Position numbers and translations under genes: made by a program. The notes beneath the pieces were generated by a model. It saw nothing but the letters and a program-made list of their open reading frames with translations, had not been told where the DNA came from and searched no databases. Shown here in pieces: positions 1 through 59,139 of a stretch of 59,139 nucleotides of DNA. The stretch lies in the IMG/VR virus record IMGVR_UViG_3300043580_000025, one strand, 5' to 3'. The DNA is from a virus. Positions within the stretch are counted from its first letter, which is position 1. Every line of letters starts with the position of its first letter.

Positions 1-127
1 CAGCTTCAGAAGTACCGCAACACATTCGTGCGCGCCTACGTGCTTGACAAGCATATCAACGGTCGCTTGTACGCGCTCTTTCATCAGCTTAAAGGCGACG
101 AGAATGGTGCGGTCACCGGCCGCTTTT
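1..127. repeat. Circular-assembly overlap, identical to 59013..59139
   Basis: 127/127 identical on manual comparison; lies inside one continuous polymerase reading frame. Confidence 0.95.
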
Positions 128-999
128 CCTCGTCGCTTCCAAACCTGCAAAACATTCCATCGCGCGACGAGTATTGGGGACCAAAGATTCGCGCGCTGTT
201 CATTCCCGAGGAAGGTGAAGAGTGGGTCCGGCATGACTGGTCGCAGATCGAGTACCGGTTCCTTGCCCACTATGCGCGCGGTGACACCGGCGACGCGGTG
301 CGCGAGCGCTATCGCACAGACCCGACCACGGACTTCCATGAGATGACGCTGGACTTCGTCGCGCCGTTCGCGGGATGGGACATCAGCACAAAGACGCTGC
401 GCAAGCAATGGCGCAAGCCGGTGAAGGGAATCAACTTCGGGCTTGTTTATGGGATGGGCATCGATGCGCTGATTGCGCACCTGGGCCTATCGCGCGACGA
501 AGCTGAGTACATCATTGAGCAATATCATAATGCTGTGCCATTCGTTCGCGCGACTTATAACATCGCCCAGAAGCGCGCGGCCGAGCGTGGCTATATCACG
601 ACCTTCGGTGGCCGTCGCGTGCGCTTCGATCTATTTGAAAAGCACTGGTCGAAGTCAGGCAGCAGCAAGGCGATGCGCTATGACGACGCGGTGGCCGAAT
701 GGGGACCGAAGGTACGCCGCGCCTATACGCACAAAGCCTTGAACGGTCTGCTGCAAGGCAGCGCGGCAGACCTGATGAAGGAAGCCATGCGGCAGATTCA
801 TCGCAGCGGAGCAACCAAGGTCATCGGCGTGCCGAAGCTGACGGTGCATGATGAACTTGGTCACAGCGCCAACGCCGCCAGCAAGGCGCATCAGGAAGCA
901 ACCAAGGAGGTAAAACACATCATGGAAACGAGCTTTGAATTATCCGTGCCGGTGATCGCTGAGCAATCGCGCGGTACCAACTGGGGGAACTGCGAATGA
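1..999 (+). CDS. DNA polymerase, family A (Pol I-like), C-terminal polymerase part; continues 57966..59012
   Basis: Frame is open from base 1 (track ORF 28..999 starts at an internal GTG); DWSQIEYR (motif A), KGINFGLVYG (motif B), VHDE (motif C); in frame with 57966 ORF across the junction. Confidence 0.93.
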   Translation, partial: QLQKYRNTFVRAYVLDKHINGRLYALFHQLKGDENGAVTGRFSSSLPNLQNIPSRDEYWGPKIRALFIPEEGEEWVRHDWSQIEYRFLAHYARGDTGDAVRERYRTDPTTDFHEMTLDFVAPFAGWDISTKTLRKQWRKPVKGINFGLVYGMGIDALIAHLGLSRDEAEYIIEQYHNAVPFVRATYNIAQKRAAERGYITTFGGRRVRFDLFEKHWSKSGSSKAMRYDDAVAEWGPKVRRAYTHKALNGLLQGSAADLMKEAMRQIHRSGATKVIGVPKLTVHDELGHSANAASKAHQEATKEVKHIMETSFELSVPVIAEQSRGTNWGNCE

Positions 1000-1307
1000 T
1001 CTATGAATTGTGGTCGACTGAGACTGATCGGATGCTTGGGACGATTGACATCCCCAGGCACGTGAACGAAGAGCGCGGTGAACGCGTGGTCGTCAGGTCC
1101 AAGGAAAAGATCGAGACGGCCGATGGCAGGAAGTACAACGCCATTGAGGTTCTCGTGTGCCGCATGAAGATGGACAAGCGAGAGTACTGGGCACTCGAGA
1201 CGAACTTGCCGTTGCTATTTGTGATGAAGCTTGAAGGCTTCACACCGAAGCTAGAGCGTCCGAGTCTCGCGCAAATGCACTACTTGAACTTGAATCAACA
1301 TGACTGA
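996..1307 (+). CDS. hypothetical protein
   Basis: 103-aa ORF, ATGA overlap with polymerase stop; no motif recognised. Confidence 0.6.
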   Translation: MIYELWSTETDRMLGTIDIPRHVNEERGERVVVRSKEKIETADGRKYNAIEVLVCRMKMDKREYWALETNLPLLFVMKLEGFTPKLERPSLAQMHYLNLNQHD

Positions 1308-1575
1308 GATCATCTATCCGCCCGTCTGGGTGTTCATCAAAGACGGAAGAATCGTTGCCACACATGACGAACAAGCGACCTGGGATGGCATCGTCGGTGT
1401 TGAATACTGCGCGAAGGGACCGGACCAATGGCCGCAAGACTGCGGACTGTCATGGGATGGGCATCGCATCTCCGGTGATCGTGCAAGCATTGACGCTGTG
1501 CAGCGCACGTTGCATGCTGCACATACAGTGGAGTTGATGCGAGAGCGAATCAAGATTCTAGAGGCACGCAAATGA
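1300..1575 (+). CDS. hypothetical protein
   Basis: 91-aa ORF overlapping neighbours by a few nt in an operon-like chain. Confidence 0.6.
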   Translation: MTEIIYPPVWVFIKDGRIVATHDEQATWDGIVGVEYCAKGPDQWPQDCGLSWDGHRISGDRASIDAVQRTLHAAHTVELMRERIKILEARK

Positions 1576-1949
1576 GTGACGCATACGACAAGATCGACCA
1601 CTACTTGCGCAACAACCTCGACGACACCGACTATACCGAGTATTCGACGGCACTCGATGAAGTGTATGCCGAAGAGCCGAATGGGCAAACAATGCGTGAC
1701 TTGCTGATGGTTGCTGAACACATGCAATTGTGGATCAAGGCAGTGCCGGAAGACACACCGCTGCCCGCGATGCCTGGGCTATGCGGTGACTTCATTCAAG
1801 GCACGCTAGAACGAGCGCGCAAAGTTTTGCTCGCAGTCCCATCGCCTGAAGACTGCCAAAGCTGCAACGGCACGGGTAGCGGAGGAATGGGAAGCGGCTG
1901 CACCGACTGCAACGGCACGGGAATCGACCCACGGTCGATGCTTAAGTGA
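1572..1949 (+). CDS. hypothetical protein with two DnaJ-type CxxCxGxG zinc-finger motifs
   Basis: CQSCNGTG and CTDCNGTG near C-terminus; ATGA overlap with upstream ORF. Confidence 0.65.
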   Translation: MSDAYDKIDHYLRNNLDDTDYTEYSTALDEVYAEEPNGQTMRDLLMVAEHMQLWIKAVPEDTPLPAMPGLCGDFIQGTLERARKVLLAVPSPEDCQSCNGTGSGGMGSGCTDCNGTGIDPRSMLK

Positions 1950-1952
1950 CCG

Positions 1953-2426
1953 ATGGATGAAGTCGGCTTCTGGTCGGATCGCATCCGGCCAAACCTCGTG
2001 CGCAACTGTCAGGCGATGGGCCTGCGGTTCCACCTGGAGCGCATCGAGAATATCGTCAGCGATGGCACGCCGGACGTCGACTATTGCATCGACGGTATCC
2101 AAGGTGGGATCGAATTGAAGTTCAGCGACACCGCGCCGGTGCGCGACACGTCCCAGGTGCTAGGGCTGGCCCACGGCATGCGCCGGTCCCAGATCATCTA
2201 CGCCTCGCGCCGCGTCTGGGCCGGTGGCCTATGCTGGTGCCTGATCGGCAACCGCCAGGGAACGTGGCTTGTTGACCTGCGGCCCCTGACGCCCGAGCAG
2301 ATGGCCGACCTAGCCGTCGCCAGCGCCGCCAGCCTGGGCCAGATGGCCACGTGGCGCTGCGGCCCGCGCATGCCTGCCACCCTACCACTAGCCCTTATCG
2401 AACGCCTGCCCAGGCTCATGCCATGA
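1953..2426 (+). CDS. PD-(D/E)XK / VRR-NUC-like nuclease (putative)
   Basis: GTPDVDY...GGIELK arrangement resembles the PD...(D/E)xK core of VRR-NUC nucleases. Confidence 0.5.
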   Translation: MDEVGFWSDRIRPNLVRNCQAMGLRFHLERIENIVSDGTPDVDYCIDGIQGGIELKFSDTAPVRDTSQVLGLAHGMRRSQIIYASRRVWAGGLCWCLIGNRQGTWLVDLRPLTPEQMADLAVASAASLGQMATWRCGPRMPATLPLALIERLPRLMP

Positions 2427-2429
2427 CGC

Positions 2430-2645
2430 CTACTTTTCCTCTTCTTCTTTCTCCGGGTTGAGAGGGACATAGCTGATGGCGTTTGCCTTGATGCCAACGC
2501 TTGCGGCGAACGCGCCGACTGCCTTCTGCGCTTCGGCCTTCGACTCAAAGAACTTCACGCCTTCAGCGATGGTGGTCTCGCCGTTATCGCTCTTGAAGCG
2601 CCAGGACCATACGCCGGTGGACGCTTGCGTGCATTCGAGTTTCAT
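2430..2645 (-). CDS. YegP/DUF1508-like small protein
   Basis: WSWRFKSDNGETTIAEG..FESKAEAQKAV resembles the YegP repeat; AAGGAG 6 nt upstream of ATG. Confidence 0.6.
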   Translation of the reverse strand: MKLECTQASTGVWSWRFKSDNGETTIAEGVKFFESKAEAQKAVGAFAASVGIKANAISYVPLNPEKEEEEK

Positions 2646-2654
2646 GTGATCTCC

Positions 2655-3893
2655 TTAAAGGTCAGTTGAACGTGAGCGCGTGCCAAGCGCGGGAGGTGGC
2701 TGTCGACTTGCAAAGGACGACCCGAGCCAAAAGGCCCCGATGGTCGAAAGGGAACCAATGATAGCCGTCACCACGATCAATCGTACTTCATCGGTGTAAA
2801 TTTGTCCGCCGTTCGCCCTGAATATTTCCCAAGGGAAAAGGACGACCAGCACCATCATGACGACCAGCCCGAGCATGACGACGGAGATGACGAACGCGGG
2901 CTGCGTCAAAAGCGATAGCGGCTGGCCTTCCGGTGTCCGCATCTGTGCAACGGCAATACTATAGTCGCGTGCCGCCGCTATACCGCCGCCGCCAGCCTCT
3001 TGAATCTGGAGGTAGTTCTTCTCGATGGCCGTCTTCACCGCCGTCGCCTGGACGGGGTCGGCCTTTATAGCTTCGATCACCTCTTGTTCGTTCTTTGCGC
3101 CGATGGCATCTTTGGCAACAGTGAACACGGCTTCGGCCGCTGCTATATTGCGCTGCGAGACTTCAGAGCCCGATCCAAATATCTTCGTCAGCTGCGGCAC
3201 TAGCTGAATCAGGCTGGGCAACAGCGCCGCGACGACGGCAGGTATTGGCATAGCTTTCTCCTGTTGGAATTCGACGCCGAGGTCCGTGCTGCCGCGAGCG
3301 ATCTCGGTTGTCTTGCTGGCGATGTGCGGTAGTTTAGCCTGCGCCACGACCGGCACCATCGGCGGATCGCGTGCGGTGTCTTCGTTCATAAACAGTCCGC
3401 CCGCCTCCTCATACTCGCGCCTGAATTCCTCCAGCGTAATGACCGGCTGACCATAGGGCGAGCCGGGAAGCGATGCCCATTCTTTGTTGCACTTCAACAC
3501 CGCAATATGGATACGGCCTTCGACAATGTCCTCGAGTGCTTTGCGGCCAGCGATCAAGGCTATCGCGGCAAGGTCTTGCGTCGGCGGTTCGAAGTTCAAG
3601 AAGCCGTATTGATTGCAGACGCCGTCCCAGGTGCGTTCGAGAATTTGGTAGGCACCGGCCGCAGTCGACGTGAGCCGCTTGCCGTTCTTTAGGGTGACCG
3701 TGATGCGCGTGCGGGGATGATCGGCAAAGTCATCGAACGTGCTATAGATGCCATCGGCCCCCAGGAACAGCTTTCCGCCGAATAGCGTGCGATATCCCTC
3801 TTCGCCCTGCGTGCCCTCGCCATAGCGAAGTGCCCACAGGAACGCCCGCACGTTGCGCTTGACGATATAGTCCGTGAGCGTGATGTCTGCCAT
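2655..3893 (-). CDS. Lambda-R-like lytic transglycosylase (GH104) with long C-terminal extension and two C-terminal hydrophobic helices
   Basis: AFLWALRYGEGT, GGKLF..FADHPR, STAAGAYQILERTWD, WASLPGSPYGQ, EEAGG align by eye with lambda R; start at ATG 3893 (TGATG overlap with upstream gene) rather than track start 3950. Confidence 0.88.
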   Translation of the reverse strand: MADITLTDYIVKRNVRAFLWALRYGEGTQGEEGYRTLFGGKLFLGADGIYSTFDDFADHPRTRITVTLKNGKRLTSTAAGAYQILERTWDGVCNQYGFLNFEPPTQDLAAIALIAGRKALEDIVEGRIHIAVLKCNKEWASLPGSPYGQPVITLEEFRREYEEAGGLFMNEDTARDPPMVPVVAQAKLPHIASKTTEIARGSTDLGVEFQQEKAMPIPAVVAALLPSLIQLVPQLTKIFGSGSEVSQRNIAAAEAVFTVAKDAIGAKNEQEVIEAIKADPVQATAVKTAIEKNYLQIQEAGGGGIAAARDYSIAVAQMRTPEGQPLSLLTQPAFVISVVMLGLVVMMVLVVLFPWEIFRANGGQIYTDEVRLIVVTAIIGSLSTIGAFWLGSSFASRQPPPALGTRSRSTDL

Positions 3894-4192
3894 CAGTAAT
3901 AGCGCGATTTTCTCGGCGGCTTGTAGTCTGGACGATGCGGAACGACCCACATAAGTTTATACCACATGGCAAGGCAATAGATCGCGAGCGCAATGGATAT
4001 CCATAACGCATCAGGGTCCGTCTCTTGCCGGATGAAAACATAGTAGGACCGCGAGAACGCGCCCAGGCTAACACCGGCCAGCGCGACGCATTCCATTACG
4101 GTCTTGCGCACGTACCCAGCGAAGCTCGCAACGAGGGACGAGACTCCGACGAAGAACCAGCAGGCCGAAGATAAGAAAGAGATGTCGATCAT
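3893..4192 (-). CDS. membrane protein, holin/antiholin candidate (3 hydrophobic helices)
   Basis: 99 aa with three hydrophobic stretches; located between holin-like gene and lysozyme; overlaps both. Confidence 0.6.
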   Translation of the reverse strand: MIDISFLSSACWFFVGVSSLVASFAGYVRKTVMECVALAGVSLGAFSRSYYVFIRQETDPDALWISIALAIYCLAMWYKLMWVVPHRPDYKPPRKSRYY

Positions 4193-4530
4193 TTCTTGTC
4201 ATCCTTTGGCGGTGCTGGCGGTGTTGGCGGGGGCGGCTTGCGCAGCCAAGCGTCCAGAAAGCCCGACACGGCGTTTGTCGACTGCACCCATTCCCACACC
4301 CGGCTAAGCACGGACATGCCGAACAGGCCCAGGAGGAAGCCTGTAAGCCCCTGCGGCAGCGCGAGCCATTGCGCAACCCACTCCGTAGCGTAGAAAGAAA
4401 AGAACGCCCCACCAATCACCATCAGCACGCGCTCAAAAAACGTACCATTGACGAATCGCATCGACACGAGCGCACCTGCAACACCGGCGAAGCGGAGTAT
4501 CCATTGTTGAATGTCGTCCCACATCATCAC
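4189..4530 (-). CDS. holin candidate (3 TM, charged Pro/Lys C-terminal tail)
   Basis: 113 aa, three hydrophobic helices, KPPPPTPPAPPKDDKK tail; first gene of lysis cluster. Confidence 0.6.
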   Translation of the reverse strand: MMMWDDIQQWILRFAGVAGALVSMRFVNGTFFERVLMVIGGAFFSFYATEWVAQWLALPQGLTGFLLGLFGMSVLSRVWEWVQSTNAVSGFLDAWLRKPPPPTPPAPPKDDKK

Positions 4531-6527
4531 GCGTTTATGACCATCACGCCAATTGTGTCGGTATCTGACAAGGTGCCGTCACTCGTTGTGATAGTGATCG
4601 TGTCGCCGCCAGTGAAGGCGCTATTTGGCTTGTAGGTCAGGCCATCGAGTGCAGCGTTGACCTGGGCAAGCGTGCCAGAGATGGCAAGCGAGTTCGTATC
4701 ATTGCCGGTGATGCCCGCGCCGGTCTGCATGGCGGTGTCGAATCTGGCCTTGAACGTATTTGCGAATTGATTAGGACTGGTTGCCGTAAGATCGAGGTGC
4801 GCGTTATAGCAGCTTACGCCGCGCAGCGTAGGATTCGCAGCATAGGCCGCATCCCATTCACGCGTGCACTCTGCTATCGTCAGCGAGTCCGTCGTCGTGT
4901 TGTAATTAGACGAGAGTCCCATCAACACCTTTGTCGTAGGCAATGGCGTAGCAAGCCACGTATCAATCTGACCCTTCGGAACGCCAGCCGTCTTGTAGGC
5001 AGCGTTGTCGGTGTACTGCGGCGACACCCACGTCAGACAGCCTGCATTGTGCATCGCCAACATCAGGTTGCGGTTAGCCGTGGAGTTATTCTTCACCGGG
5101 AAAGAGATCGAGAAGTTAGAGCCATACTGCGTCTTCAACTTTCCTGCGATGTAGATCAACTGCGTCGCGTAATCACCGACAGGATCACCTGTCCAATTGT
5201 TGAATTCAACACCGGAGATAGCCGCTGCGCCGCCGAGCCCGTTGATGAATGGCGTCAGCGAAGCGAGCAAGGCGTCCGACTCTTGCTGCGTCTGATAAAA
5301 GAACGTATTCCCGTAGCCACCTATGATGACGACCACTCTTTGCCCGCGTGCAACCACTGATGCTACGTCGCCCGGTGAAGGCGTACCGGCACCCCACGGC
5401 CATGACGCTGCGCCGCCGCCCAGGCCATTGCCGCCGTTGCGAAAGTTGAACAATCCAATGACGTTGAAATTCTGACTCACATTCAAGAGCGATGTCGTAT
5501 CGTAGGCAGTCCAGAACGCATAGTTGATCTTCGGCGGAAAACCATCAGCAAGGTTAGCCGCGCCCGTGACGACTGCCTTGAGCTTGCCGTTATTGCAACT
5601 CATGTTGACTTGCACTGACGTTGAATTCGGATCGGCAACAGAGATCGGAAAGCCATTAGCAACGGAGAATGTCTGCGTGCCATTCATCGACATTGACCGT
5701 TGCACTGGCACCGTGTTGACCGGCGCACCGACAGGAGCCTGAACAGTGATTGCAATGGTGTCGTAGTCCACTAGCGAACCATCTGATGTCGACATTGCAA
5801 TTTGTCCGGCACCCGTGAAGCCTGCACTTGGTGTATAGACCAGCGTTGCAAGTGCTGCGTTGATTTGCGCTTGCGTGCCAGAGATCGTGACAAGCCCCGT
5901 ATTGTTGCCGGTCACTGAAGCGCCGCCAGCAGCGGACACACCGCACGCACCGCCTGTCATCGTCAGCGTCGTCGTCAGTGATGGCGTGTCGGCATCGTAG
6001 ACGCTGATGTTTGCGCTCGCCAGATTGAGTGCCGTTTGATAGGCTGTCGTCTTCGCACTTGTCACAGTATTGACAGGCGGCTGCGGCGTTGGGGGCGGTG
6101 GCGTCCCGATGCCAACGGTCACGTTGAAGCTGTCAGTGTCGACGTTGAGTCCGTCCGTAGTGCGCAGCGTAATAACGGCCGTCACGTCTGTCGCAGGCGG
6201 TGGGCGATAGTACATCCCGTTCAGCGCGCGATTCACATTGGCAACCGAGCCAGAGACAATGACGCGCGTCGTGTTGTTATATGAGATGAACGTTGCTGGA
6301 TTCGGGATCACTTCGACCGTGCCGACCGAGCAGCTAACCGTGGTCGTAATGATCGGCGTATCGACGTCCGCAATCTTCACGACGTTGCCGCCGCTCTCGG
6401 AGAATTGCTTCGCCGTGCCTTGCGGCGTTGTCTGCGCCGCTACTGGCACCGTGTTAACCGACGGTGCGTTTACCGGAATGCCGGTCGGCGCAAGCCTGAT
6501 CGTTCTTTGTGCAAAGATGCGCGGCAT
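4527..6527 (-). CDS. tail fibre protein: three cadherin/BIg-like repeats, the third split by a TIM-barrel (GH18-like) insert
   Basis: Repeated NTVP...VN(R/A)AL(N/A/D)G(M/L).Y.P....TG......T(T/S)DG...D.D...(V/I)TV units; insert with VVVIIGGYGN and ISGVEFNNW strands. Confidence 0.75.
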   Translation of the reverse strand: MPRIFAQRTIRLAPTGIPVNAPSVNTVPVAAQTTPQGTAKQFSESGGNVVKIADVDTPIITTTVSCSVGTVEVIPNPATFISYNNTTRVIVSGSVANVNRALNGMYYRPPPATDVTAVITLRTTDGLNVDTDSFNVTVGIGTPPPPTPQPPVNTVTSAKTTAYQTALNLASANISVYDADTPSLTTTLTMTGGACGVSAAGGASVTGNNTGLVTISGTQAQINAALATLVYTPSAGFTGAGQIAMSTSDGSLVDYDTIAITVQAPVGAPVNTVPVQRSMSMNGTQTFSVANGFPISVADPNSTSVQVNMSCNNGKLKAVVTGAANLADGFPPKINYAFWTAYDTTSLLNVSQNFNVIGLFNFRNGGNGLGGGAASWPWGAGTPSPGDVASVVARGQRVVVIIGGYGNTFFYQTQQESDALLASLTPFINGLGGAAAISGVEFNNWTGDPVGDYATQLIYIAGKLKTQYGSNFSISFPVKNNSTANRNLMLAMHNAGCLTWVSPQYTDNAAYKTAGVPKGQIDTWLATPLPTTKVLMGLSSNYNTTTDSLTIAECTREWDAAYAANPTLRGVSCYNAHLDLTATSPNQFANTFKARFDTAMQTGAGITGNDTNSLAISGTLAQVNAALDGLTYKPNSAFTGGDTITITTSDGTLSDTDTIGVMVINA

Positions 6528-6536
6528 GATGTGCCC

Positions 6537-6947
6537 TTAAACCGCAGTCATCCGAAAGATTCGGAAGCCGATGCCATCGCTCGAAATGATTGCAGCGTTG
6601 CCAACTGAGATCGACTTCGACGTTGGAGTACCGCCGGAATCTGTGAAGAAGCCAATACCGGCAACGTTGACGGACGCTGAGCCTGTCACGACGTTGATGA
6701 CGAACGAGAACCCGTCTACCAAGCATTCCGCATGAAGCGTGAAGACCACGTTGCTCGCTCTGACATCGGCGCAGCAGCCGTTGTCGCCCAGGCGCATCTG
6801 CCTGCTAGCCGTCACGTCTGTGCCCGGTGCGTCGGGGTCGAGCGCGCTGGTCCGCACGCGCGTCATGCCCTGCGTGTACAGATCATTCAGCCGGTCGATA
6901 TAGTCCTTCTTGCCATAGTCGAAGGGGCGTAGTGAAGTAGCCATCAC
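6537..6947 (-). CDS. tail-associated hypothetical protein
   Basis: 136-aa ORF in the distal tail gene chain, ATGA overlap with upstream gene. Confidence 0.65.
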   Translation of the reverse strand: MMATSLRPFDYGKKDYIDRLNDLYTQGMTRVRTSALDPDAPGTDVTASRQMRLGDNGCCADVRASNVVFTLHAECLVDGFSFVINVVTGSASVNVAGIGFFTDSGGTPTSKSISVGNAAIISSDGIGFRIFRMTAV

Positions 6948-7798
6948 ACTTCCTCCATCGCAACGCGTGCGACATATTGGTCATAATTGGATTGAGACAA
7001 TTGCGCGTTCTCGGCAAACTTGCCCCATAGCTGATAACTCTGCTCGAGCAACGTGTCATCATCTTCAGGGAACAGACTCACGAACATCGGTTCAGTCGTG
7101 CCGTTCAATCGAATGAATCGCATCAGCGATGCACGATCTTCCGAGTTCATATTGCCAAGTTCAAACTCGATGCGCCGCCACTTCGGGCCGCGCTCGCCGC
7201 GCAGGTCGCCAGCTTCGGTGCGCTTGTTCTTGCTCGAGTCTACGTACGTGACGCTGTGCCCAAAGTTGAAGTTGTACGTTGGCGACCAAACCGCACCTGC
7301 GATTAAGCGGCCGACCTCAATATAGGTATCTGGATTATTGAGATCGTAGAAGTGCACTTCGAGTTTGCGCACCGCATGCGCGCCCGGTATCCATAGCACG
7401 CCGTAACCGCCGTAGCCATAGGAGAAGAGCGACGCGCCGCCGCGCTGGTAGAAGTTCTCGCCTAGCGGTGTGCCCCACAGGAATTGCCCCAGACCGGGAG
7501 CCGCAGCGCACTCGACAAGCCCGGTGTCGAACGCAGGCTGGAGGTCTGTCTCACGCGTATAGCCAACTGCGCGCATGGTTGCTTGCGCTGTGAAGTTATT
7601 GAACGCAGCGACGACGCAACTAATTTGTTCAGCAGTCGTCCACGTTGAAATAACACCGGCGTTGACATCGGCAGCACGCCACACTTTGGCCTTGAGGTTT
7701 GAGCGAAGGTTCGCAGCGACGAGAGCGCCTGCTTCGCTCGAAGCAATGATCGTCGCACGATCTATTGCGTTGTCCCAGACGATACGAAGATTGCTCAT
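6944..7798 (-). CDS. tail-tip/baseplate-associated hypothetical protein
   Basis: 284-aa ORF directly downstream of tail-tip genes; position only. Confidence 0.7.
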   Translation of the reverse strand: MSNLRIVWDNAIDRATIIASSEAGALVAANLRSNLKAKVWRAADVNAGVISTWTTAEQISCVVAAFNNFTAQATMRAVGYTRETDLQPAFDTGLVECAAAPGLGQFLWGTPLGENFYQRGGASLFSYGYGGYGVLWIPGAHAVRKLEVHFYDLNNPDTYIEVGRLIAGAVWSPTYNFNFGHSVTYVDSSKNKRTEAGDLRGERGPKWRRIEFELGNMNSEDRASLMRFIRLNGTTEPMFVSLFPEDDDTLLEQSYQLWGKFAENAQLSQSNYDQYVARVAMEEV

Positions 7799-7805
7799 GA
7801 TGATC

Positions 7806-8312
7806 CTAGTGCTGAATGATTAGTGCCCAGGCGACGAACTCTTTTGCTGCCCACGTGCACGTCGCAAAGACCGACCCATTCAACACTTGGTATTTACCTG
7901 GGAACGGCAAGCTGCGCGGATAGCTGGTCATCTCTATCGTCCTGACGTTTGGATCAGCGGACGGCGTCAAGATGATGCCGTGCTCTGACACTGGCTGTTC
8001 TTCATACGATATGAAATCGTAATCCAGCTTCGTTGAATTCCACGCGGTGTTCACTTTACCGACGTGCCAAGTTATAGGCGTGTTGGTTGCGATGCCGCTG
8101 AACTGAATCCATAGCGTCTGTCTCACCAGACCCGTCGAGCCCGGTTGAATGCGGTACAAGGGATGATTCGAAGCGCCCCACGTGCCTGCGTCCGAAGTCA
8201 TTTTAATGCCTGTGTAGCCAGCAATAATGCTCTCTTGAACAGGCTGCACAGGAACAACGCGCAACGGTGCGAAGCGCATCAACTTATCCCGCTCATTAAC
8301 TATGTTCGACAT
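7806..8312 (-). CDS. tail-tip-associated hypothetical protein
   Basis: 168-aa ORF; TAATG overlap with the giant gene. Confidence 0.7.
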   Translation of the reverse strand: MSNIVNERDKLMRFAPLRVVPVQPVQESIIAGYTGIKMTSDAGTWGASNHPLYRIQPGSTGLVRQTLWIQFSGIATNTPITWHVGKVNTAWNSTKLDYDFISYEEQPVSEHGIILTPSADPNVRTIEMTSYPRSLPFPGKYQVLNGSVFATCTWAAKEFVAWALIIQH

Positions 8313-11300
8313 TAGATCAACACCTTTATTGTGACCTGGGACGACAGCCAGTTTACAGCGACCGAAATGACTTGTCCCGTCTTGCCTGCGGACAAACCAA
8401 ACCGACGATGAAAGACAGTCATCGGCGCACCCACTGGCGTGAACATCAAATTAGCAAATCCAACGAACTCATAAACATGCCGCTGTGAAGAACGTAGATT
8501 CACTCGACGACCGCATTCGGTCAAAGCACTCTGTCTATCCAACAACAGCGAGTTCTCTTGTTCCGGTTGTCCCGGTATGCCGTACTTCGAGCGCATAAGT
8601 TGCTCGTCGATGGCAATCGTGAGCCACTCCCGCGCATACATCGACTTATGATCTTCAGGGACACCCTGTGCAGTGTCTTCTTGCACCGTCCAGTTCTTGC
8701 AATAGCCCAGGACGCCACCGGGCACCAATGGCAGACGATCCGCGATATGCATCGAGCCCAATACCATGTCCGACTCAGTAACGACGATGGGCGCTGCGGC
8801 AGCGGTGCTGGCGCTTTCGACCTTCACACCCGTCACGAACATCCACGAATCAACATTGCCGGGTTTGGTATCCCACTTGCGCAGCATCACGCGAATATAG
8901 TACGTGTTCGATCTCGTTATTGCCGTGTCAGTGACTCGCGTATAGAGACTATAGTCCGTTGGATAAGGCCCGCCTTGTCCCTGTGCATCGTTAGACGCAG
9001 AAGCGGCCAAAGGTGACGAGCCAAGCAACGTGCCGTTCTGTGTGTATTCCCAGAAGCAAACTTCAACCCGGCATCTGTGCGCGCCTGTATATGCACTCAC
9101 GGTGTATTGCTTACCGGGCTCGACGATAATTGGAGCACTCGCGTACTCATAATAGTAGGCTGGATTTGTCGGGCCAGAGGCCTGATGCGAGAAGAACACA
9201 AACTGACCCGGTATATTCCAAACGCCAGCACCGTTAAGATTGATGGATGTCGCAAATGGAAAAGCAGGATCAGGCACGATGCCGCCATTGGTGCCGCTAT
9301 AGGACCAACCATCTGTCCCAGAAGTGAAGTCGCCGTTATAGACAAGTGTTCTCGATTCCGTTGATGGCGGCAGTTGCAGCTTCACGAGTTGCGCCTTGCC
9401 AAGCGCAGTCATCGTCAGACGCGCACCAATCGACGAAGCGATTGTTTGACATGCTTCGAGCACAGTCATACGCTCTGTCGTATATAAGCCGACCGGATAT
9501 TTGTTGGCAATATCAAATGCTGTGAAGTTGTCGGTATCAATATCTGCCGACGTGAAACGGTTCACCGCCTCTGTGCCGTGCTCCATCATCAAACGCCTGA
9601 TGATAGGAGCCACGGTGTTCACGTAGCCAGTGCCAGGATGCCCACCGCCAAGTTTGTCGCCCTGCAAGCTGCAAGTGATCCGGCCATACGGCTGCTTCGA
9701 CAACTTGAACGACATCGGCGCACCCGTCATGAATATGTAATCGACAGGGATGCCGTTATCGCGAACCTCGAACACGCCTTCGGCTGCGTGGTTGTGATAC
9801 GCGTAATAGAGCTGTTTCGGATCGGTCAACACCGGCGTGACGTTATGACATTCACCAACCGAGAACGGCAAGAGCCGATCAGCGTTGGTTGTGGTGCCGC
9901 CCACTTTGTCTTCGTGCAATGGTATGTCGAGCCGGAAGAACTTATCGCGCAAGCGCACGTTCACGGTGTCGCGCTGGCTGCTGTCAACGTCTTCAATATT
10001 GCCGTCGAATATTTGCCTGAAGTCCCTGCGCGGCCAAGACGCATCACCGACATAGGCTTTGAATTCTTTGTACAGCCAAATGCGGTCGAACATCCAATCA
10101 AGGTCGCCGGTGGAATTGTCTAGCTCGATATCACCATACGATTGATTGCCGCTTAAATTGAGGTCGATGGTTTGTGCAAACTCAAGCCCGCCGCGCATCA
10201 GCGGTGAATAATAAACAGACGCGCCATCTTCAATCTTTGTGACGAAGCCGGACGACGCAAAGTAGACAAGCTCCGTGTTGCTGGTGATCGGCTCTACGCA
10301 TCGTGTCTCGATCAACACGACACGAACTGCGCGCTCGTCTTCCAGCCACGTCGCAAACTGCGCATCACTAATCGGCGCTCGCGGCGTGTACGTCGGGTAG
10401 ACTATCGGCGGCTTAACGATGCTTGGGACAAAGTCAAACGCAGGCCAAGGCACGCACTCCAGAAGATACCGTGCCGCGCCTGCTTGCGAGACGTAGCCAT
10501 AGCGATGCGCAGTCTGCGCCGTCGTGGATAGGCTATAGGTTGCGGGCAGCGCTGTCGATGTCTGCTTGCCTGGGATGTACGAGACCGTGTCCGGCGCTGA
10601 GAGGCTAAATGTCCGCGACAGCGCAACGGAGAACGTGACGCGGCCGGACCATGCATCCGGCGTCGTCGCGTAATAGCTTGTCCCAGACGCTATCGAATTC
10701 TTTGACGGGACGGCGGTCGTCCCAACCGTCACCGTCGCAGCGTACGTCGTGCTCGCGGCAACCGAGTTTGTGTTGGCACCGCTGACGGCCACCTGCCCGG
10801 TGGTCTTGAAGCTAAACGACGACGCGTCGCTGATGACCCGCGTGTTGATGACCGAAGTCGTCGTCGGCGTGGAGACAATGAACTCCACCGGCAGCGCCAT
10901 CGAGAGCCGCGCGAAGCTGGTTGTCGTCGTTGCTGGCAGGCTAACACCGGCAAACGGCAATGACGACGCAACCGACGAACGATCCGCATAGCCGTATGCA
11001 TCGCGCGCATTCGACGCGTAGGTTGCCTTCGCTGCATCACTTGGCGTGATCAGCGTAAAGCCAGCCGTCACGTCCTTTGCGGTGTAGCCGTAGGTCGCTC
11101 CAGTTGCATCCGAAGCGACGACGCGAATCTGACCACTTGTTGCCGATGCACCCGACCACCCGTACGAGCGACTGCCTGCATTGGTAACAAGATTGAGCGA
11201 CGCATAAGCATCGATCAATCGGAGAAGGAACGATGTCGAATCTGCGCTTGACGGAATGATGCGGCCAAGCGCCACCGTCGTCGACTGCGGCGAGAAGTCG

Positions 11301-14300
11301 TAAAGGACATTGAGCGCAATCGATGTCCGGCTTAGCGACGTCGCTGCGCCGGACCAGCCATAGGAAGCGGGCAACGCGTTAGTGACGCGTGCCTGATATG
11401 CATAGGCGTTGATCGCGTTAAGGTTGAACGATGCAGACGAGGCATCGGACGCGTAGACGAACCCTTGTCCTTCAAATGTGTTCTGCGGTGAATAACTGTA
11501 CGTTGCGTTCAGCGCAACAGAGCTTCTGCTTAGCGATGCCGATGCCGATGCGCCTGACCAACCATAGGAGGCAGCAGGCAACGTGCTAACGACGCGGTCT
11601 TGATAAGCGTATGCACTCGCTGCGTTTGTACTGAACGACGTTGACGAGGCAACGGACGTATAGACTAACCCTAGCGATTCCGTTGTGTTCTTTGCGTCGA
11701 CTGTATAGGTCGCGGGCAAAGCAACCGACACTTGCGAGATCGGCTGAACAAAGATCGTGTTCGTCGTCGGCGCATAATTGCCGCTGTACCCAATCGCTAC
11801 GGTCGACGAAATGAGCGCAACAAAATCGGCGGTGACCGTCGCCGGTGTGTATGCATAACCGGCCGCATTCGCCGTCGATGGGATGATGCGGCCAATCGAG
11901 ACGGTCGTCGTTGCTGTCGGGCTATAGGCATAGCTGGCAAGCGCGGCAGTCGTGGCAACACCGGCGCTGGCCTGGGAAACGCCTTGCGAGAATGCCCCAG
12001 GCTGGCCGTTCGAGACCCTGCCAATGCTGCCATAGCCTAGTGCCCCGCCAAGCGCCCACGAGCCCGCGCCTGCGTTGCTAAGCCCAGCAATGGTCGACGT
12101 GGCCGCAGCCAGCCCCATCAGCGGGTAGGTCAGCGCCTGGGCGACGCTGAAGGCCTGGACGCTCGACGCCGTCGTTGCCGTTGCCGCCTGGGCGTACGTC
12201 GCTGGCGACGCTTCCGATGGCACGTCGACGCGCCCGAGCGTGTAGGCGCTGGTCGCATCGGCTTCAGCAAGATCGTAGGTTGCCGGATCTGCCGTCGACG
12301 TGATCGTCTGCTTCAGCCCGGTGTAGTATTGCAGTTTGTACGGCGAGACGATGCGCGAGTTGCGCGCATTCATCCACATGCGCTGCAAGTAAAGCCCGCC
12401 TGTTGTCGTCTGCTGACCCGCGCCCCAGATCTCGACGACAAGTATGTCATTATCGAGAACGTTTGCCGACGCGCCTGCGAAGCGTTGCTCTAGTCGTGGA
12501 TCATCATTCGGCGCACGCCACTCGATGCCAGCTTGCGCCGCTGGATCGGAAAATATCTGTTTGACGACCGTGCCCGTCGATGGCCGATACACATAGATGA
12601 CCGGCCAGAAATACGAATGCGAGTTGACGCTGCCCGCGCCGATAGAGACTTCATATTCCCAGACCTGCGCGGGAATCGTTTGCGCTGCAAGCGGCAGCGA
12701 AGAGAACCGGCCAATGTAGTACGACTGCGGTGCAGCTAGGTTGTTCTTCGCAGCGACACTCAACGCAGTCTGCGGTGGCGTCACGTCGTTAGGCGCAACC
12801 TCCGACCATAGATACTCGTTCGCGATTGTCGTCGCACTGCCTGTCACCGCAAACGGCAGGTTCGACGGCGCATTCTTTCCGGCACTCGGCGCTGTGCCCG
12901 CTATGAACGAAGTAAACCACAGCGGCGAGTGCGGCAAGTACAGAACTTTGTACTGCGAATAGATCGGTGATGTCTTGTCCGTGATCCGCCATGTCTGCGT
13001 GTTCGCTGCGGCTGTCGTGTGCTGAGCAACTGCCCAGGCTTCGACGACCAGCATGTCGCCGTCTTGCACCGTGACCGCTGCACCGGCCATGTTGCGCGTT
13101 GCCGTGGCAGGCGTCGCGGGCCATTCATTCGTGCCGACATACGAGCCATCAAAGATGTGCCCGACAACCGTGCCCGTCGACGGACGCCACACATACATGA
13201 CCGGCGCGAAGAACGTCTTTGATGCAGTCGTGCCCTCGCCAACAATCGCTGCATAATTCCAATTCTGCGCCTGGATGGTTTGCGCAGCGAGTGGACGCGA
13301 CACGAACCGGCCGAAGTAGAACGACTGCGGTGTCGTGTTCGCAAATGACGAGATCGTGCGGTTGACGACGTTGCCGGTGCCGCCCCACCAATCATGCAGC
13401 ACACCGTCGATACCGGCATTCGCTGCGTCCTTATGCTGACCGCGCGGCAGATAGGTGACGTTCGCGTATCGCCCGCCGGTGATCGTGATGTTCGATGCAT
13501 CACCGATGCAATAGAAGGTGGTGACGCCGCTGAAGTACGGCTCGCCTGATGCCGCTAATAACGCAAACGTCGCCAGCGACGCAGCACTGGTGACGTTTAC
13601 GCTCGACGTTGCAGGGAAGGAACCGGTCTGCGTTGCGAAGCTGGCCGCATCCGCAATGCTTGCGTAGACACGCGTTACCGATGATGTCGCATTAGCCGCA
13701 GCCGTCGCATAAGATGCCGCTGGGGTCGGTACGCTGTACGCTTGAAAAACATCCGTTGTCGGTGTTGTCGTCGATACCGAATAGGATGCAGCCGACGCGA
13801 TGCTTGAGATATTGACAACACCGATCTGAATTGTCGATGTCGCGTCGCCCATCACCATCGGGGCAAAGTTCAGCGGTCCAGCCCTGATCTCGATGTTGTC
13901 CGATGCGCTCTTCACCGACGCCGCATACGTTGCCGCAGGCGATGGGACGCTGTTGGTGATCCTCAGCACCGTCGCCGTCGTGTTCGTTGACGGCGTGTAC
14001 GAATAGCTGGCCGCATTCGCGACGCTACTGGTCAACACCGGCGCACGCCCCACGGTCGATGTCGCATCGGCACCGAGCATTGGCGAGAAGAGCAAGCCTG
14101 ACGCAACGCTACTGAGCACAGCGACGTCTGTCGCCGCGCCCATTCCCATCGGCGGATAGGTCAACGGGTCCGCGACGCTAATCGTCTGCGCGCCAGTAGG
14201 TGCCGCTGTGCCCCACGTCAGCGCATTCGTGAAGTTGATCCACGAGCTAACTGTATTGATGCCGATAGAGCGTGGGCACGCGCCGGACATATCCTGATAT

Positions 14301-14899
14301 GGATAGACATTGCCCCACATCTCGACGACAAGCACGTCGCCGTTTTCGCAAGTGACAGGACTCGATAACGAGTTCGCTGCTGTTAAACCAGTAAACGCCG
14401 TCGTCGCCGTTGCATTGAGCGAGAAGAAGTCGAACTCATTGACGACGTTGCCAGAAGCAAACCACTCGACGTTCTTGTTCGCTGTCGGTCCCAGGTTGTT
14501 GCGGCCATCCCAGATATAGCCGACAACCTGTTGCGTATTTGGACGCCAGATATAAATGACAGGACAAGCGTGCGTCGCCCCCGAACCGCTCGTCTGACCG
14601 GCCCAGAATGTGACCGTCAATTCCTGCTGCGGAATAGTTTGCGCAGCAAGATAGGGTGAACTGAATCGGGAGAAATAGAATGACTGCGCCTTCGTTGCGT
14701 CGTCGGTGTCATTCGGCGCAGTGATAACAACCTGCGTGCCGCCCTTAGCCGTTGTCGTGATGGCTTTCTCAACACTGGCGGCTGCGGCTTCAAAGTATTT
14801 AGCAGGCGCAGCACGCGGCAGGTTCGGGTGCTTCGACCCGCCTGTCGGTGGCGCTACAGGTACACCGTCACCGAAGAAGAGTTTGAACGTGAGTGCCAT
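8312..14899 (-). CDS. giant tail-tip / host-specificity protein (2195 aa) with about 1500-aa repeated N-terminal extension and CBM-like insert
   Basis: Uninterrupted 6.6-kb ORF after the tape measure; C-terminal about 680 aa resemble central tail fibre proteins; NGDFTSGTDGW CBM-type motif; three paralogous modules. Confidence 0.9.
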   Translation of the reverse strand: MALTFKLFFGDGVPVAPPTGGSKHPNLPRAAPAKYFEAAAASVEKAITTTAKGGTQVVITAPNDTDDATKAQSFYFSRFSSPYLAAQTIPQQELTVTFWAGQTSGSGATHACPVIYIWRPNTQQVVGYIWDGRNNLGPTANKNVEWFASGNVVNEFDFFSLNATATTAFTGLTAANSLSSPVTCENGDVLVVEMWGNVYPYQDMSGACPRSIGINTVSSWINFTNALTWGTAAPTGAQTISVADPLTYPPMGMGAATDVAVLSSVASGLLFSPMLGADATSTVGRAPVLTSSVANAASYSYTPSTNTTATVLRITNSVPSPAATYAASVKSASDNIEIRAGPLNFAPMVMGDATSTIQIGVVNISSIASAASYSVSTTTPTTDVFQAYSVPTPAASYATAAANATSSVTRVYASIADAASFATQTGSFPATSSVNVTSAASLATFALLAASGEPYFSGVTTFYCIGDASNITITGGRYANVTYLPRGQHKDAANAGIDGVLHDWWGGTGNVVNRTISSFANTTPQSFYFGRFVSRPLAAQTIQAQNWNYAAIVGEGTTASKTFFAPVMYVWRPSTGTVVGHIFDGSYVGTNEWPATPATATRNMAGAAVTVQDGDMLVVEAWAVAQHTTAAANTQTWRITDKTSPIYSQYKVLYLPHSPLWFTSFIAGTAPSAGKNAPSNLPFAVTGSATTIANEYLWSEVAPNDVTPPQTALSVAAKNNLAAPQSYYIGRFSSLPLAAQTIPAQVWEYEVSIGAGSVNSHSYFWPVIYVYRPSTGTVVKQIFSDPAAQAGIEWRAPNDDPRLEQRFAGASANVLDNDILVVEIWGAGQQTTTGGLYLQRMWMNARNSRIVSPYKLQYYTGLKQTITSTADPATYDLAEADATSAYTLGRVDVPSEASPATYAQAATATTASSVQAFSVAQALTYPLMGLAAATSTIAGLSNAGAGSWALGGALGYGSIGRVSNGQPGAFSQGVSQASAGVATTAALASYAYSPTATTTVSIGRIIPSTANAAGYAYTPATVTADFVALISSTVAIGYSGNYAPTTNTIFVQPISQVSVALPATYTVDAKNTTESLGLVYTSVASSTSFSTNAASAYAYQDRVVSTLPAASYGWSGASASASLSRSSVALNATYSYSPQNTFEGQGFVYASDASSASFNLNAINAYAYQARVTNALPASYGWSGAATSLSRTSIALNVLYDFSPQSTTVALGRIIPSSADSTSFLLRLIDAYASLNLVTNAGSRSYGWSGASATSGQIRVVASDATGATYGYTAKDVTAGFTLITPSDAAKATYASNARDAYGYADRSSVASSLPFAGVSLPATTTTSFARLSMALPVEFIVSTPTTTSVINTRVISDASSFSFKTTGQVAVSGANTNSVAASTTYAATVTVGTTAVPSKNSIASGTSYYATTPDAWSGRVTFSVALSRTFSLSAPDTVSYIPGKQTSTALPATYSLSTTAQTAHRYGYVSQAGAARYLLECVPWPAFDFVPSIVKPPIVYPTYTPRAPISDAQFATWLEDERAVRVVLIETRCVEPITSNTELVYFASSGFVTKIEDGASVYYSPLMRGGLEFAQTIDLNLSGNQSYGDIELDNSTGDLDWMFDRIWLYKEFKAYVGDASWPRRDFRQIFDGNIEDVDSSQRDTVNVRLRDKFFRLDIPLHEDKVGGTTTNADRLLPFSVGECHNVTPVLTDPKQLYYAYHNHAAEGVFEVRDNGIPVDYIFMTGAPMSFKLSKQPYGRITCSLQGDKLGGGHPGTGYVNTVAPIIRRLMMEHGTEAVNRFTSADIDTDNFTAFDIANKYPVGLYTTERMTVLEACQTIASSIGARLTMTALGKAQLVKLQLPPSTESRTLVYNGDFTSGTDGWSYSGTNGGIVPDPAFPFATSINLNGAGVWNIPGQFVFFSHQASGPTNPAYYYEYASAPIIVEPGKQYTVSAYTGAHRCRVEVCFWEYTQNGTLLGSSPLAASASNDAQGQGGPYPTDYSLYTRVTDTAITRSNTYYIRVMLRKWDTKPGNVDSWMFVTGVKVESASTAAAAPIVVTESDMVLGSMHIADRLPLVPGGVLGYCKNWTVQEDTAQGVPEDHKSMYAREWLTIAIDEQLMRSKYGIPGQPEQENSLLLDRQSALTECGRRVNLRSSQRHVYEFVGFANLMFTPVGAPMTVFHRRFGLSAGKTGQVISVAVNWLSSQVTIKVLI

Positions 14900-15123
14900 T
14901 AGAGATACTCGCCGCTCAGCGTGCAGCTAGGGAACTTGCTGATCGTGGGCATGACCGGGCAATCGAGTACCGGCTTGGGATTCGTCATCCCTGCCCAGCA
15001 TTCACCGCACTGACAGCACACGCCGTCGATGCGCCATCTAACGCCGTTCTCAACGTTGCGATAGATGACGCTCGTCGGCGCGCGCGACTCGATGAACACC
15101 GCCGCGACGCAAGTTGCTTCCAC
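14899..15123 (-). CDS. small Cys-rich protein
   Basis: 74 aa, 8 Cys incl. CCQCGEC; TAATG overlap with giant gene. Confidence 0.55.
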   Translation of the reverse strand: MEATCVAAVFIESRAPTSVIYRNVENGVRWRIDGVCCQCGECWAGMTNPKPVLDCPVMPTISKFPSCTLSGEYL

Positions 15124-15127
15124 GACT

Positions 15128-15571
15128 TTAAGCGTCGGTGAAGATCACGCCTGGGGATGCGTTGCTGAACTTCACAGTGAATGAGTCACCGTCATTCAGG
15201 GTCACGTTCGAGCCATGATCCCACCACATGACAAGAGCATCGACCGGAGCCGACGCAGTGTCGTTGTATAGCCCGTAGTAGCGGAACGGACCAATCGCCG
15301 CGCCCGCCGCCGTGATGACAACTTGCGCGCCTTTCACCTCCATTGTGCCTGCGGGATTTTCCGCGTTGGTCACAGTGACGGTTGCGCCGCCGCCAGCACC
15401 GCCCGTATAGCCGGTGCCTGACGTAGCGAGTTGCGCGGCTTGCGAAAGCATCGTGTGCGTGGCAACAGGCAACGTCGCAGACAGGAACAGTTTGAACACA
15501 TGCGACTGCCAGTTATGCACGCCTTTATTCTTTTGAATGACGTAGTCGTTGTACTTGTTTGCTGTAGGCAT
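15128..15571 (-). CDS. tail protein (distal tail candidate)
   Basis: 147-aa ORF directly after tape measure; AAGGAG SD. Confidence 0.7.
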   Translation of the reverse strand: MPTANKYNDYVIQKNKGVHNWQSHVFKLFLSATLPVATHTMLSQAAQLATSGTGYTGGAGGGATVTVTNAENPAGTMEVKGAQVVITAAGAAIGPFRYYGLYNDTASAPVDALVMWWDHGSNVTLNDGDSFTVKFSNASPGVIFTDA

Positions 15572-15585
15572 TTGAGTGAACTCCT

Positions 15586-18500
15586 TTAGGCCAGTACAGG
15601 CCGTGAACGAGATTGATAGACGCGCTGGCGCGCGGCCCGAATAGTTGCTTCGCTTTGCACTTGCGCTGCTTGCGCAGCCGCTGTGAACGTCGCACCGATA
15701 GTGTTGCCTGCATCCTGCCGATTCTCTTTGCGCAGTGATGCGACCTCTTGACGCAGCGCACGCAACTCCCCTGAGAAGTCCGGCAGACCGCGAACGAAGT
15801 TCGACTCCTGTGCAGGCAAGACCAATTCATCTTTGTGAAGCAACGCAGGATAATTGTTGAACGGAACCCGCGACAGACCTTCGGCGTGCGGATAGCCCAG
15901 CGTATAAAGATCAGTGCGCGCGGACAGGAACTGAGTCAAGGCTGTATAAACATCAATGAGATGATTATCGATGTTCACGAGATAGCCGACCGACAACTCG
16001 AGGTTCTTCAACGATGCCTCTGCATAGTTCTGCCGTATCTTTGTCTCAGCCGCCGCGCCTTCCATTTCCTTCGTGATCTGGTTAAACAACTCGGTGTAGC
16101 CTTCGCCTGAGCCGTAGTAATCCCTGCCGCCTTGCAGCAAGGCCCGCGCAGCCTCTTGCATACGCGATACGTCTTCAGCTTGGTATCCACCTGCCTCCGC
16201 TTTGTTGCGTGCCGAACCGTATTGATTCTGAAGCTCCCACATCCTTGCACTTGGATCGAGCGTCGTCAGGGTCTCGTCGACCTTCAACGAAGCATTGAAG
16301 TCCAAGAACGATTGCGTGGCGGACTTCATCGCGTCACGCGTCTCGATCAAGGTACTCTTGTGACGCTCATAAGCATCGCGCAAAGTATCAAACGCTTTGT
16401 CGTACCTTTCCTGTGCCTTGATAGCACCGTCCGTCGACTCTTTGAGTTCAGCGAACGCGCCAGCAACTTTCATCAGCGCAATATAACGCTGTCTGTCCCC
16501 CTCGACTTCGAGGTTAAGACCTTCAACGATCTCACGAAAACGCGCAGGCGTATAACTACGCAAAATTGCTTCTGAAAAGCCTGTCCACCCACTACCCGAT
16601 TCATTGAGTTGCACGGCCATCTGTTGATAAGCCAAAGACTCGCGCTCTTTGTCGGTGTAGAACTTCTCTTGATACGTCGCAACACCGGACGCCAAACTAT
16701 CGACACCGCCAGCAAGCAGGACGAGCTTCTTCGCTGCGTCTTCCGATATCTTGCCCAGGTAGGATGTCTTCAGACCCATCGCCTGCACGTGCGCTTGCAG
16801 ACCAGCAAGCGAATCGGTGCTTGACCGCGCGGCTGTGTCGAGCTTGGCAAAGGCATCGCTTGCAGCAAGCATTGACGCGTATTGACGTTGCCCTAGTTCT
16901 GTCGTGAGATCAATCGCTTCAACTTGCTTGCGAAACCATTCCTTGTCATAGGAACGAAGAATCTCTTCCGACCATCCTTGCCACCCCGAGCCAGCAGCGT
17001 TAAGTTGATTCGCCAACTGCTGATAACCGATGCTTAATTGCTCTGCCTCGCTGTAGTAGTTGGCGATGTAACTCGACATGTTCGACGACAACTGTTCAAC
17101 ACCGCCGGAGAGTTCTGCGAGCGCAACTGCGGCTTCAAGCGAGATGCCCTGAAGCTCTTTCATGTTGCCGCCCATCGCTTGCATTGCTTTCCAGTATTGT
17201 CCGACAGCCGCGACTTGCTCGAATGCCCCGAGCTTCGCTTGATCCGTCATGCCCACAGTGATCTTGTCAAAGTAGGCAAGCATCTGCGGCTCCATGCCAG
17301 AGTTGCGCAACGCTTCGACCATCACCGTTGCCGATCCTTCGGCCAACGCCTTCGCCAATTCTTCCGGTGTGCGTCCGGCTTCTCTGTTCACCGACTCGCT
17401 GACCTCGCTGCGAATGTGCACCATCGACGGCGCTGTGCCAGCCGGGTCCATCGAGTAGCCAACGCCGAATTGCATATTCTGATTCGACGATCCAAGCAAC
17501 GTCGCCATGCGCCGATACTGAGAGTTCAAATCCGACACCGCACGTGCGGCGTTGGTGTCCATCTGATTACCGTATGCGCCGATCAACGTGCCACTATCCA
17601 AGCCGAACGAGCCTTCGACCTTTGGCCCGCCTTTGTGCTTGCCCCACTTCTTGTACGCTGCATAAGCGGCAATCGCCGCGAGCGCGACCCACCCGGCAAC
17701 CGGCACCGCAGCGAGCGCAGCACTCGCGCCCGCACCGGCACCACCGGCTGCACCGGCACCGGCTGCACCGGCCAGGGTGCCGCCTTCCGCAGCCATGATG
17801 CCCGTCGAGGCCATGTAGCCCTCAAAGGCCGCGCCAGCCGCCCCGCTGGTCGACATGATGGGTCCGGCCGCGCCCACCCCTGACAACGCCAAGCCGCCGC
17901 CTGTAGCCCCGGCGTAGCCCGCCGCAATATTGCCCACCGCGCCACCGACCCCTGCGCCGCCCGCCATCCCTGACAAGCCCATGCCGCTGCTGTAGGCGTT
18001 GTACATCCCGTACATGCTTGTCGCGTTGCCCATGTTGATGCCGCCACCGCCAGCACCGCCGCCGCTACCGCCGCCAGAAAATGCGGCCATGACTGTCGGA
18101 CGAAGAATCATCGTCCTGAATAGATTCTTGATGTAGTCGGATGCAGAGCGACCGCCTTGCATGAGTTGATCGGCAAACGATTGTCCGACCTGCTCCCAGG
18201 CTTTGTCGTATTCCTTCTTCGCTTCATCCGCTAACTTCTTATGCGCCTCAAGCAACTCTGTGCCCTTCAACGCATTCACGACTCTTTGTTGATCCGAAAT
18301 TTGCTGCTGATAAAAGGCACGGCTAACCGGATCGGCCTTGACCATCTCAAGCGTATCTTTCAATCGCAGCAACGTCGTCTCGGCAATCTCGCTCTTCAGC
18401 TTGCCGAAGTTTTTGAGTTCTGTTTCTGCCGCCGTCGCCGCTTCTGCTGATGCCTTTAGCGTAGCGGCATCATCTGTTGCCGCCTTGTCGATCATCTTTT

Positions 18501-20037
18501 GCTCAAGCTCGACGTACTTCTCCATCGCTTCAGCTTGCTCTTTGAGCTGTTGCACATAGAACGGTTGCTGCTTCAGCAGCGAATCAACAATAGTGCGGTA
18601 CTGCTCTTCGGTGTAGTTGCGCTTCTTGCTTTCGGCATTAATGATCTTCATCGAGTCGATGAAGTCATCGTTGTATCCAGCAGCCTTCGCAGTGCCGCCG
18701 CCGACGATCTTGTCGAAATCATCGGCTTGTTTTTGCGCTAGCTTGATTGCATCTTCGGCAGCCTTCTTCGCAATCTTTGCGAGTTCATCTGCCTTCTTCT
18801 TGGCGTCCGCTATTTCTTTGTCGGTTTGCCCCTGACGTATTCTTTCCTTCGCCTCTTCTGAACCTTCACCGCCCGCTGCCATTGCCGCTGCTTCTCGCGC
18901 AGCCTTGGACATCAGATCGAGCTTCTTTTGAAAACTTCCCTTGAAGCCTTGCGTGTTGCCAAAAGAGATCGCGGCAAAATCTTCGGACCAAATAGATTTT
19001 ATCTTCTCGCCCAAATCTTCTACGGTCTTGTATGCCGCTGAAAAGTCCATCGTACCCAAGTCGATGATGACTTTAATTAACGACACTACAGCATTGATGA
19101 CACTTTCAACAACCCGGTAGATCAACTGAAAAGCAGTGATTGCACCAGCAAGCCCGTGCCCGACAGCTTCAGAAAAACTGTTCGCCCCTTGATTCGCACC
19201 GAGTGCATCAGCCGCATCGCCCATCCCAAACATGGATGCAGTCGTCTCTTTAATCACGAGCTTGAATGCCTCGGTCGCAGGTACAGTGCCAACTAGTATC
19301 GCTTGAATGTATTGTCGCGACTTCGATGTGAATTCAGCGTTAGCGTCATTCAAGCCATCGACCGACTGAATCATTTCATTATTGAGTCGCGTTGCGAACG
19401 CTGTCTCATCTGCGAGAACCTTTATTGCCTTACCTAGTTCAGCAGCACCTCGGCCAGCCACAGCCTGCAATATCTCTGTCTTTTCAACGCCATCTGCGTA
19501 CTTGCCCATTGCAACACCGAGCGCCGCAACGCGTTCTGCCGGGTCCAGCTTTATGAAGTCTTCGTACTTGATGTTGATGCGCGCCAACGCTCGCGCTGCT
19601 TTGTCGCCTTCTTCATCGGTCGCCTTGAGTATCCGCGTCATCGCACTCATGTGGCCTGCCATGCTTTGCATGGATATACCGGCCACATCTGCCGCCGTCT
19701 GGAGCTTCGCAATGTTGACCGCAGATGCGCCTGTCATATCGGCAAGGTCTGCGTAATCACCCGCCTCTGACATCAATGCATAAAGTTGCTTGACGGCATC
19801 AATTGCTATCTGCACACCCTTCTGAATAGCGTCAGCAAAAAGAGCACCCTTGACCGACGCCGCAGTCATTTGATCTTCAAAACTCTTTACATCGCTGGCA
19901 CCCTTCTTCGCGCCTTTGCCAACACCTTCAGCGGCCTTCTCTGCTTTCTCAGCAGACTTCGAAAAGTCATCGAGCGCCCTTCTCCCGTCGTCAACTTGAC
20001 GCGAGTCAAGACCGATGCCAAGTGTAGTTATGTCCAC
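15586..20037 (-). CDS. tape measure protein
   Basis: 1483 aa, coiled-coil rich, Gly/Ala-rich hydrophobic core, follows G/GT chaperones; GTG start with GAGGAG SD. Confidence 0.9.
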   Translation of the reverse strand: MDITTLGIGLDSRQVDDGRRALDDFSKSAEKAEKAAEGVGKGAKKGASDVKSFEDQMTAASVKGALFADAIQKGVQIAIDAVKQLYALMSEAGDYADLADMTGASAVNIAKLQTAADVAGISMQSMAGHMSAMTRILKATDEEGDKAARALARINIKYEDFIKLDPAERVAALGVAMGKYADGVEKTEILQAVAGRGAAELGKAIKVLADETAFATRLNNEMIQSVDGLNDANAEFTSKSRQYIQAILVGTVPATEAFKLVIKETTASMFGMGDAADALGANQGANSFSEAVGHGLAGAITAFQLIYRVVESVINAVVSLIKVIIDLGTMDFSAAYKTVEDLGEKIKSIWSEDFAAISFGNTQGFKGSFQKKLDLMSKAAREAAAMAAGGEGSEEAKERIRQGQTDKEIADAKKKADELAKIAKKAAEDAIKLAQKQADDFDKIVGGGTAKAAGYNDDFIDSMKIINAESKKRNYTEEQYRTIVDSLLKQQPFYVQQLKEQAEAMEKYVELEQKMIDKAATDDAATLKASAEAATAAETELKNFGKLKSEIAETTLLRLKDTLEMVKADPVSRAFYQQQISDQQRVVNALKGTELLEAHKKLADEAKKEYDKAWEQVGQSFADQLMQGGRSASDYIKNLFRTMILRPTVMAAFSGGGSGGGAGGGGINMGNATSMYGMYNAYSSGMGLSGMAGGAGVGGAVGNIAAGYAGATGGGLALSGVGAAGPIMSTSGAAGAAFEGYMASTGIMAAEGGTLAGAAGAGAAGGAGAGASAALAAVPVAGWVALAAIAAYAAYKKWGKHKGGPKVEGSFGLDSGTLIGAYGNQMDTNAARAVSDLNSQYRRMATLLGSSNQNMQFGVGYSMDPAGTAPSMVHIRSEVSESVNREAGRTPEELAKALAEGSATVMVEALRNSGMEPQMLAYFDKITVGMTDQAKLGAFEQVAAVGQYWKAMQAMGGNMKELQGISLEAAVALAELSGGVEQLSSNMSSYIANYYSEAEQLSIGYQQLANQLNAAGSGWQGWSEEILRSYDKEWFRKQVEAIDLTTELGQRQYASMLAASDAFAKLDTAARSSTDSLAGLQAHVQAMGLKTSYLGKISEDAAKKLVLLAGGVDSLASGVATYQEKFYTDKERESLAYQQMAVQLNESGSGWTGFSEAILRSYTPARFREIVEGLNLEVEGDRQRYIALMKVAGAFAELKESTDGAIKAQERYDKAFDTLRDAYERHKSTLIETRDAMKSATQSFLDFNASLKVDETLTTLDPSARMWELQNQYGSARNKAEAGGYQAEDVSRMQEAARALLQGGRDYYGSGEGYTELFNQITKEMEGAAAETKIRQNYAEASLKNLELSVGYLVNIDNHLIDVYTALTQFLSARTDLYTLGYPHAEGLSRVPFNNYPALLHKDELVLPAQESNFVRGLPDFSGELRALRQEVASLRKENRQDAGNTIGATFTAAAQAAQVQSEATIRAARQRVYQSRSRPVLA

Positions 20038-20040
20038 AGA

Positions 20041-20439
20041 CTACTCCTCGACTTCTTCGGCAGGCTTCTTCTCGTCGTCAGCAGATGCATCGCGCAAAGC
20101 CTTATCCATACGAACGAGCGTGTCGAATTCCCACGGCGTCGGCTCAATGTTTCGGTTAGCAAAGAAGGCGCGCAACTCTGCCTCTGAGATAGCTGCAAAG
20201 CCACCAAAGCCCGGTGTGCGCGTGCTGCTAAGACGAATGAACCACTCCCAAAGATAGTCAGTCCCAGGAGGCAGCACATGGCTGCGAAGTTCAGTGAGTT
20301 CGTCAGGAGCAACACCCGTCATCCTTTCAACAACATGCAGCGTCTCGATCAACGCTACGCCGTCTTTACCTCTTTTGCCACCGCGAGCACCGGCTTCGAC
20401 GTATGAGCAGATGTCGACTGTGATGGCTTCAAAAAACCC
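20041..20439 (-). CDS. tail assembly chaperone GT extension (-1 frame; joined to 20440..20828 by frameshift)
   Basis: -1 frame is open from the slippery site to 20041 (translated manually, no stop). Confidence 0.75.
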   Translation of the reverse strand, partial: GFFEAITVDICSYVEAGARGGKRGKDGVALIETLHVVERMTGVAPDELTELRSHVLPPGTDYLWEWFIRLSSTRTPGFGGFAAISEAELRAFFANRNIEPTPWEFDTLVRMDKALRDASADDEKKPAEEVEE

Positions 20440-20828
20440 GCCTCATCCTCGAGTGCTGCAAGGATGCGATCCTTCCAACTTGGTTTGACGGCAAGTATCT
20501 GCGTCACACGTTCCTTGACGAATGGCGCTGGTTGACCCTTGGACGTAAAGCCAAACCATCCGACGACTACCGCAGCGGCAATCTCGAACTCGTTTTGCCG
20601 CAACGTAGCGTCAAGCTGCTCCGCACCTTCTTCGCTCTTGAGATCAAAGCGCGTGCGTTTGACCGCCTGCCGACGAATGGCCTTCTGCCGCTGACCCGAC
20701 AACGTGCGCTGGTACTCTTCCGAGTCTTTGCCGACGATGATGAAGCCATCGGTCGGCTCGCCCTCTTCATCCCAGGCAACAGCAACGCGCTGCGTGTTGG
20801 GCTCTTCCTGAACTTGATCTAATTCCAT
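20355..20828 (-). CDS. tail assembly chaperone (gpG-like)
   Basis: 157-aa acidic ORF immediately upstream of the tape measure; contains the slippery site. Confidence 0.8.
   Translation of the reverse strand: MELDQVQEEPNTQRVAVAWDEEGEPTDGFIIVGKDSEEYQRTLSGQRQKAIRRQAVKRTRFDLKSEEGAEQLDATLRQNEFEIAAAVVVGWFGFTSKGQPAPFVKERVTQILAVKPSWKDRILAALEDEAGFLKPSQSTSAHTSKPVLAVAKEVKTA
20433..20439 (-). promoter_or_regulatory. -1 programmed ribosomal frameshift slippery heptamer G GGT TTT
   Basis: Zero-frame codons GCG GGT TTT TTG give X XXY YYZ phasing about 25 codons before the G stop. Confidence 0.75.
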
Positions 20829-20829
20829 A

Positions 20830-22149
20830 TCACTTCCATATTCTGTAGTTGCTCACTTGCACATCACCCGTGCCTTCGACGGATTCGACGCCGCACTCGA
20901 TATCGACGAGATGCTCGTTGCCTGTTGCGAATGGCTTGCCATCCTTGGCCGTGCGCGTCGTGAGATGGTTCAAGATCGTGGCAAGGTTCAGCGTGCCGGG
21001 ATCGATCTTGGTAGACGGCACAAAACAGATGAACGCCCAGCCACCAGCGAACGGCCGCACAAAGAACACGTGCCAGAGATGACCATCAAGCGTCACGTCA
21101 TGGCTGTACCAACCCGGATTACGCCCCGTTGGATACGCACCATAGCCACCCCAGTTGTCGAGGATGATCATGATCTCATGCGAGATCGGTGGGCACTTGA
21201 AGCCGTGAATCTGTTGCGGACTATCCTGCAACCAGATGTCGAAGGTCAGTTGACCCAAACCTTGCGGGCGTCCCGTTGGATACCGATAATCGAATGAACA
21301 GTAGATCGGCGGCAGTCGACCATTCGCGGGTATCGGCAAGAACGACCCAGGCGTCGCACCAGATGGTGCCTTGGTTGAGACGCTTCCATCAGGCAACGTG
21401 ATAGCGAAGCCGCTTGGATTATTCCAATCCGATTGATACCCAGGCTTTGCACCAAACAGCACGGCGTGATAGCCCTTGACCTCGGATGATCCCTTCGGCA
21501 CTTTCCAAGCAACACGCCACGCGACTTCACCATTCGGGCCAACGGTTGCACCGCGCCCGAATGACGATTCGTACTTGTTGCCGGTGACGCCTGTGTAGGT
21601 GCCGCGCGTCATACCGGCCGTGCCCCACATATTGTCTTCGAGCCAGTACGTGACGTCCTTGCCCATCTGGAGCATATTATTGTGCGACTGCACTAGCGGG
21701 ATATCCGCTGATGGTGCCGGTGTCGGCCCAGGTGCAGGCGATGGCGCTGGCGATGACGGCGGTGCTGATGTCGAGACGCGCGGATCGAAGGAATCGACCC
21801 ACGTATTGTTTTGCCACTTCCACCAGCCACCAGCGTTGTTCTTTTGATAGACGACGCCGCTGTGATAAAGCAGCAGCGCCACGTTCGACGAAACGGTATC
21901 AACGCCGTCGCGACGAATCTTGTCGTTGGCCACGGACCACCGCACGCCTTGGCTATCGAAGATGGCAGGCGCAGGCGGCAGCGTCGTGCCGCTGGGGCTC
22001 TCGGCTTGCACCGCAGGCGGTGCCGGTGTCGGCCCAGGTGCAGGCGATGGTGGCGTCGGAGACGGCGCTGGTGATGGCGCAGGCGCAGGCGTGAACGTGC
22101 CCGAGAACGTACCGACGAATGTGCCTGTGAGCTTGTCGCCATCTGCCAT
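20830..22149 (-). CDS. GH12-like (concanavalin-type beta-jelly-roll) glycoside hydrolase with Pro/Ala linkers and a small Trp-rich domain
   Basis: DNMWG, AWRVAWKV..VKGY, FDIWL, SHEIMIIL, LWHVFFV, GVESVEG match the GH12 motif order (NNLWG, W.W..vKsY, E.MIW, GtE). Confidence 0.6.
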   Translation of the reverse strand: MADGDKLTGTFVGTFSGTFTPAPAPSPAPSPTPPSPAPGPTPAPPAVQAESPSGTTLPPAPAIFDSQGVRWSVANDKIRRDGVDTVSSNVALLLYHSGVVYQKNNAGGWWKWQNNTWVDSFDPRVSTSAPPSSPAPSPAPGPTPAPSADIPLVQSHNNMLQMGKDVTYWLEDNMWGTAGMTRGTYTGVTGNKYESSFGRGATVGPNGEVAWRVAWKVPKGSSEVKGYHAVLFGAKPGYQSDWNNPSGFAITLPDGSVSTKAPSGATPGSFLPIPANGRLPPIYCSFDYRYPTGRPQGLGQLTFDIWLQDSPQQIHGFKCPPISHEIMIILDNWGGYGAYPTGRNPGWYSHDVTLDGHLWHVFFVRPFAGGWAFICFVPSTKIDPGTLNLATILNHLTTRTAKDGKPFATGNEHLVDIECGVESVEGTGDVQVSNYRIWK

Positions 22150-22170
22150 GATGCTTCTCCTGAGTTTTGT

Positions 22171-23394
22171 TTACGAAGGAACGACCGCGCTGTCCTGAAG
22201 CTCAATCGTCGTCGCGTTTGCAGCCAGCAACGGCCCGCCGACATCGTTGAACAGCGCGACGAAGTTGTACGTGCGCTTCAGCCCTGTCTCAACGTCATCA
22301 GGCGTACTGGAATTGAGCTTGATCTTATGCAGCGAAAACGTATTGAAGTCCGCCGTGTCTGCATTGCTTGCCGCCAGCGCAGAGACGATACTCGTCTCGA
22401 CTTCATCATCGTAAAGATCGGGAATGTCTGCACTGTCATAGTAGGCCGTGAAGCTTCCGCTCGCCATCAGCTTCCCGGTGAACACGTCCGGTCGGATCAC
22501 GTCACCGACGACCGGGTCAGCCACCGCACCGCGAGCATCGAGATTGAATGAAAGATCGGTGACCGTGCCGCGACGCGTGCCATTCACGATCAGCGCACCG
22601 CCAGCCGCCACCATGACGCCGGTTGTCGTTTCATTCGTCGGTGCCGAAAAATAGCGCGTCGCAGCTTTGGTCTGGTCAAGGCCAAGGAAGGTCCAGTCCA
22701 GTCCAGCGTTACCCGACCCAGGCAAGCGCACATTCACCGACGCCGCTTTGCAGTCCTGATTGATCTGGCTGCGCGGCACCTCGGGGAACCATTCCTCGAA
22801 GGTGTAGTAGATGTCGGTGTGCCCCGTCTCAGGCACGAACGTGATGCCGCCTGGGAATGTGAACGTGCAGCCTGAAACGGTCGACTCAATCGTCGGCGCT
22901 TTGCGGTTGAGAGGCAGCACTGAAATGCTCAGTGCCGACACCGCAGTGATCAGATAGTTCCGCCGCGAGTTCGTGTTGAGACCCAGCGTCGGGCGAATGA
23001 CGCGGCCGATCTTTGCGCCGTCCGTCAGCCACGAGCCAAGCGTGCGGACGAAGGTATATGTCGGGCCAGTGCCAGCGACAGAGACCGTCACGGCGCTGAT
23101 GGGCGCGATGGCTGTGAACTCGCGCATCAGCAACGCTGCGAAGAAGTCCGCAAACGTACCCGGCGAAAATAGCGAGGACACCGAGCCATTGACAGTCACC
23201 GCGCCATGACGCGACGACATGAGTTGCTTGCGCGATGTCTGTTCAGATTCAGTCGTGTACGATTCTTTCGTGCGGTCGAAGGTCGATGTGTCGCGACGAA
23301 TGACTTGCCCGCCGACGCTTGGGACCGCAGGCGTACCCTTTACAGTTTGCCGCTTTGCGATCAAGAGTTTGTTTGCACCTTTTGCGATTGCCAT
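22171..23394 (-). CDS. major tail (tube) protein candidate
   Basis: 407-aa ORF between the tail terminator-like gene and the chaperones; GAGGA SD. Confidence 0.55.
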   Translation of the reverse strand: MAIAKGANKLLIAKRQTVKGTPAVPSVGGQVIRRDTSTFDRTKESYTTESEQTSRKQLMSSRHGAVTVNGSVSSLFSPGTFADFFAALLMREFTAIAPISAVTVSVAGTGPTYTFVRTLGSWLTDGAKIGRVIRPTLGLNTNSRRNYLITAVSALSISVLPLNRKAPTIESTVSGCTFTFPGGITFVPETGHTDIYYTFEEWFPEVPRSQINQDCKAASVNVRLPGSGNAGLDWTFLGLDQTKAATRYFSAPTNETTTGVMVAAGGALIVNGTRRGTVTDLSFNLDARGAVADPVVGDVIRPDVFTGKLMASGSFTAYYDSADIPDLYDDEVETSIVSALAASNADTADFNTFSLHKIKLNSSTPDDVETGLKRTYNFVALFNDVGGPLLAANATTIELQDSAVVPS

Positions 23395-23425
23395 GATGTG
23401 TCCTCAAAGAACAACGCGTTGATCT

Positions 23426-23833
23426 TCAACTATCTACTTGCGCTTGCCAATAGATAGTCACCGGAATCTTCCACTGTCCCTCGTCAGGCACACCAGCAGC
23501 CACGACAGGAACTTCAGTAATGATCGTTGAAATGCCGCCTTCGACTAACGTCGTGCCCCGACGAAAATGAGCACGTAATGCGTCAACCCGGTTCTCAGCG
23601 TCCCTCGGACCTTTACCCTGCGGATAGCACAACGCAACCTGCATCATTCCTTGCTCGATGATCGTGAGCGTATCCATCGTCTTGATCGGTGAATTGGGAA
23701 TCATCTTCACTTCTTGGTACACCGAGCCATCGGCCGGTGGCGAGAAGAACACGTTGTCCCAAGCTGTAGGCAAAGCCGGTGCAAGCGCCGCTAGATGCTT
23801 CTCGAGTGCACGACGGATTTGCGGCATGCTCAT
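23426..23833 (-). CDS. tail terminator-like protein (DUF4128-like)
   Basis: N-terminus IRRALEKHLAAL..LPTAWDNVFF.PP resembles DUF4128/gpU-like proteins; position. Confidence 0.45.
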   Translation of the reverse strand: MSMPQIRRALEKHLAALAPALPTAWDNVFFSPPADGSVYQEVKMIPNSPIKTMDTLTIIEQGMMQVALCYPQGKGPRDAENRVDALRAHFRRGTTLVEGGISTIITEVPVVAAGVPDEGQWKIPVTIYWQAQVDS

Positions 23834-24231
23834 TTAACGTCCCTAACTTCCGACGCTATATATGCCGTATAGCTTTGCACAGTTGCGCGCACAATACCTG
23901 GAGGTGAAGGAGCCTTCTTCGACCAACCATATTCCAGACGCCTCGCGTATGGCAACGAGTTAGTGACGTAGAGAACACCGCCAGCCCGCACATTTGCAAA
24001 GGCCGCAGTGATGCGCGCTATGGTCGTCGACCCATCAGGATCGACTGCCTCGATAGTCGACGTATTTGGCGAGCCAATACCGGGCATCCAGTTTCCGCGA
24101 AACCGGCCGGTGTCGACTGGCGACATCTCAACCATGCGACCGCCCATTTGAATGATGGCCCTTCGCACGATCACGTCCATCGACAGATTCGTCTTGCGTT
24201 GGAATTTCCTGATGTCTTCGCTGAAGCTCAT
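23830..24231 (-). CDS. HK97 gp10-like head-tail joining protein
   Basis: MSPVDTGRFRGNW motif; start at ATG 24231 (1 nt after upstream stop) rather than track start 24258. Confidence 0.6.
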   Translation of the reverse strand: MSFSEDIRKFQRKTNLSMDVIVRRAIIQMGGRMVEMSPVDTGRFRGNWMPGIGSPNTSTIEAVDPDGSTTIARITAAFANVRAGGVLYVTNSLPYARRLEYGWSKKAPSPPGIVRATVQSYTAYIASEVRDVK

Positions 24232-24232
24232 G

Positions 24233-24607
24233 TCATGTACCTCTTGCCTGCACTTCATGCAGCACGACTACGCCAGCAGGTTGTAGCGGGCGTGACTCCA
24301 CCACTTCGAGACGATATGCACCAAGCGTGACGACATCACCGCTCTGCGGCATCGTGCCCAAGTTAGGAGCAATAAGCACGCGACGATCTCCACTTTGTAT
24401 GAGACTACCGTCGACTTCACGTTGCGCATATTCAAACTCAACACCATTTGCACTCCACACTTGTTCGCCGCCATCTTCGACGACGCCTTGATCTGGATCG
24501 TATCCGCTACCTGCGGCTGAGCGCGTGAGCAGAACGATCTGACCTAGCTCATTGAGCAGGTCGACCGCCGCCTGGGCTAGCTCGCCGTATAGCGCAGATG
24601 CCATCAC
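24233..24607 (-). CDS. head-tail joining / head closure candidate
   Basis: 124-aa ORF in the connector gene chain; ATGA overlap. Confidence 0.6.
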   Translation of the reverse strand: MMASALYGELAQAAVDLLNELGQIVLLTRSAAGSGYDPDQGVVEDGGEQVWSANGVEFEYAQREVDGSLIQSGDRRVLIAPNLGTMPQSGDVVTLGAYRLEVVESRPLQPAGVVVLHEVQARGT

Positions 24608-25068
24608 ACTCTTTCAAAAGTCACAGCGCCATACCCTGACGAGTTTGTGTACGTCAGGCCATAGAGCAAGTCTGTGATAACTGGATACCGCGCCGCTTCG
24701 CTCGTAATAGTCGGCTGACCATAACGCAGCGTCAGCGGCCCAACTGTTTTCTCGAGGACCGGCGCAGAAGGCAGGTCGCCATACAAACTACCTTCGACGT
24801 GCCGCCGCGCGGCTTCGGCTGTTGCGGCAGCGACGTTCGGATGCACGCGCGCCGTCGCCGGTGTCGTCGTGGTGTCCCACAATGCCTCGGGCAACAGACG
24901 ACGCGCATAGATGAATTGTGTCCCACGTCGCAGTGCTGCTTCACGCTCGCTTGTCGACTTATTGTCCCAAACGTTTTTCGCGTATCCGAGAGCCGTCAAA
25001 TATGCATTGGCATCCTCTAGGCTGATAAAGGAATCATAACCGGGAGCCGGGTAGACGGCTACTGGCAT
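24604..25068 (-). CDS. head-tail adaptor (gp6/DnaT-like) candidate
   Basis: N-terminal SFISLEDANAYL pattern typical of head-tail connector proteins. Confidence 0.5.
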   Translation of the reverse strand: MPVAVYPAPGYDSFISLEDANAYLTALGYAKNVWDNKSTSEREAALRRGTQFIYARRLLPEALWDTTTTPATARVHPNVAAATAEAARRHVEGSLYGDLPSAPVLEKTVGPLTLRYGQPTITSEAARYPVITDLLYGLTYTNSSGYGAVTFERV

Positions 25069-25074
25069 GATGCT

Positions 25075-25419
25075 TCAAGCCTCTTCTTCCTTGACGCGTT
25101 TCCAGCCGGAACGCTCATGGATTTTCACGTTGTCCGCATCGATCTCAGCTTCGACGCCCTCAGCATTCACCATCCGCACAGGCGCAGCATCCGCGCTCGA
25201 CACCGGCTGCGAGCTATCGACAACCGCCGTCATGCCTGTCTCTGCACTTGGCCCAGTCGACGGCGCACCGTTAGCTGGCTCGCTTGCGTACGCTGGCAAC
25301 GCCTTTGCGTTCTGCCGGACCTCGACGCCGCCTGTCGGCTGGATGTCCTGAGCAATCTTTTCGACGAGCGCAGCTTCATCGTCAACGATAGATGCGCTTG
25401 CCTTCTTTGCAGTTGTCAT
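25075..25419 (-). CDS. hypothetical head-associated protein
   Basis: Start at ATG 25419 preceded by GAGAGG, just after a terminator; track start 25488 would cross the terminator. Confidence 0.6.
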   Translation of the reverse strand: MTTAKKASASIVDDEAALVEKIAQDIQPTGGVEVRQNAKALPAYASEPANGAPSTGPSAETGMTAVVDSSQPVSSADAAPVRMVNAEGVEAEIDADNVKIHERSGWKRVKEEEA

Positions 25420-25435
25420 CTTTAGCCTCTCGATT

Positions 25436-25462
25436 AAAAAGCTCCGGCCGTTGGGCCGGAGT
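25436..25462 (-). terminator. rho-independent terminator (minus strand)
   Basis: CTCCGGCC-caac-GGCCGGAG 8-bp GC stem followed by CTTTTT on the minus strand. Confidence 0.7.
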
Positions 25463-25501
25463 AACTTACGTCCGCCAACTACGGACACAGGAGAACGCCG
25501 G

Positions 25502-25741
25502 TTAGGGTTTGTTCAGAGGATTGATCGTCGGCTCGTCGCCGCCTGGGGCAGTCGTCGGGCCGCTTTGTTCGTCTTCCGGTGGCTCGGGCACATTCTCGCC
25601 GCGCGCACGCCGCGCTTCGCGTTCGGCCTTCGCCTCGGGCGAGTGACCGCGCCCAGCTTCGCCGCTCTTGCCGGGTGCGCCGCCGCCTTGACCGGGTGCG
25701 TTGCTACGACCTTGCGAGCCTGGATCGTCGGGTTTTGCCAT
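25502..25741 (-). CDS. Gly/Pro/Glu-rich low-complexity protein
   Basis: Start ATG 25741 with AGGAGAA SD; 79 aa. Confidence 0.5.
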   Translation of the reverse strand: MAKPDDPGSQGRSNAPGQGGGAPGKSGEAGRGHSPEAKAEREARRARGENVPEPPEDEQSGPTTAPGGDEPTINPLNKP

Positions 25742-25813
25742 GAGAAATTCTCCTGAAAGAGTAAAGAGCCTTGGATTCGTAGCTGTAGCAGCCACGTCGT
25801 TCTCACGTCGCGC

Positions 25814-26362
25814 TTAGCGCGCGTTGTGACGGTCGACCAATTCCGCGAGTTCTGCTTTCTTCGCATCGGCCGGGAATTGAACATTCTTCTCTTTGAGCGC
25901 AGTGCGCATCTCGTCGGTCGTCATGCCTTCAGATGCGCGCGACGTTTCCTTCGCTTGCTGGTACCCTGCGCGCGGATCGACAGGCGCGTCCTTGCCGACC
26001 TCGTCGATGTCCAACGGCCGACCCGACGTGGTCATCGGATTCATTGCCGTGGGTGCCACGTCCGGCACCGCCTTGACGACCTGACTGCGGCCATACTTCT
26101 CGGCCGACAGACCCGTCTGCAACTCGGCGTCCGCGCCTTGCAGTTGCGGGATGTTGACGGCGTCGTCGCCTTCGCCCTTCAGACGCGGATCGAATTGCAT
26201 GCCGATCAGCTTGCGTGACTCTTCGTCGATCTCGTAGTCCTGCCCAGGCGACGAGAGAATCTCACGTGCGTCGATGGGCTCGAAGTATTGGACGCCTTCA
26301 GTCGCTTCCAATTTCTTGTTGAGCGCTTCATCGTCGCCGGTATAGCGTAGTCCGATTTTCAT
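25814..26362 (-). CDS. protein with C-terminal HeH/SAP (Rho-N-like) motif
   Basis: AAGGAG SD before ATG 26362; C-terminal TTDEMRTALKEKNVQFPADAKKAELAELV. Confidence 0.6.
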   Translation of the reverse strand: MKIGLRYTGDDEALNKKLEATEGVQYFEPIDAREILSSPGQDYEIDEESRKLIGMQFDPRLKGEGDDAVNIPQLQGADAELQTGLSAEKYGRSQVVKAVPDVAPTAMNPMTTSGRPLDIDEVGKDAPVDPRAGYQQAKETSRASEGMTTDEMRTALKEKNVQFPADAKKAELAELVDRHNAR

Positions 26363-26372
26363 TGTGTGCTCC

Positions 26373-26753
26373 TTATGGCTTTGCCAGGAAGATCGTGCTG
26401 TTGATCGTCGGCGTAGCACCGCTGGTGTCGTTGAAGGCACGGATGTAACGGTAGTAGACGCCGCTGACCTCGTTGTTGAACGGGATCTCGAGACGCCCCG
26501 TCGTCTTCACTTCGCGTGCTGCGAGTTCGACCGGCGTGCCAAAGGCAAGCAGGAGCGAGCCTTGGATGCGCACGGTGTAGGCGTTGCCGCCAGATACGTC
26601 GACGGCGCTGGTGTCGACAACAGCGATGGCATCCAAGTGCGCATCGCCTACGTCAACGACGCGAGCAGCACCGGCCACTTGCGCGGCAGCGTCAACGGTA
26701 ACAACGCCTGCGTCTTTCAGCAGCGTCAGATTGTCATAAGTGCGAGAAGCCAT
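26373..26753 (-). CDS. head decoration/cement protein candidate
   Basis: 126-aa ORF immediately after the major capsid gene; TAAGGAG SD. Confidence 0.5.
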   Translation of the reverse strand: MASRTYDNLTLLKDAGVVTVDAAAQVAGAARVVDVGDAHLDAIAVVDTSAVDVSGGNAYTVRIQGSLLLAFGTPVELAAREVKTTGRLEIPFNNEVSGVYYRYIRAFNDTSGATPTINSTIFLAKP

Positions 26754-26764
26754 GTTTGTTCTCC

Positions 26765-27691
26765 TTAAGCAACGAGTGCTGCGTTGCTGATGTGCCGAAT
26801 GCGCGCAGCGGCACGACCGTGTTCAATCACGATGCCGTTGTACCATTCGACCCGAGTGCGGAACACTGGCGCGGCTTGCAGCTCGCCCAGGTCGCGAACG
26901 TCCATTGGGCCGTTCTGGATTCCTTGGATGCGGCCGGGACCGATGCTCAGGATATAGAGCGACGTTGCCGTTGCCGGACCCGATGCCGCTGCTTCGTCGA
27001 AGCCCAGGATGTCGTCGCCGCCGTTCGCACCGTATGCGACGAGCAACGGGATATCGTTGTAGTTCGAGATGCGCCGACCAAATGCGTCCGCGCTGTAGGT
27101 CACGAAGCCTGCGACGGCCGTCGTGCGCGCCGCTGCCGTGAACTTCCGGCGCATGGCTTTGGACATCAGATAGTGCGTCGGGTTGTCGACGGTATCGGTT
27201 GCGTCGTCGATCACACCGAGCGATAACGGAGAGCCGCCTGATGCCGCGCCTGCCGAAATGACTTGCGCATTCACCAGACGCTTCTGCAGGCCGTCGAACT
27301 CGCGTGGGTTGGTCGATGAATCGCCCTTGATGAACTTCTGCGTCCAGCCCGCCGCGAGGGACTTCACTTTCATGCGCTCATGCGTTGCGCGCACACCTTG
27401 GCCTTGCGTCTGGATGATGAAGCGGTCCACGTCCAGATCGCCGCCAGCAATCACCAGTGCTTCGGTCTGCGGATTCAGCACGCCGGACGACTCCGGGAAT
27501 GCCTCGTTCACGCCCCGGAAGCTGATGCCTGGGAGCGAGCCTTCGCGGTTGTACTTCAGTGCGTTACCTGCGATGTCATCGAACGGCAAGACCTGGAGGA
27601 TGTCCGATTCTTGCGCAAACATTTCGATGACGGCAGAGCGCACGATGTCGCCAGAGTTCAGCTTGGCGGCTTCGACGAGTGTCAGTGCCAT
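26765..27691 (-). CDS. major capsid protein
   Basis: 308 aa, N-terminus LTLVEAAKLNSGD..VIEMF typical of a capsid family; follows scaffold; AAGGTG SD. Confidence 0.85.
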   Translation of the reverse strand: MALTLVEAAKLNSGDIVRSAVIEMFAQESDILQVLPFDDIAGNALKYNREGSLPGISFRGVNEAFPESSGVLNPQTEALVIAGGDLDVDRFIIQTQGQGVRATHERMKVKSLAAGWTQKFIKGDSSTNPREFDGLQKRLVNAQVISAGAASGGSPLSLGVIDDATDTVDNPTHYLMSKAMRRKFTAAARTTAVAGFVTYSADAFGRRISNYNDIPLLVAYGANGGDDILGFDEAAASGPATATSLYILSIGPGRIQGIQNGPMDVRDLGELQAAPVFRTRVEWYNGIVIEHGRAAARIRHISNAALVA

Positions 27692-27716
27692 TTGATCACC
27701 TTAAAGGATGTCACCT

Positions 27717-28517
27717 CTAGCGCGATGCCCCCACCGCCTGCTGAGCGCGGTATTGGGTTATGCGTGCCTCGGGCGGGAGTTTTGAAAGATCGGGACCGCC
27801 TTTGGCAGCGCCGTTGGTGCCCATTGCACCGGAACCCTGTGCCCTCGGCCAGAGGTGTGGCGCGTTCTCGCGCAGCGATGCAGCCCACTCCTCGGGTGTG
27901 AGTGGCGTCTTGCCATCCTTCCCGAAGACAACGGTATCGCCGTTCATAGCGATCACGTTGCCATCGTCGTCGATGGTCCAGCCCGCGCCCTTAGCGCGCA
28001 GCACGATGTCCTCAGTTGCTTCAGGCAGCGCTCCTGCCTTCTGCGATGCCTTGATGATTGATTCGGCCATTGCGCGTTCGGCCAGCTTGTCGGCCTTCGC
28101 TTTCAGCTTGTCGGCCCGCGCGGTTTCCGCCTTGACCTTCTTGTCCCAATCCGCAGCCATACGTTCGGTGCGCTTATTGAGCACCTCGTCTAGCTTGCCT
28201 TGCTTGATCAGGCCCGCCTCTTCATCGTCCACAAACCTCTTGAGGATGGTGCGAACGGCTTCAGGATCGATGCCTTCGAACTGCGCGAGGTTGGCCTTGA
28301 GTTCTTTCTCCTTGCCAATCAACTCGCCGTTCTTTGCCTTCAGCCCTGCGACCTGCTCATTGACAGCCGCCTCGATCATGCCTTGCACGACGGGCTTCAG
28401 GTTCTCGGGAATTGCCGGTGGGGCTGGGGGCGGTGGAGGTGGTGGAGCGCCGCCGCCGCCTGGAGGATCAGGATCGGGTGCGCGGTATTTCATCATGACA
28501 TTTCGCGTCAGGTACAT
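27717..28517 (-). CDS. scaffolding protein
   Basis: 266 aa, poly-Pro then Ala/Lys/Glu coiled-coil, immediately upstream of the capsid gene. Confidence 0.75.
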   Translation of the reverse strand: MYLTRNVMMKYRAPDPDPPGGGGAPPPPPPPAPPAIPENLKPVVQGMIEAAVNEQVAGLKAKNGELIGKEKELKANLAQFEGIDPEAVRTILKRFVDDEEAGLIKQGKLDEVLNKRTERMAADWDKKVKAETARADKLKAKADKLAERAMAESIIKASQKAGALPEATEDIVLRAKGAGWTIDDDGNVIAMNGDTVVFGKDGKTPLTPEEWAASLRENAPHLWPRAQGSGAMGTNGAAKGGPDLSKLPPEARITQYRAQQAVGASR

Positions 28518-28520
28518 GCT

Positions 28521-28835
28521 TCAATTCCCCTTGGGAGTTGGATCGGATGCGATGGATTCCATGTCCCAGATCATCGCGGTGGTAATGCCGCCCATCAGGC
28601 AATCGAAGCAGACGCAGGCGTAGATGACCGTGCCGCCAGTTGGCCCGCGCCTGCCCTGGATAGCGCCGTTCACGACGCGGGCGTAGGTCTGGGAGCCGCA
28701 GCGTTTGCATCGCAACAGCCCCCGACGTAACGGCCGTGCCTTGGCCCGCAGCAGCACCGCCAGCTTAGGAGGAGGTGCAGCCGATGCGATGAGTGTTAAG
28801 CCGGACATAAGCAAACCACGGACACGGTACGCCAT
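28521..28835 (-). CDS. small zinc-ribbon protein
   Basis: 104 aa with CKRC ... CVCFDC; first minus-strand ORF after the island. Confidence 0.55.
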   Translation of the reverse strand: MAYRVRGLLMSGLTLIASAAPPPKLAVLLRAKARPLRRGLLRCKRCGSQTYARVVNGAIQGRRGPTGGTVIYACVCFDCLMGGITTAMIWDMESIASDPTPKGN

Positions 28836-28898
28836 GTCCGGCGCAAAACCAAGGCATATTTGCTAACACATTGTTGCTAGCTGGGCAATAGCCAAATC

Positions 28899-28923
28899 AA
28901 TCCCCACTAATTTAGTCGGGATT
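28899..28923. promoter_or_regulatory. 25-bp near-perfect palindrome in divergent control region (operator candidate)
   Basis: AATCCCCACTAA-T-TTAGTCGGGATT, 11/12 arm matches. Confidence 0.5.
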
Positions 28924-28936
28924 ATGGCTGGCCCTA

Positions 28937-28966
28937 TTGCGTTACGCTTTAACGGCGTGCTATAGT
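28937..28966 (+). promoter_or_regulatory. sigma70-type promoter, island cassette (33-nt class)
   Basis: TTGCGT-N18-TGcTATAGT; 33 nt from -10 to ATG 29000. Confidence 0.6.
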
Positions 28967-28999
28967 TGGGCCATCGCAACCCCAAACAGAAAGCACGAA

Positions 29000-29566
29000 A
29001 TGAACGCCAACCACACATTCACCCGAGTCCGCGTGATCGAAGACGAAGCCGCTTACGAAGCCGCCATCAAGCGCCGGATCAAGAACGCCTCGCAAGACAA
29101 GTTCTTCCGCGAGAACACCGACGCCCAGGAAGTCCTCGACTGCCTGCGCCAAGCGTCCAACTGGTCCGAGTTTGCAAAATCCCTGATGGCTTCCTACGAA
29201 GAGCGCGGAACGCTAAGCCCTGCCCAATTGAACGCAGGTCGCAGCATGCTTGCCAAGCAGAAAGAAAAAGCAGCCGCGAAGGTCGCAGCCCGCAACGCAC
29301 CGGCAACCTCTGGACGCCACCTGAGCACAATCGGCCAGCGCGAGACCTTTACGCTGACGATCAATAAGCTGATGGAAATGGAAGGCATGTACGGCACCTC
29401 CTACCTGCATATTTGCGCCGACGCCAACGGCAACTCGGTGGTGTACAAAGGCACTTCGGAGCTTGGCAAGCAAGGCGAGACGGTAACGGTCAAGGCAACG
29501 ATCAAAGAGCACACTGCTTACAACGGCGTTGCCCAGACGACGATCAACCGCCCCAAAGTGCTGTAA
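29000..29566 (+). CDS. hypothetical protein (188 aa)
   Basis: ATG 6 nt after CAGAAAGC box; the track's 21-codon upstream extension is the promoter/leader. Confidence 0.8.
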   Translation: MNANHTFTRVRVIEDEAAYEAAIKRRIKNASQDKFFRENTDAQEVLDCLRQASNWSEFAKSLMASYEERGTLSPAQLNAGRSMLAKQKEKAAAKVAARNAPATSGRHLSTIGQRETFTLTINKLMEMEGMYGTSYLHICADANGNSVVYKGTSELGKQGETVTVKATIKEHTAYNGVAQTTINRPKVL

Positions 29567-29574
29567 AGCAGGCA

Positions 29575-29604
29575 AAGCCCGACCAAGCAGGTCGGGTTTA
29601 TTTA
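29575..29604 (+). terminator. rho-independent terminator
   Basis: CCCGAC-7nt-GTCGGG stem followed by TTTATTT. Confidence 0.65.
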
Positions 29605-29611
29605 GCCCCTA

Positions 29612-29641
29612 TTGCGTTACGCTTTAACCGCACGCTATAAT
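29612..29641 (+). promoter_or_regulatory. sigma70-type promoter, island cassette (33-nt class)
   Basis: TTGCGT-N18-TATAAT; 22 nt upstream block identical to 28932..28953. Confidence 0.6.
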
Positions 29642-29674
29642 TGCGCCATCGACACCCCAAACAGAAAGCAGCAA

Positions 29675-29890
29675 ATGACCTCCAAGCCCACCGCCGCCGC
29701 AGCCTACGCGATGCACGTCGCTAACATCGAAGCCCAGATCGCCACCTTGCAAGCCAAGCTCGCCAAGCACAAAACCACGCCGGTCAAGCCCGGTTCCGAC
29801 AGCTTCGCCTCCTGGGGCAAAGTAGGCGACCTCGCGCACGTCAGCGAAACCCTGACCGAGATCAACGAATTCTTCGGCAGCGCACTGTGA
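29675..29890 (+). CDS. hypothetical protein (71 aa)
   Basis: ATG 6 nt after CAGAAAGC. Confidence 0.7.
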   Translation: MTSKPTAAAAYAMHVANIEAQIATLQAKLAKHKTTPVKPGSDSFASWGKVGDLAHVSETLTEINEFFGSAL

Positions 29891-30084
29891 AAATTAACCC
29901 CCCACTCATGGCCGTCGATTACACCCTGAACGAATTGCGCGCACGCCTGCCAGCGCTGCGCGAGCAAAGGGAAAACCCCAGCGTCGCATCAAGCTACAAT
30001 CGCTTGGTCGGAAAAATCGACGCGCTGGAAGCGGTTAAACGCTTACTGGAAACCGGTTCCTACTTTGAACTGCGACTACTCTGA
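29887..30084 (+). CDS. hypothetical protein (65 aa)
   Basis: GTG start overlapping upstream stop (GTGA). Confidence 0.5.
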   Translation: MKINPPLMAVDYTLNELRARLPALREQRENPSVASSYNRLVGKIDALEAVKRLLETGSYFELRLL

Positions 30085-30094
30085 AAGGCAAAGC

Positions 30095-30289
30095 ATGAAG
30101 CAACGCGACAAGGAAAACACGGTGGACGAGATGGTCGTCTACTTTAATAGGCACCCCAACATCCGCACGGCAACTCGGACGCTAAGCGTACAGAACGTCG
30201 AAGACCTGGAGGAACTTGGCTTTCGAGTTAGGCCAGTGCGCGGTGAATCTGGCGTGTACCGCCGTTGTTTAATTGAGCGACGCGATTGA
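30095..30289 (+). CDS. hypothetical protein (64 aa)
   Basis: ATG 6 nt after TGAAAGG, in which TGA is the upstream stop. Confidence 0.6.
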   Translation: MKQRDKENTVDEMVVYFNRHPNIRTATRTLSVQNVEDLEELGFRVRPVRGESGVYRRCLIERRD

Positions 30290-30298
30290 TGGTATAAT
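30290..30298 (+). promoter_or_regulatory. extended -10 promoter, island cassette (26-nt class)
   Basis: TGgTATAAT; 26 nt to ATG 30325. Confidence 0.55.
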
Positions 30299-30324
30299 TG
30301 CGGCACACCAACAGAAAGCACAGA

Positions 30325-30513
30325 ATGAAGATCAGCAAGCAAGACCTCACGATGACCCTGGGCACCGCCGCCGACATGGTCGCACGCGCGGACAAATTTG
30401 AGCCGCACCAATTGGCAAGGGCGCGTGTTGTGGTCGCCTACTGGGCTGCGCTGCGCGCCAAGCAAGCTCGCACAAAAGCAACAAAAGCCGCAAAGACTTG
30501 CGTGACGCGATAA
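30325..30513 (+). CDS. hypothetical protein (62 aa)
   Basis: ATG 6 nt after CAGAAAGC. Confidence 0.65.
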   Translation: MKISKQDLTMTLGTAADMVARADKFEPHQLARARVVVAYWAALRAKQARTKATKAAKTCVTR

Positions 30514-30527
30514 CGCGATGCTATAAT
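30498..30527 (+). promoter_or_regulatory. sigma70-type promoter, island cassette (33-nt class)
   Basis: TTGCGT-N18-TGcTATAAT; overlaps the last codons of 30325..30513. Confidence 0.6.
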
Positions 30528-30560
30528 TGCCACATCGCAACCCCAAACAGAAAGCACCAA

Positions 30561-30821
30561 ATGACCAAAGTCAAAGCCCACCTCCTGAGCATCGCCCTGA
30601 TCAAAGGCAACCTGAAGCTGGCCGCGCACCTCGCCATGCTGGCATCCATTGAATACGGCAACACGGTCAACCTCGACAACGCCTACGCAAAGGTCAAGGA
30701 CGCGATTACGCCGAAGCAATGGTCGGGATACCTGGGCGCATTGGCAAAGGATGGTGTGTATGCACCTTGCACCGACCCGGACTTCGCTGGCTTCTACGGC
30801 ACCTTGACCACATACGCCTAA
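30561..30821 (+). CDS. hypothetical protein (86 aa)
   Basis: ATG 6 nt after CAGAAAGC. Confidence 0.7.
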   Translation: MTKVKAHLLSIALIKGNLKLAAHLAMLASIEYGNTVNLDNAYAKVKDAITPKQWSGYLGALAKDGVYAPCTDPDFAGFYGTLTTYA

Positions 30822-30827
30822 AGCAAA

Positions 30828-30845
30828 ACAGCCCGCAAGGGCTGT
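30828..30845 (+). other. GNRA-tetraloop hairpin abutting the next promoter
   Basis: ACAGCCC-GCAA-GGGCTGT; no T-tract; 3' arm supplies the TG of the next extended -10. Confidence 0.5.
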
Positions 30846-30853
30846 GCTACAAT
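30845..30853 (+). promoter_or_regulatory. extended -10 promoter, island cassette (26-nt class)
   Basis: TGcTACAAT; 26 nt to ATG 30880. Confidence 0.55.
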
Positions 30854-30879
30854 ACCTGCACACCAACAGAAAGCACAGA

Positions 30880-31089
30880 ATGAAAATCGAAACCGCCGCC
30901 GAAGTCCTCGCAACCGTCAAGGTGCTCGAAGCACGCGCACGCAAAGTGCCGAAGCCAGCGCGCAACGCCTATCACCAGATCGCCAAGCGTCGCATCGCTG
31001 ACGCGCGCCTCTTTGCCGACAAGAACCTGGACCACGCCATTGCTTGCATCCGCGAGGCACGCCACTGCTTGGAACTGATTGTGTACTGA
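30880..31089 (+). CDS. hypothetical protein (69 aa)
   Basis: ATG 6 nt after CAGAAAGC. Confidence 0.65.
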   Translation: MKIETAAEVLATVKVLEARARKVPKPARNAYHQIAKRRIADARLFADKNLDHAIACIREARHCLELIVY

Positions 31090-31098
31090 TGCTATAAT
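31090..31098 (+). promoter_or_regulatory. extended -10 promoter, island cassette (26-nt class)
   Basis: TGcTATAAT; 31093..31120 is identical to 30293..30320. Confidence 0.6.
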
Positions 31099-31124
31099 TG
31101 CGGCACACCAACAGAAAGCAGATA

Positions 31125-31385
31125 ATGACACGCAAGACAACCGAACAAATCGAAGAAGGCCGCTGGATGCGCGGCATCAACCGCGACATCGAGAAGCACG
31201 ACAAGATCAGCAAGCTCGAAGACAAGATCATCGCATCGTGCATCATTGGCACGCTCATGCGCGAAGGCAAGACGGTTCACTACATTAACTTGACGAACCG
31301 CAAAGGCCAATACACCGGCAAGATCAAGACTGGCACGCACGACGCGCTGCTCGACTACCTCATTCGCAACAAATACGTCCGCTGA
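31125..31385 (+). CDS. hypothetical protein (86 aa)
   Basis: ATG 6 nt after CAGAAAGC. Confidence 0.7.
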   Translation: MTRKTTEQIEEGRWMRGINRDIEKHDKISKLEDKIIASCIIGTLMREGKTVHYINLTNRKGQYTGKIKTGTHDALLDYLIRNKYVR

Positions 31386-31387
31386 TC

Positions 31388-31618
31388 ATGAAACACGCAA
31401 AATTCTTCGAAGCCAACCCAAACGCAACCCTGGACTTCTTTGGCAAGTTCACCCGGCAAGAGCTGCAGGCAATGAACGAGCCAGCGTGGAAGGAGCTGCG
31501 CCGCCTGGACAACACCGGCGACAAGCTAGCGTTCCGCGCCTATATGCGGCTGCACGAAGGCCCACGCGGTCTGATCAACTGCATCATGGCCGACCACGAT
31601 CTGCCGAACAGATTTTAA
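31388..31618 (+). CDS. hypothetical protein (76 aa)
   Basis: ATG 2 nt after upstream stop. Confidence 0.6.
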   Translation: MKHAKFFEANPNATLDFFGKFTRQELQAMNEPAWKELRRLDNTGDKLAFRAYMRLHEGPRGLINCIMADHDLPNRF

Positions 31619-31648
31619 TTTCCCAACCACCGCCAAAGAAAGCAAAGC

Positions 31649-32047
31649 ATGACATTCAAACTCTCAGCAGAACAAACAAGGGCGCGCGACGCGCTGGCCG
31701 TACGCCTCGAAGAGGAACGCGCCAAGGTCGACACCGCCGTGACCGACTTCAACGACGCGCTGACCATCGCGCGCAACACGCTGCAAGAAGCGCTCGACGC
31801 CTATAACGGCGTGCTTAGCGAAGCGCGCTTCTTCGCCGCCGACGTTTCCCAGGACTGGGAGAACGACTTCGAAGAGAAGTCCGAGCGTTGGCAGGAAAGC
31901 GAGAAGGGCGAAGGCGTGCGCGAGATGATCGAAGCGTGGCAAAACGTCGACCTCGAAGACCTGGAGATCGACATGCCCGACGCCGAGATCGACCTGAACG
32001 TGGACACGCACGACGAAACGCTGACCAACCTCCCGACCGAAGCGTGA
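31649..32047 (+). CDS. strongly acidic protein (132 aa)
   Basis: ATG 6 nt after AGAAAGC; about 35 D/E versus 12 K/R by manual count. Confidence 0.7.
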   Translation: MTFKLSAEQTRARDALAVRLEEERAKVDTAVTDFNDALTIARNTLQEALDAYNGVLSEARFFAADVSQDWENDFEEKSERWQESEKGEGVREMIEAWQNVDLEDLEIDMPDAEIDLNVDTHDETLTNLPTEA

Positions 32048-32060
32048 CGCGATAACAGGA

Positions 32061-32069
32061 TGCTATAAT
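32061..32069 (+). promoter_or_regulatory. extended -10 promoter, island cassette (33-nt class)
   Basis: TGcTATAAT; 33 nt to ATG 32103. Confidence 0.55.
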
Positions 32070-32102
32070 CGCATCATGCCCACCCGAAACAGAAAGCTAG
32101 AA

Positions 32103-32279
32103 ATGATGACGAACCGACCGCTCACGCTCTGGAGCCGCCGTACCAACGCCGCCGTTGGCAACCATTGGGTCGCTGAGCGCGGCGTGACCGAAGCGACCGC
32201 CCAGGAATGGCTCGCGGTGTTCCGCAAGGACGAGCCGAACGTGATTTTCGTCGCTTGCGCGCACCGGCCGCGCGGCTAA
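32103..32279 (+). CDS. hypothetical protein (58 aa)
   Basis: ATG 6 nt after CAGAAAGC. Confidence 0.6.
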   Translation: MMTNRPLTLWSRRTNAAVGNHWVAERGVTEATAQEWLAVFRKDEPNVIFVACAHRPRG

Positions 32280-32286
32280 AATTAAA

Positions 32287-32311
32287 CACGCCGTTATGGG
32301 ATAACGGCGTG
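32287..32311 (+). other. perfect 11-bp hairpin overlapping the promoter spacer
   Basis: CACGCCGTTAT-GGG-ATAACGGCGTG, immediately followed by CTATAAT. Confidence 0.7.
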
Positions 32312-32318
32312 CTATAAT
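32310..32318 (+). promoter_or_regulatory. extended -10 promoter
   Basis: TGcTATAAT; 36 nt to ATG 32355. Confidence 0.5.
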
Positions 32319-32354
32319 CGAAGCATGCAAACCACCCCCCACCTTGGAGCCCCC

Positions 32355-32609
32355 ATGAAGAAACCCGTAGGCCAGATCGAGTGGCGCGACGAAAGCGGCC
32401 GGAAACACTGGGCCGAGTTCTACTTGGCCGCTGACAACTCCTGGGGCGCGCTGAACGGTTTCCCTTTTGAGATCGAGTTCAACAAAACGGGACAAAAACG
32501 CTTTGCCCAGATTTTGCGGACGGTGGTGCACGTCGCCATCGACGAGGACGAGACCGGCAAGCCCATCACCGACAAATGGACCGTCAAGCGCACCGACTTC
32601 CCTGCCTGA
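32355..32609 (+). CDS. hypothetical protein (84 aa)
   Basis: GGAG 5 nt upstream of ATG 32355. Confidence 0.65.
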   Translation: MKKPVGQIEWRDESGRKHWAEFYLAADNSWGALNGFPFEIEFNKTGQKRFAQILRTVVHVAIDEDETGKPITDKWTVKRTDFPA

Positions 32610-32619
32610 AAGAACACCG

Positions 32620-32865
32620 ATGAACTTCCCTAGCGCTCCCGCAAACAACCCCCTGGACGCTGGCTCGCAAGCCAGCGACAAAACCTTCTTTGGCGAGTTT
32701 GACCGCTACGCCCTCTTTGCGGTCCACACGCGCTTCGACGCGGTCCAATGGTTTGTGGCCGACGCCGAGCTGCCTGACCCAGTGACCGGCAAGCCAAGCA
32801 TTATCCGGCAAGCGGCAACGCCAGAAGAAGCGGTTGCAGGGTTACGCTTTAACGACGTGCTATAA
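32620..32865 (+). CDS. hypothetical protein (81 aa)
   Basis: ATG after TGAAAGA (TGA is the upstream stop); the 3' end encodes the next promoter. Confidence 0.6.
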   Translation: MNFPSAPANNPLDAGSQASDKTFFGEFDRYALFAVHTRFDAVQWFVADAELPDPVTGKPSIIRQAATPEEAVAGLRFNDVL

Positions 32866-32866
32866 T
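32858..32866 (+). promoter_or_regulatory. extended -10 promoter, island cassette (26-nt class)
   Basis: TGcTATAAT preceded by GGTTACGCTTTAAC block; stop TAA of the upstream gene lies inside TATAAT. Confidence 0.55.
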
Positions 32867-32892
32867 CTGGGCACACCAACAGAAAGCCCAGC

Positions 32893-33048
32893 ATGAACAA
32901 GATCAAAGTCACCATCAAATGTCGCGGCCAAGCCGAAGTCACAAAGGTCGTCCACGCCGACGACCTGAGCGCCGCGATGGACATTGTCCAAAACGAGATG
33001 GAAGCCGCTGGGTTTTTTGTTGAATTCCTCAGCGCCAGCTTCGCCTAA
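32893..33048 (+). CDS. hypothetical protein (51 aa; below ORF-track cutoff)
   Basis: Translated manually: MNKIKVTIKCRGQAEV...SASFA; ATG 6 nt after CAGAAAGC and 26 nt after the -10. Confidence 0.6.
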   Translation: MNKIKVTIKCRGQAEVTKVVHADDLSAAMDIVQNEMEAAGFFVEFLSASFA

Positions 33049-33062
33049 GTAGAAAGCAAAAC

Positions 33063-33257
33063 ATGACCGCCAAGCAATACGTTATCCGCGCAACCCAGAT
33101 CAAAGGTCTGGACCTCATCAAGCCCACGAAAGGCAACCCCGGCATCCTTGCCATCGACTACACCCGCAAGGTGGGCGGCGTCCACCCCTGCGTCATCGAC
33201 GCGCGGACCTGGGCCGAAGCACAGACCCAACTCAATAACTACTACATGGTGGGCTGA
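33063..33257 (+). CDS. hypothetical protein (64 aa)
   Basis: ATG 6 nt after TAGAAAGC. Confidence 0.6.
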   Translation: MTAKQYVIRATQIKGLDLIKPTKGNPGILAIDYTRKVGGVHPCVIDARTWAEAQTQLNNYYMVG

Positions 33258-33266
33258 AGCCCTTTT

Positions 33267-33431
33267 ATGAAATACGCTCAAGAACTCCGCGCGCAGGCGC
33301 AAGCACTGCGCATCAAAGCCCGCACGATGATCGTGCTGCACGCATGGCGTCTATTGATTCAGGCCCGCCAGCTTGAAGCCGAAGCCGACGCCATCGAAGC
33401 ACGCATCGCTTTACGCGAGATGGAAGAATGA
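33267..33431 (+). CDS. hypothetical helical protein (54 aa; below ORF-track cutoff)
   Basis: Translated manually: MKYAQELRAQAQ...REMEE; ATGA overlap with the next gene. Confidence 0.5.
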   Translation: MKYAQELRAQAQALRIKARTMIVLHAWRLLIQARQLEAEADAIEARIALREMEE

Positions 33432-33874
33432 CCGCACTAACCATTGCAGAACGCCAATCGCTTTACCGCGCGCGACGCACCTTAGAAGGCAAGACCGAAG
33501 TGCGTGGTATATACTTGCAGCCAGAGCAACACGCAGCGTTGCGCGCAATTGCCCGCACGCAGATTAACCAAACCAACAGAAAGGTACCACTCATGCAACC
33601 CAGCGTCGGCGCTTTGCCGCAAACCAAGAACATGATCTTCGTCCCGGCGCACATGGCGCTTGTCGAGACGGACGCACCCACCATCGCCGTCAAGCTGGGC
33701 GAGAAGGGATATTGGCCGGTGTACCACCCGAGCCATGAAGAGTTGAACGAGCGATATGCAAGCGAAGCGGTGCTTCGATCCGCAGTGCAGGCGTCGATGT
33801 TTGGATGGGATGCACCTATCGCACGCGAAGCAATCGAGTGGCTCGCAGAAGCAGACGATGCGTCGGCCGCGTGA
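33428..33874 (+). CDS. hypothetical protein (148 aa) with possible internal start at 33593
   Basis: In-frame CAGAAAGG box 9 nt before internal ATG 33593. Confidence 0.65.
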   Translation: MTALTIAERQSLYRARRTLEGKTEVRGIYLQPEQHAALRAIARTQINQTNRKVPLMQPSVGALPQTKNMIFVPAHMALVETDAPTIAVKLGEKGYWPVYHPSHEELNERYASEAVLRSAVQASMFGWDAPIAREAIEWLAEADDASAA

Positions 33875-34502
33875 CAATCAGCGCAGCAGGGTCTACGCCT
33901 GGGAGAAGTTCGTCACAAAAACGACGCACTGGACCGGTACCTTCAAGACCCTGGAAGAGTGCCAAAACTACCTAACCCCGATCTGGCGCACGGAGCGCGG
34001 GCGCTATGGGCGCGCTAGGGTTGCCCCACCGCCCATCGAACGGCCCGCCTGGGGCCAGCGTAGCGCCATTGCCCACCATTCCCACCGCATTACCCTGCCG
34101 ACCTGGGCGCGCAATCCGTGGGTCATCCTCCACGAGGCCGCGCACCGGCTGACACCGCGCGATGAAGCGCATGGCCCACGCTTTGTGGGCGTCCTGATGG
34201 GCCTTGCCTGCCGCCACCTGGGATACAACGCCGACGAGCTTATGGCTGCGGCCGATGACATGGGCGTAAATTATCATGTGCGCTCAATAGGCAGCGTGCC
34301 GGTGCTTGCGCCGCGCGGTCCATCGTGGCACGTCGAGCGCGCTGTGCGCGACGAAGGACCGATGACGGAAATGGATATCGCGTGCTGGTGCAATCTAACC
34401 TATTTGCAAGTGCGCGGAGCTGCGCTACATTTGATCAAAACGGGCCGCGCGAGATGGCTGCGTAAGAAATTAGTGCTGCTATCAAACGAAGGTACAACAT
34501 GA
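33858..34502 (+). CDS. HExxH metallohydrolase-like protein (SprT/TIGR04338-like)
   Basis: RVYAWE near N-terminus and ILHEAAH motif; start ATG 33858 rather than track start 33756. Confidence 0.6.
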   Translation: MRRPRDNQRSRVYAWEKFVTKTTHWTGTFKTLEECQNYLTPIWRTERGRYGRARVAPPPIERPAWGQRSAIAHHSHRITLPTWARNPWVILHEAAHRLTPRDEAHGPRFVGVLMGLACRHLGYNADELMAAADDMGVNYHVRSIGSVPVLAPRGPSWHVERAVRDEGPMTEMDIACWCNLTYLQVRGAALHLIKTGRARWLRKKLVLLSNEGTT

Positions 34503-35176
34503 GTCCAGTGGTCATCGGGAACGCAACGCTCTACCTGGGCGATTGCGCTGAGATACTTTTATCCTTGCCAAAGGTCGACGCGGTCATCACCGATCCGCCT
34601 TATGGCATCGGCGCATCGTCCAAGAAGTTTATCAACGGCACCTCGAAATGGAGCAAGGACTACTACGAGGACGTTTGCTGGGACACTGCGCCGCCCGATA
34701 ACATGTTGATCAAACTGGTCGTCGCAATGGGCGAGGTCGCGATCCTCTGGGGCGGCAACTACTTCGACCTCCCGCCTTCGCGCTGCTACCTCGTCTGGGA
34801 TAAAATGATCCGCGACTTCAGCTACGCCGACTGCGAGTTCGCCTGGACGAATCAAGACGCCAACGCTCGCATCAAATCGCTGAGCACCGCCGCTGCAACT
34901 GGCGACGGCCGCGTCCATCCAACGCAAAAACCACTCGAGCTTATGCACTGGTGCATCGCGCAATGCAAAAACAACCCGCAGACCGTGCTCGACCCATTCA
35001 TGGGGTCAGGGACCACCGGCGTTGCTGCTGTACAATTGGGCCGCAGCTTTATTGGGATTGAGCGCCTGCCAAAGTACTTCGACATCGCTTGCGAGCGAAT
35101 CGCGCTGGCCTACGCGCAGCGTCCCCTCTTTGAGCCCGAACCATTTAAACCACCCGTGCAACTGAGGATCGAATGA
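34499..35176 (+). CDS. DNA methyltransferase 1 (beta-class, DPPY; probably m6A)
   Basis: VDAVITDPPYGIG (motif IV), HPTQKP, DPFMGSGTTG (motif I) in beta-class order. Confidence 0.88.
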   Translation: MSPVVIGNATLYLGDCAEILLSLPKVDAVITDPPYGIGASSKKFINGTSKWSKDYYEDVCWDTAPPDNMLIKLVVAMGEVAILWGGNYFDLPPSRCYLVWDKMIRDFSYADCEFAWTNQDANARIKSLSTAAATGDGRVHPTQKPLELMHWCIAQCKNNPQTVLDPFMGSGTTGVAAVQLGRSFIGIERLPKYFDIACERIALAYAQRPLFEPEPFKPPVQLRIE

Positions 35177-35922
35177 ATAGCCCCGTCATCGTCGGAGACG
35201 CAACGCTCTACCTGGGCGATTGCCGCGAGATACTTCCATCGCTGCCAAAGGTCGACGCCGTCATCACCGACCCACCCTACTCGGAGCAGTGCCACACCGG
35301 GCACGACGCTGGCTCGCGCGCTGGCAACGACGGCGCTGTGCGCTCGACACTTGGCTACTCGGCGCTGACCCAGGCCGACGTGCTTGCGCTGGCCGACGCC
35401 TACGTCGCTGCGTCGGTGTCCTGGGTCGTCTGGATGACCGATAGCAACCTCGCCATGCAAGTGCGCGCAGCGTTGGAGCAACGGGGGCTTTGTACATTCT
35501 CGCCGCTGCCGTTCTACCAACCTGGACGCAGCATTCGCCTATCGGGCGACGGGCCGTCAAGCTGGACGGACTGGATCGTCGTCGCACGCACAAAGGCCGC
35601 GCACAAATGGGGCACGCTGCCTGGAGGCTACATCGCTGGGCCTGGATGGAATGATAAGGCACTCATGGGCGGCAAACCAACCGCGCTCATGGACGCACTG
35701 GTCATGGACTACACGCGCCTGGGCGCGACGGTGCTCGACTCGCACATGGGCGCTGGGACGACCGGCATCTCTTGCATGAGGACCGGCCGCAAGTTCATCG
35801 GCTGCGAGATAGACCCTGCGACCTTCGACATCGCCTGCCACCGCATCGAGCAAGCGTACAACCAACGGCCGCTCTTCATGCCCGAGCCGCTGAAGCCGCA
35901 AGAGCAACTCGGACTGATCTAA
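35173..35922 (+). CDS. DNA methyltransferase 2 (beta-class, DPPY, divergent middle)
   Basis: VDAVITDPPYSEQ, GGKPTALM, DSHMGAGTTG. Confidence 0.8.
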   Translation: MNSPVIVGDATLYLGDCREILPSLPKVDAVITDPPYSEQCHTGHDAGSRAGNDGAVRSTLGYSALTQADVLALADAYVAASVSWVVWMTDSNLAMQVRAALEQRGLCTFSPLPFYQPGRSIRLSGDGPSSWTDWIVVARTKAAHKWGTLPGGYIAGPGWNDKALMGGKPTALMDALVMDYTRLGATVLDSHMGAGTTGISCMRTGRKFIGCEIDPATFDIACHRIEQAYNQRPLFMPEPLKPQEQLGLI

Positions 35923-36612
35923 ATGCACAAAGTCATCATCGAGAACGCGACGCTCTACCTGGGCGATTGCCGCGACATCCTGCCGACGCTGGGCAAAGTC
36001 GATGCCGTCATCACCGACCCACCTTATGGCATCAACTACGGGAAGCTGATGAAGGGAAAAGGCGACGGGAACGGCGGCTTAGATCGCAATCGATGGAAGG
36101 ACTACGCTGCGTTCGACTGGGACACTGATCGCCCAAGCCGCGAGGTCTTTGACTTGCTGCGCGACGTCAGCAAGCAGCAGATAATTTGGGGCGGCAACTA
36201 CTTCGCTGATCTTCTCCCGCCATCCATGCAGTGGTTGGTGTGGGATAAGTGCCAAACGTTTTCGCTCGCTGACTTTGAGCTTGCCTGGACGTCGCAGCAG
36301 AAAGCCGCACGCCTCTTCCGGCTATCTCGCCCAGAAGCCCTGCAAGATGGTCGCCAGCACCCGACGCAGAAGCCGATTGCGTTGATGAAATGGTGCATTG
36401 CAATTGTCAGCGACGCACTCGAGATCGTTGATCCATTCATGGGATCAGGGACCACCGGCGTTGCTGCAGTCGAAATGCGCAAAGGCTTCATCGGCATCGA
36501 GCGCGAGCCTGCGTACTTCGATATCGCGTGCAAGCGCATCGCGCACGCCTACAACCAGCCGCCACTCTTTGACGAACCAATGAATCCGCAAGAGCAGATC
36601 GGGCTAATTTAA
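35923..36612 (+). CDS. DNA methyltransferase 3 (beta-class, DPPY)
   Basis: VDAVITDPPYGINYG, HPTQKP, DPFMGSGTTG. Confidence 0.88.
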   Translation: MHKVIIENATLYLGDCRDILPTLGKVDAVITDPPYGINYGKLMKGKGDGNGGLDRNRWKDYAAFDWDTDRPSREVFDLLRDVSKQQIIWGGNYFADLLPPSMQWLVWDKCQTFSLADFELAWTSQQKAARLFRLSRPEALQDGRQHPTQKPIALMKWCIAIVSDALEIVDPFMGSGTTGVAAVEMRKGFIGIEREPAYFDIACKRIAHAYNQPPLFDEPMNPQEQIGLI

Positions 36613-36617
36613 TTGTG

Positions 36618-36626
36618 TGCTACAAT
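36618..36626 (+). promoter_or_regulatory. extended -10 promoter
   Basis: TGcTACAAT; 36 nt to ATG 36663, CAGAAAGG in the leader. Confidence 0.5.
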
Positions 36627-36662
36627 CTGGGCTGGATTTAACGCAAACAGAAAGGCACCAAC

Positions 36663-36902
36663 ATGGCAAAGATTAAGCTCAAGACCTTCAAAGGCATCGT
36701 GGCCGCGCGCCAGAACGCGCTGTACACAATGGCAAACGGCGACAAGGTCTACGCAATGGGCGGCGAGATGGCCGAAGTCGGCGCAGAGATCAAGTACGTC
36801 GCAAGCCCCTCCAGCCGCACGGTACAAATGGGCGGCAGGTCGAACGCCTGGGCCGAGAGCCGCGACGACTACAGCAAAATGTTTTTCAGGCAATACGAAT
36901 GA
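36663..36902 (+). CDS. hypothetical protein (79 aa)
   Basis: ATG after CAGAAAGG box. Confidence 0.65.
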   Translation: MAKIKLKTFKGIVAARQNALYTMANGDKVYAMGGEMAEVGAEIKYVASPSSRTVQMGGRSNAWAESRDDYSKMFFRQYE

Positions 36903-37099
36903 GATTCGTCACCTGCAGCCGCGCGCTGTACCGGGTCACCGAGCGCAACTACCGCCGCCTCATGCTCGCCATCGCGCGCAATGAGGAGGTCGACATCAAT
37001 AAGTTTGGCATCCGCCTGGGCGTCATCGACGCGGATATCACCAAACTCGATCCCTATAGCGGACAACTCGCGCTAGGCACGCCGCCGCGCAAACGCTAA
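36899..37099 (+). CDS. hypothetical protein (66 aa)
   Basis: ATGA overlap with upstream ORF; last gene of the island. Confidence 0.55.
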   Translation: MRFVTCSRALYRVTERNYRRLMLAIARNEEVDINKFGIRLGVIDADITKLDPYSGQLALGTPPRKR

Positions 37100-37302
37100 C
37101 GGCACAGCAGCCGCCTGCGATAGTCCTTCTCGCTTTCGCCAGCGCGCTGCGGTGGCTTCGCATCGGTCCCATTCAGGTGGTCCGGCAGCTGCAGCTTCGA
37201 ACGCTTCGTGCGCACCGGCACCTGCGGCACCGCCTCTTCGAGCTTCTTCAACATCTCGCTGAAGTCGGCCGCGTCTTCAATTGCCCGATTCATCATTTGC
37301 AT
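37096..37302 (-). CDS. hypothetical protein (68 aa)
   Basis: GGAGAG SD; convergent 4-nt overlap with the island end. Confidence 0.55.
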   Translation of the reverse strand: MQMMNRAIEDAADFSEMLKKLEEAVPQVPVRTKRSKLQLPDHLNGTDAKPPQRAGESEKDYRRRLLCR

Positions 37303-37311
37303 CTTGCTCTC

Positions 37312-37452
37312 CTATATGCTGCGCGATACCAAGAGCGACGCCATCCAGCACGCAAGGCCCGCCGCCATGAGATTCAGACGACCCGCTGTAACACCGACAG
37401 CCGCCAAGATAAACAGCACCAACGCTGCGATTAAAAATGCCATACCAATCAT
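37312..37452 (-). CDS. small two-helix membrane protein (46 aa; below ORF-track cutoff)
   Basis: Translated manually: MIGMAFLIAALVLFILAAVGVTAGRLNLMAAGLACWMASLLVSRSI; AAGGTG upstream. Confidence 0.5.
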   Translation of the reverse strand: MIGMAFLIAALVLFILAAVGVTAGRLNLMAAGLACWMASLLVSRSI

Positions 37453-37462
37453 GATTCACCTT

Positions 37463-38581
37463 TCACAATCCCGCCCTCTTGAAAGCGTCGGCGTTGCGCT
37501 TGCGCAGCACGTCGAGGTTGATATCCTCGCCGCTTGCGTTGCGCATATCCTCCAGCGATAGGTTGCCCTCAGAGAACAACTTAGCGCGCGTGTCGCCTAG
37601 CACCTGCCGCTGCCTCGCTGGCGTCTGGTCAGCGAGCCATTCTTCGTAGGTCGTCTTCGCGGGCACTTGCCCGTCCATCGCTGAGCGCGTGCCTGGATCA
37701 AAGTCCTCCCACTCGCCAACGTCACCCGTCGCACCAAGTTCCTTCCACGACTTAGTGAGCTGCACGTACGTCGACCTGCATTGCCAATGCAGCCGCCCAG
37801 GTCCAGCCCCCCACGGAAATTCATGGTCGATAGGTTTGTGATCGAGCGTGTACGTCTTGCCGTCACGCATCTGACATTGGGGCGTCGTCCGATTGTCCAG
37901 CGTCGACAACCATTGCAACCCCTTCAGGATATCCTCATTGGCTTCGGTCACCATATCCTTCGCAAAGTGCGCCGTGTGCGATAGCGCCGTGCGCACAACC
38001 GCCGCCGCTTCCCGCCGCGTGATCTCCAGCGCGCCGTCGCGATACTTGTTCTCGCGCGTCCCGCGCAGGTCGCGCACGATCTGATCGGTCGTCCTATTTT
38101 GCACGTAGCCATCGGCAATCGTGCGCCGGATTAACCGCGCCTTGCTTGCCTCTTGGTCCTTGAGGAACTCGGACAGCAACGCACCTTGGAATGGCCGCGA
38201 CATCGCACCGGCGTAGGCTTGCGTCACGCTGACGCGCGCGATGTCGAAGGATGGCGGCATATTGCGCGCGAGCATCCCCTCTTGGAATTGAAGCTCCAGC
38301 GCCGTCAAGCCCCTGATCTCTTCGCGCAACGTGCTATCGACCTCGGCGTACATGGTGTGGTTTAGATCGCGCACGCTCTCTAGCATAACCTCGAGCCGCT
38401 TGATCGTAAAACGCTCCGGGTCCATCGTCTCGAGCTTTGTGATTAGCTCAGTGAATAGCGCCGCGTCCGCGCGATTCAAGATCGTTATTATGCGACGCAC
38501 CACGTTGTTGGAATAGGCGCGCAGATTCACGGCGTGATCGATCTGCGCATCTCGCAACGCGACGTTGACGGATTCGGCCAC
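37463..38581 (-). CDS. head morphogenesis protein (Mu F / SPP1 gp7-like)
   Basis: NRTTPQCQMRDGKTY motif, position after portal; GTG start. Confidence 0.8.
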   Translation of the reverse strand: MAESVNVALRDAQIDHAVNLRAYSNNVVRRIITILNRADAALFTELITKLETMDPERFTIKRLEVMLESVRDLNHTMYAEVDSTLREEIRGLTALELQFQEGMLARNMPPSFDIARVSVTQAYAGAMSRPFQGALLSEFLKDQEASKARLIRRTIADGYVQNRTTDQIVRDLRGTRENKYRDGALEITRREAAAVVRTALSHTAHFAKDMVTEANEDILKGLQWLSTLDNRTTPQCQMRDGKTYTLDHKPIDHEFPWGAGPGRLHWQCRSTYVQLTKSWKELGATGDVGEWEDFDPGTRSAMDGQVPAKTTYEEWLADQTPARQRQVLGDTRAKLFSEGNLSLEDMRNASGEDINLDVLRKRNADAFKRAGL

Positions 38582-38584
38582 GAC

Positions 38585-40249
38585 CTACCTTGCCCGCGCC
38601 TTGGCACGCCTTTCCGGGGGCGCTGGGGGCACGACCTTGATCGGGGGCGTTGGGGGCTTTGCAGCCCCATTCCCGCCCGCCCCTGCGCCTGCCGCCGCCG
38701 CTGCGGCCGTAGCCGCCAGCCCAGGCGGCGTGACGCCGGGAAGCCCAGGCGCAGGCACGCCCATCATGCCGAGCGGTTCCTCTTCCTCGACGTCCTTGTC
38801 GATATCTTCGTTGCTGCGCTCAGTAGCAATAAGCCCAAGCCGCCGATAAAAATCGCGCACGTCATTCTTCGCCAGCAAGCCGCTCTGCCACGACTTAATG
38901 AGTTCAGCCATGAGTTGCGGATTCGCCTGTAGCTGGACGAAGTCCTGCTGTATCTTAAACGCGTCGGCATAATCCGCCTCTGCTGGCATGTCCATGAAGG
39001 CCGCACAGAAGCCTATGGCACGTTGATAGGCTTCGCTCACGTTCGATACGCATAGCGATAGGACGGAAGTCGTTGCCTCGCGATCATTATTTTCACCAGT
39101 CGCAGTCTTGTTTGCCTTGGTCCCTTCAATCATGCGCGCACCGACTGCGATCATCTGCGCCTCTTTGTGCACCATCGCATCAGCCGCTAGCGTGTTGGGC
39201 TGCGCTTGCTCCATCCCAAACGCCGCGCCTTGCGGCAATAGGATCGGGCTGCGCGAGCCGATGTACATCTTCTGCCCGGTGTACCTGCGCTCGCCGTTGT
39301 TATCGAGCACGTACGGATTCTGCATGAAGTCACGCCATTGCTCCGTGAGGCCACTGATCCACGGCTGCACTTGCCCGCAGAAGAAAACGCTGTCCTCATA
39401 GTCGGCGCTGTTGCGGAAGTGCGCGAGGTTCAATTGCGCGAGCCCGTATAGCGGGGCTGGATCGATGTTCGCATCGTTGTTATTCGAACCGATGAACGTG
39501 AATGGGATGTCCGTGAGCACCTTGCCTTTGCTGCGCAGCTCCACGGCGTCGATGATATCCTCTTCCCCCGTTGCCACATTCTTGACCGTGCCCAGCGCAA
39601 CGAGCCGCTTCGTCTTTGTGACGCCAGTGTCCTCACGCCACAGCCGCACCTGCACGTTGCCCGCCTCATTGCGCGTGATCTCGCGCCATTGCTTCACGAT
39701 AACGATGCCCCACTCGCCATCCTCTTCCTCGGCTTCCTCTTCGAGGACGATCATGCACAGCGACGCTTTGCCATCGACGATGTCATACCGCCAATTGATG
39801 ATCGACTCAGCGTGGTACGCCTTGATGACCGGATGCCCCAGCGCCTCGGACCAATCGACAAACAAACCATGCCGACCGACTGCGAGGTTATTGTTTAGCG
39901 TCGCCTGCGACTGCTGATAAAGGCTAACGCCCAGGCCATCACAATCTTTGAGCAAGTACTCGAGCTGCGTGGGCAACTCGGTCACTGGATCGCGATGGAA
40001 GGCCAGCCCGACCAAGCCCTCGAGTGTGAATTGGGTCGCCGGGTACCACACCGCACGCGAGCGATAGGCTTTGTTGCGCGCTACGTTCTCGACGCTCGCA
40101 TCGGTCGAGTTAAGCATGGGCAAGTAGGCGTCACCGCGCAGCGCGTTGTCGCCGGACACGACATCGCGCACGACGGCCCACCGCTCTTTGATCGTCAGAG
40201 GGACGCGGTTGAACGAGACATCCGCGACGAGTCCAGTTGGTGCGCTCAT
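38585..40249 (-). CDS. portal protein
   Basis: 554 aa directly after terL; N-terminal region typical of a portal family (DUF4055-like); Ala/Gly/Pro-rich tail. Confidence 0.8.
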   Translation of the reverse strand: MSAPTGLVADVSFNRVPLTIKERWAVVRDVVSGDNALRGDAYLPMLNSTDASVENVARNKAYRSRAVWYPATQFTLEGLVGLAFHRDPVTELPTQLEYLLKDCDGLGVSLYQQSQATLNNNLAVGRHGLFVDWSEALGHPVIKAYHAESIINWRYDIVDGKASLCMIVLEEEAEEEDGEWGIVIVKQWREITRNEAGNVQVRLWREDTGVTKTKRLVALGTVKNVATGEEDIIDAVELRSKGKVLTDIPFTFIGSNNNDANIDPAPLYGLAQLNLAHFRNSADYEDSVFFCGQVQPWISGLTEQWRDFMQNPYVLDNNGERRYTGQKMYIGSRSPILLPQGAAFGMEQAQPNTLAADAMVHKEAQMIAVGARMIEGTKANKTATGENNDREATTSVLSLCVSNVSEAYQRAIGFCAAFMDMPAEADYADAFKIQQDFVQLQANPQLMAELIKSWQSGLLAKNDVRDFYRRLGLIATERSNEDIDKDVEEEEPLGMMGVPAPGLPGVTPPGLAATAAAAAAGAGAGGNGAAKPPTPPIKVVPPAPPERRAKARAR

Positions 40250-40458
40250 GGTTGTTTCTTCCCGCTAAGCCAGCGAGTCAGCGCGCCACGCAAGCCGCCG
40301 ATCATCTCTTGCTGCTCCGAGTCGCTTGCGAGCGTGGTTGCAATGCGGGATACCAGCACCGCCCGCCATTCGGGTCGCCCTTGCCACGCACCATCGGTTA
40401 CGTTGTCGATGAACTCTCGGCACTCCGTCAAGAGCGCTCGTTGATCTGCGGATAGCAT
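40246..40458 (-). CDS. hypothetical protein (70 aa)
   Basis: AAGGAGA 5 nt before ATG 40458; track start 40494 is a TTG inside terL. Confidence 0.6.
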   Translation of the reverse strand: MLSADQRALLTECREFIDNVTDGAWQGRPEWRAVLVSRIATTLASDSEQQEMIGGLRGALTRWLSGKKQP

Positions 40459-40471
40459 AGCTTTCTCCTTT

Positions 40472-41944
40472 TCAACCGTTGGTGCTGAATCCAATGCTGA
40501 TCGTCATGGCGTCGCTCGCCGTCTTCAGCAAGCGATAGCCCGCCTCGTCTGCGACGTGGTCCTCTGCGTCGGTGTCGATGTCATCCGGGTCACGCTCCAA
40601 GCGCGGCAACACTGGGATCGTGCGAATGAACTGCGGACAAGTGTTGAAGACGAACAGGCCAGCGTCTTCCATGCGAGGCTTGAGGGACGCGGCCATACGC
40701 CCACGCATCAACGCCCACCGCCGCTTGCGCGAGCCTGGAGTCTTGTCGGCCTTCGTCCAGTAGACGCCTAACGCTGCTTGCTGCTTCGCTGGGCTATCGC
40801 CGTTGATCTCGTCAAAGATACTCGAGTCCGCAGGCCCAGGCGTACACCGCATGTGCATCGCCCATTCCTTCTGCCGTTCGATGATGCCTTGCGCAATGGT
40901 GCGGTCAGTCAGGCGCAGCCCTTGATTCGGTTTCCCATTCCAGCCATACCACTCGTTGATGCGGAAGAGCGTGCCGCGCGGGAATGACCAACGCTTGCCC
41001 GTTGCGAGATAGCACTCAGTGCCATCGCTCTCGGCCCACCAGCCAATCGAGAAAGGCTTGCTGCTGCCCCAGTCGAACGACCTATCGACCGCCCATGATG
41101 GCGGGATGGCAAATGGCTCAATGACGTGGATGTCACGCCGCCACACGTCGTCGAACATACCGCCAGCGACGATATCCCAATCGCCCTCAAGCATGGCGCG
41201 CACCAGCGCCGGGTTGCCCAGGCCCGCAAGCCGCGCACGATAGGTTGGATCAGACTTCAGCAGCGCAGGATTGTCTGCGAGCTTTGCTGGGATGAACGCA
41301 CGCTTCAGCCCGCCGTCCTCTTCCGGCATTTGGCGAACTTCAAACGGCGCAGCGTAGTCGATGAACGTGGCCTTGACCCAATTATGCCCAATACCGCCAG
41401 GATTGCCGGAGACGAGCACGCGCGGGAAGAGGCCAGCATATTCGGCAGGCACGACAAGACCCACCATGCGGACACGTCCGCGCAGGTACGTATACATTGG
41501 CTCGGTCCAGTGCGTGATCTCATCGATAAGCAGCACATGAATCTCAGCGCCTTGATAGTTATAAACGTCATGCTCGTACTGGCAGTGACAAAGGTGAATA
41601 ACGGAGCCGTTATAGAAGCGTATCTGCCCCAACGAATGATTGATCTTGCACCATCGGCACATGATCCAAACGGCCAGCATCAAAGGGAAGGACGTCGGTC
41701 CCTCCATGTGATTCTTATTGAGGTCAGGGAACGTGCGCCGGAAAATATAGACCTGCAAGCCTGGGATTGCAATGCACCAAGCGATAGCAGCAACGCGCAT
41801 CAAATAGCTCTTGCCACCACCGGCCGCGCCGCCATACAAAAGCTCCGTCGCCTTCGACAAGAAGGCGAGGCCTTGCTTGAATTGCAACCGAAGAATCGTT
41901 CCCAGGTCAGGTGTCGGATTCTGGCTCACCGGCCTTGCCCTCAA
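40472..41944 (-). CDS. terL: terminase large subunit
   Basis: Walker A GGAAGGGKSY, size and position; non-ATG start (TTG 41944 or GTG 41929). Confidence 0.88.
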   Translation of the reverse strand: MRARPVSQNPTPDLGTILRLQFKQGLAFLSKATELLYGGAAGGGKSYLMRVAAIAWCIAIPGLQVYIFRRTFPDLNKNHMEGPTSFPLMLAVWIMCRWCKINHSLGQIRFYNGSVIHLCHCQYEHDVYNYQGAEIHVLLIDEITHWTEPMYTYLRGRVRMVGLVVPAEYAGLFPRVLVSGNPGGIGHNWVKATFIDYAAPFEVRQMPEEDGGLKRAFIPAKLADNPALLKSDPTYRARLAGLGNPALVRAMLEGDWDIVAGGMFDDVWRRDIHVIEPFAIPPSWAVDRSFDWGSSKPFSIGWWAESDGTECYLATGKRWSFPRGTLFRINEWYGWNGKPNQGLRLTDRTIAQGIIERQKEWAMHMRCTPGPADSSIFDEINGDSPAKQQAALGVYWTKADKTPGSRKRRWALMRGRMAASLKPRMEDAGLFVFNTCPQFIRTIPVLPRLERDPDDIDTDAEDHVADEAGYRLLKTASDAMTISIGFSTNG

Positions 41945-42332
41945 TGGTCACGCGCAACACCGGGGGCGCTAGGGGCTGACCACCGGGGCCTGTGACCTCC
42001 GTTCGCGTCAGCTTGGGGGCAACGTACTCGGCCAGCCTGCCAATCAGGTCCACGGCCCGCGCAGGGTCGGCCGCGATGGGGAAGCGCACGGTCTCGCGCT
42101 GGCCTTCTTGGTTGGTTTGGTATTCGCCTGGGACGCCGTTGGCCACGCGCTCCAACCATAGGCGCACGTTGTCCGCGTTCTCGTCGATCAGGTCTTGGAC
42201 GATGGTCTTGAACTCGCGCGTCACTTTGTTTTGCACACCCTTCTTGCGACCCGAGTTCTCGGGCTTATGACCTCGGAAGTTCCACCCTTGCGAGCGATCT
42301 TCGTCTTCTGGTCGATCTGGTTCATTGCTCAT
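41907..42332 (-). CDS. terS: terminase small subunit
   Basis: GRKKGVQNKVT motif; ATG 42332; the track's upstream extension crosses the terminator palindrome. Confidence 0.7.
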   Translation of the reverse strand: MSNEPDRPEDEDRSQGWNFRGHKPENSGRKKGVQNKVTREFKTIVQDLIDENADNVRLWLERVANGVPGEYQTNQEGQRETVRFPIAADPARAVDLIGRLAEYVAPKLTRTEVTGPGGQPLAPPVLRVTIEGKAGEPESDT

Positions 42333-42377
42333 AATTCGCTGAGAAACGCTGAGAGAGCGTAAGTCAAAGATCGGAGA

Positions 42378-42404
42378 AGTATAGGACGAATCGCGAAGTG
42401 TCAA
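42378..42404 (-). promoter_or_regulatory. candidate promoter for the terS operon
   Basis: Minus strand TTGACA-N15-TATACT, about 45 nt before terS ATG; short spacer lowers confidence. Confidence 0.35.
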
Positions 42405-42473
42405 CCGATAAACACCGCAAATGCGCGGCCCAGGCGTGGAGGACGCCGCCAGCTTCAGCCCAGCAATGCCGCC

Positions 42474-42597
42474 AAAAGCAAAAAAGCAAAACTTCAAATC
42501 TTCTAACCTTTCCGAGTTTGGCGGTACGAAGGCATGTAAAGCATTACATGCCCCCCTATAGCGACATCGAGAGATCTTAGAAGATTTGAAGTTTTGC
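42474..42597 (-). terminator. large intrinsic terminator: 112-bp concentric palindrome plus U-tract (minus strand)
   Basis: 21-bp perfect arms 42486..42506 / 42577..42597, inner 9-bp hairpin 42531..42552 on the same axis; minus strand continues TTTTTTGCTTTT. Confidence 0.65.
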
Positions 42598-42631
42598 CCC
42601 CCCTCGGTGTGCCGTTTTGATTCCTTGGACC

Positions 42632-44428
42632 TCACATTTCAGCGCCTTGATCTAGTTCAGCGCCGCTGCCGCTGCCGTTCGCCTCGCGGTATAGCTGCAC
42701 GCCTCGCGGTGATAGCCGGACCCATCGCAGATTTGGTCCTGTCTTGCCGTGCGCCACTTTCATCGGTGGCATTTTGTATTCGACTGGCGGTTCGACTTCA
42801 TCATCGATCCACACGCGCTCTCTTTCTTTGCAATAAACAAGAAGGTACTTTTTCTTTCTTGGCATCTTGATGCCTTCAGCGTCGCACCATCGCCTGTACA
42901 TAGCAAAGAGTGCAGTTGCGCTAACCTCGCGCCGTTGAAACCCTTCTTTTAACGCTGCCCACTTCGCGCGCTTTTCTTCTGATCCACCTGAACCTGCGAG
43001 TAGGTCTAGCTCGCTCGTTTCTGCAAGCCCGATATATTCTGTCGCCTCTTGAATGAACGCACCGAATTCATCCATCTCTTGTCGGTGTGCAGCAATTTGT
43101 CGTTTGATGCTGTCTGGCACCTTAATTCCATAGGCGAGATATTTAGGAACGGCGCTAACCATCCAGCGCAGCAGCACGGAGCGTCCCTCTGGTGTTTTGC
43201 ATTTCTCCAGTAGCAGTTGATCCCACAGATATTTCGCCGTCCCTGCTTCGACTTCTTCTTCAGGTCCGAATCGTGCTGGCGTCGCGGTCAGATATACGCG
43301 TGCCCATACCGCATCATCCTCGGCCACGATAATTGGTTTGTAGTTTGTCGCGAGCGTGATCTTATGCGTGCTCTGAGTCGTTTTATAGTTCTGATGCGAA
43401 GAGCGTGCGTTGATCGTATCGTCGCCAGTGATTGACTTGATGACCTCTGGTCTTAGATCAGAATGCTCGCGCGTCTCGGACCCATGTGCGAAGCGTATGC
43501 CATCCAACCCGGCCAGCGCAAACTGATCGTTATTGTCGGTGTTCCTTTTCGATTCCAAGAAGCCAAGCGGGAGTTTATAGGCGTAGGAGCCAAGGCAAGT
43601 AGCGACCGAATCAATGAGCAAGCTCTTGCCGTTGCGTGTTTTGCCAAACAGGATCATGAGTGCGTGATCCCTGCGCAAGCCGGTGCAGCAATAGCCGAAC
43701 CATTTATGTGCGAACTCGTATATCTGATCGTCGCCGTCGAATATCTTTCGGACGGCGTCTTCGAACCATTTGTAATCGATGTCTGGGTCATAGACCGTGC
43801 GTGTGCTTCGCGTCAAATAATCCGAAGGCTTCCACCATGACAACTCGCCGGTGCGAAGGTCGAGCAATCCGTTCGCACAATTCAGCTTTAGGCGATCTGG
43901 ATTCATGGTGACGCGTCTTGTCATGTGCAGCGTCTTCAAATGGTTATAGGCCATCGTAGAGATTGCGGCTATCGTATTAGCGCGGCTCCAGCGGATCACC
44001 AGCTTCCTCAATTGATCAAGCTCGCGCGTCAGGCGGTCCCGATCTTCCGGTGTTGCCAAGTTAAGCGCAGCCTGCGTAGCAGCATATCCTTCGCGGATAA
44101 CATCTTTCCACATCGTCCCCATCCACGCGTTAATTGCTTCGCGCACGCCATCGGTCGTCCACATTCCAGTTTCTTCGCGATAGATGGAAAGCTCGCTCTT
44201 ACCTGAATCCTGACTCGAGTCATCCATGCAAAACAGGTGTCCGTACTTGCTGATGAATGCGTGTTTAAGATCGACGTCTAGGATGCCCAGGCCGTCTGCT
44301 GTCGCGTGATCTTCTAAGTTAGGAGTTGCGACCTTGAAGCGAATAGTTTTTGGTTTTAACCTTTCTCGTCTCTCCCTTTCTAGTCTTTCTGGATCGTTCA
44401 TTCGCTCGTCGAACTCTTCGGGATTCAT
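42632..44428 (-). CDS. SF3 helicase (D5 / P4-primase C-terminal type)
   Basis: Walker A FGKTRNGKS, LATNYKP region; ATGA coupling to the primase gene. Confidence 0.85.
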   Translation of the reverse strand: MNPEEFDERMNDPERLERERRERLKPKTIRFKVATPNLEDHATADGLGILDVDLKHAFISKYGHLFCMDDSSQDSGKSELSIYREETGMWTTDGVREAINAWMGTMWKDVIREGYAATQAALNLATPEDRDRLTRELDQLRKLVIRWSRANTIAAISTMAYNHLKTLHMTRRVTMNPDRLKLNCANGLLDLRTGELSWWKPSDYLTRSTRTVYDPDIDYKWFEDAVRKIFDGDDQIYEFAHKWFGYCCTGLRRDHALMILFGKTRNGKSLLIDSVATCLGSYAYKLPLGFLESKRNTDNNDQFALAGLDGIRFAHGSETREHSDLRPEVIKSITGDDTINARSSHQNYKTTQSTHKITLATNYKPIIVAEDDAVWARVYLTATPARFGPEEEVEAGTAKYLWDQLLLEKCKTPEGRSVLLRWMVSAVPKYLAYGIKVPDSIKRQIAAHRQEMDEFGAFIQEATEYIGLAETSELDLLAGSGGSEEKRAKWAALKEGFQRREVSATALFAMYRRWCDAEGIKMPRKKKYLLVYCKERERVWIDDEVEPPVEYKMPPMKVAHGKTGPNLRWVRLSPRGVQLYREANGSGSGAELDQGAEM

Positions 44429-45393
44429 GTATTATCTCCATAGAAAGGTCCGCGCGTGCGCTGGCCCAATCGAATAACTTCATCAGCGACCCAGGACTCG
44501 AGGTCGCCCCAGTTGCGTGTCTCGCAATGGCCGTGGTGGCACTTGAAGCCGCCCATGTAGCCATTCTTTTTCATAGGGGGTGCCACGGCAGCGCCGGTGT
44601 TTGCGCGGGCGGTATGTCCATCGATCCAAGGACACGTAATATCCATCCATCCAGACCCCGTCGAATTCTTGACGCGCTTGAGCAGCTTGAGCGCTTCCTT
44701 GACGATCTCGTATCCGCGTTTGCGTTCGATGGTCACACCGTCAGTTGGCTCAGCGTAGTTCCGGTGGCGTTCGACGAGGTGGAATGTTCTGGTGAAGTCT
44801 TGCCAAGAGGTGCGGATGCTTGGATTCCATTGCCACACCCTGCAGCGCCAAGGCTTGCCGTCGACAAGCGACGTCGGCTTGCCGTTGATGCCTTCAGGCA
44901 AGCGCAGCACGCGGGTTACGCCTGCCATACCTGGATCAGCGCCGCCGCCTGTTAGCTTCTCGATGATCAGGCGAATGGCGTCTGTGACGTGGTCGACGTC
45001 AGCGCGCGGTTCGTCCAAGAAGAACGACGCCTGGAAGTTCCCAGGCGATGTCTCGATGACCAACGTTGGTTGAAGCTCGCGCGGGATATCCGCGAGCGAG
45101 ATCTTTGTACCAATGTCATCGATCATAATGCACCACGTTCGACTGAACTGCGCCTTGCGCCGTTTGAATCGACCTTCTTCTTCATGGAACGAACTGATCG
45201 CTACATAATTATTTCGGTCGTGGTGCAAAGGACAAGCAACGCCGTTATGCCACGGCACGCCGATCCATGCTTTAGGGTCAGCCTCGCTCGGATTCCCTTT
45301 TAATGAGCAGAGGATGGCTCGTTCATCTGGTCCTAAACCTTTGAAAAGTTCGGCCAGCACAATGTCGTTGGTCACGCCAACTTGGAGGGGCAC
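44425..45393 (-). CDS. primase-polymerase (RepB'-like) with Cys/His zinc motif
   Basis: VIETSPGNFQ motif, CPW..GH...CHHGHC; GTG start preceded by two CAGAAAG boxes. Confidence 0.7.
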   Translation of the reverse strand: MPLQVGVTNDIVLAELFKGLGPDERAILCSLKGNPSEADPKAWIGVPWHNGVACPLHHDRNNYVAISSFHEEEGRFKRRKAQFSRTWCIMIDDIGTKISLADIPRELQPTLVIETSPGNFQASFFLDEPRADVDHVTDAIRLIIEKLTGGGADPGMAGVTRVLRLPEGINGKPTSLVDGKPWRCRVWQWNPSIRTSWQDFTRTFHLVERHRNYAEPTDGVTIERKRGYEIVKEALKLLKRVKNSTGSGWMDITCPWIDGHTARANTGAAVAPPMKKNGYMGGFKCHHGHCETRNWGDLESWVADEVIRLGQRTRGPFYGDNT

Positions 45394-45446
45394 TTTCTGG
45401 ACCTTTCTGGTGTTGCTGCTGGGCTAGCCCGTAGGCTTGGCCCTAC

Positions 45447-45474
45447 ATTCTACTCGATTTTCCTGGGATGGCAA
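45447..45474 (-). promoter_or_regulatory. leftward early promoter (primase/helicase operon)
   Basis: Minus strand TTGCCA-N16-TAGAAT. Confidence 0.55.
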
Positions 45475-45497
45475 GTGGTGCTGAACCATTGGGGTTA

Positions 45498-45525
45498 TTG
45501 ACACAGCGGCAAATTATGCTACAGT
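45498..45525 (+). promoter_or_regulatory. rightward early promoter
   Basis: TTGACA-N16-(TGc)TACAGT; 30 nt to ATG 45556. Confidence 0.6.
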
Positions 45526-45555
45526 CCGGCCACCCGCAAACCAGAAAGGTCAGAA

Positions 45556-45810
45556 ATGGAATTGAACTGCTTATTCGAAAACGCCCGCTACATCGTCTGC
45601 CAGATCAAAGGCAGTGGTGCGCTCCATAGCGAAGGCATCGAAGTCGTCAGCAAAGAGAATCACTGCGCCGCGTACCTTACCGGCAGCATGAGAAAAGTCT
45701 TCATGCGTCAGATGAAAAGCTGGCGCGCACAAACCCCGAACGAAGATGAAGTCGAAGCGCGCCTCGACGAGTTTCTCGTGCTCAACACGAACCCCCTTGT
45801 CCTGCACTAG
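45556..45810 (+). CDS. hypothetical protein (84 aa)
   Basis: ATG after CAGAAAGG. Confidence 0.7.
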   Translation: MELNCLFENARYIVCQIKGSGALHSEGIEVVSKENHCAAYLTGSMRKVFMRQMKSWRAQTPNEDEVEARLDEFLVLNTNPLVLH

Positions 45811-45831
45811 CGGACAAACAGAAAGCCAGAA

Positions 45832-46383
45832 ATGAACGCCCAAACCCCACCAAGCTCGTGGCCGAACAAATGGCCGCACCCGACCACCAAGCCCTACACC
45901 GCAGAAGTGCAACTCATCCACATTCCCCCAGGCACCAGATTCGGCAAGCTAACCGTTATCAAACGAGGAGAAAACATTGGCAAGAACCGCAGCCTCTTAG
46001 TCGAGTGCGATTGCGGCACCTTCAAGACCGTCCAAGCGCGGTACCTGCGAAGCGGCACAACGACGTCTTGCGGCTGCGCGCGAACCAACACCGCCAATAG
46101 CGGCATCAAGAGCAGCCATCCGTTGTACCAGATATGGAAGAACATGCACGGCCGTTGCTATAACAGGAAGCACGGTGGCTATAGCGGCTGCGGTGGCCTG
46201 GGCATCAAGGTCTGCGAGCGCTGGCACAACTTTGCGGTGTTTATCTCGGACATGGGCGAGCGTCCACCGAAGACGCAACTCGTGCGAGTGAAACCGATGC
46301 AAGACTATACGCCAGAGAATACACGCTGGCTGACTCCAATGAAGAAACGCGCGGTGCAAATTGAACACGCCACTGCCGCATAA
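45832..46383 (+). CDS. Cys4 zinc-ribbon plus AP2-like DNA-binding protein (homing-endonuclease-associated type)
   Basis: FGKLTVI...CDCG...L.SG.T.SCGC then YQIWKNMHGRC..GIKVCERW pattern; ATG 6 nt after CAGAAAGC. Confidence 0.6.
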   Translation: MNAQTPPSSWPNKWPHPTTKPYTAEVQLIHIPPGTRFGKLTVIKRGENIGKNRSLLVECDCGTFKTVQARYLRSGTTTSCGCARTNTANSGIKSSHPLYQIWKNMHGRCYNRKHGGYSGCGGLGIKVCERWHNFAVFISDMGERPPKTQLVRVKPMQDYTPENTRWLTPMKKRAVQIEHATAA

Positions 46384-47929
46384 TTTCAAGTACAAGACCG
46401 CGCCACGCGGCAAGCAGCGCGAGGTCATCGACGCGACCTGGGACCAGCCGATGCACGCCTTTTTGTGTCGGCCCGGTACCGGGAAGACAAAACTCGGCCT
46501 GGACACGGCCGCAGCCAATTTCCTCGTTGGGCGGATCGACGCGCTGCTGGTTATTTGTCCTGAAGGCGTCGACCGACAATGGATTGAGGAAGGCGTCCCC
46601 AAGCATTGCGCGGTGCCGACCATTTGCGGCAACTATTACTCGTCCATTGGGAAAACCGCTTTTACGAAGCTGGAGCGAATGGTGCTGGCAACACCGCCCA
46701 ATGACACGCTCTTCATTCTCACCATGAGCTTCGACGCCTTGCAGACGACGCGCGGCAAGAGACTCGTGCAATTGCTGCAAACGGTCAAACGCTACATGTG
46801 CAACGTCGACGAAAGTCATCGCGTGAGCAATCCGAAGTCGGACGTATACAAAGCGGTGAAACCTGTTATGCGCATGGCCCGCGTCCGGCGCATCGGGACC
46901 GGCACGCTGATCCGGCAAAATCCGTTCAGCGCATGGGGTCAGTTTGAGCTAATGAGCGACGCGATGCTAGGCTACTCGAGCTTGGCGGCGTTCAAGAGCA
47001 CCTACGCCATGATGCTCGCACCGAGCAGCCCGTTGGTGCAGCACATCACAAAAGACCTCAAGGCCAAGGGGCGGCTGCGGCATGACCGCCAAGGCAACCC
47101 GATCTATCCCGCGATCATTGCCAAGGATGAAGAGGACCGGCCGATATACAAAAACCTGGGCGACCTGCGCAAGCGCATCGAGAAGGTCTCGTCCTTCTTG
47201 ACGCTGGAGGATGTCAATGGCACGGAGCCAAACATCAATCAAGACCCACGCTACGTCACGCTGGAGCCGCATCAGCAGGCAAGCTATGACGAGCTTATAA
47301 AGTGGGGCGTGACGCAAGCCCCAGGTGGCCAGCTAACCGCCGAGGGGGCGCTGGCGCTGGCGATCCGGCTGGCGCAGGTTGTGGGGGGCTTTGCCCCGAG
47401 CGATGATGACCCACAGGCGCAGCCCATCACGCCAGCGGGCAAGAATCCGAAGGTGCAAGAGCTGCTCCAGATCGCCCAGGATTGCGAGGGCGAGAAGCTC
47501 GTTATCTGGTGTCGCTTCTCTGCGGAGATCGATATTGTGGTCGACACGCTCGCAGAGGAATATGGGGCGGCTGCTGTGACCCAATATCACGGCCGCATGA
47601 CGGGAAGAGAGAAGGACGCAAGTAAGAAACGCTTCATCGCTGACCCGGCGTGTCGGTTCTTTGTCGGTCAGCAGAAGTCAGGCGGCACCGGCCTGGATGG
47701 TTTGCAAGGCGTGGCGAGCTACATGGTTTTTTACAGCAACGATTATTCTGCGCTCGAACGTTTGCAAGCCATCAGCCGCCTCGCGCGCACGGACGGTGCA
47801 AATACGGTGCAGGTCTACGACCTGATGGCGCAGCACACCATAGACGAGGACATCGTGCGTTGCTTGCAAGCCGCACGGGACGTCAGCGAGGTTGTCCTAC
47901 AGGCAGCAATTGCCCATGTTTGGACATAG
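46361..47929 (+). CDS. SNF2/DEAD-like helicase
   Basis: GTGKT Walker A, DESH motif II, C-terminal helicase motifs (GGTGLD); TTG start overlapping the upstream gene. Confidence 0.85.
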   Translation: MNTPLPHNFKYKTAPRGKQREVIDATWDQPMHAFLCRPGTGKTKLGLDTAAANFLVGRIDALLVICPEGVDRQWIEEGVPKHCAVPTICGNYYSSIGKTAFTKLERMVLATPPNDTLFILTMSFDALQTTRGKRLVQLLQTVKRYMCNVDESHRVSNPKSDVYKAVKPVMRMARVRRIGTGTLIRQNPFSAWGQFELMSDAMLGYSSLAAFKSTYAMMLAPSSPLVQHITKDLKAKGRLRHDRQGNPIYPAIIAKDEEDRPIYKNLGDLRKRIEKVSSFLTLEDVNGTEPNINQDPRYVTLEPHQQASYDELIKWGVTQAPGGQLTAEGALALAIRLAQVVGGFAPSDDDPQAQPITPAGKNPKVQELLQIAQDCEGEKLVIWCRFSAEIDIVVDTLAEEYGAAAVTQYHGRMTGREKDASKKRFIADPACRFFVGQQKSGGTGLDGLQGVASYMVFYSNDYSALERLQAISRLARTDGANTVQVYDLMAQHTIDEDIVRCLQAARDVSEVVLQAAIAHVWT

Positions 47930-47984
47930 CGTCCGATTATCCTCTACAATACTCAATCTTTCACCCCTAGAAAGGGAGCCAATC

Positions 47985-48350
47985 ATGAAACCCGGCCGCG
48001 TTTTTATTACCCAGAATCCCATGCGTCGCAACGTCTACAACGAGCTTGTATATAAGTACGACCTCACGGCTGCGCGCGAGTTTGGCACGCTTGATGTGCT
48101 CCTGCCATCAGGCCCGGTGTTAATCTCGCCCCAGCTTTCCGTCGCGCAGATGCGCGCGAAGCTGCGCGACTTCAAACCGAACGACTGGCTGCTTTGCCTG
48201 GGCGACCCGGTGGTCATCGCAGCGGCAAGCGCCATCATTGCCGAGGTGAATGGCGGCATCGTTCCGGTGCTAGTGTGGGACCGGCAGGTCAAGAAATACT
48301 TGTCGATAGTCATCGACATTCATCCCGCGACGGCCGAAGCCGTGGCATAA
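47985..48350 (+). CDS. hypothetical protein (121 aa)
   Basis: ATG 47985 after TAGAAAGGGAG. Confidence 0.7.
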   Translation: MKPGRVFITQNPMRRNVYNELVYKYDLTAAREFGTLDVLLPSGPVLISPQLSVAQMRAKLRDFKPNDWLLCLGDPVVIAAASAIIAEVNGGIVPVLVWDRQVKKYLSIVIDIHPATAEAVA

Positions 48351-48375
48351 TCACCCCACTTAGAAAGGACGAAAG

Positions 48376-48657
48376 ATGCTGATCAAAATACAAAGCGTGC
48401 TCACGAATGTATGGCACACCGAAGACCTGCCAGTGACCCAGGAGGAACTCGACTCTTGGAAAAACGGCAGGCTCGTGCAGGAAGTATTTCCGCACCTCAC
48501 TCCCGACCAACGGCAGTTCCTCATCTCCGGCGTGACTGCAGAGGAATGGGAGAAAGCGTTTGGCGACGAGGACAATATCGACCCGCGCGATCTTGTCAAG
48601 ATCGCGATGACGGCTGGCAAGACCGTCATTGTCATCGACCAGAGGTCGCCGGAATGA
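48376..48657 (+). CDS. hypothetical protein (93 aa)
   Basis: ATG after TAGAAAGG; TGgCATAAT at 48343..48351. Confidence 0.65.
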   Translation: MLIKIQSVLTNVWHTEDLPVTQEELDSWKNGRLVQEVFPHLTPDQRQFLISGVTAEEWEKAFGDEDNIDPRDLVKIAMTAGKTVIVIDQRSPE

Positions 48658-48878
48658 CGCTCGCAGAAGAACGTCAGCGCCTCGATCTCGACGTGCGCAT
48701 CATGGAGAAAAAGGGTTTCGCCGCAGCGCTCTTTGGCGTGATGTCGCACGCCACCATAAGCGGTTCGCGCCAGCACGGCAAAGCCCTGTACGACATTCTG
48801 CAAGCGGTCTATCGGGACATCGAATTGCTCGAGACGCAGAAGGCCATCAACGCTCAACAGGAGGCACGCTATTCATGA
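48654..48878 (+). CDS. hypothetical protein (74 aa)
   Basis: ATGA overlap. Confidence 0.55.
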   Translation: MTLAEERQRLDLDVRIMEKKGFAAALFGVMSHATISGSRQHGKALYDILQAVYRDIELLETQKAINAQQEARYS

Positions 48879-49078
48879 CCGCCGTCGCATATCTACGCCC
48901 AGACAACACCGAGAACAATTGCACGGTCTCAGGTGACCCAGAAGGAAAGGTCGGCCGCGCCCACGCCTGGATGTGGGAAAGCGCCGAGAGCAACTATCGC
49001 ATCTGCACCACGTGCGGTCGACGCGAGTTCAATAGCCGCAGCAAACAGGAGCCGCAAGATGATCCACGGCCCGATTAA
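48875..49078 (+). CDS. hypothetical protein (67 aa) with CxxC
   Basis: ATGA overlap. Confidence 0.55.
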   Translation: MTAVAYLRPDNTENNCTVSGDPEGKVGRAHAWMWESAESNYRICTTCGRREFNSRSKQEPQDDPRPD

Positions 49079-49283
49079 ACAGGATCGAGATTATATCGAG
49101 CTTGTCACCGGCATGACATTCACGGTGCTTGCCGCGAACACCGATGGCACGCTCAACACCGAGACGGTGCTGGAGGTGCTGGGCACGGAAGTGCCGTGCG
49201 TTGTGTACTATAATCCGCACCATATTACGAAGACAATCGTGTGTGCAGAGACTGCATTTAGAGAAAGGTTCGAAGAGAAATGA
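49059..49283 (+). CDS. hypothetical protein (74 aa)
   Basis: AGGAG 8 nt upstream of ATG 49059. Confidence 0.6.
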   Translation: MIHGPIKQDRDYIELVTGMTFTVLAANTDGTLNTETVLEVLGTEVPCVVYYNPHHITKTIVCAETAFRERFEEK

Positions 49284-49885
49284 ACGACGACAACATACCC
49301 AACTTCAGCGACTTCACGGACGGCGCAGCCCCAGACTTCAGCGGTGTCGAAGCCGAGCCGCCGCGCGAGGACCACTTGCAGATGCTTGGCTCAATGGCTG
49401 CGAAGCTGCGCGAGAAGATCAACGCCGTCGCAGACGCCCAGGCCAAGCTCGACCTCCTGACCGCCGACCTGAACCGGTACCAGCTTGGCGTCTTGCCTGA
49501 AGCGATGGAGCTAGCCGGTGTTGCGGACTACACGCTGACCGATGGCACGCGGCTTCTCATGCGACCGGACGTCAAGGCCAGCATCAGCATCGACAACCGC
49601 CCGTTCGCACACGGCTGGTTGCGCGAGAATGGCCACGGCGGCGTCGTGAAAGAATCTTTTCTGGTAGACTTGCGCACGTTGACCCCAGCGCAGCGCACGC
49701 AGCTTTATCACTCCATCATGGCTACGTACGAAGTGATGCCCGAGGTTCAAGAGTCAGTGCACGCAGCGACGCTGAAGTCGCTGGTAAAGGAATTGCTGGA
49801 GAAAGGCACCGCCCTGCCGCCTTCCATCAGCGTGTTTCAGTTCAAAAAGGCAGAGTTAAAAGAGATCAAGAAAGCGACGAAATGA
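49280..49885 (+). CDS. hypothetical protein (201 aa), recombination-module position
   Basis: ATGA overlaps on both sides; coiled-coil N-terminus; function not recognised. Confidence 0.7.
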   Translation: MNDDNIPNFSDFTDGAAPDFSGVEAEPPREDHLQMLGSMAAKLREKINAVADAQAKLDLLTADLNRYQLGVLPEAMELAGVADYTLTDGTRLLMRPDVKASISIDNRPFAHGWLRENGHGGVVKESFLVDLRTLTPAQRTQLYHSIMATYEVMPEVQESVHAATLKSLVKELLEKGTALPPSISVFQFKKAELKEIKKATK

Positions 49886-50742
49886 CCGACCAAACAACCG
49901 CACCGACAACACCGGCGCAATCCCAGGACGCACCCGAGGCATCAGCCAACGCAGTCGTCCCCAAACCGAACGGCGCTATGACCGAGACTGCAGGCGACGA
50001 CTTCAGCGGCTTCGCTGGCGAAGGCTTCCAAGGTGCGACGAAGGACGACCTCGCGATTCCTTTCCTGTCCATCTTGCAATCGAATAGCCCCCAGGTGAAG
50101 CGCAGCGAGGGCGAATATATCGAAGGCGCGTTCGAAGGCATGTTGTACAACAGCGTGACGCGCGAAGTGCTGGACCCGGTGAAGGACAAGATTCTGATCA
50201 TACCGTGCGTCTACGAACGGTACTTCATCGAATGGCGCGTGCGCGAGAATGGCGGTGGCTTCAAAGGCCAGCACAGCGTCGAGGACGGCGAGACGCTCTT
50301 GACGAAGTCCATGCGCGACGACAAGAACCGCGACATCCTGGAGAACGGCAACCAGCTAAACGACACGCGCACCTTCTACGTCATGGTCTACAACGAGACC
50401 GAAGGCTACGCGACGCCCGCGCTGATCACCATGACCTCGACGCAGATCAAGAAGGCGAAGCAATGGTATATGCAGCAGAATATGCTGAAGCTCAAAGGCC
50501 CGCACGGTCCCTATACGCCGCCGATGTACGCCAGCAAGTGGCGCGTTGTCACGGTCCCTGAGAGCAACGAGAAAGGTTCTTGGATGGGCTGGGCCTTCTC
50601 GCATGAAGGTTATCTCAAAGGCCCGCAAGACCCAGTGTTTGTCGAGGCCCAGAAGTTCGCCAAGAGCGTCAAGGCTGGTGTGATCAAGCCGGACTTCACC
50701 AAGGCACCGGATAATGGCGATGATTCTGAGATCCCGTTCTAG
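49882..50742 (+). CDS. ssDNA-binding protein candidate
   Basis: C-terminus ...NGDDSEIPF mimics the acidic SSB tip (DDDIPF). Confidence 0.6.
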   Translation: MTDQTTAPTTPAQSQDAPEASANAVVPKPNGAMTETAGDDFSGFAGEGFQGATKDDLAIPFLSILQSNSPQVKRSEGEYIEGAFEGMLYNSVTREVLDPVKDKILIIPCVYERYFIEWRVRENGGGFKGQHSVEDGETLLTKSMRDDKNRDILENGNQLNDTRTFYVMVYNETEGYATPALITMTSTQIKKAKQWYMQQNMLKLKGPHGPYTPPMYASKWRVVTVPESNEKGSWMGWAFSHEGYLKGPQDPVFVEAQKFAKSVKAGVIKPDFTKAPDNGDDSEIPF

Positions 50743-50744
50743 TC

Positions 50745-51182
50745 ATGCCCACTAAGCCTTGCATCAAATGCCTAAAAGAAAAGCCTCTCGAGGCTTTTTA
50801 TCGGCACGCCATGATGGCCGATGGGCATTTGAACAAGTGTAAAGAATGTGTGCGTGCATACGTTACCCAATATCGCCAAGAGAACAGCGAGAAGGTTCGA
50901 GCCTATGATCTTGAGCGATCTAAGTTGCCGTATCGAGTTGCGATGATGAAGCAGATAGTTGCCGATTACAAAGTAGATTATCCGAAGCGGGTCAAGGCGA
51001 CGAATGCGGTGCAGCATGCGCTAAGGGATGGCCGATTGTCGAGACAACCGTGCTGGGTCTGCGGCGAGAAAGCCGTCGCTCATCATGCAGACTATGACCG
51101 GCCGCTTGACGTTGTATGGCTTTGTCAGGCGCATCACAAACAAACGCACGCACTAATAAACAGCCCGGCGACAGGGGCTTAG
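50745..51182 (+). CDS. HNH endonuclease-like protein
   Basis: CxxC...CxxC and HHADYDRPLDVVWLCQAHH. Confidence 0.7.
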   Translation: MPTKPCIKCLKEKPLEAFYRHAMMADGHLNKCKECVRAYVTQYRQENSEKVRAYDLERSKLPYRVAMMKQIVADYKVDYPKRVKATNAVQHALRDGRLSRQPCWVCGEKAVAHHADYDRPLDVVWLCQAHHKQTHALINSPATGA

Positions 51183-51317
51183 CTCGCGAGGTGGTTGATG
51201 GAACTCCGGCCGCATGAGCACTGAAGACTAATCTGCCACACGCCCTGCGATCTACAAACAGAGTGGCTTGAGCCTGGGTATGCCGAGAAAACTGCCCACC
51301 TCCAACAGAAAGGAATT

Positions 51318-51515
51318 ATGGCCCGCATCATTCACACCGACAATTTCGCAGGCGATTATCCCGACGAGAAATTCGTCGAAGGCTTGCCCAGGCTGACCGC
51401 ACAAAGCGCAAAGACAATTTGCGACGCCATCAATAGCACGCAGCCCGATAACGCGCCGCGTTTTTACGTCGTCGTTGAAGACGACTACAAACTTCTACCG
51501 GGATTTGAACCATGA
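51318..51515 (+). CDS. hypothetical protein (65 aa)
   Basis: ATG after CAGAAAGG. Confidence 0.65.
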   Translation: MARIIHTDNFAGDYPDEKFVEGLPRLTAQSAKTICDAINSTQPDNAPRFYVVVEDDYKLLPGFEP

Positions 51516-51883
51516 CAGAACGCAAACTCTACTCGCCTGCCTGGGAAAAGTACCAACATAAGAATGTGTCCGATCAGGAGCTAGCTGATCTCTTCATGAA
51601 GAAGTACGGACACCTCTTCAAGATGCAGGCACCAGATTACACCGTCGGAATCGTCTTCAGCAATAAGCCGGTGCCAGCGAGCAGGTTTAAGCCTCGCTTC
51701 GGCAAGCCGCGCCCGTGCTTCTGGGACGAGCGCAATCAGCGCGACAACTTTCAAGTCTGGACATTTGTCGGTGTCAACATTGGCAACGTCGTAGATTTTC
51801 ACGTGCCGATGAACCGCCTCGCCGGTATTGTTCGAATCATTAACGCCGAAGTGCGCGCCAGAGGGGAAGTAGTTTCCGTCTAG
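51512..51883 (+). CDS. hypothetical protein (123 aa)
   Basis: ATGA overlap. Confidence 0.65.
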   Translation: MTERKLYSPAWEKYQHKNVSDQELADLFMKKYGHLFKMQAPDYTVGIVFSNKPVPASRFKPRFGKPRPCFWDERNQRDNFQVWTFVGVNIGNVVDFHVPMNRLAGIVRIINAEVRARGEVVSV

Positions 51884-51884
51884 C

Positions 51885-51986
51885 GTGCTTCAGCTATTCA
51901 TCAAGGTCGCGCGGGTAATGCTGCTCATTGCAGTCATTATCTGCGCGGCCGTTTTCTTCTACCTCTTCTTTTTTACCACGCCATGA
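51885..51986 (+). CDS. possible 33-aa hydrophobic peptide
   Basis: GTG start; VLQLFIKVARVMLLIAVIICAAVFFYLFFFTTP; ATGA overlap with the next gene. Confidence 0.3.
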   Translation: MLQLFIKVARVMLLIAVIICAAVFFYLFFFTTP

Positions 51987-52336
51987 GCCATCCATTCTAC
52001 GACAGGCCCGATTGCATTATCACTGGCTGCTGGTTCCACAGCCCAGCAGAAAGCAAGCGCCTGCGCGCGGACCTGCACCGCCTGGGAGACTGCTACATCA
52101 TTGTGGGCAACAGGAACGACGTTGGCGAGGCCGACTGGCAATACCTGGAGCCGCCCCATTACGACAGGATCATTTCGGTCGACTACCCCGACCATTATTT
52201 CGAGCGCCGGGGGATCGTCATGTTTACCACCCGATCAGCCATTTTCAATAAGGTTGCAGAAGACTATATCGCGGGCAATATGCGCCTCCCGGAGCCGCCG
52301 CCCACGTACCCAGACACGGCAGGCGACGCCGCCTGA
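51983..52336 (+). CDS. hypothetical protein (117 aa)
   Basis: ORF in the operon chain. Confidence 0.6.
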   Translation: MSHPFYDRPDCIITGCWFHSPAESKRLRADLHRLGDCYIIVGNRNDVGEADWQYLEPPHYDRIISVDYPDHYFERRGIVMFTTRSAIFNKVAEDYIAGNMRLPEPPPTYPDTAGDAA

Positions 52337-52460
52337 CGCAATCGCGCTACACTTTGTTGCATCTCACTTTCGATCAAAAGGGAGGAAGCGTCGAGTTCTG
52401 GATTACATTACTTATATCGCAACAACGCGATGCAAACACGAAGCACAGAAAGGCTTACCC

Positions 52461-53354
52461 ATGAAATCCTATGACCTCGACTCCAACGCCACCATCAACG
52501 AAGAGGAAAACATCGTGACCCAGGCCATCAGCCCAGCAGCCGACAAGACGGACGACGTGATCACCGACATCACCGCCCCCGAAGAGCAGCCCGCCAGCAA
52601 CTCGATCCTCGACGCCGCCAGCGACGTCGCCAACGAGCAAAGCAAGCGCACCACGCTGGGCAAGAAGGAAAAGGAAGAAGCACCGAAGCGTGTCCCGACC
52701 GACCCGGCGGTGCTGGCCCGCGCCAAGGAATACGCCGCGAGCCTCGACCCGCAGGTGCGCACCGGCAAGATGTCGCGTGTCGCCTTTGTCCGGCACCTCG
52801 CTCTCTGGGAAGAAAAAGCGCTGCAACGCCCCGACGTCCTCCAGATGGTGTCGGATCAAGCACTTGGCATTAGCCCCGCGACGGCGAGCACGCAATTCCA
52901 ATTTGCGCGCAGCAACCGCTGGACCGAACACCAAGAGCGCACCAGCGACCGCCAGTCGGACGCCGAGATTCGCGCAGCCCGCAAGCTCGAAGACGCGCAA
53001 GCAAAGCTCAAGGCCCGCGCGGAACGCGAAGTGCAGAATCGCCTGGAGCGCGAGGAAAAAGAAGCGGCCCGCGCCAAAGCAGCGGACGAACGCGAGCAGA
53101 TGCGCCGCGCGAACATCGAAGCGAAGGAAGCAGCGCGCGTCAAAGCCGCCAACGAGCGCGAAGAGATGCGCCGCGCGAACCTCGAAGCCAAAGAGGCAGC
53201 ACGCCTGAAGGCAGCGAAGGAGCGCGACGAGATGCGCGACGCCCTGCGCGAGTCGATCCTGAAGGCCAACCGCGAGGCCCGCGAAAAGGCTGAGCAAGAA
53301 GCCGCCGCCCGCGTCGCGGCCCGCGCCGCCGCAGCTGGCAAAGCCGACGAGTGA
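52461..53354 (+). CDS. acidic N-terminus / coiled-coil protein with 22-aa tandem repeats
   Basis: ATG 52461 after CAGAAAGG; the track's 120-codon upstream extension overlaps another gene. Confidence 0.75.
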   Translation: MKSYDLDSNATINEEENIVTQAISPAADKTDDVITDITAPEEQPASNSILDAASDVANEQSKRTTLGKKEKEEAPKRVPTDPAVLARAKEYAASLDPQVRTGKMSRVAFVRHLALWEEKALQRPDVLQMVSDQALGISPATASTQFQFARSNRWTEHQERTSDRQSDAEIRAARKLEDAQAKLKARAEREVQNRLEREEKEAARAKAADEREQMRRANIEAKEAARVKAANEREEMRRANLEAKEAARLKAAKERDEMRDALRESILKANREAREKAEQEAAARVAARAAAAGKADE

Positions 53355-53363
53355 AACCAGCCC

Positions 53364-53400
53364 GCAGGCACCTGCAAGACCCATGCAGGTGCCTGCATTT
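53364..53400 (+). terminator. terminator-like hairpin
   Basis: 13-bp perfect stem GCAGGCACCTGCA / TGCAGGTGCCTGC, 7-nt loop, then ATTT. Confidence 0.55.
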
Positions 53401-53463
53401 CCTCCTGAAGTCCTCCTGACTTCATCCTGAAGTCCTCCCGCCGCCCCCAGAAAGGAATGAGCC

Positions 53464-53673
53464 GTGCCCATTGACCGCGCCAACCGCCCCTACGATCCCC
53501 AGGAAGCCCGCAGGCGCAGCGAAGACGCCGCCGCCAAGCCGGTGTGGCGTCCCAACCTGACGCCCCCGCCCAAGCCCGGTGTTGGCCTGGGCCTGCTCCT
53601 CTGGACGCTGGCCGCAGCCGGGATCACCTTCTTCATCATCGTCCTCGCCTTGGTCATGTACCTGCGCGCATGA
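53464..53673 (+). CDS. small membrane protein (69 aa)
   Basis: GTG after CAGAAAGG; one hydrophobic helix. Confidence 0.55.
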   Translation: MPIDRANRPYDPQEARRRSEDAAAKPVWRPNLTPPPKPGVGLGLLLWTLAAAGITFFIIVLALVMYLRA

Positions 53674-53975
53674 CTACACCGGCCGCTTTATCCTGCCCGT
53701 TTTGCGGCAGCGCGAACGTTTACACGCAAGAGGGAAGCACCTTCCGCTGGATGCTGGCCGAATGCCAAAACTGCGGTGCACGAGGCCCCGAGGTGCGTGT
53801 ACAAACGCTAGGCAAAGGCACGCGCGAGGAATGGCTCGCCAAAGGTCGCGCCAACGCTATCGCTGAGTGGAATAGCCGCGCCGAGACGCCCCAGGACATC
53901 CCCACGCCGCGCAGCAAGCCCGGTCCAACCCGCGACAGGCCGACCGAGCCGCGCGAGCCCAAGCCCAAAATTTAG
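53670..53975 (+). CDS. Lar-like restriction alleviation protein
   Basis: CPFCG...CQNCG...AIAEWNSR pattern; ATGA overlap. Confidence 0.7.
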   Translation: MTTPAALSCPFCGSANVYTQEGSTFRWMLAECQNCGARGPEVRVQTLGKGTREEWLAKGRANAIAEWNSRAETPQDIPTPRSKPGPTRDRPTEPREPKPKI

Positions 53976-54000
53976 CCCGTCAGTGCCCGTGCGGCTGGGC

Positions 54001-54006
54001 TATAAT
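54001..54006 (+). promoter_or_regulatory. -10 box of a cassette of the 26-nt class
   Basis: TATAAT, 26 nt to ATG 54033, leader CCAACAGAAAG as in the island. Confidence 0.45.
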
Positions 54007-54032
54007 CAAAGCCCCCAACAGAAAGTTTCCTC

Positions 54033-54287
54033 ATGAAATTGTGCATCACCGCGCTCAACGACGACGAATCCCTTATCCCTTACTACCCACTCACGGCCAC
54101 CGGCGACGAAGAAGAGTTGACGCACCTGATGAATCAGGTGATCCTCGACGATGTACATCTCGAACAAGAATCTGTGCGGTGCAACATGATGGGCCAGTTG
54201 CCCACCAACGCTAGGCTGCACCAGTTAGTCGCTTGGGTCAATCGGCACAGTCGCGATCTAGAGGTGCAATTAGTCATAAACGACTGA
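54033..54287 (+). CDS. hypothetical protein (84 aa)
   Basis: ATG after CAGAAAG. Confidence 0.65.
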   Translation: MKLCITALNDDESLIPYYPLTATGDEEELTHLMNQVILDDVHLEQESVRCNMMGQLPTNARLHQLVAWVNRHSRDLEVQLVIND

Positions 54288-54384
54288 CCAGCAAAATATT
54301 TTCGCCAAATCGCCAGAAGCGGGCAAATTTCGATTACATTAAATGCATCGGCGCAGCGGTTGCGCCGAAAACAGAAAGCACGAA

Positions 54385-54606
54385 ATGATTAAGCACCTCG
54401 AACTGACGCCCGCCAAGACCTACGTTTCCCGCGACAACGCCATCAAGGCAGTCGAAAAGACCTTCGGCCCGCGCGTCACCGCCGAGAACGGCGAGCGCCT
54501 TGACTTTGTCATTGTGGCGAACGCCGAAGGCCGCTTCTTCCCGATGTTTTTGGGCGAACGTGCATTGCAAGCCGGGATGCACTTCCACTTTTGCGTCGCT
54601 AATTAA
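54385..54606 (+). CDS. hypothetical protein (73 aa)
   Basis: ATG 6 nt after CAGAAAGC. Confidence 0.65.
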   Translation: MIKHLELTPAKTYVSRDNAIKAVEKTFGPRVTAENGERLDFVIVANAEGRFFPMFLGERALQAGMHFHFCVAN

Positions 54607-54646
54607 ACAAAAGAGAGGGCGCTATACGCGCCCCAGGAGAACAACT

Positions 54647-54976
54647 ATGTCGTATTTCAAGAATATCCCGCCCCGTCCCAACTGCATCTTTTGCGGCAAG
54701 CCCGTCGCAGACGAGGCCTGGGACGAAGAGTCGCACGGCTGGTTCAGCTATGGACCGAACTGCATGATGTCGCACCCGCAAGGCCGGTACGCCGTCAAGA
54801 TGACCGAGGGCGAATTGTCGATCATCTATGCGGTCAAGCTGACCACGCTGGCCCGCGCGGTGTCGATGGCCGACTACCTGACGCGGTCCAACCCGCAATA
54901 CAAAGGCAAAGTAAAGTTCGAAGCTGTCGACCTGGGCAAAGGCATCAGCTACGAGTGCAAGACCAACCACCACTAA
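54647..54976 (+). CDS. hypothetical protein (109 aa) with CxxC
   Basis: AGGAGA SD. Confidence 0.7.
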   Translation: MSYFKNIPPRPNCIFCGKPVADEAWDEESHGWFSYGPNCMMSHPQGRYAVKMTEGELSIIYAVKLTTLARAVSMADYLTRSNPQYKGKVKFEAVDLGKGISYECKTNHH

Positions 54977-54992
54977 GCAGGAGATTAAAACA

Positions 54993-55193
54993 ATGAGCTT
55001 TGAGAACTACGCCGCCAGCATCGCAGAGAAGGCAGAGGCACGTGCCGCCGCAATGGCAGCGATGCAGCCGCTTTACGAAGCCGCACGCAAGCGCATCCTG
55101 CCTGATCTGAAGGATCATGGACTGGTGGAGGCCATCCGCCGCCATGAGATGCGCAAGCTCGCGATTGATCGCGCTATCAACGAGACACTTTGA
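54993..55193 (+). CDS. hypothetical protein (66 aa)
   Basis: AGGAG SD. Confidence 0.6.
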   Translation: MSFENYAASIAEKAEARAAAMAAMQPLYEAARKRILPDLKDHGLVEAIRRHEMRKLAIDRAINETL

Positions 55194-55297
55194 AACACTC
55201 AAGCTGGCGAACTGAGCAATTCAGCGTCGCCAGCGCCTATAATCCAAACACCGCAGCAATTGTTGCAGCGGAATTACCCCACCAGAAAGGCTACCCC

Positions 55298-56104
55298 ATG
55301 AACAAGCTCCTCGCCCTGACCAACACCGACATCGCCCAATACGCTCCGAGCATTTTTGCCGACGAGCCAGCACCCGGTGCCTCCTCCCGCTACCAATTTG
55401 TGCGCACCATTGAGGTGATCGACACCATGCGCAACGCCGGTTTCGAAGTTGTCCAAGCGTCGCAGTCAAAGACCTACAGCGCCGAGAAAAAGCCTTATGC
55501 GAAGCACCTTGTCCGGCTGGTGCATCGCGACTACCTTGAAGGCAAACTGCAGGTCGGTGATTTTGTCCCAGAGATCGCCATGACGAACAGCCACAACCGC
55601 ACGTCGGCCTACCACATGATGGCCGCGCTGAAGGTGCTGGCCTGCCTTAACGGCATGATGCTTCCCTCAGCGCAATACGGCAACATCCGCGTCTTGCACA
55701 ATGACCCGCGCATGATGGACCACATCATTGACGGCACGGACCTGATCCGCGAAGTGCACATGAACCACGCGCTGCCGCGCATCGAGCGCATGAAGCAGAT
55801 CGAATTGAGCAAGCAGCAAGCAGTCGATTTTGCGACTGGTGCGACGCTGCTGAAGTGGGGCGAAAAGCGCCCAGACCACGCCGATGGCCTGCTCTCGGTG
55901 CGCCGCGCGGAAGACGATAGCAACACGCTCTGGAGCGTCTTCAACCGCGTCCAAGAAAACGCCATGAAGGGCGGCTACCTCGCCCAGGATCGCGGTGGCC
56001 GCAACGTGAAGACCGCAGGGATCAACTCGGTCAACCGCGACATCGACTTCAACGCAGGCATCTGGACCTTTGCCAACCGCGTGCTGGACATCGTCGCCGC
56101 TTAA
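55298..56104 (+). CDS. DUF932-like protein
   Basis: N-terminus LLALTNTDIAQYAPSIFADEP..SSRYQFVRTIEVID resembles DUF932; ATG after CAGAAAGG. Confidence 0.6.
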   Translation: MNKLLALTNTDIAQYAPSIFADEPAPGASSRYQFVRTIEVIDTMRNAGFEVVQASQSKTYSAEKKPYAKHLVRLVHRDYLEGKLQVGDFVPEIAMTNSHNRTSAYHMMAALKVLACLNGMMLPSAQYGNIRVLHNDPRMMDHIIDGTDLIREVHMNHALPRIERMKQIELSKQQAVDFATGATLLKWGEKRPDHADGLLSVRRAEDDSNTLWSVFNRVQENAMKGGYLAQDRGGRNVKTAGINSVNRDIDFNAGIWTFANRVLDIVAA

Positions 56105-56150
56105 GAATAGAATGGGGCTTCGGCCCCAGCCCCCAACAGAAAGGTACATC

Positions 56151-56405
56151 ATGCTTCGCATCAGCCACCACACCGCCGTCGCCGCCTTGACGGAATCGGA
56201 TTATCCTTTTATCTTTACCGGCGAGGCTTCGAGCCTGGACATGGTGCCCGGTGAATGGCCCGAATCGTTTGAGCTTGTCGACTTCCCTATCGGCAACGAC
56301 AAACCCTTTTTCCGATTCAAGGACATTGTCGAAGCCGACGAACTCGTCGCTGTCGAATACCGGCAGCAAGACGGCACCATAACCATCCGCGTCTACAACG
56401 ACTGA
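56151..56405 (+). CDS. hypothetical protein (84 aa)
   Basis: ATG after CAGAAAGG. Confidence 0.65.
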   Translation: MLRISHHTAVAALTESDYPFIFTGEASSLDMVPGEWPESFELVDFPIGNDKPFFRFKDIVEADELVAVEYRQQDGTITIRVYND

Positions 56406-56406
56406 C

Positions 56407-56619
56407 ATGACGGTCCTACCCTGGGCCAAGTGGCCTGCGCTCCAGAAGGAGCGCGTGCGCCGAGAGGTCGGATTGCGCATGGACGCCGCGCACGTCGGCA
56501 CGCGCCACGAGATCATCTGCGCAGCGCTCTACGAGCTTTATCCATACGCCGTCACGGACGCAACCTACGACGACCTTGTCCGCGATATCTACGCCGACAT
56601 CAAAAGCAACCAGCAATAA
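56407..56619 (+). CDS. hypothetical protein (70 aa)
   Basis: starts 1 nt after the upstream stop. Confidence 0.55.
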   Translation: MTVLPWAKWPALQKERVRREVGLRMDAAHVGTRHEIICAALYELYPYAVTDATYDDLVRDIYADIKSNQQ

Positions 56620-56629
56620 GAGAACATCA

Positions 56630-56809
56630 ATGGGATATCTAATCACGCACGCACTTGCCAATGGGCTAACCGCCAACCTCTCGGTTGCCCGCGCAGGTCA
56701 ATACGCCATCTATGACGCGACAGGGAAGTTTTTGGCCTATGCGAAGAGCATCAAAGCGGCCCAGGAATTCGCAAAGAATTTCTCGGTTCCGCTTGCGGCT
56801 GGACTATAA
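56630..56809 (+). CDS. hypothetical protein (59 aa)
   Basis: internal ATG of track ORF 56576..56809. Confidence 0.45.
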   Translation: MGYLITHALANGLTANLSVARAGQYAIYDATGKFLAYAKSIKAAQEFAKNFSVPLAAGL

Positions 56810-56810
56810 T
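56805..56810 (+). promoter_or_regulatory. -10 box containing the upstream stop codon
   Basis: TATAAT; 29 nt to ATG 56840. Confidence 0.4.
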
Positions 56811-56839
56811 CAAGCACCAACCCAGAAAGGCAAAACAGA

Positions 56840-57106
56840 ATGACTCTCTCCCACGTGAACAGGTTCAAGGTCGGCCAGCAGATTCGAGCATACGAATTCA
56901 AGCCATGCGCCGGACGCAACGACTGCTACCACGAAGGCGTGGTGCTCGAAACCAACTACGCCAAGCATGGGTACGAAGCGTACCTAATCAACGTCACCCG
57001 GCACGTCTTTGCTGGCGAGAGCGTTCCTGAAAGCGTCGACCAGCACGTGATCGTCCCACACTTCATCGGCTCGCGCGAATACTCGCACCGCATCATAGCG
57101 GTGTAA
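56840..57106 (+). CDS. hypothetical protein (88 aa)
   Basis: ATG after CAGAAAGG. Confidence 0.65.
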   Translation: MTLSHVNRFKVGQQIRAYEFKPCAGRNDCYHEGVVLETNYAKHGYEAYLINVTRHVFAGESVPESVDQHVIVPHFIGSREYSHRIIAV

Positions 57107-57130
57107 ACCAACCCCAGGAGAACACCGCCT

Positions 57131-57535
57131 ATGACATTCAAAGTGCCAAACAAGTACCGCGTGCATACCGGCGAGTACGGCAGCGACGACAGCTATGGCT
57201 GCAACGGCGCGTTCTTCATCCCGCGCGGCCCAGGCAAAGCGTATCGCGACAGCAATGCGCCGTTCAAGGTCATCGCCAGCGACGGCGAAGGCTGGGAGCA
57301 CGTGAGTGTCAGCTTGCCCAACCGCACACCGACCTGGGCTGAGATGGATTCCATGAAGCGCATGTTCTGGGACGACGACGATTGCGTGATGCAACTGCAT
57401 CCGCCGCGCGCTGACTGGATCAACAACCATCCGTACTGCTTGCACCTTTGGCGTCCGGTCAACATAACGATCCCGCAGCCGCCTGGATGGTTGGTCGGCA
57501 ATCGCGACGCAAACATCGACGAGACCGTGACGTGA
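57131..57535 (+). CDS. hypothetical protein (134 aa)
   Basis: AGGAGA SD. Confidence 0.7.
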   Translation: MTFKVPNKYRVHTGEYGSDDSYGCNGAFFIPRGPGKAYRDSNAPFKVIASDGEGWEHVSVSLPNRTPTWAEMDSMKRMFWDDDDCVMQLHPPRADWINNHPYCLHLWRPVNITIPQPPGWLVGNRDANIDETVT

Positions 57536-57825
57536 AAACGATGATCATTGCTGCCGCACTGGTCGTCTCGACGGCGATCCTTGCCGCCGAATCCGACCAG
57601 CATATCGGCACTTGCTTTGCGTACATGATGCAAAATCAACACGGCGATGGTGCTAGAGCAGTCGCGAGAATGACTACAGATCTCGAGGCCGCGCAGCACT
57701 ATGTCATCGCCGGACTACGCAAGAAGGTCGACGTCGCAGACGCCGCCGCCGCTTGCACGAAGCTGGGGATTAACTTTCGCAATTACAAACCCAGTCCTGT
57801 TCTAACCGCAACACAAAAGGATTGA
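57532..57825 (+). CDS. small secreted protein candidate
   Basis: GTGA overlap; N-terminal signal-like MIIAAALVVSTAILAAE. Confidence 0.55.
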   Translation: MKTMIIAAALVVSTAILAAESDQHIGTCFAYMMQNQHGDGARAVARMTTDLEAAQHYVIAGLRKKVDVADAAAACTKLGINFRNYKPSPVLTATQKD

Positions 57826-57827
57826 CC

Positions 57828-57956
57828 ATGCCTCAGAGTTATACGTCCATTGCTGACTCGGCCAACATGAAAACAGAGGTCGCTGCGCCGAAGCCGAAGC
57901 CGCCGCCAACACCGCCGCCGAAGAAACCAGCGCCGAAGCCAAAGAAAAAGAAGTAA
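57828..57956 (+). CDS. possible 42-aa Lys/Pro-rich peptide
   Basis: Translated manually: MPQSYTSIADSANMKTEVAAPKPKPPPTPPPKKPAPKPKKKK. Confidence 0.3.
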   Translation: MPQSYTSIADSANMKTEVAAPKPKPPPTPPPKKPAPKPKKKK

Positions 57957-57965
57957 GTCTGCCGC

Positions 57966-59139
57966 ATGAGTGAGCAGCAGACTTTTTTCTGGGACGACCT
58001 TCCCGTCAGCGAGCCGCAGCCCAGGAAGCGCGGCAATAACAACCGCCCCACGCCGCCGATCCCGGATACAGGCTGGGTAGCCCCCGGCGCTTTCCCCCGG
58101 CTGGCCCAGGCCCGCGTTCTGGGCCTGGACACCGAGACAAAAGACCCGGCGCTGGTCGAGAAAGGCCCAGGCTTCCGCCGCGCCGGTGAAGAGGGCGCGC
58201 ACATCGTGGGCATGAGCGTCGGCACGCCGGACGGTGGGCGCTGGTACTTCCCGATGCGCCATGAGATCGCGCCGGAACAAAACCTCGACCCGGCGCACGT
58301 GCTGGCCTGGGCGCGCGATAACATTTGCACCGAAGGCCAAGCCAAGGTCGGTGCGAATCTATCCTACGACGTCGACGCGCTATGGTCCGAAGGCGTGCAG
58401 GTGACGGGACCATTCATCGACGTCCAGCACGCGGAAGCGTTGATCGACAGCAATCGATTCACCTACAGCCTCGACGCGCTGGGCGAGTCGTACCTGGGCG
58501 AGACGAAGGTCAAGACGGACCTCGCCAAATGGATCGAGCTTGCGTATGGCGACGCCGACAATTATCGCGCGCATATCTGGCACGCACCGCCTTGCTTGGT
58601 CGGTCCCTATGCCGAAGGCGACGTCGACCTGCCGCTGCGCATCTGGGATAAGCAGAAGCCGATCCTAGAGCAGCAGTTGATGATGGGCCTGTTCGATCTA
58701 GAGACCGAACTGATCCCGATGATGATTGAGATGCGGCAGAACGGCGTGCGCGTCGATATCGAATACGCGAAGCGCCTGGACGACGAATTGACCGCAGGCA
58801 TCCTTGAGGCCGACGTCCGCTTGCAGGCGGTGTCCGGTGGCGTGCTGCACAATCTCGACCCGGACAAGGACATCAGCAAGGGCGATCTCGCTGCGCTATT
58901 TGACGCGGCCGGTGTTGCCTATCCCAAGACGGCCACAGGCCAGCCATCGTTCGTCAAGGAATGGCTCGAGCGCGTGCAGCACCCGGCTGGCGAGCTAGTG
59001 CGACACCGCCGCCAGCTTCAGAAGTACCGCAACACATTCGTGCGCGCCTACGTGCTTGACAAGCATATCAACGGTCGCTTGTACGCGCTCTTTCATCAGC
59101 TTAAAGGCGACGAGAATGGTGCGGTCACCGGCCGCTTTT
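57966..59139 (+). CDS. DNA polymerase, family A, N-terminal 3'-5' exonuclease part (open at the window end; continues at base 128 through the junction)
   Basis: ATG 57966; LGLDTETKD Exo I motif; no stop before the window end; in frame with 1..999. Confidence 0.92.
   Translation, partial: MSEQQTFFWDDLPVSEPQPRKRGNNNRPTPPIPDTGWVAPGAFPRLAQARVLGLDTETKDPALVEKGPGFRRAGEEGAHIVGMSVGTPDGGRWYFPMRHEIAPEQNLDPAHVLAWARDNICTEGQAKVGANLSYDVDALWSEGVQVTGPFIDVQHAEALIDSNRFTYSLDALGESYLGETKVKTDLAKWIELAYGDADNYRAHIWHAPPCLVGPYAEGDVDLPLRIWDKQKPILEQQLMMGLFDLETELIPMMIEMRQNGVRVDIEYAKRLDDELTAGILEADVRLQAVSGGVLHNLDPDKDISKGDLAALFDAAGVAYPKTATGQPSFVKEWLERVQHPAGELVRHRRQLQKYRNTFVRAYVLDKHINGRLYALFHQLKGDENGAVTGRF
59013..59139. repeat. 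Circular-assembly overlap, identical to 1..127
   Basis: 127/127 identical. Confidence 0.95.

Follow-up and report, generated by a model that had tools for sequence, protein, structure and literature searches.

The DNA analysed here (the window, 59,139 nt at full length) represents the whole genome (~59 kb, circularly permuted) of an uncultured tailed phage. It carries portal, terminase, MuF, major head, scaffold, tape measure, primase and helicase genes, and the gene for a family-A-like DNA polymerase of the phage's own is split by the window ends. The late genes are interrupted by an 8-kb accessory block on the + strand, a variable region outside the replication module, and three methyltransferase genes close the last transcription/translation unit of this block, as follows.

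33593-33874, + strand: small ORF, 93 aa counted from an internal ATG, which opens the coupled five-gene unit
33858-34502, + strand: HExxH (HEAAH) protein, 214 aa, putative metallohydrolase, whose stop overlaps the copy 1 start
34499-35176, + strand: copy 1, beta-class, putative N6-adenine-type DNA methyltransferase, 225 aa (PF01555, phrog_67)
34592-34603 and 34997-35011, + strand: DPPY and FMGSG (motif I) of copy 1, which also has HPTQKP
35173-35922, + strand: copy 2, 249 aa, beta-class methyltransferase from a separate subfamily restricted to phages (PF01555)
35269-35280, + strand: DPPY of copy 2, in which motif I reads HMGAG (His for Phe) and MGGKP replaces HPTQKP
35923-36612, + strand: copy 3, beta-class, putative N6-adenine-type DNA methyltransferase, 229 aa (PF01555)
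36016-36027, + strand: DPPY of copy 3, which also has FMGSG and HPTQKP

The tight packing of the three ORFs described in the earlier note is confirmed by their coordinates and junctions, as the upstream gene and copy 1, and likewise copies 1 and 2, overlap by the 4 nt ATGA, and the stop codon TAA of copy 2 directly abuts the ATG of copy 3. Inside the unit there is no promoter match and no + strand terminator match. A leader box, AACAGAAAGG, precedes the small ORF at 33593, and its second and last occurrence lies after copy 3, at 36642-36662, so that the boxes stand only before 33593 and 36663. Co-expression of the three copies via translational coupling is thereby supported.

The small ORF has no family match, and the HExxH protein has none in Pfam or PHROG, with a weak resemblance to TIGR04338 HEXXH_Rv0185 (E 4.8e-9; 36 bits, under the cutoff of 90). 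That an HExxH gene is coupled to the array from upstream was also claimed before, and the ATGA overlap bears this out, while the gene callers place its start at 33858 (214 aa) and not at 33756. The idea that the HExxH protein and the methyltransferases are functionally connected was rejected, and the coupling is considered incidental, because related phages retain the HExxH gene (77-82% conserved) without the methyltransferases; moreover, an unrelated gene lies upstream of the copy 2 relative in L008, and no HExxH relative adjoins family members elsewhere in 192 IMG/VR loci. No restriction endonuclease was found next to the array, where the neighbours are the HExxH protein and small ORFs without a nuclease family match. 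Because a Type II restriction-modification pairing would need an adjacent endonuclease and none is recognisable, the three methyltransferases appear to be orphans.

All three copies are beta-class DPPY DNA methyltransferases, as the earlier note had read them. They score 88.3, 54.5 and 72.0 bits (copies 1, 2 and 3) with PF01555 N6_N4_Mtase, for which the gathering cutoff is 26.7 bits, and all match phrog_67 at E 1e-35 to 5e-48, the last value being that of copy 1. Class beta enzymes carry a (D/N/S)PP(Y/F/W) motif IV N-terminal to the FxGxG motif I with the recognition region in between, and a DPPY motif IV marks the N6-adenine type (PMC7544214). This order is found in each copy, with DPPY at residues 32-36 in all three and FMGSG at about residue 167 in copy 1 and 172 in copy 3, and the DPPY motif favours N6-adenine as the probable target base. 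The termini are also as previously outlined, with the common N-terminus ATLYLGDC..IL..L.KVDAVITDPPY and, near the other end, (F/H)MG(S/A)GTTG followed by a Q(R/P)PLF...Q(L/I) tail; HPTQKP is kept in copies 1 and 3, and copy 2 reads LMGGKP there. Pairwise protein identities lie within 41-55% (41% for copies 1/2, 55% for copies 1/3), and the copies differ most in the region with the target-recognition loops, where copy 2 has an additional helix and long loops.

Structure prediction agrees with this assignment. The AlphaFold models of copy 2 (pLDDT 82, pTM 0.83) and copy 3 (pLDDT 92, pTM 0.87) matched solved class beta enzymes, namely CcrM, M1.HpyAVI, TTHA0409, M.BceJIV, M.MboIIA, M.PvuII and M.RsrI, in Foldseek at probability 1.00 and E 1e-10 to 1e-14, the best matches of copy 2 being the first four of these and that of copy 3 being CcrM (6pbd), so both are predicted to adopt the class beta catalytic fold. 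The likeness to CcrM of Caulobacter crescentus (PDB 6pbd) and M.BceJIV of Burkholderia cenocepacia (PDB 8urk) comprises this fold (TM ~0.6), the DPPY motif and, for copies 1 and 3, HPTQKP; however, sequence identity is just 17-26%, and the recognition sequences of the two enzymes, GANTC and GTWWAC, are not transferable to the phage copies. Unlike CcrM, the phage copies lack the C-terminal non-specific DNA-binding domain and end ~20 residues past the catalytic domain, and their scores against the CcrM equivalog NF050803 (74.5, 48.4 and 68.3 bits) stay far below its cutoff of 830.

Closer in kind are the orphan class beta N6-adenine methyltransferases of phages and prophages (PF01555, PHROG 67), annotated examples of which occur in Rhizobium phage 16-3 (p097) and in Sinorhizobium and Mycobacterium phages. 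They share with the present copies the IV-before-I order, a length of ~220-250 aa, the missing adjacent endonuclease and an early/accessory gene location, whereas here three such genes directly abut and copy 2 comes from a separate subfamily. Several methyltransferase genes per genome, presumed to give wider protection or regulation, are also known from sinorhizobial (pro)phages, with four in Phi3_AK83 and three each in Phi2LM21 and PhiPBC5 (PMC5537653); those genes, however, are of mixed class and scattered, while the present ones belong to one family and form an uninterrupted coupled array with traces of exchange. The use of several methyltransferases against restriction is an ordinary phage strategy, and the locus is a system of a known kind.

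Based on these findings, we consider it probable that the locus is an acquired array of three methyltransferase subfamilies that serves anti-restriction methylation and whose copies have exchanged short tracts. Each enzyme, most likely acting as a homodimer by analogy with class beta enzymes, would transfer the methyl group of S-adenosylmethionine to the adenine N6 within a recognition sequence of its own as the phage DNA replicates, and the methylated progeny genomes would then resist several host restriction systems. A role in shielding phage DNA from host restriction enzymes through three specificities is plausible, and two of the three enzymes could share one recognition motif. Palindromes of 6 bp are strongly avoided in the genome, as is typical under restriction pressure (GCCGGC, CGATCG, CCGCGG, GGCGCC and CCATGG were seen 0 times against 13-36 expected), and an Acb2/Tad1-like anti-defence gene lies two genes downstream of one copy 2 relative. 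The specificities are not predictable, because no characterised enzyme is more than ~26% identical; assignment of recognition sequences by homology (NCBIfam, PDB) was rejected for these low identities, and genome site counts (GANTC 167, GATC 321, TCGA over-represented) were set aside as they do not identify the targets. Phage orphan methyltransferases are a main route of restriction escape and complicate host prediction and phage therapy, and this locus illustrates how three pre-existing specificities can be stacked in one coupled operon.

Phage methyltransferases can also have roles besides anti-restriction; those encoded close to replication genes, for example, may mimic CcrM or Dam (PMC5537653). 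The main role here might be something other than classical restriction evasion, either a CcrM-like or Dam-like mimicry by which the phage controls its replication, packaging or gene expression, or a marking of the DNA against BREX-type, methylation-reading defences. The enzymes of alphaproteobacterial phages often mimic CcrM (GANTC) and are encoded near replication genes (PMC5537653, PMC7139368), copy 2 relatives adjoin DnaB-type helicase genes in two loci (L010 and L012), and CcrM is the best structural match. We nevertheless regard such a main role as unlikely, since three different enzymes seem more than regulation needs, the CcrM equivalog scores and the missing C-terminal domain speak against a CcrM-like enzyme, the palindrome avoidance points to restriction, and the genes sit in the variable accessory block and not in the replication module.

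It also seems improbable that any of the copies has lost its activity and persists as a relic. Copy 2 would be the prime candidate, given its HMGAG in place of FxGxG, where His replaces the Phe that contacts the cofactor, and its MGGKP in place of HPTQKP, and some cloned phage methyltransferases have shown no detectable activity in heterologous E. coli (PMC5537653). However, conservation of the variant motifs across 120 members of its subfamily is 95% or higher, at least 23 contigs carry the uninterrupted ORF, and the fold is predicted with confidence, which together indicate purifying selection on a working protein.

Slightly more improbable still is that the co-translated paralogues form heterodimers reading combinatorial or asymmetric sites in place of three independent specificities. 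Class beta enzymes function only as dimers, with recognition by one subunit and methylation by the other (PMC7544214), and the three copies are made from one coupled message with nearly identical N- and C-terminal modules. Yet a family member stands alone within 4 kb in 181 of the 192 IMG/VR loci (two or three members in the other 11), and therefore each must work alone; a variant of this phage with a single hybrid gene, described below, also exists.

The relatives of each copy bear on how the array arose. Outside this phage, the closest full-length relatives of copy 1 are 75-77% identical to it, once its top match of 91%, the hybrid gene of the same phage, is set aside; those of copy 3 reach 70-75%, and the best 119 of the 7,506 matches to copy 2 are full-length and 64-76% identical. 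Copy 2 is a member of a large subfamily found almost only in phage contigs and containing no characterised member. No relative above 35% identity occurs among 50,697 deposited phage genomes, and 185,579 representative bacterial and archaeal genomes gave one partial match of 60% in a scan tuned to close relatives. In the 28 loci of full-length copy 2 relatives that were examined, the gene is mostly the sole one of its kind nearby. In the phylogeny each copy falls in its own clade (SH-aLRT 100, 96-99 and 86), and the AU test rejected monophyly of all three (p = 0.0001) and, more weakly, of copies 1 and 3 (p = 0.034). Since closer relatives exist elsewhere, the clades are separate and such genes mostly stand alone in other phages, the array arose by acquisition of members of three old gene families, and not by local triplication.

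The three long-separated subfamilies were acquired into a site that lies downstream of the HExxH gene and is hypervariable; in relatives at the genus level, the HExxH and MuF genes that flank this site enclose no methyltransferase. The set of three genes is stable across many samples, being present in at least 24 contigs, and samples with this phage include JGI 3300045070, JGI 3300061625 and SRR35384015. Well-preserved termini around a divergent core characterise the whole family: in 107 protein pairs, nearly all of them cross-contig, identity is at least 93% for the C-terminal part and no more than 62% for the core. In the triplication model of the earlier note, a single ancestral gene would have been multiplied locally, and target recognition would then have diverged rapidly. 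The tandem arrangement in one orientation, the common termini and the short identical DNA stretches speak for this model, but it is very improbable and largely refuted, as relatives in other phages are closer (70-77%) than the copies are to each other (41-55%), the clades are separate, synonymous codons at conserved residues agree pairwise in just ~55%, the array is missing in related phages that share its flanks, and the conserved ends are family-wide.

The acquired copies nevertheless have identical patches of DNA in common, as follows.

34526-34546, 35203-35223 and 35950-35970, + strand: 21-nt stretch ACGCTCTACCTGGGCGATTGC, encoding TLYLGDC, identical in the three copies
35006-35028 (copy 1) and 36445-36467 (copy 3), + strand: 23-nt stretch encoding SGTTGVAA of motif I, identical in copies 1 and 3

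The first of these, already noticed at its three positions, occurs exactly three times in the window (0 expected in shuffles) and reaches 26 nt between copies 1 and 2 and between copies 2 and 3. None of 67 further stretches that code for TLYLGDC in other phage loci is identical to it (1-7 mismatches), and the probability from codon usage that two further copies match it is ~1e-5. The 23-nt patch, which has rare codons in common (probability ~1e-5), is absent from 36 other loci, every one of which shows at least four mismatches. Identity is limited to such patches of 19-26 nt, and the synonymous match of ~55% is the same in the N-terminal, middle and C-terminal regions, and gene conversion of whole termini was rejected on this basis. 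The patches look like short exchange tracts, for which codon usage is not the explanation; the copies may have swapped short DNA tracts at motif-coding segments, and the patches could double as crossover points.

A contig that is 98-99.5% identical to the window, L242, carries one exact hybrid gene of copies 1 and 3 with copy 2 deleted. The hybrid follows copy 1 up to motif I and then the C-terminus of copy 3, with the crossover inside the 23-nt motif I patch, where the two sides of a 1,439-bp deletion are joined, and it rests on one 2,088-nt MEGAHIT metagenome contig (sample ERZ27257245). An exact-match search of JGI metagenome contigs returned the hybrid junction 0 times and the intact copy 1 junction, the control, also 0 times, the phage not being in that collection. 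From this single contig, L242 appears to be a natural variant of the same phage in which a patch served as the crossover point. In a separate locus, L115, two tandem genes have an identical C-terminal stretch of ~40 aa at ~80% nucleotide identity; family members hardly vary in their C-terminal part in any case.

Type III mod genes, which are also of class beta, have conserved 5′ and 3′ ends and a variable recognition core and recombine in the conserved parts. In contrast with their allelic exchange, the partners here are tandem phage orphans, and the sole event seen is a deletion fusing neighbours. The traces of inter-copy exchange and the natural hybrid gene are what is new here. They show that the strong conservation of the family's motif-coding DNA provides neighbouring genes with short homology patches for the exchange of tracts and for fusion into working-looking hybrids.

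The copies also have a tail motif in common, just past the conserved C-terminal region.

35117-35131, + strand: QRPLF of copy 1
35863-35877, + strand: QRPLF of copy 2
36556-36570, + strand: QPPLF of copy 3

All three copies keep the Q, L and F, and in the models of copies 2 and 3 the conserved region ends in a helix beyond which the tail has no secondary structure. Across the family, Q..[LM]F occurs within the last 32 residues of 284 of 355 members (~80%) against ~2% of shuffled tails, and the tails read Q-x-x-L-F, often followed by a terminal Q-x-G-L-[LI]. The beta-clamp-binding motif is a C-terminal QL(S/D)LF pentapeptide in an extended region (PMC9690074); the QRPLF or QPPLF of the copies lies in an unstructured tail, its position 2 is not Leu, and the phage has its own family-A-like polymerase. 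The tail is a candidate, though a doubtful one, for a beta-sliding-clamp-binding motif that tethers these orphan methyltransferases to the replisome, and the literature searched held no paper linking an adenine methyltransferase to a clamp-binding motif. If this were true, nascent phage DNA would be methylated before host restriction enzymes arrive, and the tail would be a bacterial-virus counterpart of the DNMT1-PCNA coupling.

Three adjacent DNA methyltransferase genes, numbered 5′ to 3′, lie on the plus strand of the window, as the earlier note had read them:

34499-35176, + strand, copy 1, ORF of 225 aa
35173-35922, + strand, copy 2, ORF of 249 aa
35923-36612, + strand, copy 3, ORF of 229 aa

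The tight packing that it described was recovered at every joint: the HExxH protein gene directly upstream overlaps copy 1, and copy 1 overlaps copy 2, by an ATGA, so that the array is coupled to the HExxH gene, and the copy 3 ATG immediately follows the copy 2 TAA stop. The shared 21-mer, ACGCTCTACCTGGGCGATTGC, was found at 34526, 35203 and 35950 and nowhere else; shuffles gave an expectation of 0. In the protein alignment, the N-terminus through DPPY, the (F/H)MG(S/A)GTTG motif and the Q(R/P)PLF tail are common to all three copies, and HPTQKP, likewise reported before, is kept by copies 1 and 3 versus LMGGKP in copy 2; pairwise identity is 41% between copies 1 and 2 and 55% between copies 1 and 3.

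The DNA polymerase gene (PHROG 17) is split over the window ends (1-999 and 57966-59138), and therefore the window is a complete, circularly permuted phage genome of about 59 kb; it has genes for portal, large terminase, MuF-like head protein, major head, scaffold, tape measure, primase and helicase, and no tRNA genes were found in it. The array is the last part of a block, at about 28.9-37.1 kb, in which small plus-strand genes interrupt the late genes of the minus strand. The AACAGAAAGG-type leader of plus-strand genes stands before 33593 and next only before 36663, and no promoter or plus-strand terminator consensus was found between these two leaders; therefore, a small ORF, the HExxH protein (called at 214 aa, with a weak, sub-threshold TIGR04338 match) and copies 1, 2 and 3 constitute one five-gene unit.

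The assignment to class β DPPY methyltransferases, also made from the sequence earlier, held: all three copies match PF01555 (N6_N4_Mtase; 88, 54.5 and 72 bits for copies 1, 2 and 3, gathering score 26.7) and PHROG 67 ("DNA methyltransferase"; E 5e-48, 1e-35 and 1e-45), and motif IV (DPPY) precedes motif I, the order of class β amino-methyltransferases. The D/N form of motif IV is of the adenine-N6 type (PMC7544214). AlphaFold models built on family alignments were confident for copy 2 (pLDDT 82, pTM 0.83) and copy 3 (pLDDT 92, pTM 0.87), and Foldseek matched both to solved class β enzymes with probability 1.0 and a TM of about 0.6, the nearest being CcrM (6pbd), M1.HpyAVI, TTHA0409, M.BceJIV and M.MboIIA. 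The centre of copy 2, described earlier as largely unrelated, is indeed strongly divergent; since its model keeps the strand and helix order, adding one helix at residues 91-103 and a pair of long loops, it is a very diverged homologue and not an unrelated insert. Orthology of any copy to CcrM was rejected, since the scores of 48-75 bits fall far below the cutoff of 830, and CcrM carries a C-terminal DNA-binding domain that copies 1-3 lack. Family matching detected no nuclease-like gene among the array neighbours, which points to copies 1-3 being orphan methyltransferases.

The earlier note explained the array by local triplication followed by specificity divergence, and this reading was not supported. 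First, each copy has many relatives in other contigs that are far closer than its array neighbours: among metagenomic contigs, the closest full-length relatives reach 75-77% identity for copy 1 (outside the window's phage), 70-75% for copy 3 and up to 76% for copy 2, whose top 119 among 7,506 hits are all at least 64% identical. Second, in a maximum-likelihood tree of 92 sequences each copy is nested within its own clade (SH-aLRT 100 for copy 2, on a branch of 1.58, 96-99 for copy 3 and 86 for copy 1), and constraining all three together cost 437 log-likelihood units (AU p = 0.0001), while constraining copies 1 and 3 cost 123 units (p = 0.034). Third, genus-level related phages keep both flanking genes (HExxH 77-82% and MuF 74-82% identical), and none of these IMG/VR relatives (L218-L241) has a methyltransferase between them, the slot being filled with 3-3.8 kb of different, unrelated small ORFs; it is a hypervariable cargo site. 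The conserved ends with a different centre stand as an observation, and not as a sign of triplication, as they are the pattern of the whole family: an alignment of 136 members contains 107 pairs, nearly all with the partners on different contigs, whose identity is 93% or more over the C-terminal part (45 residues) and 37-62% over the core. Therefore, the array represents three old lineages brought together at a hypervariable spot. Of 192 IMG/VR loci, 181 hold one family gene within 4 kb and 11 hold two or three; close tandems were seen in L086 (three successive genes, separated by 513 and 115 nt) and L115 (4-nt overlap), and at L176, which showed a possible second match 21 nt away, a single intact gene could be made out.

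The neighbouring genes seem to have exchanged short stretches. Homogenisation of whole ends was rejected, given that the synonymous codon is shared at only about 55% of conserved residues, with no difference between the N-terminal, middle and C-terminal parts. The 21-mer comprises seven codons with a joint probability of 0.003 under the phage's codon usage, and its two further matching copies have a p of about 1e-5; of 67 further TLYLGDC-coding stretches in other phages, 0 are identical, the differences being at 1-7 positions. Copies 1 and 3 also have 23 nt in common (35006-35028 and 36445-36467, encoding SGTTGVAA) in rare codons (p about 1e-5), and all 36 other loci differ there at 4 or more positions. 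Further identical patches of 19-26 nt occur between copies. Protein conservation does not account for such patches, and we read these as exchange (gene-conversion) tracts between neighbouring genes.

A natural hybrid bears the same mark. The 2,088-nt contig L242 (ENA ERZ27257245, k141_1610848), at 98% and 99.5% nucleotide identity to the window on its two sides, is the same phage, and it carries after the HExxH gene a single 224-aa methyltransferase gene (L242:1190-1864), in which residues 1-185 are copy 1 and the remainder copy 3, followed by the usual 50-nt spacer and the gene ordinarily found downstream of copy 3. The change from one copy to the other falls within the 23-nt patch, and the contig lacks 1,439 bp, including all of copy 2; judged from this single short MEGAHIT contig, the patch appears to have served as the crossover. 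The full array is kept in several samples, on at least 24 other contigs, and the simple direction of change is a deletion that turned three genes into one. Exact matching in JGI contigs returned neither the hybrid nor the intact junction.

Phages commonly carry orphan class β methyltransferases. Some sinorhizobial (pro)phages are documented as having three or four methyltransferase genes (PMC5537653), and resemble the present phage in having three or more in one phage. Particular to the window are the uninterrupted coupled array with all three genes from one family, the exchange traces and the hybrid; short-patch exchange between neighbouring methyltransferase genes and their natural hybrid are a small but concrete addition to knowledge.

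Copies 1-3 are intact, conserved and co-expressed class β methyltransferases of three subfamilies. As class β enzymes are argued to require dimers (PMC7544214), we propose that each copy would form a homodimer, that each dimer would methylate adenine N6 in a different sequence on the phage DNA, and that this self-methylation would then protect the DNA from host restriction; several self-methylation specificities against restriction are plausible. Indirect support comes from the avoidance of 6-bp palindromes, which is extreme and a signature of restriction pressure: under a maximal-order Markov model of the whole window, GCCGGC, CGATCG, CCGCGG, GGCGCC and CCATGG have 0 occurrences each versus 13-36 expected, AAGCTT has 2 versus 25 and ACCGGT 5 versus 30, while TCGA is over-represented. 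The position of the array in an accessory block that differs from relative to relative and the closeness of a copy 2 relative to an anti-defence gene support this role in the same indirect way. With no more than about 26% identity to any characterised enzyme, homology does not allow the recognition sequences to be predicted. A less probable rival reading is that the enzymes mimic the host's CcrM or Dam for regulation, as described for phage methyltransferases (PMC5537653, PMC7139368), and heterodimers among the three paralogues are another. A third has one copy inactive; in copy 2, HMGAG replaces FxGxG and MGGKP replaces HPTQKP, and both variants are at least 95% conserved in its subfamily (120 members), which argues for a working enzyme.

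This copy 2 subfamily is large and nearly absent from representative genomes: no relative above 35% identity was found among 50,697 deposited phage genomes, and a scan of 185,579 representative genomes, tuned to close relatives, gave a single partial match. It is marked by a conserved DPPYSExCHxGHD segment and a His in motif I, and its members stand alone in disparate phage contexts (adjoining DnaB, in a lambdoid early region, or with an Acb2/Tad1-like neighbour). On L008, a phage contig unrelated to the window, a lone copy 2 relative has an Acb2/Tad1-hairpin family gene (6689-6988; anti-CBASS/Thoeris sponge-like) two genes downstream. On contig L010 (5549-6748), a copy 2 relative has a C5-cytosine methyltransferase gene (PF00145) 0.8 kb downstream, in a lambdoid-like early region with NinB and VRR-NUC genes.

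All three copies carry a Q-x-x-L-F tail motif:

35117-35131, + strand, tail motif of copy 1
35863-35877, + strand, tail motif of copy 2
36556-36570, + strand, tail motif of copy 3

Q-R/P-P-L-F starts an unstructured tail beyond the last helix in the models of copies 2 and 3, and occupies the same aligned position in copy 1; EQ(L/I)GLI ends two of the three proteins. Of 355 family members, 284 have Q..[LM]F within their final 32 residues, versus about 2% of shuffled tails. The motif agrees at the key positions Q1, L4 and F5 with the bacterial β-clamp-binding pentapeptide QL(S/D)LF, which is typically C-terminal (PMC9690074), a motif-level resemblance only. We found no paper linking an adenine methyltransferase to such a motif, and the window's phage has its own family-A-like polymerase; we consider clamp binding improbable, and a structural role or one in dimerisation is equally possible for the tail. 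In another phage, L115 (IMGVR_UViG_2788499801_000001), the overlapping pair at 3995-5406 comprises one DPPY/HPTEKP gene (adenine type) and one SPPY/HPARFP gene (PvuII-like, probably N4-cytosine), whose last 40 or so residues are identical as protein and about 80% identical as DNA.
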